A DNA stretch of 21,217 nucleotides from a plasmid, in the sequence record NZ_CP073098.1; one strand, written 5' to 3'. Below the pieces are notes generated by a model. It was not told the origin of the DNA. It did not search any database and worked only from the letters and a program-made list of their open reading frames with translations. Of this stretch, positions 1 to 21,217 are shown piece after piece. How positions within the stretch are numbered: position 1 is the stretch's first letter; each line of letters opens with the position of its first letter. A program made the translations under genes and the position numbers.

Positions 1-1342
1 AGCGCCGCCGCTGCAACGTCTCTAGCGCGTCGCGCATGACCGCATCAGAATGGGCGTCTACGTCAAAGAGTGGGCGGGTGTTTTCGGTGTTTTCGCCGTG
101 GGCATCGGCTATTGCGGCAAGGTGATAGCTACCGTCATCGAGGGCTAAAACTTCCTTGCGCCATGCTTCGCGCAGCTCGTAGAGGGACTCTGGTTCGCGC
201 TTGGCATCGCGGGTTTCCAAGATTGCTTTTTGCCACAACTGGTTCATTTCCTGCACGCTCGGGCTGGCCTGACGCTGGGCAATATGTTCTTCGACCAGGC
301 GCTCATAGACGGGCAAAGCGTTAGCACGACGCTTGGAAAAAGCATCCATGAGTTCATCAGAAATACCGGCGACTTCCCAGGTCGGTTCCTTGCCGGAATC
401 GCGTTCACGTGGGACGAATTGCACGCCCATTTCGTTGGTCAACAAGGTCGTAAGTATCGAGTCAAAGCGGTGGGAAATCGTCTGATTGAACTTCATCAAC
501 GTGTAGCCATCAATCGACAACCAACGCCCATCCTCGGCCTGAACCTTGTTGGACACAAGCACATGCGAGTGCAAATCTGGGTCACCTGCACGGGTGTCAT
601 AGTGCTTAAATTCGGACGCAATAAGCCCTTTAGTTTTGACTTGTTCTGCGCCAGCTTTGCCCGAGCGAGTAAACAAAGCATTGTCTTCCGTCCACTCTAA
701 AGCCTCAGCAACCGCACGGTGATGAAGCTCCTCAATGCGACGGGAAGTGTCTTCATCGGCGAGTGCCCAGAGCACAGAAATCGACTTCGCAGGCGAGAAC
801 GTCAGGTCAAAACCAGCCACAGATTGACGCACTTCGTCTTTTAAACCGTTGACCCAATTAACGACTTCGCGGCCTGATTCTGGCTCGCGTCCGAACTCCT
901 CAATGAAGAATTCAGTGCCAATTTCTTGAGCCATGTCAGAGCGCTGCTCGCGCGTTAACAGCGTCTTTTCACGCTGGCGGTGCTTACGTTCTGCGTCGCG
1001 CAATGCCACCAAAACGGGGATGTCATTGGTGTAATTGGCAAACGGCCTACCCAACTGAATATCTTTGACTTTCGCGCCGTCACGCATGAGATTATCTGCG
1101 TCTGGATGCAAGCCTTCGCCGTAGAGTGCGGCCATGTTTTCTTCCGAAATTTCCGCGCCAGCGTGAATATCTTCGTTGTTAAAACCGGCTAGTCCGCGTC
1201 CAATCCAGCGCCCTGGCGGGGTGCCTTTCGCGGCGTAATACTTGCTCAAACTTGGTTCATCGGTTGGCCCGTCGTTGGTAGCCACAGAGCGCAAGAGGTA
1301 CTCGTACCCCGTTCCGCTGTGGACTACTCGCAGGCTCATCAT
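1..1342 (-). CDS. traA: Conjugative relaxase TraA (MOBF/TrwC family), N-terminal relaxase domain; partial, the gene runs off the left edge
   Basis: Minus-strand translation from ATG at 1342 (alt ATG 1351) gives MMSLRVVHSGTGYEYLL... with the relaxase 3-His motif HYDTRAGDPDLHSHVLVSNK. It is open to position 1, with 447 codons plus 1 base. No stop is reached. Confidence 0.85.
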   Translation of the reverse strand, partial: MMSLRVVHSGTGYEYLLRSVATNDGPTDEPSLSKYYAAKGTPPGRWIGRGLAGFNNEDIHAGAEISEENMAALYGEGLHPDADNLMRDGAKVKDIQLGRPFANYTNDIPVLVALRDAERKHRQREKTLLTREQRSDMAQEIGTEFFIEEFGREPESGREVVNWVNGLKDEVRQSVAGFDLTFSPAKSISVLWALADEDTSRRIEELHHRAVAEALEWTEDNALFTRSGKAGAEQVKTKGLIASEFKHYDTRAGDPDLHSHVLVSNKVQAEDGRWLSIDGYTLMKFNQTISHRFDSILTTLLTNEMGVQFVPRERDSGKEPTWEVAGISDELMDAFSKRRANALPVYERLVEEHIAQRQASPSVQEMNQLWQKAILETRDAKREPESLYELREAWRKEVLALDDGSYHLAAIADAHGENTENTRPLFDVDAHSDAVMRDALETLQRRR

Positions 1343-1351
1343 GTAGCCCAT

Positions 1352-1542
1352 GCTACCAGCCAAAACCCGATTAACACTAAGAGTGCATAAAGTGTGTTGT
1401 GAAAAGGGCGCTCGCGCTCGCTGCCGCAGGCTTTCAGCAAAGACTGCGGGGATAGTCCACTGATTGCTTCCGGTTACGCCGAACTTCCCGCGTGGTGTTT
1501 GTGTCAGGAGTGGGGCGGTGTGTTCGATGGCATTGTGGGTTT
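1352..1542. promoter_or_regulatory. Candidate oriT / traA promoter region. GC-rich, with inverted repeat CCGCAG-N14-CTGCGG (about 1423-1448) and GCGCTC direct repeats.
   Basis: MOBF relaxases usually nick an oriT immediately upstream of their own gene. Inverted and direct repeats are present, but no nic consensus could be verified. Confidence 0.3.
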
Positions 1543-1902
1543 ATGGTTACCGCAAGTAGAAGTTTGAGGAAGCGTCAGGAACTGCGTCAGCATCTCGAAA
1601 AAGGACAGCGTAAGCTGCGCGACCGCAAGAAGAAGCTCAACTCCCTGTTATCACTCATCGATCAGCGTGAGAATCTCAACGAGAAGATTGGTCACGCCTC
1701 GCGGGCAGTTATCGATCTAGGGGAACCTAAAGAACTCGTGCGCGATCTCGTCGGCGTGAGCCAGCGCGATTTCAACGACATGCTCAAGACTGCTAAGGAG
1801 TCCTCCCCTAGTGCGGAGGACTCCTCTGGAGACGATGAGTCGCATACTGTCGATGGTGAGCGCCAGTACAACGACGAAGCCGATGAGAATAGTAGCCAGT
1901 AG
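1543..1902 (+). CDS. Small basic/coiled-coil protein with putative HTH (ELVRDLVGVSQRDFNDMLK) and acidic C-terminal tail; divergent from traA
   Basis: ORF 1492..1902; the internal ATG at 1543 (MVTASRSLRKRQELRQ...) is preferred over upstream GTGs because the extra N-terminal residues are Cys/Trp-rich and unprotein-like. Start is uncertain. Confidence 0.5.
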   Translation: MVTASRSLRKRQELRQHLEKGQRKLRDRKKKLNSLLSLIDQRENLNEKIGHASRAVIDLGEPKELVRDLVGVSQRDFNDMLKTAKESSPSAEDSSGDDESHTVDGERQYNDEADENSSQ

Positions 1903-1943
1903 TCAGTAGAGAGAAAGTCAGTCTTCGGCGTTAGCGGCTGCAG

Positions 1944-2264
1944 CTACTGTTGCTCGTTCGGGTCGTAATACTCGCCAGGGTTGGCGGGCGCGTCTTCGTA
2001 CGTGTTGGAGTAGGGCGAGTCGTTGGTCTCGTCCGTAGCGCGCTCGTAGTGGTCGGCCATAGATCCAATCATCACGCCGAGGAAGGTGAGGAAGAACCAG
2101 ATGATTACCCAGGCGATTACTCCGCCTAGTGCTCTGATGCTTCCTGCCACCAGTCCTGCGCGTCGTATCTGGGCAATGAGCATCCAGACTGGCAAGGCGA
2201 TGAGTGCTAACTGCCACCAGCCGGGAACGTGGCTGGTGGATTCGATAAATGGCAGTGCGTCCAC
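1944..2264 (-). CDS. Small membrane protein (2 predicted TM helices, acidic Pro/Tyr-rich C-terminus)
   Basis: GTG start at 2264, preceded by GAAGGA RBS 7 nt upstream. Hydrophobic segments WWQLALIALPVWMLIA and VIAWVIIWFFLTFLGVMIG. Confidence 0.5.
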   Translation of the reverse strand: MDALPFIESTSHVPGWWQLALIALPVWMLIAQIRRAGLVAGSIRALGGVIAWVIIWFFLTFLGVMIGSMADHYERATDETNDSPYSNTYEDAPANPGEYYDPNEQQ

Positions 2265-2323
2265 GGAAGCGTCCTTCTTCTCTGTGGCGCGCGCCGCTCA
2301 TGATGCTGTTAAAGAGTTTGAGA

Positions 2324-2428
2324 AGACTCCTCCAGTCTTGCGTATGGTAAACATTGTTTACAAAGTGTCGATTAAACAATTCTATCGACAGTCCCAAGAG
2401 TGGCAGCAATAGTAAACAATGTTTACCA
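2324..2428. promoter_or_regulatory. Operator/promoter cluster with 15-bp palindromes GTAAACA-N-TGTTTAC (two copies) and two further inverted repeats
   Basis: Palindrome copies at 2347..2361 and 2412..2426. Inverted repeat TGTCGAT-N11-ATCGACA at 2366..2390. Inverted repeat AGACT-CCTCC-AGTCT at 2324..2338. All lie between the divergent membrane-protein and RHH genes. Confidence 0.5.
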
Positions 2429-2453
2429 TGCTGCCAAGGAGAGGATACTTCAT

Positions 2454-2717
2454 ATGAAACAAGGACCCCACCCTTCCGGACGTGTGGTGTCTGTACGGAT
2501 GCCAGATGAAATCATTGAACGACTCGACGCTCTCTGCGATAGGACAGGACGTAGTCGAGGTTTCTACTTAAAAATGGCTATTACAGCCATGCTTCCCAAA
2601 CTAGAAGAATTCCATTGGAATCAAGTGGCTGCAGACTTCGAAGAGAAGACAATCAACAACTTGTTTAACCAAATAATGCTCAACGGGCTAAAAGACGAGC
2701 CCGAAGAACAAGGGTGA
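2454..2717 (+). CDS. Ribbon-helix-helix (CopG/Arc/MetJ-like) DNA-binding protein
   Basis: ATG at 2454 with AAGGAGAGG RBS. The RHH core pattern is beta strand RVVSVRMPDE, then helix IIERLDALCDRTG, then helix SRGFYLKMAITAML. Confidence 0.7.
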   Translation: MKQGPHPSGRVVSVRMPDEIIERLDALCDRTGRSRGFYLKMAITAMLPKLEEFHWNQVAADFEEKTINNLFNQIMLNGLKDEPEEQG

Positions 2718-2845
2718 CTCCACTAATGCCTTAGGTTCCGAGCAAGCTTCATCAAAGCAAACAGCCGATAAGGCTTCTTGGCAACAGCCGCCACCATTAC
2801 TAAATCTCCCAGTAAGTCACACTGATGTGATTTAATAGGCGGAGA

Positions 2846-2946
2846 AAATAAAAAGCCGCACCCCACACTCGTGGGGTGCGCAGCGCGAGCGGCACACACC
2901 CTCGGTTCAAGTCCAGGGCGCGCACGTTACCCAAGATATGGGTAAC
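2846..2946 (-). ncRNA. Predicted countertranscript (antisense RNA, about 100 nt) complementary to the repA leader
   Basis: Minus-strand intrinsic terminator: 10-bp GC stem CGCACCCCAC/GTGGGGTGCG (plus coords 2858..2881), loop ACTC, then UUUUUAUUUU (plus 2846..2855). Minus-strand -10 TATGAT at plus 2954..2959. A 5' stem-loop GUUACCCA-UAUCU-UGGGUAAC lies at 2926..2946. Confidence 0.35.
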
Positions 2947-3092
2947 CCCCGCATCATAGAGTTGGCGCTCTAGCGGGGGTCCAAAACAAAACGACACCGA
3001 CCGTGTCGGTTAAGACTCTACCACTTCCACACGGACAGTGAGCAAAGCACAACACGGGCGGTGTCGATAATCCGAAAGGAGACTACGGCACC

Positions 3093-4052
3093 ATGCAGCC
3101 CCCACACACCCCAGACGAGTGGCGCACCAAACTCGAAGCAGCCAAAGAACTAGCCCGCCGGCAAGAACACGACGCCGCACAAGAACTCCTCCAAGCCCAA
3201 GACGTCGGCTACACCTCCAAACTCTTCGTCCAAGCACTCTTCCCCTACCGCAAAACCGAGGGAAACAACCGCACCGTCGAAACACCACAGGGAACAATCA
3301 CCATCCTCTCCCAACGAGGAGTCCCCTACGGCAAGTACCCACGCCTCATCATGGCCTACATCATCACCCGCGCCGTAGCTAATGCCGGACGCCTCAAAGA
3401 AGGCAAAATCACCCACGAAGAAGCCTGCCGCATTCCACTAGGCCACTCCATGAGCCACTTCCTCCAAGCAATCGGCATCACCGGACGCGGCACCGGCGGA
3501 GCAACCGGAAACCTGAAAAATATCCGCGAGCAACTCCTACGCATCGCAGGATCTTTCATCACAGTCCAAAGCGACGACGGGGTTCACGCACGCGGACACA
3601 ACACCCAAATACTGGAAGACTGGAACCTCTGGTTCGACTCCCGCGACCCCAACCAGGGAAGCTTCATAGAATCAGAACTAGTACTCACTCCCCAATTCTT
3701 CAAGCACATTGCCGAAGCGCCTATCCCCATCGACCTCAACGTCCTGCGCGAACTCAACAAACCACGTTCGATGGATATTTACATTTGGCTCACCGTAAAG
3801 CAATACTGGCTGGCGAAAAACAACCGCGAAACTTATACCTTCACCTGGGGCATGATCGCTGCCAATTTCGCCACCTCAGAGATAACCTCTACGGCCCAGA
3901 TGCGAGACTTTAGACGACGCACAAAAGAAGCAATAGAAGAAGTTGCAAAGGTATGGCCCTACTCGGGAATTGAAGCCGACACAGACGGAGTAACGGTCAC
4001 GAGAACTGCCCCATCAGTTCAGCAGAAGCCACATCGCCCCGAACTCGACTAA
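3093..4052 (+). CDS. repA: Plasmid replication initiator RepA (theta-type, iteron-associated)
   Basis: 319-aa ORF with AAAGGAG RBS at 3068. The C-terminal winged-helix-like segment (PIDLNVLRELNKPRSMDIYIWLTVKQYW) is typical of plasmid Rep initiators. Iterons and a DnaA box follow immediately downstream. Confidence 0.8.
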   Translation: MQPPHTPDEWRTKLEAAKELARRQEHDAAQELLQAQDVGYTSKLFVQALFPYRKTEGNNRTVETPQGTITILSQRGVPYGKYPRLIMAYIITRAVANAGRLKEGKITHEEACRIPLGHSMSHFLQAIGITGRGTGGATGNLKNIREQLLRIAGSFITVQSDDGVHARGHNTQILEDWNLWFDSRDPNQGSFIESELVLTPQFFKHIAEAPIPIDLNVLRELNKPRSMDIYIWLTVKQYWLAKNNRETYTFTWGMIAANFATSEITSTAQMRDFRRRTKEAIEEVAKVWPYSGIEADTDGVTVTRTAPSVQQKPHRPELD

Positions 4053-4107
4053 ACCGAACGCAGAAGACTAGCGCCCTCCGGGGCGCTTTCTTTTTACCCA
4101 AAACAGC

Positions 4108-4342
4108 TTGCGCATATTTACCGATACGCCTGCGCATATTTACGCATACGAAAAAAGGGCCTGCGCATAAGTTGACACACACGCCTGCGCATAAGTTGAC
4201 ACATGACAGGTTTTCCCAGTTCAGGATGCGCATAAGTTGACACACGCAAAATAGCCCTGCGCATAAGTTGACACACGCCTGCGCATAAGTTGACACACGC
4301 CTGCGCATAAGTTGACACACGCCTGCGCATAAGTTGACACAC
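4108..4342 (+). repeat. Iterons: 7 full and 2 degenerate copies of a 22-bp unit (g)CCTGCGCATAAGTTGACACAC, including 4 perfect tandem copies at 22-bp phase
   Basis: Full copies at 4160, 4184, 4227, 4256, 4278, 4300 and 4322. Degenerate copies TGCGCATATTTAC at about 4109 and 4130. Confidence 0.85.
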
Positions 4343-4350
4343 AAAGATAC

Positions 4351-4359
4351 TTATCCACA
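4351..4359 (+). promoter_or_regulatory. DnaA box TTATCCACA (perfect consensus), adjacent to the iterons; followed by an AT-rich stretch with CTATATCCC direct repeats (about 4390..4420)
   Basis: Exact 9-mer match immediately 3' of the last iteron. Confidence 0.4.
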
Positions 4360-4755
4360 GGGTTTCACCTGCGGGTTCACCTATTTTCCCAGGTCGCTTA
4401 TAACTATATCCCTGTAGATCTATATCCCCAGCCGATCAACCAACAAAACCGTTCACTACGGGTTACGGTCTATGCTCCCGCCTCGCCTTGCGGCTCGTTG
4501 GGCTGCCGCCCAAATCAATAGATTTGGTTGCCACCACACACCCCACAACAACCGCACTCCTTCCACCCGCCGCGTGGCCGTTGTATCTCCTAAACTCTTG
4601 GACAAAGAAAAAGAGCGGCAAAGAATCAGAAAAAGGTAACTAAGTGCCCCAAGGACGCTACATCGACGACCCACGCTTTAGACGCGACCTCGAAGACATT
4701 CTAGCGCCTAGAAGCCCAAGAGGTCACGTCTCCACTAGAGCTTGGTTCCTCAATC

Positions 4756-5760
4756 ATGGAGTCCTACAGCCAGGCTCGCTACAACTACACCTTCCCCACT
4801 GTTCCTGCTGTTTCAGCACAGGACAGTAATCTGCGTGACTCCCACACCTGGAGTCGCTTCCTGGACTCGACTGCCGCCTACCCGGGCTGGGGAAAAGATG
4901 AGCTGGAACATCTCGCACAGTCTGCTGCACCACTCGACGCCGACAGCCTCAAGGCTAAAGGCTTAGCCTCTCACCGCTACCGCGTGAGCGCTAAAAGCCC
5001 TGATACGCGCCAGCGGCTACTAGAGACCATGCTGGAGCAACTCGACGACTCAAACCTCGTCGACGTTCACCTCACTCACACCATAGGCACATACCTCACC
5101 GCAAAAAGTGCCAAAACCAACTTTCGCACCCTTCCCCGAAGCGATAACACGACCCAACATTTTCGACTGACCATCAACACCACCGAGCCACTAGAAAGAA
5201 ACCTCAGCACCGCTACCCGCGCAGTGTTTACTGCCAGCACAAGTATTTTGCGCGAGACCACGCTGCAAGAGTGTGCCCGGACTGGACTTTTTGGAAATGA
5301 CGAAACCAACTCTGACGTCTTTCACGATAGGCAGAAGACCACCGCAGAGTTCTTTACCCACAGTGCGTCCCGCGTGTTTACTGGCCTATTTAAAGACCAG
5401 CCCGCCGAGCACGACGACATCACCGTTCCAGACTTTCTCAACCGCGAAGAACTTGACGCTATCGCCACCCGCCTGCACGTCTGCGCACACCAATGGATAG
5501 ACACTATCCAACCTGAGACCACCACCCCATATGGCCCGGAGGAACACAACAGTCTCGACACCGTGCTCTCACGCTTTCCCAACCATAAGACACGCCTTGC
5601 ACCAGGAGCACAAGCAAGCCTCGACTTCATTGAAAGCCTCGGACTAGACGAGACCCCTACCGGCTACCAGACCGTAGATAGCGCACACGACAACCAGACC
5701 GAGAACGCGGCACCAGAGCTAGAGGCAGACAACGAAGACGGCCAGGACGCCGAACTCTAA
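4756..5760 (+). CDS. Hypothetical 334-aa protein whose C-terminal motif and acidic tail are shared with TraA
   Basis: Long ORF; first in-frame ATG at 4756, with no convincing RBS. The C-terminus LAPGAQASLDFIESLGLDET plus acidic tail matches the TraA C-terminus LHPGAQASMDFLAGLGLGES. Confidence 0.6.
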   Translation: MESYSQARYNYTFPTVPAVSAQDSNLRDSHTWSRFLDSTAAYPGWGKDELEHLAQSAAPLDADSLKAKGLASHRYRVSAKSPDTRQRLLETMLEQLDDSNLVDVHLTHTIGTYLTAKSAKTNFRTLPRSDNTTQHFRLTINTTEPLERNLSTATRAVFTASTSILRETTLQECARTGLFGNDETNSDVFHDRQKTTAEFFTHSASRVFTGLFKDQPAEHDDITVPDFLNREELDAIATRLHVCAHQWIDTIQPETTTPYGPEEHNSLDTVLSRFPNHKTRLAPGAQASLDFIESLGLDETPTGYQTVDSAHDNQTENAAPELEADNEDGQDAEL

Positions 5761-5787
5761 CCACGCCCAAGAAAACAGGCCTAATCC

Positions 5788-6029
5788 TTAGTCGGTGCTA
5801 TCCCAGAAATCATCAGGGATAGCCTTCCTATCCAACTCGTCGAGATACTCTATAGCTTCCGCCTCACTCATGCCGTGTCTTACTAATTCATCAATCATGT
5901 AGTCGGTGGCAGCGTTTAACTCCTGCAGGGAAATATCCCGCAGACTCGCCCCCCGCCGCTGACCTTCCCCAGTAGTCGTAGTAGCGGGGGTCGGGGTGGT
6001 ATTTGGGTAGTCCTGCGAAGTGCTCATAG
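5788..6029 (-). CDS. Small hypothetical protein, Thr/Pro-rich N-terminus and acidic C-terminus (…DYMIDELVRHGMSEAEAIEYLDELDRKAIPDDFWDSTD)
   Basis: ORF 5788..6090; the internal ATG at about 6029 is preferred. Convergent with the preceding gene. No strong RBS. Confidence 0.35.
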
Positions 6030-6191
6030 CACTAAGGCAACCACACCCACGCCCGCTACGAAAGGCCAACCACACTAACCCTGTGGACAACCCACACGGA
6101 GCCAGTATGACTATCCACAGAAACCCATGCAGTCGCTATGTTCGATAGCGTTTAGGCCTCCATGTCGATATAGGCCTCTAGGCTTGAGGCC

Positions 6192-6857
6192 ATGGGCTTT
6201 TTAGAAAACCTCCGCAACCGCTACACCCCACGCACACCGGGCAAACCAGTCTTTGCCGTCATTGACACCGAAACCACCGGCTTTAACAAGCGCTACGACC
6301 GCATCATTGAAATCGCTGCCGTGCGCGCAGACAGCCACTTCAACCCCATCGACTCCTGGCACACACTGCTCAACCCTGACGGCAAGACCATTAAAAACTC
6401 CCACATCCACGGCATTACCAACGACATGGTGACAACCGCCCCAACGTTTAGCGAAGTATATGGCGACTTCACTAGCTACATCGACGGCATGCAGCTATTC
6501 GCGCACAACGCGCCGTTTGACTCAAAAATGATCGTTTCTGAGGTCGACCGTATGACCGGTGGAGACGATGACGAGGACGAGTTCTTCCCGTTTATTGACA
6601 CCATTGACCTTGCCAAGCAAATACTCGACCGTGGCCCCTACAACCTACCGGCACTCCTTGACCGCCTGGGACTGGACAATCCTGACGCCCACGCAGCAGT
6701 AGCCGATGCGACCGCCACAGTGAACATGCTCCACGCCCTCTTCGGGTCTCAGCGCGGCGAAATAGGACGCCAAATCCTGCACCAAGGCCAAGCATTCCAC
6801 GCCACCAACACCTGGCGTACAAGCCACGCCACCCCACTGCTCCCCCGCAACATATAG
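6192..6857 (+). CDS. DEDDh-family 3'-5' exonuclease (DnaQ / DNA pol III epsilon-like)
   Basis: Exo I motif VIDTETTG, Exo II motif HNAPFD, Exo III motif HAAVADATAT (H-x4-D). Confidence 0.85.
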   Translation: MGFLENLRNRYTPRTPGKPVFAVIDTETTGFNKRYDRIIEIAAVRADSHFNPIDSWHTLLNPDGKTIKNSHIHGITNDMVTTAPTFSEVYGDFTSYIDGMQLFAHNAPFDSKMIVSEVDRMTGGDDDEDEFFPFIDTIDLAKQILDRGPYNLPALLDRLGLDNPDAHAAVADATATVNMLHALFGSQRGEIGRQILHQGQAFHATNTWRTSHATPLLPRNI

Positions 6858-6903
6858 GCACCCACCAGCGCAAATACTAACCACGGAAGCCCATGCGGGT
6901 GGG

Positions 6904-6976
6904 CATATGCTTTAGCATATGGCGGAACATACGCTATAACATATGTCTAAATATATGTCCTGCCATATGGCAGGAC
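6904..6976 (+). repeat. About 73-bp repeat element, copy 1, ending in the 20-bp palindrome GTCCTGCCATATGGCAGGAC (6957..6976); contains 4 CATATG cores
   Basis: Direct repeat of 7651..7723, with about 6 mismatches over 73 bp. Confidence 0.7.
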
Positions 6977-7147
6977 TCGCAGGCGCACAGAGGTGGGCGC
7001 ACGATTACGCATATTCCCGCCCGCAGCAGAGAAAAAGGGGGCTACAGGCTCAGTGTGGGAGTATTGCGAAACTGTCGTGCGCGCATTAGTCTAAAATGTG
7101 ACAGCACAGTTCACCTTTGAATTGCGGCTGCACAATAAAAATAACCC

Positions 7148-7185
7148 CAACCGACCACGAATCGGCTGGAGTTATCGGACCTAAA
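7148..7185 (-). terminator. Possible minus-strand intrinsic terminator (CCAACCGA/TCGGCTGG stem, then GGUUAUUUUUAUU)
   Basis: Imperfect 8-bp stem with one mismatch plus U-rich tail. No annotated minus-strand gene lies directly upstream. Confidence 0.3.
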
Positions 7186-7650
7186 GGCCCATGTGAAGCA
7201 TCGCTGTAACGAGCTTCACGATTACGGTCACAAGAACTATGACCTTGGTAGCCACATCGAGCCAGTCAAGCTTGGTGGCATCAAGGTCTTTTCTTTTGCG
7301 ACCGGGCGCTTCCAATGAGTGTCTACCCATCGGTCACCTCCCTAACGTCGTAGGGTTGTCCACTCGCCTAATAGGCGCGCAGAACAGCCCACGTACACGC
7401 GCGGACCTAACCGCGCACCGACGAGGGAGCCACGCCCACACCCAGCGGGGTGTGGTTGTGAACCAGCACTAACGCTAGCAGCTGCACCTGACGAGGCCTA
7501 GAAGCATGATTCCACCCCTCCCTTGTAAAAGCCGTCCACGAGGCAAAATGCACACAGAGTCACTCGTAGCCGCGCTCAAGTCCGTCAATGTCTTCGTCCA
7601 GCACCCTAGCTAGACGCACGAAAGAGCAGTTAGCTCTACACATTACTGGA

Positions 7651-7723
7651 TATATGCTTTCGCATATGGCGGAACATACGCTATAACATATGCCTAAGCA
7701 TATGTCCCGCCATATGGCAAGAC
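7651..7723 (+). repeat. About 73-bp repeat element, copy 2, ending in the palindrome GTCCCGCCATATGGCAAGAC (7704..7723)
   Basis: Direct repeat of copy 1, 747 bp downstream. Confidence 0.7.
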
Positions 7724-7785
7724 ATATCACGCCCTCCTAGGGCTGGTGTGAGATGAGCTTTTCGTAATTGGCAAACAATAGCTCC

Positions 7786-7825
7786 CATAAAACTATGTCC
7801 CCCAAAAATAGCTTGGGGGACATAG
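7786..7825 (-). terminator. Intrinsic terminator for the minus-strand 8545→7922 two-gene unit
   Basis: Perfect 13-bp stem CTATGTCCCCCAA/TTGGGGGACATAG at 7793..7825 with a 7-nt loop, followed on the minus strand by UUUU. Confidence 0.5.
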
Positions 7826-7921
7826 TAGGCGGCGTCCATCTCACTCATCTTAGAAGCATTACTGAGCAACAGTACTAAATCCAGAAGAGCAGAGAATGAA
7901 GGAAGCCAATACAACAAGTGG

Positions 7922-8158
7922 TTAGCGGTCGTCGACTGGAGTCTTCTTCTCGAATAGAGGACCGGAGAAAATAAAGGCAAGAATCAAAAGTACAGTTCCA
8001 GTTCCCACTAGAAGTAAAGGAATGACGCCGTTACCGGATTGTTGCCCAGCGTCTGCGTCACTGGCAGACATTCCCGCACTAAACAAAAAACCTCCAGCAG
8101 AGAGCATAATTAGGCCTGAGATTCCTGCTAGCAGTACCGGCCATAGTGCGCGATTCAA
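7922..8158 (-). CDS. Small membrane protein (2 TM), low-GC cassette gene
   Basis: TTG start at 8158 with GAAGGAG RBS 9 nt upstream. Hydrophobic segments PVLLAGISGLIMLSAGGFLF and VIPLLLVGTGTVLLILAFIF. Confidence 0.5.
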   Translation of the reverse strand: MNRALWPVLLAGISGLIMLSAGGFLFSAGMSASDADAGQQSGNGVIPLLLVGTGTVLLILAFIFSGPLFEKKTPVDDR

Positions 8159-8176
8159 AGAATACGCTCCTTCTCG

Positions 8177-8545
8177 CTATGGATTACATAGAGCAACAAC
8201 AGTTTTATTATACCCAACATCTGGACGCCAGCTTTCTAGATTCCAGGGATCCTTGAATCCAGCGTTCGAGATATGGCATGAGAGCTGATCACGCATATTT
8301 TGCCCATGAAGATGCGCTGGTGTCTTTCGCGTGTACTCATCCCACATTTCATTGTGCAGCTTATCGGAGGTAGCAGCATTATTCGGATAATTTCGGCCTC
8401 CCTTGTGATGCACGTGTACGCGCTCTCCTTGAGGAGTGTTCTCGACGTCTACATTAGTGAAGTAGTCCTCCATAGCTTGAGCCTGAGCCGGAACAATCAA
8501 CGCACCCGTAATAGCAGCTGCTGCCAACTTATTTTTCAGCTTCAT
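8177..8545 (-). CDS. Small secreted protein (Sec signal peptide MKLKNKLAAAAITGALIVPAQAQA), unknown function
   Basis: Clear n/h/c signal peptide with AQA cleavage motif. Located in a low-GC (about 45 %) segment. Confidence 0.6.
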   Translation of the reverse strand: MKLKNKLAAAAITGALIVPAQAQAMEDYFTNVDVENTPQGERVHVHHKGGRNYPNNAATSDKLHNEMWDEYTRKTPAHLHGQNMRDQLSCHISNAGFKDPWNLESWRPDVGYNKTVVALCNP

Positions 8546-8730
8546 TGAAATCCTTCCTAAGCGAACGCGAAGCTTACATATAGAACGCTATGAAATGAGA
8601 ATGAAGCTGCACAACAAACTAGCTATGAATTCTTGGTAAAGTCTTTCTCTGTTCGTTAATGATGCAGAAAGCCTTTGGTAACCGTGCTTCTTTAAAGATA
8701 AGAAAGCATTTCATGATGAAGTACGGCGTG

Positions 8731-8756
8731 GCATATGTCCCGCCATATGGCGGGAC
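8731..8756 (+). repeat. Third copy of the palindromic core GTCCCGCCATATGGCGGGAC (perfect 20-bp palindrome, 8737..8756), 38 bp downstream of the resolvase stop
   Basis: Matches the right ends of the repeat copies at 6957 and 7704. The left flank GCATAT is also shared. Confidence 0.7.
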
Positions 8757-8794
8757 TGACGGGTGCGCATAGTTACCCTCACAGCTGCGCCGCT

Positions 8795-9388
8795 TTAGGC
8801 GTTTTTCAACGCCCGATACACCGTAGGACGGGTCACCCCGAATTCCCGCGCCAAGACTGCTTTCGACTCCCCCGCCAGCACGCGCCGCTTAATCTCCGCC
8901 ACCTGCTGCGGGCTAAGAGCAGGCTTGCGGCCTTTGTACTTGCCAGCCTTTTTGGCCAGCGCAATCCCCTCTGCTTGGCGTTCGCGGATAATGGCCCGTT
9001 CAAACTCCGCGAAGCTACCGAGAATGCCGAGCATTAAATCTGCGCGGGGATCTGTGGTGTCTTTCGCAAACGCGAGATTCTCATGCAGAAAAGTAACAGT
9101 CACGCCCTTGCCGGTAAGTTCATCAACAATACCGCGCAAATCCGTAAGCGAACGGGCGAGACGATCAATCGACGACACAACGAGCTCGTCCCCGTCGCGC
9201 ACATACGCCATACACTCGACAAGCCCAGGGCGCGCAGTCTTAGTACGTCCGGAAATCTTATCTTCAAAAAACCGGTCAATCCTGCCAGAAGCATTGAGTA
9301 GTTCTTTCTGACGCTGATTATTCTGCTCCACCGACGAGACACGGATATAGCCCACCCGCTGCCCATGTGAACCGGAGTCATTGGCCAT
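8795..9388 (-). CDS. Serine recombinase (resolvase/invertase family) with C-terminal HTH
   Basis: N-terminal GYIRVSSVEQ catalytic-Ser motif, then RLARS, then the C-terminal HTH REFGVTRPTVYRAL. Confidence 0.9.
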   Translation of the reverse strand: MANDSGSHGQRVGYIRVSSVEQNNQRQKELLNASGRIDRFFEDKISGRTKTARPGLVECMAYVRDGDELVVSSIDRLARSLTDLRGIVDELTGKGVTVTFLHENLAFAKDTTDPRADLMLGILGSFAEFERAIIRERQAEGIALAKKAGKYKGRKPALSPQQVAEIKRRVLAGESKAVLAREFGVTRPTVYRALKNA

Positions 9389-9654
9389 TAGTCTTCGCCC
9401 CGCGAGGGTGTAAAGGCAGCATTCTCCTGGGCAATGACCGCATCACGATACGACTCAACCACCCGCGCCAAGTCAGACAACTGTGCCCCGTCGAGACCAT
9501 CAGCGTCCGCAAGCAAAGACTGCACAATCCTGCCCAACGCCTGCTGCCCCGACGACAACCCACCATGCAGATCTTTCACCCGCGCCAACGCGGGCACAGA
9601 GTCAATATGACTTTCAATATGGAAACCATCAGACGACAACACCACACTCACCAC
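9388..9654 (-). CDS. Hypothetical 88-aa protein translationally coupled to the resolvase (TAATG overlap)
   Basis: GTG start with no RBS. Codon usage is similar to the resolvase. Its stop overlaps the resolvase ATG. Confidence 0.35.
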   Translation of the reverse strand: MVSVVLSSDGFHIESHIDSVPALARVKDLHGGLSSGQQALGRIVQSLLADADGLDGAQLSDLARVVESYRDAVIAQENAAFTPSRGED

Positions 9655-9846
9655 TTTCTGTAAACATAAGGCCTAGACCCTCCTAGACACGTGTAAAACA
9701 ATGCTAGGAACGGCCCTATTTTACAGGAAATATTCTGCTACACACCGGCGTAACAATAGGGTGTACCCCATTGTTTAGTAATGGTGTCCTCTACTTTGGG
9801 CGATTGCTTTCAAATGCTGGGCGCAGGGACAACAATTCTGGAAAAG

Positions 9847-10827
9847 CTAGTTTTGGATCTCTTCTTGGCGAAGCTGATCGAAGACGCTACCGGCGTAATC
9901 CTCGTCGAGGATGAAACCGTTGTCGGTTTCTTTGAGAACTCCTTCTTTGACTCTGCGATCCCACCACATGATTAAGGATGCGAGCGTGTAGCCGAGTTCG
10001 TATTTCTGACCAGGAACTATAAATGAGTTCTTCATGAGTTCTGGGAAGGTTAGTATTTGTCCTTCTCGGCCTCCGTTGGCAAATGTTTCAGGATCGTGTT
10101 GGGGCTCAATATGCTGAACAATCCAGTACACAACGTCGTAAAAGGTTCGACTTTCAGGGCTATTCTCGGTGATTATTGGATTTAAATCTTTGGTGATGAG
10201 CTCTGTAGCCTGCTTTAAAAGCTTTTCGATTCCTGGTGTTGGAGTGGCAGATATCGCCTTTCGGAGAGGTTCAGAAAGTGAGCCATATCGAACACCATTG
10301 ATCCCGATGTTATCCGGCTCTGCATCTTCAACCGTTTCTTCTTGGTCTGGGTAGGGGCCTAGCTTAGACAAGAATGCGTCGACTGATTCTGCAACGGGCA
10401 TGATGATCCCATCGGGATCGGTATCCACGTACAATACGGCGCCTTCTGGGAAATCTGGCAAGCCGTAGTTAATGACAAAGCATTGATGCATTCCGTCTTC
10501 GCTAGCAGCCAAGAGAAGGACTTCTTCGGGAATCTCCCACTCATCCATAAGGAAGGTTGCGTAGTCAATCAAATCAACATGAGCGCCATTGCTTGCTGTG
10601 CCGTTGCCGAAGATATCTTCAACAACGACCTCCAAGGTGTCCCCATCAGGCAGGGAAATATCTGTAAGGAAGCATTTTTCTAGGTTGAGGATGCCGCCTC
10701 CAGTTTCTGAAAGCAGCATCTTGTAATCATCAGGTAGCTTTTTGCCAAGCTTGCTTTCAAATTCAAGGATGCGTTGACTGTCTGCTGGCTGTGCAGTGTA
10801 CTCAAAAAGGTTGGCGTAGTTTTTCAT
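9847..10827 (-). CDS. SUKH-1 (SMI1/KNR4) family immunity protein with an extra C-terminal domain of unknown function (326 aa)
   Basis: N-terminal signature ILEFESKLGKKLPDDYKMLLSETGGG (ExxLG..LP..Y..L....GG). It sits 9 nt downstream of the toxin gene stop. Confidence 0.8.
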   Translation of the reverse strand: MKNYANLFEYTAQPADSQRILEFESKLGKKLPDDYKMLLSETGGGILNLEKCFLTDISLPDGDTLEVVVEDIFGNGTASNGAHVDLIDYATFLMDEWEIPEEVLLLAASEDGMHQCFVINYGLPDFPEGAVLYVDTDPDGIIMPVAESVDAFLSKLGPYPDQEETVEDAEPDNIGINGVRYGSLSEPLRKAISATPTPGIEKLLKQATELITKDLNPIITENSPESRTFYDVVYWIVQHIEPQHDPETFANGGREGQILTFPELMKNSFIVPGQKYELGYTLASLIMWWDRRVKEGVLKETDNGFILDEDYAGSVFDQLRQEEIQN

Positions 10828-10836
10828 GATTGTCCT

Positions 10837-13800
10837 TTACGATTCGAGGGGTTTACTCCATAAAGCATATCCACCGGTATGTCGCACCTGTTGGTGGAGT
10901 TCCTTTGGTATTAGCTGCATGCGATTTTCGTCTTCGTGGTGGTGCCAAACAAGTTCATGCTTCTTACGATATTCACGATCGATTCCGAACTGTTTATCTG
11001 CTTGACGGATGTCTTTCCAGCTTTTTCCTGTGGGTTTTTTAAGTTTGATGTCCCCAACACCCTGTGTCGGGTGTGTATGTACATGCTTGTCAAAAACTGG
11101 AAAACCGCGTTCTGTAAATCGAATGTCCCCGTATTTTTCATGGAATCCTGGTGGCATCTTAGCTGGATCACCATTTCGCCAAATCCCGTCTGCAAATTGA
11201 GCGTTGATCGGATAGCGGTTAGATGCTCCAACTCTTTTGACAGTCGAGGGATATTTGCACTTGGAAGCAATGGTTGCGTAGGAGTGTGCTCCTGGCGCTG
11301 GAGTGTGGTACACACCTGAGCGAATGGTCATATGCTGGTTTCGGTAAGTAGCAACTCCCAGTCCAGCACAAGCGGCTGGTATTAGTGCGTCGTCGAGTGC
11401 AGCTTTGACCGGAGAATATTGAATAGCGCGTTTAATGGCGCCAGTTTTTCCAATCAGCTTACGGATTGCAGGTATAGCCTTGATGAGCTTTCCTGCTTTT
11501 CCTATAGGAAGTAGGCCGACTGCTGTCCATAAACATCCCGACACTTCACCGTGGAAGCATTTTAAGACATCGGTAACGCCAATGAGATCAAGGATGAGGT
11601 CTAGGCTTTCTTTTCCAATAGCGTCTTTAATTTTCTGTAAAACGCTTGTTGGTTCCGTTTTTATAAGGCCTTCGGCTTTTGCTGAGCGGGCTTGCTCTAG
11701 TTCTGCCATTTCTTTTTCCCAGGCGGCAAAATAAGCGTCATTAGCAGCTTGGGATGCTAAAGAAGCATCTTGCCCTGCAGCGTTTGCTGATTGACGTGCA
11801 GAAGCTGCGGACGTAGCCGCGGCCTGTGCCGCTGATTGTGCAGTCGCTGCGTAGGACGCAGCTTGATCTGCATTGGATTCAGCCTGATTTGCATCTGCCT
11901 CTGCTGAATTTGCTGCCTGATGGGCTCGCTGTTGTTGTTGGAGAGCGAAGGAAAGTGCTTTATCAGCAGACGCAACATGATTTTGAGCCTGTTGCGCTGA
12001 TTGCTGTGCGCTTCCTGCCCAACGTTGAGCTTGACGTGCATATTCTGCAGCGCGCTGCGCGTCACCAGTTGCCTGTTTGTGCGCCTGCTGAGCATTAGCT
12101 GCTTGTTGTGACGCTATTTCTGCGGCATACTGTCCAGCACTGAGTAAAGCGTCTATTTCTGCATTATGAGCATTGCGTTGCTCGTCCAGCATCGCACGGC
12201 GATACTGCTCAACTGAGATGAATTCATTGAGCTGCTGGCGATCGCCAGTAACTGCCGCCTCAGCTGCAATCTTTACTTCTTCACCGCCAGTATCAGTTAA
12301 TGCATAAGCCTGCTGAAGTTGATCTAAGTAGCGGGCTTTTTCGTAGCCTCCCTTGTTGATGAATTCGTCCAACGCGGTAAACGTTCCCTCTTTGAGGGCC
12401 GCGTCAGCTGCAGTTTGAACCTGCGGTCCTGCTTCATCTCTTAAAGCCCAGGCTTGTTCAATAAGTCCAGGAATACGCATTTCTGGAACTGTCACGTTGA
12501 CGAATTCATCGATAGTTACGTCATCTTCATAGCCGGCTTCATCAGCAGCGTTACGTATTTCTTCGTTGGGATCGTTCAGTGCCCAATGGCTGACTAGATT
12601 TAGGTTGTCTTCATATACTGCATCTGGGTATGCATTAAAAGCATATTCAATAAGGTCTTCTTCATTGTTTCCCGAAAGTGCCACTTTGGCTGCCCCTGCT
12701 ACAGACGGGGTACCAACCTGCGCCGCGCTTAGCGCAAGTTGGCGAAGATCAGATATTGCGTTTTCGGAAGGAGTAAATTCGCTTTCGTCGGCTGGAAGAG
12801 AAGAACGTATCTCTTCCATTTTCTGAGTTAGATCATTTCTGCGTTGTTCTTCTTGATTCCTATTTGCGTCTGTGGTGTCTTGAACTTCGCGTGCAAGTCG
12901 AGCTTGGTCTTTAAGGAAATCCCGTTCTGTGCGAAGTCGTTCTTCGGCAGCGGTTAATGCTTGCTCGTGGATAGATTTAGCAAGCTGGATGTTGTTTCGT
13001 GCTCGTTCTGCAGATTCACTAGAAAGCTGAGCGTGTTGCCCTGCAAATTGTGCTGCATAGTGAGCATTTCCTGCTTCACGAGCAGCATCATCTGCTGCTC
13101 GTGCTGATTTTTCGGCATGCTCTGCAGCTTCTCTAGCAGCTTTGCGGGTTTGCTCTACCAGGCTACGGATAGTGGCGACTATCCGGTCAACTTCGTTAGC
13201 TGCTGCCCTGGCACGTCCTGCTGCTGCTCTAGCGCGTGCGGCGCCTGCGCGAGCTTCATTCGCCGCCTGCTGGCTAACGCCTGCTGCATTAGCTGCATCT
13301 GAGGCTGCAGCTGCGGCTGCGTCCGCGTTACGGGCAGCTGATCCTGCTGCCTGACCTGCAGATTGAGCATGTCCTGCAGCTTCCTCCGCGTAGCGATAGG
13401 CCTGTTGGGATTGTTGTGCAGCCTGGGCTGCATTGCGGGCATTCTCGGCAGCTACCCGCGCCCCACGTGCTGCAGCGGCATCGTAAGCTGCAGCATTTGC
13501 GGCAGAAGCTGCTTGTGCTGCTGCGGACTGAGCGCGAGCAGAAGCTGCCGCAGCTCTTGATAAAGCAGCAGCAGTCTCTTGAAGGGCAGCTCGCGCCTCA
13601 TGAGATGCGGCTACAGCTTGATCTGCCATATTGGCTGATTGAGTAGCTAATTTTCCAGCTGCTGTTGCAGCATTACCTGCTCTTTGTTGCGCAGAATCTG
13701 CTGCTAAAGCTTCATCGCGTGAACGTTCTGTTGCAACTCGTGCAGCTTCTGCGGCTCGCGCTGCACGATCCGCTTGCATCCATGCTTTGTTATTTTCCTC

Positions 13801-14580
13801 TGTAGCTGTCTTAGATTCTTTAATCGTAAGATCTACCAGTTGGGATACCGTCATATGCTCAGCATCTTGATCAGCGGCCACATACTGCCCATAACGAAGA
13901 AATTCGTCAATTGCTGTATCTGTGCCAATTCGGAGTGCCTCAGATGCGTTCGCGGAAACAGTTGGTAATTCTGAGTCTACGAGCTCGTAGACTTCCCTGC
14001 GCTTATCGTTTGCCCGAGCCTCATCCTCACCCTGGGCGGCAAATTCACTGAGAGCTTCTACTGTGTCCTCGCGCAGAGCTTTATCAGCAGCGGATTTTAG
14101 ACTTGTTCCTTCTTCAGCTTGAGCTGCCTGCCACGCTTGAGCTCTATCGTCTTTACGTTGAGCTTCTTGCCATCCAGTATCAATAAACTTGCTTATCTCA
14201 TCAGTCGAACCCGATTGAAGGAGACGATTTGCTTGCTCTTGTAGCTGCTGTCCACCAACTGTTGACAAGGTAGTAAGTATTTGGCGCAGATCTTGTAGCT
14301 GTGCTTCTTCGCGACCGCCATTAACATACGCAGACCACTCGTGTTCCGATCCGCTTAGTGCAGTAATTGCTGCTTGACGCGAAGACTCGAAAGAAGTATC
14401 GAGCATGCTCACCGCGAAGTCACGTGCGTCTTGTTCTTGTAGAGCTTGCTCGGAAACTCTTAAACTGTCAGTTTGAGCTATAGCATTTGCTGAAGAAAAC
14501 GTTGTTCCCAAGATAACTGCAAGTAAGACGCAAACAATGCGAACCATTTTTAATTGCAGAGGAGTTGTTTTGCGTGGCAT
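10837..14580 (-). CDS. Secreted polymorphic toxin: Sec signal peptide, ALF-like repeats, two Ala/Gln-rich helical blocks, pre-toxin region, and a C-terminal WHH-type HNH/EndoVII nuclease domain
   Basis: 1247-aa ORF. N-terminal signal MPRKTTPLQLKMVRIVCVLLAVILGTTFSSANAIAQ. Seven [AT][LI]xEF[ILA] repeats, e.g. TAIDEFLRYGQY, TALDEFINKGGY, QLNEFISVEQY. C-terminal HELVWHHHEDENRMQLIPKELHQQVRHTGGYALW. Confidence 0.85.
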   Translation of the reverse strand: MPRKTTPLQLKMVRIVCVLLAVILGTTFSSANAIAQTDSLRVSEQALQEQDARDFAVSMLDTSFESSRQAAITALSGSEHEWSAYVNGGREEAQLQDLRQILTTLSTVGGQQLQEQANRLLQSGSTDEISKFIDTGWQEAQRKDDRAQAWQAAQAEEGTSLKSAADKALREDTVEALSEFAAQGEDEARANDKRREVYELVDSELPTVSANASEALRIGTDTAIDEFLRYGQYVAADQDAEHMTVSQLVDLTIKESKTATEENNKAWMQADRAARAAEAARVATERSRDEALAADSAQQRAGNAATAAGKLATQSANMADQAVAASHEARAALQETAAALSRAAAASARAQSAAAQAASAANAAAYDAAAARGARVAAENARNAAQAAQQSQQAYRYAEEAAGHAQSAGQAAGSAARNADAAAAAASDAANAAGVSQQAANEARAGAARARAAAGRARAAANEVDRIVATIRSLVEQTRKAAREAAEHAEKSARAADDAAREAGNAHYAAQFAGQHAQLSSESAERARNNIQLAKSIHEQALTAAEERLRTERDFLKDQARLAREVQDTTDANRNQEEQRRNDLTQKMEEIRSSLPADESEFTPSENAISDLRQLALSAAQVGTPSVAGAAKVALSGNNEEDLIEYAFNAYPDAVYEDNLNLVSHWALNDPNEEIRNAADEAGYEDDVTIDEFVNVTVPEMRIPGLIEQAWALRDEAGPQVQTAADAALKEGTFTALDEFINKGGYEKARYLDQLQQAYALTDTGGEEVKIAAEAAVTGDRQQLNEFISVEQYRRAMLDEQRNAHNAEIDALLSAGQYAAEIASQQAANAQQAHKQATGDAQRAAEYARQAQRWAGSAQQSAQQAQNHVASADKALSFALQQQQRAHQAANSAEADANQAESNADQAASYAATAQSAAQAAATSAASARQSANAAGQDASLASQAANDAYFAAWEKEMAELEQARSAKAEGLIKTEPTSVLQKIKDAIGKESLDLILDLIGVTDVLKCFHGEVSGCLWTAVGLLPIGKAGKLIKAIPAIRKLIGKTGAIKRAIQYSPVKAALDDALIPAACAGLGVATYRNQHMTIRSGVYHTPAPGAHSYATIASKCKYPSTVKRVGASNRYPINAQFADGIWRNGDPAKMPPGFHEKYGDIRFTERGFPVFDKHVHTHPTQGVGDIKLKKPTGKSWKDIRQADKQFGIDREYRKKHELVWHHHEDENRMQLIPKELHQQVRHTGGYALWSKPLES

Positions 14581-14592
14581 GCTCTTAGCCTC

Positions 14593-15486
14593 TTACTTTC
14601 CTGGAAGTGCTAACGCTTGGTCAATAAACCACACAGATTCAGCACTTTTGGATGAAGTTGTCGTTACGCCTTGGGAACCTCGTGTTGTCAGAACGCGAGA
14701 CTGGTTTAGAGCCGAAGACAATCGCGTTCCCGTAGGAGTTTCACTGACTGCGGAAGGACACCACGTAGCTCCTTGGGGAGAAGGGGAAGACAGTGCTGAT
14801 ACCGTTCCATTTGTTCGCATCGTCAGATATACGCCAGGATATGCAGCGGCCTCAAGCGATATGCATTGGGAGCCGTCTAAAGCTGGGACTACTTTAAATG
14901 AACCATCAAGTCGATCGTTAAACTTTGAGTTTCTATCAAGCGTGGATAGCTCAACCCCAGACCAAGAAAGACGAAGAATTCTTCCTGCTGCATTGCGCCC
15001 TGCAGAACGCAAGCTAACGACATTCGGGGACTCAGCGTCGATATCTAGATTTCCGGTTGCGGCTCCGGTAGAAGTCGCAACCGGCGTAACTTGAATTTCC
15101 ACAACGGTAGAACCACGGCGATCAACATCGATGTTTTGTACACCTCCGGGTTTAACGACACGCTGCCAGTAGACATCACCGCCAGGGAGTTTAAAAGCAA
15201 CCGCCACCGGTACTTTAAGCTCATTAACAATTCCGTAGGAACCGGTAATGTTAATCGCAACCCAACCAGTCTGCTTCGTCAAGAAAAAACAAGCTCGAGA
15301 GCCAGACAGGGAAGACGAATCGACACGAATGTATTCAGAAGACGTACCGCATTCCTTTTGGATAATCCCGCCATCGCCGGCAGTGATATCCACATCGTCT
15401 GCGCCCAATGCAGGAGATACGCCTAGATTCATAAACGCTAAACCAGAAAGTACGCCTGCAAAAAGACGTTTAAGAGAAAAGTTCAT
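14593..15486 (-). CDS. Secreted protein (signal peptide MNFSLKRLFAGVLSGLAFMNLGVSPALGADD), unknown function; second gene of the toxin operon
   Basis: ATG at 15486 with AAGGAAA RBS. The upstream GTG at 15510 is less likely. A 12-nt gap separates it from the toxin start. Confidence 0.7.
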   Translation of the reverse strand: MNFSLKRLFAGVLSGLAFMNLGVSPALGADDVDITAGDGGIIQKECGTSSEYIRVDSSSLSGSRACFFLTKQTGWVAINITGSYGIVNELKVPVAVAFKLPGGDVYWQRVVKPGGVQNIDVDRRGSTVVEIQVTPVATSTGAATGNLDIDAESPNVVSLRSAGRNAAGRILRLSWSGVELSTLDRNSKFNDRLDGSFKVVPALDGSQCISLEAAAYPGVYLTMRTNGTVSALSSPSPQGATWCPSAVSETPTGTRLSSALNQSRVLTTRGSQGVTTTSSKSAESVWFIDQALALPGK

Positions 15487-15515
15487 TATTTTCCTTAAAT
15501 TGAAGTACACCCTGC

Positions 15516-16820
15516 CTACTTAGACAGGGGAATATAGGTGGTTTTCGAAGAGTCAATGGTCGATCGCAAAGTGCCGGCGAACTTTCCCCAGATCTGCGAA
15601 CCAATGTGATCGGAGCTAAAAGGGCCCTGAACTTTAGAGGTTTGAGTTGGACCAAAAGATTCAATAATGAGCCGTACCCACGTTTTATCCGAGTCGGTAT
15701 AGGACGCCTTTGTCTCCTCATTGTCAAAAATGAGATCGTCTTCATCCGCAGAAGGCTCCGTAACCTCGTCGAAGCGAACATTGAGAACTCGGCCATCGCC
15801 TTCTGGATGATCATCGGTAGTGACTAAGGAGAAACCGTCATCAGAAATCCGATCCACGGTTACTTTGTTTTTAACTCCGCCCATACCTGTAAAAGTGCAT
15901 ACGGAGCCCTCGGTAATTTCGTCAGGACACCCTGAGAGAGGAAAGTACTTATCCATGTTTTGGATAACCTCTCGATAGACACCCGTTGCATGCCACCGCT
16001 TAAGTTCCGACTTGGAAAAGAGAGGGTAAACCTGACGGTAGCTAGAGATTTTCTTTTTATCGAACGAAGCTAAAGCCTTGCCAGTAGGTTCAAAATACTG
16101 AATAGATCCGCCCTGGAAATCCTGCTTTATGCCTCCGCCTGCAGCGTATTTTTCCGATGTGGGAAACTTCAACGAGCTACGCTCCCATCCCTGACTTCCC
16201 CAGAAATCCCGGATGGGGCCAGAAATACTATGGACCCCGCTAGCTTGTGACCAGTAGATAGATCCGCCTTGAAAATGGTTGTAGCGCCCAGTCTTTTCTG
16301 GGGTAAGCAACTCATCAGTGGTTGGGTACCCTAGCTCACCGGTCTCCCAGCCTTGCTGAGCCCATTTATCGCGAATGCCTCCCCACACTTGATGAGCATC
16401 AGTCTCTGGCGACCAGTAGATAGACCCGCCCTGGAAATGGTTAAACCGCCCCTTGCCATCAGGGGTCTTCAACTCATCGGTAATGGGATATCCCAAGGCT
16501 GCGCCTTCCCAGCCAAGATCTCCCCACTTATTGCGGATACGCCCACCCACCTGGTGAGCAATTCCATTATCTACACCAGCATGCCAGTAAATGGAGGCAT
16601 CCTTAGCGAACACCTGGAACCGACCATTATTTTTAGCTACACGCTCATCAGTTGTAGCGTCACCAAAAGTCTTCCACCCACCAAGCCGGTGATACGCCTC
16701 TTCAATACGACCACCAATCCAATGACCGTGAAAAACCTTGGCACTTGAAACACCAGCACCAGCAAAAGTAACACTTGCACATACCGCAATAGTTGCAGTC
16801 AACTTCTTAGCGAATTTCAT
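15516..16820 (-). CDS. Secreted LGFP-repeat protein (4 N-terminal LGFP cell-wall-binding repeats plus a C-terminal domain of about 200 aa of unknown function)
   Basis: Signal peptide MKFAKKLTATIAVCASVTFAGAGVSSA. Repeats such as LGYPTTDE…GRYNHFQGGSIYWS occur four times. ATG at 16820 with AAAGGG RBS. Confidence 0.8.
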   Translation of the reverse strand: MKFAKKLTATIAVCASVTFAGAGVSSAKVFHGHWIGGRIEEAYHRLGGWKTFGDATTDERVAKNNGRFQVFAKDASIYWHAGVDNGIAHQVGGRIRNKWGDLGWEGAALGYPITDELKTPDGKGRFNHFQGGSIYWSPETDAHQVWGGIRDKWAQQGWETGELGYPTTDELLTPEKTGRYNHFQGGSIYWSQASGVHSISGPIRDFWGSQGWERSSLKFPTSEKYAAGGGIKQDFQGGSIQYFEPTGKALASFDKKKISSYRQVYPLFSKSELKRWHATGVYREVIQNMDKYFPLSGCPDEITEGSVCTFTGMGGVKNKVTVDRISDDGFSLVTTDDHPEGDGRVLNVRFDEVTEPSADEDDLIFDNEETKASYTDSDKTWVRLIIESFGPTQTSKVQGPFSSDHIGSQIWGKFAGTLRSTIDSSKTTYIPLSK

Positions 16821-17116
16821 CCGTAGCCCTTTCACGCCACCGCTTTTAAGAACAGCTGAACACCAGATAATTGGCAGCCGGAGTTAGGGTATCGCTACGG
16901 TTATACACAGTCCATAGATATGTGTTTAGAAACTTTCTCTAAAACTAAATAATTCGCTAAAACGCCAGATAGACACATGTACAGACTCGATTTTCGCGTC
17001 TCGTGAAAGGCGGGCAGAATAACCTATATAAGGGGTATATATAACTCTAAACTAAACATTTACACTGCACATTCAGGCTGGGCAGTGTACACATTGCACG
17101 TCAACGATGCACTTAG

Positions 17117-17416
17117 GTGGGTGTAGCGGTGGCTGACATTGTGTATGAAGCCCAGGACACGCACCTGTGCACCCTATTCATCAAAGCCCACGGGGACGGT
17201 GGAGACTACGAGTACGAGCTAGACGCCGCCAAACACTTGCAGGTATTACAGGCGGAACTGCCTGCCACTTCCCCACTGGCCCGCGACGCCGGCACACTCG
17301 CTAAGTTTGTGTGCGCAGCACAAAGGAATCTGTCTCAACAACGGCCCGCAGATAATCCCGACGAACTTCTAGACTTAGCCACCAGTCTCAAAGAAAGGCT
17401 GGAAGGCGCTCAATAA
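17117..17416 (+). CDS. Hypothetical protein, about 90-99 aa (start ambiguous: GTG 17117, 17129 or 17144)
   Basis: Open frame ending exactly before a strong tandem-hairpin terminator. No clear RBS. Confidence 0.4.
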   Translation: MGVAVADIVYEAQDTHLCTLFIKAHGDGGDYEYELDAAKHLQVLQAELPATSPLARDAGTLAKFVCAAQRNLSQQRPADNPDELLDLATSLKERLEGAQ

Positions 17417-17423
17417 AAGGAAA

Positions 17424-17495
17424 CTCCCCTAGTGCTTCTCGTCGTTGGAAGCACTAGGGGAGAAGCCACCTGCGGGGGTTGTGGCTTTTTATTTT
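17424..17495 (+). terminator. Strong intrinsic terminator: perfect 15-bp stem (17424..17462), then a second hairpin GCCAC…GTGGC, then TTTTTATTTT
   Basis: CTCCCCTAGTGCTTC / GAAGCACTAGGGGAG with a 9-nt loop, and a T-run at 17486..17495. Confidence 0.7.
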
Positions 17496-17659
17496 CCTTC
17501 CGTCCGACTATGCGCCGGGGGAAGTGCGCTGCGGACACCCAAAACCATACCGCCTTACAGCGCGCCCGCAACCGCAGCAACCCTAGAGCTGAGATAACAA
17601 GCTAGGCCTACTCGGTGGAATTCCCTCGACAGGTGTTTAACTTCTAAAATTGTGGGATA

Positions 17660-17780
17660 CACATGTATACATATACGCATGTGTATACATGTGTATATGA
17701 TGAGTTCTTTTAACCTGGCCCCTATCTACGATAGTCATCCGCATAGCATGACATACACACATATGCATGTCGCTACCTGG
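17660..17780. promoter_or_regulatory. Candidate partition centromere / parA operator upstream of parA: palindromic TGTATACA at 17664..17671 and 17682..17689, a half copy TGTATAT at 17692, and related ACATAC/ATGCATG repeats at 17748..17775
   Basis: Repeated 8-bp palindromes directly upstream of parA. Confidence 0.4.
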
Positions 17781-17810
17781 ATAAAATATCCTTAAAGCTA
17801 TTCTCGCTTT

Positions 17811-18407
17811 ATGACTCGAGTAGTTTCCGTGATTCAGTCGAAGGGCGGGACGGGGAAGACCACACTTTCGGTGATGCTCGCAGAGGCAATTCGGAAGATG
17901 GGTTATGCGGTTGCGGTCGCAGACGGCGATCCCCAGCAATCTGCCACCCGATGGGCAAGCAAAGTAGAAGACTTTCCATTTCCTATCGAATCTGTCCGCA
18001 GTTCAAGTGATTTCTCCGGAGTCGTTAGGAGAGGGAATAACCCGGACTTTCTTATAGTTGACACCCCTCCAGGTGGTTTAGCTTTCATTACCGAAAGTGC
18101 CGAGGCTGCCGATCTGGTCCTTCTTCCAACTGGTGTTTCTCCAATGGATATTGACCGGACTCAGGTAACGCTTTCTTGGCTAATAGAAATGGGGATACCG
18201 ACAGCAGTCGTTCTGTCGAATGTAGATAAGAGAGAAAAACTTCTAGACGAAGTCCATGCCGAGCTGGAAGGTGATGAAACCGCTGCCCTTGCTGAGACAG
18301 TCATCCCAACAAGGGCAGCGACGCGTCGCGCCTTCGGAACAAAGCCAAAAAGTACGAAAGTTTGGGCTTCTTTAGCTCAAGAAGTAGTCGCAGCATTTGA
18401 GGATTAA
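17811..18407 (+). CDS. parA: ParA/Soj-family partition ATPase (small type Ib, 198 aa)
   Basis: Deviant Walker A KGGTGKTT; the MinD/ParA-like fold continues through the rest of the protein. Confidence 0.85.
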   Translation: MTRVVSVIQSKGGTGKTTLSVMLAEAIRKMGYAVAVADGDPQQSATRWASKVEDFPFPIESVRSSSDFSGVVRRGNNPDFLIVDTPPGGLAFITESAEAADLVLLPTGVSPMDIDRTQVTLSWLIEMGIPTAVVLSNVDKREKLLDEVHAELEGDETAALAETVIPTRAATRRAFGTKPKSTKVWASLAQEVVAAFED

Positions 18408-18417
18408 GGGGTAAACA

Positions 18418-18654
18418 ATGGCAATTCCAAAAGCTAAAAATAAGACACAGAAAGGATTATCTGAAAATAGTTCAGAATCCTCTCCTTCAACAAAGATGTT
18501 CGCTCAAGCCAATGATAAAGCGACACGCCTTCAACTGTATGTCCGCGATCGGCAACTGATTAAGGAGCTTAAACTCGCTTCAGTAGAAGAAGAGAAGAGC
18601 ATATCCCAACTTTTTGAAGAGTGGGCCACACAGTGGCTCGAGGGAAGAGGCTAA
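18418..18654 (+). CDS. ParG-like RHH centromere-binding protein (disordered Lys-rich N-terminal tail plus RHH)
   Basis: TRLQLYVRDRQLIKELKLASVEEEKSISQLFEEWATQWL matches the strand/helix/helix pattern. Lies 10 nt after parA. Confidence 0.7.
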   Translation: MAIPKAKNKTQKGLSENSSESSPSTKMFAQANDKATRLQLYVRDRQLIKELKLASVEEEKSISQLFEEWATQWLEGRG

Positions 18655-18659
18655 CCATT

Positions 18660-18715
18660 AGTATGCATATGCGTATGTACGTGTATGCATACATACGTAT
18701 ACGGGTATATATCTT
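18660..18715. repeat. Second cluster of palindromic repeats (GTATGCATAC, GTATAC, CGTATGTACG) downstream of the partition genes
   Basis: Related to the TGTATACA repeats upstream of parA. Located between the parG-like stop and the traA stop. Confidence 0.35.
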
Positions 18716-18740
18716 TTCCGCGCTTTGACCTCTCCACTTT

Positions 18741-21217
18741 CTAGAGCTCTGGGCCAGTATCTTGTTGCTGCTCTTCTAGGTCTGGGGCGTAGTCGGTATT
18801 GTCGTAGTCCTCGTTATCGTCAGATGCGTCCTCGTAGCTATCGTCGGATTCGCCGAGTCCGAGTCCTGCCAAGAAGTCCATGCTTGCCTGTGCTCCGGGG
18901 TGGAGTTCATAGTCGTCGTCCTCGACTACATCATGAACCGGGGCGTTGCCGTTGTCGACAAAAATCCTGTACTTGCTCAACGGGTCTACATCGTCGGCAA
19001 TCTTATGCTCAATCTCATCGGGCAGGTAGTCGGTGTCCTGGTAGACCTCTGGGTCATCGAACTCGGCCTGCTTCTGGTTTTCCGTCGCGTTGGTATCAAC
19101 GGTGTCTGCCGCATCCTCATAGGTGTCAAGGTCAGCGGTGTCGTTGTGTTCTGGCTGGGTAAACGCCGTGGTGGAAAGTGGCGCGTGCTGGACTGCGTGC
19201 GGGTTATGGCGGCGCAGCCACTCGTCAAGTTCCATGTCGGTGCGTGAGGTAATCGGCGGGAGCTGATTACGATGCCCGGTATCCAGCCGGTCAAACTCTA
19301 GGTCGAGTCGGTAGCGGATAAGCCGGGCAATGTCTTCGGCGTTGTCGGTATCAACCGTGGCGTGTTGCATGGCTGCTCGCGGGTCGATTCCGGCATCAAT
19401 CATCTTCGTCCACGCATGGCGAATAGGCTTAGTGCCCTCGTCGGATTCTTCTAGCTGCTTTATCTGATGTGCTGGCAGGGTGTCGATCCAGTCGGGTAAG
19501 TAGGCGTCGATGAAGTCGTTGATAGCGTCATCGCGGCCAAGGTTCCACAGGCGGGTGATGCGCTCGGGGCTGGTTTGTTCGTCGATGACTTCGCGGACAA
19601 TATCGTGGGCGGCGCGTGGGTTGGTGTCTTTGGATACGACATAGTTAAAGACGTCTTGTGCTCCAGGCGCGTTTGCGTTGCCGATGTAGTGGTAGTGACC
19701 ATCTTCGGCATCCGGGTCAAGGATATGTTCGGTGACGGCATAGATGTGGTTGGCAAGCTTGCCACGGGTCAGTGCCACGTACATGCCTGCTCGGTCAACG
19801 GACTGGTCGATTACCGCGCGGGTGACATCGACGGTTGTGCCCTGGGCGCGATAGACGGTGGCCGCGTAACCGAGTTGAACGTTCTCGCGCACATAATCAG
19901 CCGGGAGGTGTTTGATATGACCTTTATCGTCGGTGGCGATGATGCTTCCATCGTCGCGAATATCAGCCAGGGTGAGCAGTTCACCGTTGGTTACTCGCGT
20001 GGTTGCCCCGGTGTTCTGGTCGCTGAAAACGCGGTTTTGGCGCGTGAGGATAGTATCTCCCAGACCAGCGCTCTCGCCGCGCGCGATAGTAATCGTGTGC
20101 TCGTTGTCGACCTCTCCGCAGGCAATACGGTGGGAGCGAATCATGGTGTTTAGTGCCACCACGTCTTTGTTGGTGGCTGCGATAAGCAGGCTGTTATGGC
20201 CGTTGGCAACATCGGAAAGGTAGTCGCTTACGGCACTTTCCAGCATGCTAGAACGCCCACCGCCGTGAACCCAGCCGCGCTGATTGTAGAAGTCGAACGT
20301 GGAGGTATCACCCTCGCGCAGGCGCAAGCTGGCGGCAGATTGCTCACTGTCACCGCCGAAGCGAATGACTTCGGAAAGCTGGTTATCGGCGCGCTCGTTT
20401 TCTTTGACCATCGCACCAAAAAGCCCGCCGTTTTCGACTGCGCCGAGCTGTTTGTGGTCGCCGACAAAGCGCACGACTGCGCCGGCGTCTTCGGCGATTT
20501 CAATCAGTGAGCCGATGTTGGGGGTCGAGACCATGCCGGCCTCGTCGACCAAAATCATGTCGCCGGGATTAATCTCAACCGGCAAATCTTTCACGCTATA
20601 ACCATCCTTGTTGGGGTGGTTTCCGCGCCACGTAAAGGTCAGTTTATCGACTGTTAGTGCCTGGGTTCCGAGGTCTTGGGAGAGTACGTCAGCGGCTTGT
20701 GCCGAGGGTGCTAGGCCGATGACTTTGTTGCCTTTTTGTGCCCATACGTCAGCAACCAAGCGCAGCGATGCGGTCTTACCGGTACCGGCAGGACCGACAC
20801 CAGTAGCAGCGAGTGTGCCGCAGTTAAGCAGGTAGCGTGCCATTGCTTCCTGGCCGGAGTTGAGCCTAAAACCGGCCTGCTTTTCGTGAGCATCAACAGC
20901 TGAATCAATAGCTGCTGAGTCGGCAAATTCCGCTACTGGTTCATCTAGTGCGGCGAGTGCTTTAGCTTCGGTATCCAAGATTTCCTGGGTGGTAAAAAAC
21001 TGCGAATCGGCGAAACTATCGCGCGACAAACCACGCTGGGTTTTAAGCCGTTCAGGCAAGTCCAGCATCTCGAAATCGTTAAGCGCAATGGCTTGTTCTT
21101 CCACAATTAGCTCGGTCATGGAGTCGTGGATGATGTTGCGTTCAGTCACTGATTCGAAGCGATATGCCTGAAGTTTTTGCGCCACAGCCGTTGAAATATG
21201 GGACTTGCGGAAATAGG
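18741..21217 (-). CDS. traA: Conjugative relaxase TraA, helicase (AAA_30/UvrD_C-like) and C-terminal acidic-tail part; partial, runs off the right edge
   Basis: Walker A GPAGTGKT; the RecD-like helicase region spans the middle of the fragment. The ORF is open to the window end and frame-compatible with the N-terminal fragment at 1..1342. Confidence 0.9.
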   Translation of the reverse strand, partial: YFRKSHISTAVAQKLQAYRFESVTERNIIHDSMTELIVEEQAIALNDFEMLDLPERLKTQRGLSRDSFADSQFFTTQEILDTEAKALAALDEPVAEFADSAAIDSAVDAHEKQAGFRLNSGQEAMARYLLNCGTLAATGVGPAGTGKTASLRLVADVWAQKGNKVIGLAPSAQAADVLSQDLGTQALTVDKLTFTWRGNHPNKDGYSVKDLPVEINPGDMILVDEAGMVSTPNIGSLIEIAEDAGAVVRFVGDHKQLGAVENGGLFGAMVKENERADNQLSEVIRFGGDSEQSAASLRLREGDTSTFDFYNQRGWVHGGGRSSMLESAVSDYLSDVANGHNSLLIAATNKDVVALNTMIRSHRIACGEVDNEHTITIARGESAGLGDTILTRQNRVFSDQNTGATTRVTNGELLTLADIRDDGSIIATDDKGHIKHLPADYVRENVQLGYAATVYRAQGTTVDVTRAVIDQSVDRAGMYVALTRGKLANHIYAVTEHILDPDAEDGHYHYIGNANAPGAQDVFNYVVSKDTNPRAAHDIVREVIDEQTSPERITRLWNLGRDDAINDFIDAYLPDWIDTLPAHQIKQLEESDEGTKPIRHAWTKMIDAGIDPRAAMQHATVDTDNAEDIARLIRYRLDLEFDRLDTGHRNQLPPITSRTDMELDEWLRRHNPHAVQHAPLSTTAFTQPEHNDTADLDTYEDAADTVDTNATENQKQAEFDDPEVYQDTDYLPDEIEHKIADDVDPLSKYRIFVDNGNAPVHDVVEDDDYELHPGAQASMDFLAGLGLGESDDSYEDASDDNEDYDNTDYAPDLEEQQQDTGPEL

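Follow-up and report, generated by a model that had tools for sequence, protein, structure and literature searches.

A conserved, structured repA leader with candidate antisense RNA signals in a corynebacterial plasmid of the pTP10/pCRY4 family

Antisense control of rep genes is established in corynebacterial plasmids. In pGA1 (ctRNA) and pCG1/pCGR2 (cgrI/CgrI), the rep leader encodes a small minus-strand RNA, and mutation of its promoter resulted in a higher copy number (PMC13088423, PMC9592669; Okibe 2010, Venkova-Canova 2003). The pGA1 ctRNA overlaps both the start codon and the promoter of rep (PMC9592669). For pTP10-like plasmids, accounts of replication have so far been confined to RepA and iterons (PMC3350403, PMC2830990), and no description of an antisense RNA in the pTP10/pCRY4 family was found in the literature searched. 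Clinical corynebacteria of skin and mucosa have multidrug resistance on plasmids of this family (pTP10, pJA144188, and plasmids of C. striatum, C. diphtheriae, and C. aurimucosum), which are also abundant in human skin metagenomes. Here, a replication region of this clinically common family was analyzed, and its repA leader points to a probable layer of RNA control for which no earlier account in the family was found.

Other plasmids offer further comparisons. In pMV158, CopG is co-transcribed with repB and represses the shared promoter, and RNAII covers the translation-initiation region of repB (PMC4485353, PMC5717011). In R1, the upstream repressor gene is co-transcribed with repA (PMC5717011). 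In the REx-C/REx-R modules of Pseudomonas PFP plasmids, a control module of ~300 nt with three stem-loops lies ahead of rep; REx-C has a putative antisense promoter in the last stem-loop and a terminator from the first, and the module is more conserved than the rep genes that it serves and is exchanged among them (PMC5304414).

The window, a 21,217-nt stretch of a Corynebacterium plasmid (NZ_CP073098.1), holds a replicon of the pTP10/pCRY4 "IncW-type" iteron family, which uses the theta mode. The repA gene (3093..4052, plus strand) encodes an IncW-type replication initiator (PF04796, RepA_C; E = 8.6e-97), and its translation contains GVPYGKYPR, the signature of IncW-type corynebacterial initiators in the family as described (PMC3350403). 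It shares 79-91% nucleotide identity with the RepA regions of pTP10 and its relatives, and positions 2813-4400 are 90.9% identical to pTP10 (NC_004939). The origin lies downstream of repA (4107..4359, plus strand), preceded by a plus-strand terminator at 4070-4087. It comprises about eight 22-bp iterons (CCTGCGCATAAGTTGACACACG) at 22-bp spacing (4107-4342), two degenerate iterons of a different kind (4107-4149), and a DnaA box, TTATCCACA (4351-4359), which is a perfect match. The repA gene, the 22-bp iterons, and the similarity to pTP10, which together define IncW-type (pTP10/pCRY4/pKW4/pJA144188) membership, were all found. Its sequence identifies the region as the module that controls replication in a theta plasmid with iterons, belonging to the IncW-like (pTP10/pCRY4) family of corynebacteria.

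Upstream of repA, 375 nt separate the start codon (ATG, 3093) from the end of a small ribbon-helix-helix (RHH) gene. This leader is a conserved, structured control region. Nucleotide identity to the window was 91.2% for the leader versus 82.6% for repA, and 49 of 53 loci showed higher conservation in the leader than in repA. Its fold comprises five conserved hairpins (H1 to H5) and a long-range helix (LR) just 5' of the ribosome-binding site. Folding z-scores were -5.5 to -6.0; the plus strand gave -6.03 over 2846-3008, and the minus strand gave -4.83 in the comparison of strands. When covariation was scored for 72 distinct homologous leaders on a hand-specified structure, with H3 judged by eye, 95.6% of the cells were paired and 16 of the 39 tested pairs showed changes on both sides, compared with 4.0 ± 1.4 after shuffling (0/500 shuffles matched the observed number) and 4 to 9 in slid controls. 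RNAalifold recovered the structure only in part from a MAFFT alignment, because H1 and H3 were misaligned by MAFFT. Raw folding energy was rejected as a means of choosing the strand, although the minus strand was more stable in 67/67 leaders; the z-scores do not favor the minus strand, and its lower energy is thus an effect of its G+U-rich composition. Rfam returned no family at gathering score for the whole window and chance matches only for 2780-3110 at E <= 10. No conserved leader ORF was found. The sole ORF (3061-3153, GTG start, 30 aa) was rejected as a leader peptide because it spans 3082-3086, where indels of -1/+1 nt among leaders leave the frame unconserved.

H1 (2845..2880) is intrinsic-terminator-like on the minus strand, as the first-pass annotation had recognized: the stem (2880..2857) has 10 pairs, eight of them G-C, the loop is GAGT, and a GC separates the stem from the U tract UUUUUAUUUU (2854..2845). 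On the plus strand, H1 comes first among the leader hairpins. Both-side changes were seen at five of its 10 pairs. It is kept in the window type and in L020 (L numbers denote homologous leaders) and deleted in the pLEW279b and L094 lineages. The pLEW lineage has a U-rich tract directly 3' of H2; no clear U tract follows H2 in L094, L118, and L028. H1 is the predicted 3' end of an antisense RNA.

H2 (2883..2923), with the outer stem GCGCG/CGCGC and the inner stem CCCT/AGGG, is the most conserved segment of the leader, and 55 of 82 unique leaders share exactly the same 45-nt sequence here. The loop, G-TTCAAGT-C (2905-2913), fits the tRNA T-loop consensus. A tRNA or tmRNA gene at this T-arm-like motif was rejected, as neither ARAGORN nor Rfam found one. 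Among L067, L094, and L096, a C-G pair passes to U.G and then to U-A, the U.G being on the plus strand. On the minus strand only, H2 grows to 11 bp via four G.U pairs, and L028 retains this extension. For H3 (2926..2946), the perfect 8-bp stem (GTTACCCA/TGGGTAAC) and 5-nt loop (AGATA) reported at first pass were both found. The stem occurs in at least four fully compensated versions, namely GTTACCCA/TGGGTAAC, TTCCTCA/TGAGGAA, TTCCCA/TGGGAA (L020), and TCCCTAT/ATAGGGA (L028). Insertions of IS-like elements were seen at ~2925, with three independent junctions.

H4 (2946..2979) consists of the outer stem CCCCCGC/GCGGGGG, a bulge (ATCA), the inner stem TAGAG/CTCTA, and a hexaloop. Its outer stem covaries (CCCCTGC/GCAGGGG; CCCCCTCGA/TCGAGGGGG), and the positions of H4 that mismatch in the pLEW and L028 lineages form G.U pairs on the minus strand. 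The orientation of the loop flips between plasmids (TTGGCG versus CGCCAA), and the whole hairpin is inverted in the complete plasmid L005; both changes would be neutral if both strands were expressed. H5 (2983..3008, minus strand) has the stem CGACAC/GTGTCG (3008..2992) followed by UUUUGUUUU (2991..2983). Nine of 11 representative leaders have this arrangement of hairpin and U tract, placed 78-102 nt before the ATG, and the stems fall into three unrelated sequences. H5 is terminator-like on the minus strand but may instead form the 5' hairpin and U-rich toehold of an antisense RNA.

LR (2992..3066, plus strand) pairs 2992-3005 with 3053-3066 over 13/14 bp, encloses 47 nt, and competes with H5. 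It is the minimum-energy fold in the window and also, with different sequences, in L003 (19 bp), L118, L094, and L107; it is retained with unrelated sequences in five lineages. An alternative hairpin (3060..3092, plus strand) pairs GGTGTCG (3060-3066) with CGGCACC (3086-3092), so that the Shine-Dalgarno sequence (SD; GGAG, 3078-3081) falls within a loop of 19 nt and the ATG lies at the base of the stem. Across leaders, its pair 3064:3088 is mostly U.G, but about 10 leaders have C-G, 3-4 have U-A, and one has C.A. This hairpin is predicted to function in translation control. Three elements had been missed at first pass, namely H4 (2946-2979) around the -10 hexamer, the minus-strand hairpin with its U tract (3008..2983), and LR (2992-3005/3053-3066).

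A region so rich in palindromes might act as DNA, through cruciforms, single-strand initiation or transfer signals, or inverted repeats that bind RepA or DnaA. The H4 loop inversions demonstrate at least occasional formation of this hairpin in DNA, the IS-like insertions would be in keeping with a role at the DNA level, and TACCAC and TTCCACA resemble DnaA boxes. However, these leader boxes were rejected, with only 6/9 matches, and the true DnaA box and the iterons sit downstream of repA. H5 was likewise rejected as an iteron-derived RepA operator: L020 has the iterons of the window and a different H5, whereas L094 has other iterons and the H5 of the window. The stem sequences vary freely while pairing is kept, and frequent G.U states, such as that seen at 2860:2877 (38 of 60), suit RNA rather than duplex DNA or protein sites. 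Moreover, the leader is retained in non-mobilizable plasmids, and the LR partner adjoins the SD, which is sensible only in RNA. A role at the DNA level is thus considered very improbable.

Terminator-like hairpins with U tracts occur in the leader on the minus strand only; a search of the window leader and of 11 representative leaders turned up no terminator-like site (attenuator) on the plus strand. Promoter-like sequences show the same strand preference. TAnnnT is present at 3020..3015 of the minus strand in 73 of 82 leaders, and no plus-strand column has TAnnnT in at least 40% of the leaders. Between ATG+150 and ATG-115, it is the only minus-strand TAnnnT common to all 12 representatives from seven lineages, reading TAAAGT, TATGCT, TATAGT, or TATGAT in divergent lineages. 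The extended -10-like TGGTAGAGT to which this hexamer belongs (3023..3015, minus strand) is the best-conserved candidate antisense promoter, with a predicted start near 3008. No convincing -35 was found for the minus-strand candidate promoters. An antisense promoter inside the repA start, whose RNA would cover the SD, was rejected because no conserved minus-strand -10 was found downstream of 3023.

The minus-strand TATGAT noted at first pass is present, but one base away from the reported 2954..2959, at 2958..2953. The hexamer reads nAnnAT in 79 of 82 leaders (TATGAT in 36, GATGAT in 41, TATAAT in L107) and TATGAC in L118. It sits in the bulge and inner stem of H4, and its conservation is therefore not independent evidence for a promoter, since it lies inside a hairpin with covarying stems.

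An antisense RNA made from the repA leader and lowering RepA output is plausible. The whole model, in which a structured leader and a cis-antisense RNA control repA alongside the iterons, is our best explanation and has about an even chance of being right. The minus-only terminators, the conserved minus-only -10s, the minus-only G.U extension of H2, and the minus-strand G.U pairs in H4 argue for it. The RNA would most likely start near 3008, from the extended -10 at 3023..3015, and end at the H1 terminator near 2848, giving a transcript of ~160 nt that holds the complements of H5, H4, H3, H2, and H1; transcription might also, or instead, begin near 2946, from TATGAT at 2958..2953. First contacts with the mRNA would be made via the loops of H2 to H4, after which the antisense U tract (2991..2983) would pair with the A tract of the mRNA. 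In sequence, the 5' end of the antisense RNA nearly matches the 3' strand of LR and would therefore bind the 5' strand in its place, sequestering one side of a helix that would otherwise keep the ribosome-binding site open. The freed 3060-3066 could then pair with 3086-3092, and closure of this hairpin around the SD and ATG would reduce repA translation. Such an RNA layer would work beside iteron-based control.

Several observations stand against this model or for a serious rival, namely a leader that acts only in cis and has no functional antisense RNA. In that case, the hairpins and the alternatives among H5, LR, and the SD hairpin would by themselves determine how well repA is translated or how stable its mRNA is, the T-loop-like motif of H2 might bind a host factor or RepA, and A-rich linkers and palindromic sequence would have produced the minus-strand "terminators" and -10 hexamers incidentally. 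Allowing for composition, both strands fold well, with the plus strand scoring better (z = -6.03 versus -4.83). The G.U pairs of H1, the supposed antisense terminator, lean to the plus strand (71 versus 31 cells), as do those of the inner H2; the pair 2860:2877 most often reads G.U on the plus strand and hence C.A on the minus strand. The L067/L094/L096 series also goes via U.G on the plus strand, and both LR and the SD hairpin belong to the plus strand, where their wobble intermediates occur. Antisense loops usually diversify, whereas H2 is near-invariant, which suits a sequence-specific partner better than an antisense specificity loop. In addition, L012 and L013, plasmid contigs of a single strain, have leaders that are 93% identical, with identical H2; such co-residence is unexpected if the RNA were a main incompatibility determinant.

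Two further difficulties concern the antisense RNA itself. The terminator-like hairpin and U tract just after the 3008 start could stop the ~160-nt RNA at ~27 nt, and H1 is absent in pLEW279b and L094, with no clear U tract after H2 in L094, L118, and L028. However, a leader acting only in cis leaves unexplained why a hairpin with a U tract occurs on the minus strand only at two conserved positions, where the stems covary and the U tract stays, and why canonical -10s are conserved on the minus strand only, one of them being kept in seven lineages with diverged flanks. The minus-only G.U extension of H2 and the free inversion of the H4 loop are left unexplained as well. We regard this reading as a tentative one, less likely to be correct than the antisense model.

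There is a small chance that the leader exceeds a routine ctRNA target, through host-factor reading via H2, a specificity switch in H4, or both. Through the T-loop of H2 (G-TTCAAGT-C), which sits on an acceptor-like GC stem, the plasmid might read a host factor, for example tRNA, RNase P, or a protein that binds T-loops. The recurrent flipping of the H4 loop, and of the hairpin as a whole, might change sense/antisense kissing specificity in one step; if so, sister plasmids whose control modules are otherwise identical (e.g., L012 and L013) would escape each other's antisense RNA.

The small gene upstream of the leader, described as RHH with its own palindromes at first pass, was found at 2454..2717 (plus strand; 87 aa; PF01402, E = 1.4e-6). 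The best relative of its product among solved structures was 6xrw_B (E = 0.0024), and its match to RelB-like antitoxins was under the curated cut-off. Two perfect 15-bp palindromes (GTAAACAnTGTTTAC; 2347..2426), GTAAACAtTGTTTAC at 2347-2361 and GTAAACAaTGTTTAC at 2412-2426, bracket a promoter-like site, TCGACA-17-AATAGT (2385-2413). With up to 3 mismatches allowed, no third copy was found within the window, so none lies near repA. The two palindromes are probably the operators of the RHH protein itself. The gene is present in 37 of 64 full-leader loci, with fixed spacing and 96-100% amino acid identity, missing in the other 27, and truncated in four more (L006, L009, L090, and L092). It is an accessory, probably self-regulated neighbor outside the core circuit.

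These findings bear on the exact model of the first-pass annotation, which had read the locus as pIP501/pMV158-style dual control by an RHH Cop-type repressor and a minus-strand RNA of ~100 nt with two stem-loops, starting near 2946 (TATGAT, 2958..2953) and ending at H1. Minus-strand RNA signals were indeed found, both terminator-like hairpins and conserved -10s being confined to that strand. The nAnnAT hexamer is common, the predicted start is the first base of H3, and the 101-nt RNA folds well (2946..2846, z = -5.83) and ends in the best terminator of the region. Folding and covariation in related plasmids, which the annotation had named as a check, exceeded chance, with this z-score and with 16/39 two-sided pairs against 4.0 in shuffles. 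The upstream H5 and its U tract could insulate a TATGAT promoter, and the RHH-leader-repA order holds with fixed spacing in 37/64 loci. No terminator was found between the RHH gene and the leader, so that their co-transcription is possible.

The exact transcript, however, did not hold. The minus strand of 2946..2846 folds into three stem-loops rather than two, the TATGAT lies within the covarying hairpin H4, which is inverted in L005, the hexamer is TATGAC in L118, and a better-conserved -10 lies at 3023..3015. TATGAT has no -35 at a workable spacing (TTGGAC is 20 nt off) and no TG extension. The distance from an RNA starting near 2946 to the SD would be 130 nt or more, and the RNAs made by L012 and L013 would be near-identical. 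Nor does the RHH half of the proposal fare better: the gene is absent or truncated in many functional-looking replicons, its palindromes stand only before the gene itself, and the palindrome at the candidate repA promoter is found in plasmids with and without the RHH gene. We consider this exact model doubtful.

The resemblance to the two namesake systems is correspondingly loose. With pMV158, the locus shares a small RHH gene before rep, an antisense RNA between them (predicted here), and predicted translational control (PMC4485353, PMC5717011). The RHH gene here is dispensable, however, its palindromes flank only its own promoter, Rep is of the iteron type (RepA_C), and the predicted RNA (at most 3008..2848) misses both the SD (3078-3081) and the ATG (3093). 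With pIP501, the locus shares the map order of a small repressor gene, a long leader with a multi-stem-loop antisense RNA (predicted here), and rep. In pIP501, a plus-strand attenuator forms when RNAIII binds, whereas no plus-strand terminator-like site was found in the 11 leaders here. CopR of pIP501 is a helix-turn-helix protein, unlike the RHH protein here, and the Rep families differ, the initiator being of the RepR family in pIP501 and RepA_C here. The locus is thus only loosely analogous to pIP501 and pMV158 and not a member of either group, as it has no plus-strand attenuator and its predicted RNA lies off the ribosome-binding site.

The corynebacterial systems pGA1, pCG1, and pCGR2 share with the locus the host genus and a minus-strand RNA in the rep leader (predicted here). 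They differ in having an unrelated Rep, rolling-circle replication, and no iterons, and no sequence similarity was found. The RNA predicted here would fall at least 69 nt short of the SD, unlike the pGA1 ctRNA. A further comparison is with R1 (CopB/CopA-CopT) and the IncB/IncI-alpha plasmids, in which the antisense RNA binds a leader stem-loop upstream of the ribosome-binding site and acts via structure, leaving the SD uncovered, as predicted here. These plasmids need a translated leader peptide (tap in R1, repY in IncB/IncI-alpha) or an activator pseudoknot, whereas no conserved leader ORF was found here, and they have no iterons, unlike the window. REx-C resembles the locus in the layout of its control module and in being better conserved than rep. 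It differs in phylum, Rep families, and sequences and has a leader-peptide gene; moreover, REx-C is the main incompatibility determinant, while near-identical leaders co-reside in one strain here.

If RNA control holds true, an iteron replicon would thereby gain a second layer of control, and it would explain both the stronger conservation of the leader relative to repA and the reassortment of leaders with diverged repA alleles. It would also provide a copy-number handle for theta-type corynebacterial vectors, comparable to cgrI in pCG1 vectors (PMC13088423), and a compact marker for plasmid typing. If the antisense RNA is absent, the leader would still be an undescribed, strongly constrained cis-regulatory element that is absent from Rfam.

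The mRNA that carries this leader is predicted to begin near 2843. A palindrome, TCACA-N4-TGTGA (2817-2830), overlaps TGTGATTTAAT (2826-2836), and together (2817..2836, plus strand) they form a candidate repA promoter with an operator, the placement of which is not secure. TGTGATTTAAT resembles a corynebacterial extended -10 but has no A at -11. Within the 12 leaders of alignment A1, it is invariant except for one T/C position, and pTP10 carries the perfect form of the 2817-2830 palindrome (ATCACACCGGTGTGAT).

By its database matches, the window is a Corynebacterium plasmid: 14 plasmid records match 2300-4400 (13 from Corynebacterium and one from Winkia), and C. striatum pTP10 is 90.9% identical from 2813 onwards. 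The repA gene (3093-4052) encodes a 319-aa RepA_C initiator (PF04796, E 8.6e-97) and is followed by a plus-strand terminator (4070-4087), about eight 22-bp iterons (4107-4342) and a perfect DnaA box (4351-4359). The iteron array is a hybrid, in which two degenerate repeats of the type found in the related pLEW279b and L028 lineages (TGCGCATATTTACC..., 4107-4149) precede the window-type iterons (TGCGCATAAGTTGACACAC, 4162-4342). Iteron type does not follow RepA similarity; the window's iterons recur in locus L020 at 72% RepA identity. RepA and the iterons are described in the literature on this plasmid family, in which no description of an antisense RNA was found.

The 375-nt leader upstream of repA was compared across 122 related loci drawn from plasmid records, species-representative genomes and metagenomes. 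A recognisable leader was present in 88 of the 123 sequences (the window counted), giving 82 unique versions. The leader contains five hairpins, H1 (2857-2880), H2 (2883-2923), H3 (2926-2946), H4 (2946-2979) and H5 (2992-3008), together with a long-range helix (LR) that pairs 2992-3005 with 3053-3066 (13/14 bp). When a hand-specified structure of H1, H2, H4 and H5 was tested on 72 distinct leaders, 95.6% of cells were paired. Two-sided changes occurred in 16 of 39 pairs, compared with 4.0 ± 1.4 in shuffles (observed value reached in 0/500) and 4-9 pairs in slid controls. H3 was read by eye because MAFFT misaligns it, and at least four fully compensated stems were found (GTTACCCA/TGGGTAAC, TTCCTCA/TGAGGAA, TTCCCA/TGGGAA and TCCCTAT/ATAGGGA).

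LR and H5 are mutually exclusive. In the window, LR gives the fold of minimum energy, as it does in L003 (19 bp), L118, L094 and L107, where its sequence is unrelated. Its 3' strand, GGTGTCG (3060-3066), has an alternative partner in CGGCACC (3086-3092), directly before the ATG, which places the SD (GGAG, 3078-3081) in a 19-nt loop. Across leaders, pair 3064:3088 is U.G, C-G or U-A with one exception (C.A), and in the pLEW279b lineage TGCCACC, immediately downstream of the ATG, is a possible partner of the LR 3' strand. These comparisons establish the leader structures, including LR and the alternative SD hairpin. Formation of LR would leave the ribosome-binding site open, and occupation of the LR 5' strand would close it. 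Their alternation is plausibly a translational switch, in which the effect on translation is what we infer.

On indirect evidence and with about even confidence, we propose that the leader belongs to a conserved module that controls repA at the RNA level, one component of which is a minus-strand RNA with its end at H1. The terminator-like site predicted on this strand is present, with a 10-bp stem (8 G-C, 2880..2857), a tetraloop, two bases and then UUUUUAUUUU. In a scan of 11 representative leaders, a hairpin with a U tract occurred on the minus strand only and never on the plus strand. H1 with its U tract was found in the window type and L020; in 9 of the 11, H5 with a U tract lay 78-102 nt before the ATG, with three unrelated stem sequences. 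H2 reaches 11 bp via four G.U pairs on the minus strand only, and L028 retains this extended helix by changes that leave plus-strand pairing unrestored. The H4 outer stem is mismatched only in the pLEW279b and L028 lineages, where C.A on the plus strand corresponds to G.U on the minus strand. In addition, the H4 loop (2962-2967) occurs across plasmids as TTGGCG and about as often as its reverse complement, CGCCAA (leader alignments A1/A3), and in L005 (complete plasmid NZ_CP069515; 2131-2164) the entire H4 is inverted, including the 4-nt bulge. Such inversions are neutral if the hairpin is present in both sense and antisense RNA. A DNA-level role for the hairpins is very improbable.

Other observations count against an antisense RNA, and a purely cis-acting structured leader is a possible, though less probable, reading. 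The composition-adjusted fold is slightly better on the plus strand (z = -6.03 vs -4.83 for the minus strand). The G.U pairs of H1 favour the plus strand (71 cells vs 31), pair 2860:2877 being G.U there in 38 of 60 leaders, and H1 is absent in two lineages. L012 and L013, plasmid contigs that come from a single C. curieae isolate, have 93% identical leaders with the same H2 and a flipped H4 loop. Raw folding energies were rejected as strand evidence, since the minus-strand advantage reflects only its G+U-rich composition.

For the proposed minus-strand RNA, the first-pass annotation had drawn about 100 nt from a minus-strand TATGAT. That hexamer exists, one base from its assigned place (2958..2953), as does the hairpin at 2926-2946 (perfect 8-bp stem, 5-nt loop), but the predicted RNA (2946..2846) folds into three stem-loops (z = -5.83) instead of two. 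The TATGAT sits in the H4 bulge and inner stem, so the conservation of nAnnAT (79/82 leaders) is inseparable from that of the hairpin. It becomes TATGAC in L118, points in the opposite direction in L005 and lacks a TG extension; the closest -35-like hexamer, TTGGAC, is 20 nt off. On sequence grounds, an extended -10 at 3023..3015 on the minus strand is better supported. In 73 of 82 leaders a TGG leads into TAAAGT, TAGAGT or TAAGGT at 3020..3015; the hexamer is TATGCT, TATAGT or TATGAT in lineages with diverged flanks. This is the sole minus-strand TAnnnT common to 12/12 representatives of seven lineages (searched from ATG+150 to ATG-115), and no plus-strand TAnnnT column reaches 40% of leaders. 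The predicted start lies near 3008, the first base of H5; its weak point is that H5 and the U tract resemble a terminator immediately after the start. Both starts may be in use.

From 3008, an RNA of about 160 nt would extend to 2848. Because each of the five hairpins would have its complement in this RNA, the H4 inversions would be neutral. The RNA's 5' end would be nearly identical in sequence to the LR 3' strand, so that it could compete for the LR 5' strand and trip the switch, with the U tract 2991..2983 serving as a toehold on the A tract of the mRNA.

The annotated RHH gene (2454-2717, PF01402 match) does lie upstream, with two perfect 15-bp palindromes (2347-2361 and 2412-2426). These surround only the gene's own promoter-like site. 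Sixty-four loci have a full leader and sufficient sequence upstream of it; in 37 of them the gene is separated from the leader by a constant distance, and 27, pTP10 among them, lack it. The gene is truncated in L006, L009, L090 and L092, where the replicon is kept. The protein is 96-100% identical among loci (97.9% in DNA), though the repA genes there are just 74-93% identical, which suggests that the RHH-leader segment spread recently by recombination. By sequence it is a generic RHH protein; among solved relatives 6xrw_B (E 0.0024) ranks first, and RelB-like antitoxins match it only below the curated cut-off. A distinct palindrome, TCACA-N4-TGTGA, overlaps the near-invariant TGTGATTTAAT (2826-2836); because it occurs in plasmids with and without the gene, it is probably not bound by the RHH protein. 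Any influence of RHH on repA could come only through co-transcription. The RNA exactly as first drawn, with RHH as a Cop-type repressor, is improbable.

The locus belongs to neither the pMV158 nor the pIP501 type. Against the pMV158 type stand an inconstant RHH gene, a predicted RNA that leaves the ribosome-binding site uncovered and a different Rep family; against the pIP501 type stands the absence of a plus-strand attenuator in the 11 representative leaders. Nor is it a leader-peptide system, as the sole leader ORF does not keep its frame across leaders. Closest in operation are R1 and IncB/IncI-alpha, in which the antisense RNA acts at a distance via mRNA structure, and the organisation resembles the exchangeable control modules of REx-C (PMC5304414). 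Within Corynebacterium, the plasmids already known to regulate rep by an antisense RNA are all unrelated ones that replicate by rolling circle (PMC9592669, PMC13088423). Here, the candidate RNA control sits in a plasmid family previously described with iteron control only.

Mean nucleotide identity to the window is 91.2% for the leader vs 82.6% for repA. The leader is the more conserved in 49 of 53 loci, and its identity does not correlate with that of repA (r = 0.17). Greater conservation of a control module than of its initiator is also seen in REx-C/REx-R of Pseudomonas plasmids (PMC5304414). In H2, 45 nt are identical in 55 of 82 unique leaders; its loop (2905-2913, G-TTCAAGT-C) fits the tRNA T-loop consensus (G53 T54 Psi55 C56 R57 A58 N59 Y60 C61) and is followed by an acceptor-like GCGCGCA. 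ARAGORN and Rfam gave no match for a tRNA gene or RNA family at H2.

IS-like ends (GTTGCAACGACCC..CTAGAA..) were seen at three different junctions (L044:1440-1460, L046:1425-1445 and L016:50-75, about 2925 of the window), where all sequence upstream of H3 is replaced; H1, H2 and the candidate repA promoter are lost and H3 to repA is retained. A repA variant of 66% aa identity (L021-L024, L032, L036, L110-L114), unchanged in several species and Rothia, keeps a pLEW-type leader only in its final ~90 nt; unrelated sequence takes the place of everything upstream, and H1 to H5 are absent. In metagenome contig ERZ1033969.320 (L109:1100-1400), a CRISPR-like array (repeats GGCTCATCCCCGCTCACGCGGGGAGCAC, spacers of ~33 nt) lies directly upstream of a repA homologue without the conserved leader. 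About 2 kb past the origin, a DnaQ/RNase T-type 3'-5' exonuclease gene (6192-6857) was found, and a 3'-5' exonuclease gene has likewise been annotated downstream of repA in the Winkia neuii plasmid (L006 3877-4334). The minus strand at 9847-14580 encodes a 1247-aa polymorphic toxin with ALF repeats and, at its C-terminus, a WHH/colicin-DNase nuclease domain, and a SUKH-1 (SMI1/KNR4) immunity-type gene comes after it; judged by these domains, the two are a plasmid-borne contact- or secretion-dependent toxin-immunity pair.

What the first reader, a model, noticed from the sequence alone, without database searches (positions are those of the whole stretch)
6904..8756. Three copies of a site-I-like palindrome (GTCCYGCC-AT-AT-GGCRGGAC) bracketing a non-coding segment and a low-GC gene cassette next to a serine recombinase
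The 20-bp palindrome with a central AT-rich core occurs at 6957..6976, 7704..7723 and 8737..8756, all in the same orientation. The first two copies are embedded in about 73-bp direct repeats full of CCATATGG/GCATATGC sub-sites. That layout resembles resolvase res subsites I to III. The third copy lies 38 bp downstream of the resolvase gene. Segment 7724..8736 between copies 2 and 3 carries a secreted-protein gene plus a membrane-protein gene at about 45 % GC, with its own terminator. Segment 6977..7650 between copies 1 and 2 is non-coding. The arrangement looks like res-type sites used reiteratively to capture or excise cassettes, possibly in addition to multimer resolution. An alternative reading is that these are binding sites for another plasmid DNA-binding protein, such as the RHH protein or the 88-aa protein.
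Basis: partly seen in the sequence, partly recalled or inferred. Interest (0 to 1): 0.7.

Follow-up and report, generated by a model that had tools for sequence, protein, structure and literature searches.

The report
Phased CATATG repeats, not res sites
The three palindromes are real and belong to a conserved ~80-100-bp repeat that marks joints between swappable gene modules in Corynebacterium plasmids, but they are very probably not the neighbouring resolvase's recombination sites: a classical three-part res site lies on the other side of that gene.

Summary
The three palindromes and two 77-bp direct repeats are where stated and far beyond chance.

The res interpretation is not supported, for four reasons:
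- A canonical-looking res (28-, 34- and 31-bp dyads) lies upstream of the p88-resolvase operon at 9659-9777.
- In 29 related loci homology breaks exactly at its site-I centre, with re-assorted flanks and one hybrid site I.
- The same GGGTAYACCC core sits upstream of resolvases 57-64% identical.
- Four complete plasmids with this resolvase have the res block but no CATATG array, and pJA144188 has an array but no such resolvase.

Two details of the finding are wrong. The "non-coding" segment carries a conserved 49-aa gene. The low-GC DNA starts 62 bp past palindrome 2, inside a remnant of an MmeI-type restriction-modification gene.

The element does bracket modules across the family: that RM gene plus an 87-aa membrane protein gene, and the 49-aa-gene segment.

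Best reading: a terminator hairpin for leftward genes joined to a phased hexamer array, probably bound by an unidentified protein, that acts as a module joint. Its function is not proven.

The parts
6900..6976 (.). Element copy 1: array of 6 CATATG-like hexamers at 12-bp period (6904, 6916, 6928 CATACG, 6940, 6952 TATATG, 6964). It ends in the perfect palindrome GTCCTGCCATATGGCAGGAC (6957-6976).
6977..6992 (.). Right-hand extension of the element (TCGCAGGCGCACAGAG), shared with copy 3 (about 70% identity over these 16 bases, 80% over the 40-nt repeat that includes the palindrome).
   Evidence: family D8; filled versus empty joint
6977..7646 (-). Conserved 'seg' module between copies 1 and 2, not non-coding. 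It holds a 49-aa ORF at 7181-7330 (basic N-terminus, hydrophobic C-terminus), the RBS GGGAGGTG, a terminator at 7176-7140, and about 320 bp of conserved upstream DNA.
7647..7728 (.). Element copy 2: 7 hexamers (7651-7728), palindrome GTCCCGCCATATGGCAAGAC at 7704-7723. The array is also internally dyad-symmetric (arms 7652-7682 and 7697-7727).
   Evidence: (I5)
7724..7785 (-). Remnant of the 3' end of an MmeI-family type IIL restriction-modification gene (intact in pTP10, where its stop codon abuts the same palindrome).
   Evidence: (93.5% identity to L005/L006)
7786..8731 (-). Low-GC (45.7%) foreign insert that replaced most of the RM + 87-aa module and most of the third array. It carries a hairpin at 7793-7825, a 78-aa membrane protein gene at 7922-8158, and a secreted DUF2599 protein gene at 8177-8545.
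8732..8772 (.). Element copy 3, truncated: two hexamers (8732, 8744), the perfect palindrome GTCCCGCCATATGGCGGGAC (8737-8756) and the shared right flank TGACGGGTGCGCATAG. It lies 38 nt after the resolvase stop and is the probable terminator hairpin of the p88-resolvase operon.
   Evidence: (D8)
8795..9388 (-). Small serine recombinase (197 aa; Resolvase N-terminal domain + HTH_7).
9388..9654 (-). p88: acidic 88-aa protein (pI 4.6), translationally coupled to the resolvase. No family match. Always found with the resolvase.
9750..9777 (-). Proposed res site I: TAAACAATGGGGTA|CACCCTATTGTTAC (28 bp; central AC at 9764/9763). The homology break in related loci falls immediately 5' of this AC.
9692..9725 (-). 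Proposed res site II: TGTAAAATAGGGCCGTTCCTAGCATTGTTTTACA (34-bp dyad).
9659..9689 (-). Proposed res site III: TGTCTAGGAGGGTCTAGGCCTTATGTTTACA (31 bp; weaker dyad). It ends 4 nt before the p88 GTG start codon (9654).

Best explanation
The palindromes are parts of a family-specific intergenic element of about 80-100 bp, found in pNG2/pTP10-type Corynebacterium plasmids and their chromosomal remnants. The element has two components.

It lies 38-45 nt after the resolvase stop codon, or about 12 nt after the stop of the MmeI-type RM gene. It most likely works as the intrinsic transcription terminator of those leftward (minus-strand) genes.

(2) A phased array of 3-7 CATATG hexamers spaced exactly 12 bp apart. 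The hexamers, and above all their central TA, stay fixed while the 6-bp spacers drift. I infer that an unidentified dimeric DNA-binding protein binds this array cooperatively. The protein is probably host-encoded, because no plasmid gene tracks the arrays.

Copies of the element sit, always in the same orientation, at the joints between interchangeable modules: the 49-aa-gene 'seg' module, the MmeI-RM + 87-aa membrane protein module, and the resolvase module. Over evolutionary time, modules have been gained, lost and re-ordered by exchange inside the array, just left of the hairpin. Exchange could run through the short homology or be assisted by the bound protein.

The neighbouring resolvase does not use these sites. 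Its cognate res is the three-dyad site at 9659-9777, upstream of the p88-resolvase operon.

In this window, the third copy is a stump. It was left when low-GC foreign DNA replaced most of an RM module and its right-hand array.

Shown: the anatomy, distribution, co-occurrence patterns, exchange intervals and the res junction. Inferred: terminator function, protein binding and the exchange mechanism.
For: **res lies elsewhere**
- Upstream of p88 there are three dyads of 28, 34 and 31 bp sharing TGTAAACAAT-type half-sites.
- In 29 loci (21 distinct junctions, 19 different left flanks) mean pairwise identity is 0.28 at -40..-6 and 0.81 at +1..+40 relative to ..GGT|ACACCC.
- Flanks re-assort at that point: left X with right 1 and right 2, left Y with right 3 and right 2.
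- L088 carries a pTET3-type left half-site joined to the pNG2-type right arm.
- GGGTATACCC (pTET3) and GGGTACACCC (Dietzia) lie 120-130 bp upstream of resolvases 64% and 57% identical.

**Resolvase and arrays are separable**
- Complete plasmids L035-L038 have the resolvase (93-97% identity), p88 and the res block, but no palindrome and no array of 4 or more units.
- pJA144188 has an array but no such resolvase.

**Array properties**
- Among 31 distinct arrays (166 hexamers) the central TA is invariant. Spacers carry 0.1-0.9 bit per position.
- Divergent relatives keep the 12-bp register with different spacers. L106 lacks the GC palindrome entirely.
- Length varies in whole 12-bp units.
- No array arose in 300 simulations.

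**Module joints**
- At least 10 left/right flank combinations occur.
- The MmeI + mem87 module is flanked by arrays on both sides in pTP10, L007, L016 and L030, even at 57-83% protein identity.
- The pTP10 array equals the left part of L002 copy 1 joined to the right part of L002 copy 2.
- L020 is a hybrid whose exchange interval lies left of palindrome position 3.

**Terminator hairpin**
- The hairpin persists after the resolvase stop even in array-free L037 and in divergent L018 and L154 with changed arms.
- 89.8% of stem cells pair on the coding strand against 78.4% on the other. The two variable pairs are paired in 10/11 and 11/11 sequences against 6/11 and 5/11.
- The consensus scan flags copy 1 on the minus strand.
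Against: - No binding protein is identified. Arrays track only with the RM/mem87 module, which encodes no obvious array binder.
- A purely passive origin, such as long target duplication followed by homologous recombination, is not excluded.
- Hairpin covariation is modest: 15 of 500 shuffles reach the observed score, and there is only one pair with double changes. Copy 3 lacks a U-rich tail.
- The conservation statistics for hexamers are partly circular, because arrays were detected by their hexamers.
- Many site-I left arms in related loci keep only the inner TGGG and are poor half-sites. So some junctions may reflect recombination with secondary sites, or another process that ends at the same nucleotide.
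- Nothing here measures binding, transcription or recombination.
Confidence: 0.5

Rival explanations
1. One reading: the CATATG palindromes or arrays are res-type sites, or secondary sites, of the adjacent serine recombinase. The recombinase uses them repeatedly to capture or excise cassettes.
For: - One copy lies next to the resolvase gene in most plasmids.
- All copies share one orientation, as resolvase deletion would need.
- The palindromic hexamers have a central TA.
- pTP10 and pNG2-type plasmids differ by exactly one module plus one element copy.
- Array units such as CTAAACATATG weakly resemble res half-sites such as CTAAACAATGG and GTAAACATAAG.
Against: - A complete classical res with crossover signature exists elsewhere.
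- Four plasmids have the resolvase without arrays, and pJA144188 has an array without it.
- The array geometry (12-bp direct phasing, 20-22-bp palindrome) does not match the 28/34/31-bp dyads of that res.
- The palindrome is inherited as a unit with its right flank, and the L020 hybrid exchanged left of it.
- Two full copies 747 bp apart are stably kept in many plasmids.
Confidence: 0.1
2. Passive repeat: the element has no function beyond a terminator hairpin. Copies arose as long target duplications when modules such as the RM gene inserted. Later shuffling is ordinary RecA-dependent recombination between 60-80-bp repeats, helped by resolution at res.
For: - RM modules flanked by long direct repeats are a described class (Furuta and Kobayashi, from memory; not checked here).
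- The exchange intervals (19-42 bp of identity) are compatible with homologous recombination.
- No cognate protein gene was found.
- The arrays are dispensable.
Against: - Strict retention of the 12-bp register and of the hexamers while spacers diverge, also in distant relatives, indicates selection on the array itself.
- Indels occur only in whole units.
- Much longer homologies nearby (resolvase gene, seg) would be better substrates, yet module boundaries coincide with the arrays.
Confidence: 0.2
3. The arrays are operator or centromere sites for a plasmid-encoded protein named by the reader (the RHH protein or p88) or for ParB78.
For: Phased short repeats are typical of RHH or ParB/ParR-type centromeres and operators (general knowledge). 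The window encodes an RHH protein and a ParA plus 78-aa ParB-like pair.
Against: - p88 is acidic, pI 4.6.
- The RHH protein has its own GTAAACAWTGTTTAC palindromes at its promoter.
- The par locus has different TGTATACAT-type palindromes on both sides.
- All three proteins are present at 79-98% identity in array-free plasmids (p88 82-89%, RHH 72-98%, ParB78 86%), and pJA144188 has an array without any of them.
Confidence: 0.05
4. The arrays are Xer (dif-like) sites, and the modules are the Corynebacterium counterpart of Acinetobacter pdif modules.
For: - The modules are bracketed by short conserved sites and no recombinase gene is nearby.
- ATATGTCCCGC shares TATGTC with the Corynebacterium XerD arm TTATGTCAGAT.
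- The exchange interval coincides with one spacer.
Against: - The best match of any array position to the Corynebacterium dif arms is 12/22. About 450 window positions do as well or better, and the top hits lie elsewhere.
- The 11-6-11 architecture with ATAA/TTAT inner arms is absent.
- Copies are direct, not alternating.
Confidence: 0.02
5. The element is a miniature inverted-repeat transposable element (MITE) that inserted at several intergenic sites.
For: - It is about 80 bp with 31-nt imperfect inverted arms (I5).
- Filled and empty sites exist at the exo-seg joint.
- It is intergenic, hairpin-forming and has no adjacent protein gene.
Against: - It was found in only 24 loci across 185,579 species genomes, always in this plasmid backbone context, at 1-2 copies, and always in one orientation.
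- No clean target-site duplication is present.
- Internal 12-bp periodicity with variable unit number is not MITE-like.
Confidence: 0.05

Closest known systems
Tn3 / gamma-delta-type res sites (three resolvase-binding dyads, crossover at site I)
   Same: The block lies upstream of the resolvase operon and has three dyads of 28, 34 and 31 bp. Centre-to-centre distances are 55 and 34.5 bp; gamma-delta is about 53 and 34.5 from memory. Evolutionary breakpoints fall at the site-I centre.
   Different: The CATATG element has none of this. It lies at the 3' end of the gene, consists of direct 12-bp phased hexamers, has no shared half-site consensus with the res, and is separable from the resolvase. 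The res itself has a non-palindromic central AC and an extra gene (p88) between res and resolvase.
pdif modules of Acinetobacter plasmids (gene modules bracketed by XerC/D sites)
   Same: Small accessory modules (RM, small membrane or toxin-like genes) are bracketed by copies of a short conserved site, are shuffled between plasmids, and have no dedicated recombinase gene next to them.
   Different: The sites do not resemble Corynebacterium dif, are direct rather than alternating, and are phased hexamer arrays rather than 28-bp 11-6-11 sites.
Integron attC sites and gene cassettes
   Same: Tandem modules are separated by imperfectly palindromic, structure-prone sites of 60-100 bp in one orientation. 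In L106, three arrays alternate with single genes.
   Different: There is no integrase, no attI and no common promoter. The modules carry their own promoters and terminators, and genes point toward the site rather than away from it.
Phased iteron-type centromeres (for example 11-bp parC of R1, 12-bp tubC of pBtoxis; from memory)
   Same: Several short sites lie at a fixed period of about 11-12 bp, suited to cooperative binding of dimers. The number of units varies.
   Different: There is no adjacent partition operon. The window's par locus has its own different palindromes. Several copies occur per plasmid, and they are dispensable.
Restriction-modification genes flanked by long direct repeats (mobile RM units; Furuta and Kobayashi, from memory)
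   Same: The MmeI-type RM + mem87 unit is flanked by 50-80-bp direct repeats in every intact case and appears in different genomic contexts.
   Different: The same repeat also flanks a non-RM module and abuts the resolvase in plasmids without the RM unit (L029, L075, L154). It also has an internally conserved periodic structure.

Membership tests
Resolvase res site (tested on the CATATG palindromes/arrays) | Co-occurs with its cognate resolvase gene | tested here: not met
   Four complete plasmids have the resolvase (93-97% identity) and no palindrome or array. pJA144188 has an array and no such resolvase.
Resolvase res site (tested on the CATATG palindromes/arrays) | Dyad subsites built from a shared resolvase half-site, with site I of about 26-30 bp | tested here: not met
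   The element is a direct 12-bp array. Its palindrome is 20-22 bp, and its motifs differ from the TGTAAACAAT half-sites of the res block.
Resolvase res site (tested on the CATATG palindromes/arrays) | Evolutionary or experimental crossover at the centre of the palindrome | tested here: not met
   The whole palindrome is inherited with its right flank. The L020 hybrid and the pTP10/L002 comparison place the exchange left of palindrome position 3. This rests on only 2-3 events.
Resolvase res site (tested on the CATATG palindromes/arrays) | Bound and recombined by the resolvase | not testable with these tools
   Needs EMSA, footprinting and in vitro or in vivo recombination assays.
Resolvase res site (tested on the block 9659-9777) | Located upstream of the resolvase operon and conserved together with it | tested here: met
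   It is present at 71-95% identity in every locus that has the resolvase with its upstream region, including the array-free plasmids.
Resolvase res site (tested on the block 9659-9777) | Three dyad subsites with a common half-site and gamma-delta-like spacing | tested here: inconclusive
   Dyads of 28, 34 and 31 bp with TGTAAACAAT-like ends are visible. The half-site pattern alone is not statistically distinctive in the window, and site III is weak. The gamma-delta spacing is quoted from memory.
Resolvase res site (tested on the block 9659-9777) | Recombination breakpoints at the central dinucleotide of site I | tested here: met
   Identity jumps from 0.28 to 0.81 at GGT|ACACCC in 21 distinct junctions. 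Flanks re-assort, and L088 carries a hybrid pTET3-type/pNG2-type site.
Xer/dif-type site (pdif-like module boundary) | 11-bp XerC arm, 6-8-bp centre and 11-bp XerD arm resembling the host dif | tested here: not met
   The best array score is 12/22 against Corynebacterium dif, no better than background.
Intrinsic transcription terminator (the palindrome alone) | GC-rich hairpin shortly after a stop codon, on the coding strand, with pairing kept through sequence change | tested here: inconclusive
   It lies 38-45 nt after the resolvase stop and about 12 nt after the MmeI-type gene stop. Pairing is 89.8% on the coding strand against 78.4% on the other, and G.U pairs form only on the coding strand. 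Covariation is modest. The U-tract is weak or absent in copy 3.
Plasmid partition centromere | Repeat array adjacent to, and co-inherited with, a par operon | tested here: not met
   The arrays are 9-10 kb from parA/parB78. The par locus has its own palindromes, and par-bearing plasmids L037 and L038 lack arrays.
Integron-type cassette array | Integrase gene with attI, and promoterless cassettes each ending in attC | tested here: not met
   No tyrosine recombinase is found in the window or next to arrays in related loci. The modules have their own expression signals.

The most novel reading that the evidence does not exclude
The phased CATATG arrays are the recombination sites of a so far undescribed module-shuffling system in Corynebacterium plasmids, functionally comparable to integron attC or Acinetobacter pdif sites. 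An unidentified, probably host-encoded, protein would assemble on the 12-bp-spaced hexamers. It would promote exchange just beside the terminator hairpin, moving defence (MmeI-type RM) and addiction-like (49-aa gene) modules between plasmids and into chromosomes.
Probability: 0.12. Interest if true: 0.75.

Novelty: new variant of a known kind. Interest (0 to 1): 0.38.

Why it matters
These plasmids (pNG2, pTP10, pJA144188, pET44827 and relatives) carry much of the transferable antibiotic resistance of clinical and skin corynebacteria.

Two points follow for annotation and for reconstructing plasmid history:
- The real res site shows clean evidence that resolvase crossovers have repeatedly re-joined backbones to different cargo.
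- A second, different kind of joint exists, the CATATG array. It brackets a restriction-modification module and a small toxin-like gene.

If the arrays prove to be protein-bound recombination sites, that would be a new route of module exchange in Gram-positive plasmids. If they are only terminators plus duplicated DNA, the finding is ordinary. Either way, the attractive reading that 'res sites are reused as cassette sites' should not be propagated.

Tried and rejected
- **Xer/dif reading.** Prompted by TATGTC in the array and the pdif analogy. I took Corynebacterium dif from the supplement of PMC3025954 and scored the window. Arrays score 12/22, which is background. Rejected.
- **Rfam search of the window at E<=1.** Only spurious miRNA-type hairpin hits at palindromic DNA, and nothing in the conserved segment.
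- **Independent contexts for the low-GC cassette.** Exact-protein look-up returned only the same plasmid in three metagenomes. tblastn against PLSDB found only distant Bacillus and Enterococcus DUF2599 genes.
- **Metagenome scan with the bare periodic pattern.** Mostly unrelated repeats came back. Seven useful relatives were extracted.
- **Search for a recombinase or DNA-binding gene beside arrays** in chromosomal and divergent loci. Only IS transposases were found.
- **Gene/array co-occurrence matrix.** No DNA-binding gene tracks the arrays, only the RM/mem87 module.
- **Array as target of the adjacent MmeI-type enzyme.** The pTP10 host enzyme CstMI recognises AAGGAG (from memory), and no such site lies in the arrays. 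Dropped.
- **The truncated array in pTP10 and pJA144188 as a recombinase crossover product.** An IS-type transposase ORF and inverted-repeat end abut the break, so it is an IS insertion.
- **Literature.** The 2000 pTP10 and 2003 pNG2 papers are not held. The pET44827 paper only says that 'typical DNA sequence repeats' were described for the pTP10 resolvase region. My recollection that Sin site I has a GGGTACACCC centre could not be verified and is not used.
- **RNA folds of the arrays.** They are strongly negative but uninformative, because repeated self-complementary hexamers always pair.
Full report
**1. The observation**

The 20-bp palindrome GTCCYGCCATATGGCRGGAC occurs at 6957-6976, 7704-7723 (one mismatch) and 8737-8756. 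Nothing else in the window comes within three mismatches, and none is expected by chance. The first two copies end 77-bp direct repeats, 6900-6976 and 7647-7723, that are 90% identical. Ten of the window's sixteen CATATG sites lie in the three elements, against about four expected in the whole window.

CATATG-like hexamers start at 6904, 6916, 6928, 6940, 6952 and 6964, and at 7651 through 7723, always 12 bp apart. That gives 6 and 7 units. No run of three or more such units appeared in 300 simulated windows.

The third copy lies 38 bp beyond the stop of a 197-aa serine recombinase (8795-9388, minus strand). The DNA between copies 2 and 3 has 45.7% GC. It encodes a signal-peptide DUF2599 protein and a 78-aa membrane protein, followed by a hairpin.

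**2. Context**

The window is the backbone of a Corynebacterium plasmid of the pNG2/pTP10/pET44827 group. Its features are:
- an IncW-like RepA with 22-bp iterons;
- a DnaQ-like exonuclease;
- the resolvase, translationally coupled to an upstream 88-aa ORF (p88);
- a SUKH immunity gene and a 1247-aa polymorphic toxin;
- ParA with a 78-aa partner;
- a MobF relaxase.

**3. Two statements in the finding are wrong**

The segment 6977-7650 is not non-coding. It is conserved at 77-87% identity in pNG2, pET44827, pCs-Na-1 and many genome contigs. It contains a 49-aa ORF (7181-7330, minus strand) with the ribosome-binding site GGGAGGTG and a strong terminator.

The low-GC genes are not bracketed by the palindromes. 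The 62 bp immediately right of copy 2 (7724-7785) are the 3' end of a gene that is intact in pTP10. There its stop codon abuts the same palindrome. That gene encodes an MmeI-family type IIL restriction-modification enzyme. The foreign DNA therefore replaced the interior of an older module together with most of the third array. Only two hexamers and the palindrome were left.

**4. Where the resolvase's res site most probably is**

I aligned the 260 bp upstream of p88 from 16 loci. About 115 bp are conserved and begin abruptly at ...GGT|ACACCCTATTGTTAC. Everything beyond that point is unrelated between loci.

In the window this boundary is the centre of a 28-bp dyad, TAAACAATGGGGTA|CACCCTATTGTTAC (9750-9777). 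It is followed by a 34-bp dyad (9692-9725) and a weaker 31-bp one (9659-9689) that ends 4 nt before the p88 start codon. The centre-to-centre distances are 55 and 34.5 bp. From memory, gamma-delta res has about 53 and 34.5.

Over 29 loci there are 21 distinct junctions and 19 different left flanks. Mean pairwise identity is 0.28 at -40..-6, 0.62 at -5..-1 and 0.81 at +1..+40.

Flanks re-assort at exactly this nucleotide. One left flank occurs with two different right arms (L011/L023/L026 and L035). Another left flank occurs with two (L038 and L037), one of which is shared with the first. L088 joins a pTET3-type half-site (GTCTCAATAG) to the pNG2-type right arm.

The same core, GGGTATACCC or GGGTACACCC, lies 120-130 bp upstream of resolvase homologues that are 64% (pTET3) and 57% (Dietzia) identical.

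This is the pattern expected of site-I crossovers. One caveat applies: many left arms keep only the inner TGGG and look like poor half-sites.

**5. Resolvase and CATATG arrays are separable**

Four complete plasmids carry the resolvase at 93-97% identity, p88 and the res block, but no palindrome and no array of four or more units. They are pNY0527 of Winkia, a 10.7-kb C. tuberculostearicum plasmid, a 20.7-kb C. aurimucosum plasmid, and pCs-Na-1. Conversely, pJA144188 has an array but no such resolvase.

The other candidate binders fare no better:
- p88 is acidic, with pI 4.6.
- The RHH protein has its own palindromes, GTAAACAWTGTTTAC, around its start.
- The par locus has different palindromes.
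- All of these genes occur in array-free plasmids.

The only thing that tracks the arrays is the MmeI-type gene, its 87-aa membrane-protein neighbour, or remnants of them.

**6. What the element looks like across the family**

A scan of one genome per species found the core only in Corynebacterium (plus one MAG binned as Hyphomicrobiales): 24 loci, often two copies about 721 bp apart.

With all copies oriented alike, the right flank falls into three classes: the 49-aa-gene segment, the 3' end of the MmeI-type gene, and the 3' end of the resolvase gene. The left flank falls into at least five classes: the ends of the 87-aa gene, the segment, the exonuclease gene, the p334 side, and an IS insertion. 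At least ten combinations occur.

The RM + 87-aa module has an array on both sides in every intact case. This includes a version that is only 57-83% identical at the protein level.

Array length changes only in whole 12-bp units. In more distant relatives recovered from metagenomes the hexamers keep their register while the spacers change. In L106 three arrays alternate with single genes and have no GC-rich palindrome at all.

Over 31 distinct arrays (166 hexamers) the central TA never varies, and spacers carry little information. This statistic is partly circular, because arrays were found through their hexamers.

**7. Where exchange happened**

The single array of pTP10 equals the left part of copy 1 joined to the right part of copy 2 of pNG2-type plasmids. 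L020 combines the IS-truncated left part with the right part of another class. In both cases the exchange interval lies in the identical stretch CATATG-CCTAAA-CATATG-T, just left of the palindrome, and the whole palindrome travels with its right-hand gene.

This argues against crossover at the palindrome centre. It does not distinguish homologous exchange from protein-assisted exchange.

**8. The palindrome itself**

Among the 16 distinct sequences downstream of the resolvase stop, the hairpin is the retained feature. It persists in array-free L037, and in L018 and L154 the arms have changed.

On the coding strand of the adjacent genes 89.8% of stem positions pair, against 78.4% on the other strand. 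The two variable pairs are U.G, U.A or C.G in 10/11 and 11/11 sequences, against 6/11 and 5/11.

That asymmetry, together with the position 38-45 nt after the resolvase stop and about 12 nt after the MmeI-type gene stop, points to an intrinsic terminator for leftward transcripts. The covariation is modest, so this is an inference.

**9. Alternatives examined**

- **Xer/dif (pdif-like) reading.** Tested against the predicted Corynebacterium dif sequence and rejected.
- **MITE reading.** It fits the size and inverted arms. It does not fit the restricted distribution, the fixed orientation or the periodic structure.
- **Purely passive reading** (target duplication plus homologous recombination). 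It remains possible, but it does not explain why the 12-bp register and the hexamers are kept while the spacers diverge.

**10. Verdict**

The sequence feature is real and more structured than described. Its interpretation as res subsites of the neighbouring resolvase is not supported. The resolvase has a conventional res elsewhere, whose evolutionary crossovers are documented here.

The CATATG element is best described as a module-joint element: a terminator hairpin plus a phased, probably protein-bound, hexamer array. Its partner and mechanism remain unknown. I could find no account of their periodic structure, distribution or role.

Noticed in passing
window 9659-9777 (minus strand): A classical three-dyad res site lies upstream of the p88-resolvase operon. 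In 29 related loci homology breaks exactly at its site-I centre, with re-assorted flanks and one hybrid pTET3/pNG2-type site I. This is a clean comparative record of resolvase-mediated backbone and cargo exchange.
   Followed up: yes
window 7140-7646 (minus strand): A conserved 49-aa ORF (basic N-terminus, hydrophobic C-terminal helix; pI 9.8) has a strong RBS, its own terminator and about 320 bp of conserved upstream DNA. It could be a type I toxin-like or small membrane-protein module, and it also occurs without flanking arrays. There was no Pfam, NCBIfam or Rfam match.
   Followed up: partly
window 9388-9654 (minus strand): An acidic 88-aa protein of unknown family is translationally coupled to the resolvase (its stop codon overlaps the resolvase ATG) and always co-occurs with it. 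In pTET3 and Dietzia homologues the resolvase ORF is instead annotated with a long N-terminal extension. It could be a resolvase accessory or regulatory factor.
   Followed up: partly
window 7724-7785; L006 724-3576: The 'DNA methyltransferase' of pTP10 and pJA144188 is an MmeI-family type IIL RM enzyme with all five MmeI domains. Together with an 87-aa three-TM protein gene it forms a unit flanked by arrays, found on plasmids and in C. tuberculostearicum chromosomes. The window keeps only its last 62 bp.
   Followed up: partly
window 2344-2429: Two 15-bp palindromes, GTAAACATTGTTTAC and GTAAACAATGTTTAC, lie within a perfect 18-bp inverted repeat 50 bp apart, straddling the start of the RHH (RelB/CopG-like) gene. 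They are a likely autoregulatory operator. The GTAAACAAT motif resembles the res half-sites.
   Followed up: no
window 17657-17697 and 18663-18710: Alternating purine-pyrimidine palindromes (TGTATACAT / GTATGCATAC type) lie upstream of parA and downstream of the 78-aa parB-like gene. They are probable centromere sites on both sides of the par operon, and gave spurious miRNA hits in Rfam.
   Followed up: no
window 9847-16835 (minus strand): A polymorphic-toxin locus sits on a plasmid: a 1247-aa protein with ALF repeats and a C-terminal WHH/colicin-DNase nuclease, followed by a SUKH-family immunity gene, and preceded by an AbfB-domain protein and an LGFP-repeat protein. GC is about 46-50%.
   Followed up: no
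L004 4894-5133; also L022 and L119: In pET44827 and relatives a DUF3923 gene is inserted between the element and the resolvase 3' end. It removes the resolvase's usual hairpin and has no second palindrome. This is another small cargo gene at the same joint.
   Followed up: partly
L005 3040-4000; L006 560-650: The left-truncated arrays of pTP10 and pJA144188 are cut at the centre of the second hexamer. The cut is made by the end of an IS element (transposase ORF ending ...NNVPGHHT, with inverted repeat GGGCCTAACCC...GGGTTAGGCCC). The same truncated array is then found joined to a different right flank in L020.
   Followed up: partly
window 4107-4342: About nine 22-bp iterons (CCTGCGCATAAGTTGACACACG) lie downstream of repA, as described for pTP10 and pJA144188. 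An iteron-like piece (GGGCATATTTACGCATACGAA) turns up next to the resolvase 3' end in pCs-Na-1, where the array is missing.
   Followed up: no

Follow-up and report, generated by a model that had tools for sequence, protein, structure and literature searches.

A C-terminal module shared by a MOBF relaxase and unrelated Corynebacterium proteins: a candidate recruitment signal for type IV coupling proteins

Two proteins encoded on the plasmid NZ_CP073098.1, the relaxase TraA and a protein of 334 residues (ORF334), resemble each other at their C-termini. This raises the question of why two such different proteins should end alike, and in particular whether the common end could recruit both to the coupling protein (T4CP) of a type IV conjugation system. 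The window, i.e. the whole stretch of DNA analysed (21,217 nucleotides), is an entire circular plasmid, mobilisable and opened within traA. In tblastn, residues 1–416 of the TraA of L003 align with window positions 1249 to 2 and residues 418–1202 with positions 21215 to 18849; traA spans both ends of the window because the circle was cut inside the gene. The 5' third (1..~1351, minus strand) encodes the TrwC relaxase domain (Pfam TrwC, 3.7e-84, positions 2–1351). The 3' two thirds (18741..21217, minus strand) encode an SF1B helicase (Pfam AAA_30, 2e-57), the C-terminal region and the shared module, in a frame that is open to the window end. Rejoined across the circular junction, the reconstructed ORF has ~1,275 codons. 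The NCBIfam models TraA_Ti and RecD2 match TraA partially and below their curated cut-offs. With both a TrwC domain and a P-loop SF1B (RecD-like) helicase, the protein is classified on its predicted domains as a MOBF relaxase-helicase of the TraA/TrwC type. A T4CP gene is absent from the whole plasmid.

The module comprises ~54 residues: an amphipathic, helix-like motif A[QR]xx[LM]DF[LI]xxLGL, an acidic linker of 29–37 residues free of Lys and Arg, and a C-terminus of the form x-E-L. In the translation of traA, the 20-residue motif LHPGAQASMDFLAGLGLGES (core AQxSMDFLxxLGL) is encoded at 18846..18905 (minus strand) and is followed by a 34-residue acidic tail, DDSYEDAS...APDLEEQQQDTGPEL, ending in GPEL (18744..18845, minus strand; 15 Asp/Glu, no Lys or Arg; stop codon 18741–18743). 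The corresponding motif of ORF334, LAPGAQASLDFIESLGLDET, is encoded at 5596..5655 (plus strand) and is the sole segment that this protein has in common with TraA; its 34-residue tail, PTGYQTVDS...APELEADNEDGQDAEL, ends in DAEL (5656..5757, plus strand; 10 Asp/Glu, no Lys or Arg; stop codon 5758–5760). The ORF334-family gene occupies 4644..5760 (plus strand) and is read here from an ATG at 4756, whereas intact relatives have 372 residues; comparison of reading frames places the 1-nt deletion that shortens the window copy near 4701. One such relative (P0150, 372 residues) is 98% identical to ORF334, and the tail is kept across the 372-residue family. ORF334 has no known domain. An AlphaFold2 model of the family, built from an alignment of 17 sequences, has a mean pLDDT of 41, with the module region below 50, and as a poor model is weak evidence on the fold. 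Several ORF334 copies are decayed, some down to module-only ORFs, and a 5' frameshift affects the window copy; some hosts can therefore do without the gene, which counts against a coupling-protein signal. Module-only 'proteins' of 58–100 residues, found in a word-indexed search, were considered as a separate family and rejected, as they are gene-caller fragments or decayed 3' ends of ORF334, TraA or SNF2 genes.

The similarity of the two window proteins was measured with BLASTP and with 5000 composition-preserving shuffles. BLASTP returned one significant common segment (22 of 51 residues identical, E = 4e-7). The 60-residue modules scored 96 against 29.7 ± 5.7 for shuffles, none of which scored as high. 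A shared module far beyond chance is thus established, but the term 'near-identical' used in an earlier note on this DNA for motif plus tail was too strong: the motifs are identical at 13 of 20 positions (not 15) and at 43 of 60 nucleotides (72%, not about 80%), and the tails put at 33 and 36 acidic residues are each 34 residues long and are acidic by composition, not made up wholly of acidic residues. The tails alone scored 35 against 28.3 ± 5.4, a value reached by 644 of the 5000 shuffles, so composition accounts for their likeness, with the exception of the equal length and a terminal EL. That the tails are no closer than composition predicts, and that EL is all the two extreme termini have in common, are observations that count against a coupling-protein signal.

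Beyond this pair, a search for the motif on further non-relaxase proteins, as the earlier note had suggested, brought out a third unrelated carrier. The module is borne by three architectures: MOBF TraA (TrwC plus AAA_30), an SNF2/ResIII helicase of ~2,040 residues, and the ORF334 family; the motif segment is likewise the only region common to ORF334 and the SNF2 protein. Searched with a profile, 1.84 billion representative proteins yielded 12 true matches, all of these three kinds. The two strongest long matches (P0022 and P0029) were rejected as false positives, being PASTA-repeat proteins. Among 185,579 species genomes, 13 module loci were found, of which 12 are in Corynebacterium; the thirteenth lies on a contig of 2.7 kb and low coverage that bears the label Parvimonas sp. 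and is probably contamination. On these sequences, the module appears to be confined to Corynebacterium. The motif is present in one to three copies, arranged in tandem in the TraA proteins of L003 and L018, in P0030 and in the SNF2 tail P0024. The duplications are in frame, and the final copy always lies ~29–37 residues ahead of the stop. Pfam holds no family for the module or the tails even at E ≤ 10, searches of NCBIfam and PDB sequences with the module returned no relative, and no description of it was found in a literature search.

Non-conservation of the motif in homologues, which the earlier note had named as evidence against its reading, is not what was found. Over 25 distinct motif DNAs, pN is 0.22 and pS 0.55, a difference from which purifying selection on the module peptide follows, and reading frame and stop position are preserved in all three carrier contexts. 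The TraA gene of L003 is a natural chimera, which is of the window type until motif copy 3 and thereafter matches the 3' end of the L001 SNF2 gene, the spacer and repA continuously. The module has thus been exchanged by recombination, with the crossover falling within the motif. Its DNA context is not fixed, since it adjoins parA in the window, repA in L003 and a T4SS in L020.

The wider TraA family was surveyed using 120 homologues that are 37–92% identical over the aligned part. An ending of the G-x-E-L type is found in about half of them: 57 of the 120 end in [DE]L, 38 of these 57 with Gly at position −4, and 81 of the 120 in total end in [DE][LMF] or [DE]xW. The same terminus occurs in homologues without detectable DNA similarity. 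TraA of pNG2, a different replicon, ends ...QNTLDVLDSLGI...acidic...SPEL, with a diverged module. Pentapeptide repeats precede the tail in many homologues. The strict motif is limited to one TraA subclade. A family-wide upstream version, [QRH]xx[LMIV]Dx[LIV], suggested by eye from GRSLLDRL and two occurrences of GHSLVDHL, was rejected, as it was found in 24 of 120 homologues against 14 and 5 in control windows, which is no enrichment. The restriction of the strict motif and the lack of enrichment of the looser one also count against a coupling-protein signal.

The genomic surroundings of these genes are those of conjugation systems. Chromosomal TraA homologues adjoin a T4CP of the VirD4/TraG type (PF02534 + PF12696), DUF4913 and cell-wall hydrolases, and TraA proteins with the G-x-E-L type of ending adjoin VirD4/TraG-type coupling proteins on ICEs and conjugative plasmids. 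The strict-module traA genes of L019, L020 and L005 face a cluster of T4CP, DUF4913 and hydrolase genes, and the SNF2 gene L022 is located on the 37.8-kb contig of L020. Module-bearing TraA and SNF2 genes thus occur on T4CP-carrying plasmids. Genes for a ~210-residue acidic-tailed protein (by the T4CP) and a ~120–135-residue protein are conserved beside traA in plasmids and ICEs.

Some toxins echo the terminus of their own relaxase. On an ICE of C. aquilae, two Fic proteins carry the tail of the TraA of the same element (EDYDEWD...DYEL), with 0 of 5000 and 11 of 5000 shuffles scoring as high. In C. bovis, the PIN toxin of one element has an eight-residue extension, HHDDGHGL, that resembles the end of its own TraA (SYDDGYGL) and is missing from PIN orthologues elsewhere. 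Matches at four or more of the last six residues were obtained for 2 of 112 comparisons within an element and for 0 of 560 across elements (p ~0.03). These parallels concern short tails and few elements, a point against a coupling-protein signal. The toxin tails make a partner in replication or partition less likely. The RHH protein, SSB and ParA, offered in the earlier note as alternative partners, gained no specific support, with two replicon types carrying the module and no SSB gene within the window. RepA (PF04796) was considered as a common partner because the first carriers were all rep_cluster_1173 plasmids; it was rejected on the diverged module of the pNG2 TraA, which has another replication protein, and on the terminus shared by ICE TraAs.

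The module is real, portable and C-terminal, is selected at the protein level, is exchanged by recombination and is associated with T4CP-bearing elements. We propose, with a probability of roughly 0.55, that it serves as a portable and disordered C-terminal signal by which its carriers are recruited to the VirD4/TraG-type T4CP in type IV conjugation systems of Corynebacterium. The known signals of VirB/VirD4-type systems are positively charged, opposite to the module tail, which counts against the proposal. The signal is best read as an undescribed acidic type of C-terminal recruitment for actinobacterial type IV conjugation systems. TraA, covalently attached to the nicked plasmid strand, would dock on the T4CP via its tail, which would let a conjugative plasmid or ICE in the same cell mobilise a T4CP-less plasmid such as the window. 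The SNF2 helicase and the ORF334 family, and elsewhere the Fic and PIN toxins, would have gained their tails when their genes recombined with traA at its 3' end; the tail would draw these proteins to the machine that recruits TraA, and they would probably enter recipients together with it. From sequence comparison, we infer that the partner is the T4CP or a T4CP-bound adaptor and that docking leads to translocation; every comparative test run agrees with the shared translocation or docking signal put forward in the earlier note, whose mechanism stays at the level of this inference. A broader formulation is somewhat more tentative, at slightly less than even odds: that conjugation substrates of Corynebacteriales are recognised by an acidic, disordered G-x-E-L tail, with one to three AQxSLDFLxxLGL helix copies added in some lineages, and that proteins capturing the traA 3' end (SNF2 helicases, ORF334, Fic and PIN toxins) join the transferred set. 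Precedents for the elements of this scheme exist in that BID signals are common to Beps and relaxases (PMC10025392), toxins of TA systems with fused relaxase-type signals are conjugative T4SS substrates (PMC5675462) and recombinogenic shuffling with relaxase genes may spread secretion signals (PMC11288057).

The module could instead dock its carriers on a partner other than the channel, such as a chaperone, a relaxosome accessory protein, the ~210-residue protein by the T4CP or the small protein with an acidic tail that is encoded upstream of traA, without translocation. The conservation of the ~210-residue and ~120–135-residue proteins beside traA favours this, the tandem arrangement of motif copies hints at an oligomeric partner, and the coupling protein TraD of the F plasmid contacts the relaxosome protein TraM through an acidic tail (PMC7434980). 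Yet relaxosome contact would be of little use to ORF334, an SNF2 helicase or Fic and PIN toxins unless transfer followed, and the candidate partners carry acidic tails themselves and are therefore unlike receptors for one. We regard docking of this kind as unlikely. It is less probable still, at about the level of a long shot, that the acidic tail acts alone as a DNA mimic, an autoinhibitory tail or a C-terminal degron, governing DNA binding, restriction evasion or turnover. The strongly acidic composition without Lys or Arg would suit such a role, as would the pentapeptide repeats (a DNA-mimic fold) that precede the tail in many TraA homologues, and many DNA-binding proteins are regulated by acidic C-terminal tails (PMC7434980); what it leaves unexplained is the conserved hydrophobic motif, its tandem copies, the conserved free terminus, and toxins that bind no DNA but copy the tail of their own relaxase.

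A replisome-docking peptide, which would bring DNA-processing enzymes to clamp or SSB partners as a beta-clamp-binding motif or a mimic of the SSB tail, has a very small chance of being correct. The bacterial clamp-binding motif (QL[SD]LF or QxxLxF) follows the hexapeptide pattern Qxx[LM]x[FL]. QASMDF of TraA and QASLDF of ORF334 fit this pattern, in a tail that is likewise disordered; DNA is the substrate of both TraA and the SNF2 protein, and a C-terminal clamp motif is used by C. glutamicum NucS (PMC6159515). This first idea, which arose from the QxxMxF pattern, was downgraded when Gln was found replaced by Arg in natural copies (GARASLDF in CP068163, pET44827 and L018; also Arg in P0021) and relaxase-like tails were found on Fic and PIN toxins, which have no reason to bind the clamp. 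Unlike a clamp motif, the module extends into F[LI]xxLGL and is coupled to an acidic tail with a conserved x-E-L terminus, so that the motif itself always stops short of the C-terminal end; our literature search found no relaxase clamp motif or other link between the two. That the module is functionless, i.e. a neutral by-product of recombination joining the 3' ends of plasmid genes or a reflection of a cis-acting role of the shared DNA, finds some encouragement in the breakpoint inside the motif of the chimera, in the frequent adjacency of repA and in the module-only remnants of ORF334, but is just as improbable given a peptide under purifying selection while synonymous sites diverge, a frame and stop kept in three contexts, in-frame tandem duplications, recurrence of G-x-E-L without detectable DNA similarity and a DNA context that varies.

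Little has been established on how conjugation machines of Gram-positive bacteria, and of actinobacteria above all, recognise relaxases and other proteins. If the broader formulation holds, actinobacterial (monoderm, mycolate) systems would have their first defined type IV secretion signal, with a charge opposite to that of the classical VirB/VirD4 signal, and it could help to predict and engineer the delivery of proteins from one corynebacterium to another. Among skin and clinical corynebacteria (C. striatum, C. diphtheriae, C. jeikeium and C. tuberculostearicum), plasmids of this group are carriers of resistance genes, and a candidate signal that is short, portable and easily mutated offers a handle on the mobilisation of small T4CP-less plasmids. 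It may also allow prediction of which helicases, toxins and uncharacterised proteins travel with DNA into recipients. It would be a live example of signal spread by relaxase-gene recombination, which has been proposed for Gram-negative systems and rarely caught in action.

Acidic tails that dock on a partner through the last hydrophobic residue and the free carboxylate are known from SSB, from TraD of the F plasmid and from gp2.5 and gp4 of phage T7, the last two being unrelated proteins whose common tail serves a single partner. The TraD tail that binds TraM resembles the module tail in being acidic, disordered and C-terminal, but in the F plasmid it sits on the coupling protein and not on the substrate (PMC7434980). 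The TraD, SSB and T7 tails end in Phe, unlike the E-L of the module, and have no AQxSLDFL motif. Among secretion signals, the E-block of Legionella Dot/Icm effectors is likewise C-terminal and rich in Glu, and the substrates that bear it are many and unrelated (PMC10025392). Here too, Glu-rich blocks occur in the last ~30 residues (APDLEEQQQD, APELEADNED and PLDEEQEDD), a match to the E-block that is compositional only. The E-block belongs to type IVB systems and has no conserved upstream hydrophobic motif or terminal dipeptide, whereas the coupling proteins associated with the module are of the VirD4/TraG type, with Gram-positive-style hydrolases, and not Dot/Icm. XVIPCD of Xanthomonas T4SS toxins is also a conserved C-terminal unit on otherwise unrelated proteins, and it binds VirD4 (PMC10025392); it differs in length (~120 residues), in having several motifs and a Gln-rich tail, and in its absence from relaxases, and has no similarity to the module. 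The bipartite BID signal of Bartonella Beps, VbhT and alphaproteobacterial relaxases shares more features: it is C-terminal, is common to relaxases and unrelated element proteins including Fic and TA toxins, can be present in multiple copies and has been gained by fusion on repeated occasions (PMC10025392; PMC5675462). BID, which operates in VirB/VirD4 systems of Gram-negative bacteria, is a folded domain of ~100 or more residues followed by a tail of positive charge, whereas the module has ~54 residues, is acidic with an x-E-L end, belongs to Actinobacteria, has no BID sequence similarity and is not evidently folded (the ORF334-family copy alone was modelled, at very low confidence). The module is best read as a functional analogue, and not a homologue, of the Bartonella BID signal.

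All but one of the 22 PLSDB records matching the window came from Corynebacterium, and the window is a Corynebacterium plasmid. It is the entire circle of 21,217 bp, cut within traA: residues 1–416 of the TraA of C. tuberculostearicum CTNIH20 (locus L003) aligned to minus-strand positions 1249 to 2, and residues 418–1202 to 21215 to 18849, at 92–94% identity, with positions 21216, 21217 and 1 forming the junction codon. The rebuilt TraA (~1,275 aa) comprises a TrwC relaxase domain (3.7e-84; 1–1351, minus strand) followed by an AAA_30 SF1B helicase domain (2e-57) and the tail (18741–21217, minus strand). Other genes encode an RHH protein (2400–2717), RepA (3093–4052; PF04796), a resolvase and ParA. 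The toxin locus (9847–16835, minus strand) contains a gene for a 1,247-aa ALF-repeat protein that ends in a WHH/colicin-DNase nuclease. An immunity gene of the SUKH (SMI1/KNR4) type lies directly downstream of it, and AbfB-like and LGFP-repeat proteins are encoded upstream. No coupling protein (T4CP) or T4SS gene was found across the window; the plasmid is therefore mobilisable and not self-transmissible.

The C-terminus of TraA is LHPGAQASMDFLAGLGLGES, followed by 34 residues to the final GPEL, and that of the protein of ORF 4756–5760 (ORF334) is LAPGAQASLDFIESLGLDET, followed by 34 residues to the final DAEL. The earlier note had given 15 of 20 identical motif residues, about 80% DNA identity and acidic tails of 33 and 36 residues; by exact count 13 of 20 residues and 43 of 60 bases are identical and each tail has 34 residues. 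Asp and Glu number 15 (TraA) and 10 (ORF334) in the tails, and Lys and Arg are absent from both. The remainder of the two proteins is unrelated, as had been claimed: the module was the sole significant shared segment (BLASTP, E=4e-7). The 60-residue modules aligned with a score of 96, against 29.7 ± 5.7 in composition-preserving shuffles (0/5000), whereas the 34-residue tails alone did not rise above shuffles (644/5000). The specific similarity is therefore in the motif; composition, length and the final EL are common to both tails.

The strict module was defined as A[QR]xx[LM]DF[LI]xxLGL followed by an acidic tail that closes with xEL. Searches were performed by tblastn against plasmids, by word index over 5.8 billion proteins, by HMMER over 1.84 billion representative proteins and by a scan of one genome per species (185,579 species). 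All four agreed: the strict module occurs in Corynebacterium alone, on only three protein architectures, which are unrelated to one another. The first is MOBF TraA in several lineages (window, pCs-Na-1, pET44827, CP068163 and FRC0402_p2), in which the preceding 100–300 residues are completely different. The others are a ~2,040-aa SNF2/ResIII helicase annotated 'SNF2-related' (its gene is frameshift-split in pTP10) and the ORF334 family, which share only the module with each other (E=1e-6). The shared tail is real and broader than the TraA/ORF334 pair. Zero entries in Pfam, NCBIfam or the PDB matched the module. Two long PASTA-repeat proteins (P0022 and P0029) that scored highest in the profile search were rejected as false positives through repetition, their scores being built from 10–17 weak repeat matches (ELAPGSAVDYVRSLGPE). 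A Corynebacterium-type SNF2 tail on a 2.7-kb contig of 'Parvimonas sp. C2' (NZ_JAYKBP010000010.1, L017; coverage ~2) is probably assembly contamination.

The true start of the ORF334-family gene is a GTG at 4644 (region 4644–4760, plus strand) with an RBS-like aaaaagg. The 334-aa ORF is a 5'-frameshifted member of a 372-aa family, in which the loss of one nucleotide near 4701 has turned cta gAg cgc into cta gcg c; it is either a pseudogene or the product of a sequencing error. No domain was detected in the family with Pfam or NCBIfam. C. jeikeium-like strains carry module-only ORFs of 65–66 aa (MLSRF...AEL; L007 7887–8201, L024 10001–10201 and L008–L010) on chromosomal or other contigs; these are what is left of an ORF334 gene after decay. 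The remnants neighbour Mrr, RNase_T and MmeI-type genes, and P0168 is an Mrr_N–ORF334 chimera. In the window (6192–6857, plus strand), L008–L010 and L024, an RNase_T/DnaQ-like 3'–5' exonuclease gene lies downstream of the ORF334-type one, with a small antisense ORF between the two in the window (5788–6090, minus strand) and L008–L010. The small ORF is also present in L025–L027, where no exonuclease was seen within the region examined.

The distance from the final motif copy to the stop was always about 29–37 residues. Three tandem 30-residue repeats occur in the CTNIH20 TraA, three motif copies in L018, two each in P0030, P0009 and P0012, and two in the SNF2 tail P0024. For the 20-codon motif (25 distinct DNA versions) pS was 0.55 and pN 0.22, and for the motif core synonymous and non-synonymous divergence were 0.49 and 0.15. 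In AlphaFold2 output for the ORF334 family (mean pLDDT 41, too poor to use) the motif was helical and the tail had no structure, which is weak evidence. Motif position, tandem copies and pN/pS, and weakly the helix prediction, point to a functional peptide.

The terminus was surveyed in TraA homologues of Corynebacterium and Dietzia, 120 in all; over their aligned parts most share 37–50% identity with the window protein (the closest up to 92%). A final [DE]L was present in 57, with G at −4 in 38 of these (GPEL, GLEL, GFEL, ...), and 81 of the 120 had a final [DE][LMF] or the Dietzia ending ...PDLW. The TraA of pNG2, a different replicon, has a diverged module (...QNTLDVLDSLGI...acidic...SPEL). 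The terminal signature is a family-wide relaxase feature, so TraA is its likely original home. Most likely the SNF2 and ORF334 genes captured the strict module from one TraA subclade, the direction of transfer being putative. A looser upstream motif across the TraA family was rejected, as enrichment over controls was absent. Many Corynebacterium TraAs (among P0035–P0149) have pentapeptide repeats (PF00805, PF13599, PF13576) inserted after the helicase and ahead of the C-terminal tail. The pentapeptide-repeat domain is a DNA-mimic fold; we know of no description of it on relaxases.

The L003 traA is of window type until its third motif copy, beyond which the SNF2 3' end, spacer and repA of L001 match it without a break over 1.57 kb. 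The match switches exactly at that copy, which puts the crossover within the motif; the chimeric tail is SNF2-type (...QPLDEEQEDDNGYEL). [quoted passage not shown]

A conserved T4CP cluster was found beside TraA homologues encoded on the chromosomes of C. aquilae, C. sp. SCR221107 and C. pseudogenitalium, and beside those on a 79-kb Dietzia and a 55-kb C. bovis contig. It encodes a VirD4/TraG-type coupling protein (PF02534 and PF12696), DUF4913, hydrolases (M23/SLT or M23/NlpC-P60) and a protein of ~560 aa that weakly resembles HerA/VirB4. In L019, L020 and L005 it is convergent to a strict-module traA (tblastn 57% identity; Pfam TraG-D_C 9.8e-29). L020 shares a 37.8-kb contig with the SNF2 gene L022, and the same strain holds L011, a window-like traA plasmid contig without a T4CP. 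A ~180–220-aa acidic-tailed protein (...ADEQVAEM, ...DSDQTTL, ...NEQGLTL) with no Pfam domain adjoins traA in L019 (8214–8882), L020 (6887–7513), L034 (17148–17771), L035 (13706–14359) and L011 (8239–8781); its gene lies between traA and the DUF4913/T4CP genes in all four T4CP-bearing loci, and no T4CP was found in L011. Divergently upstream of traA, on plasmids, the 79-kb Dietzia contig and the C. bovis element, is a conserved ~120–135-aa acidic-tailed protein (window 1492–1902, plus strand; L004 120–515; L020 1741–2286; L037 9378–9746; L038 6370–6777), misnamed '3-deoxy-D-manno-octulosonate 8-phosphate phosphatase' in RefSeq, which may be a relaxosome accessory protein.

Independent parallels come from toxins encoded beside traA in two other elements. 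In the C. aquilae ICE (L034 4720–9235) a 462-aa protein of unknown function and Fic proteins of 649 and 394 aa are consecutive upstream of traA, the Fic genes directly so. All three have strongly acidic tails, and those of the Fic proteins resemble that of their own TraA (TraA ...EDYDEWDGDVLEDADDYEL; Fic394 ...ENYDEYDDDVSASEGEDYEL; Fic649 ...DDYEDWDEDSEDL...; shuffle tests against TraA, 0/5000 for Fic394 and 11/5000 for Fic649); Fic394 and TraA both end in DYEL. A PIN (VapC50-like) toxin adjoining traA in the C. bovis element (L038 12296–12865) has an eight-residue C-terminal extension, HHDDGHGL, close to the TraA end SYDDGYGL (DDGHGL versus DDGYGL); its orthologues on other plasmids (L028, L032) end before the extension. 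At least four of the last six residues matched the TraA terminus in 2 of 112 same-element and 0 of 560 cross-element pairs, a small control.

On the best-supported reading, the module acts at the C-terminus as a signal that recruits its carriers to the coupling protein of these conjugation systems. The signal would be ancestral on the relaxase and would then have been copied onto further element proteins, which would be co-transferred. Of the shared signal proposed in the earlier note, the module has proved real and wider than could then be seen; its binding to the T4CP and its translocation are steps that we infer, and that putative reading is the best available. The common partner may instead be another one, for example an adaptor or an accessory protein of the relaxosome, in which case the module would still be a docking unit. 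Binding of the motif to the beta-clamp is weakened by natural Q-to-R variants and by the relaxase-like tails of the toxins. If the tail were purely a DNA mimic or a degron, the conserved hydrophobic motif and its tandem copies would be left unexplained. Purifying selection on the motif and the family-wide TraA terminus speak against a neutral scar of recombination.

In other systems, plasmid-encoded proteins are known to accompany the DNA (PMC8406263). No defined signal for this actinobacterial group was found in the literature. The concept of a C-terminal signal is already known from BID, E-block and XVIPCD (PMC10025392); the module is alike in concept but homologous to none of them, and its charge is opposite to that of the VirB/VirD4 signal. 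In Bartonella, Methylobacterium and Chelativorans, Fic and PezT toxins encoded beside a relaxase gained a BID signal of the relaxase type, which made them substrates for conjugative T4SSs (PMC5675462). The Corynebacterium Fic and PIN tails mirror these cases.
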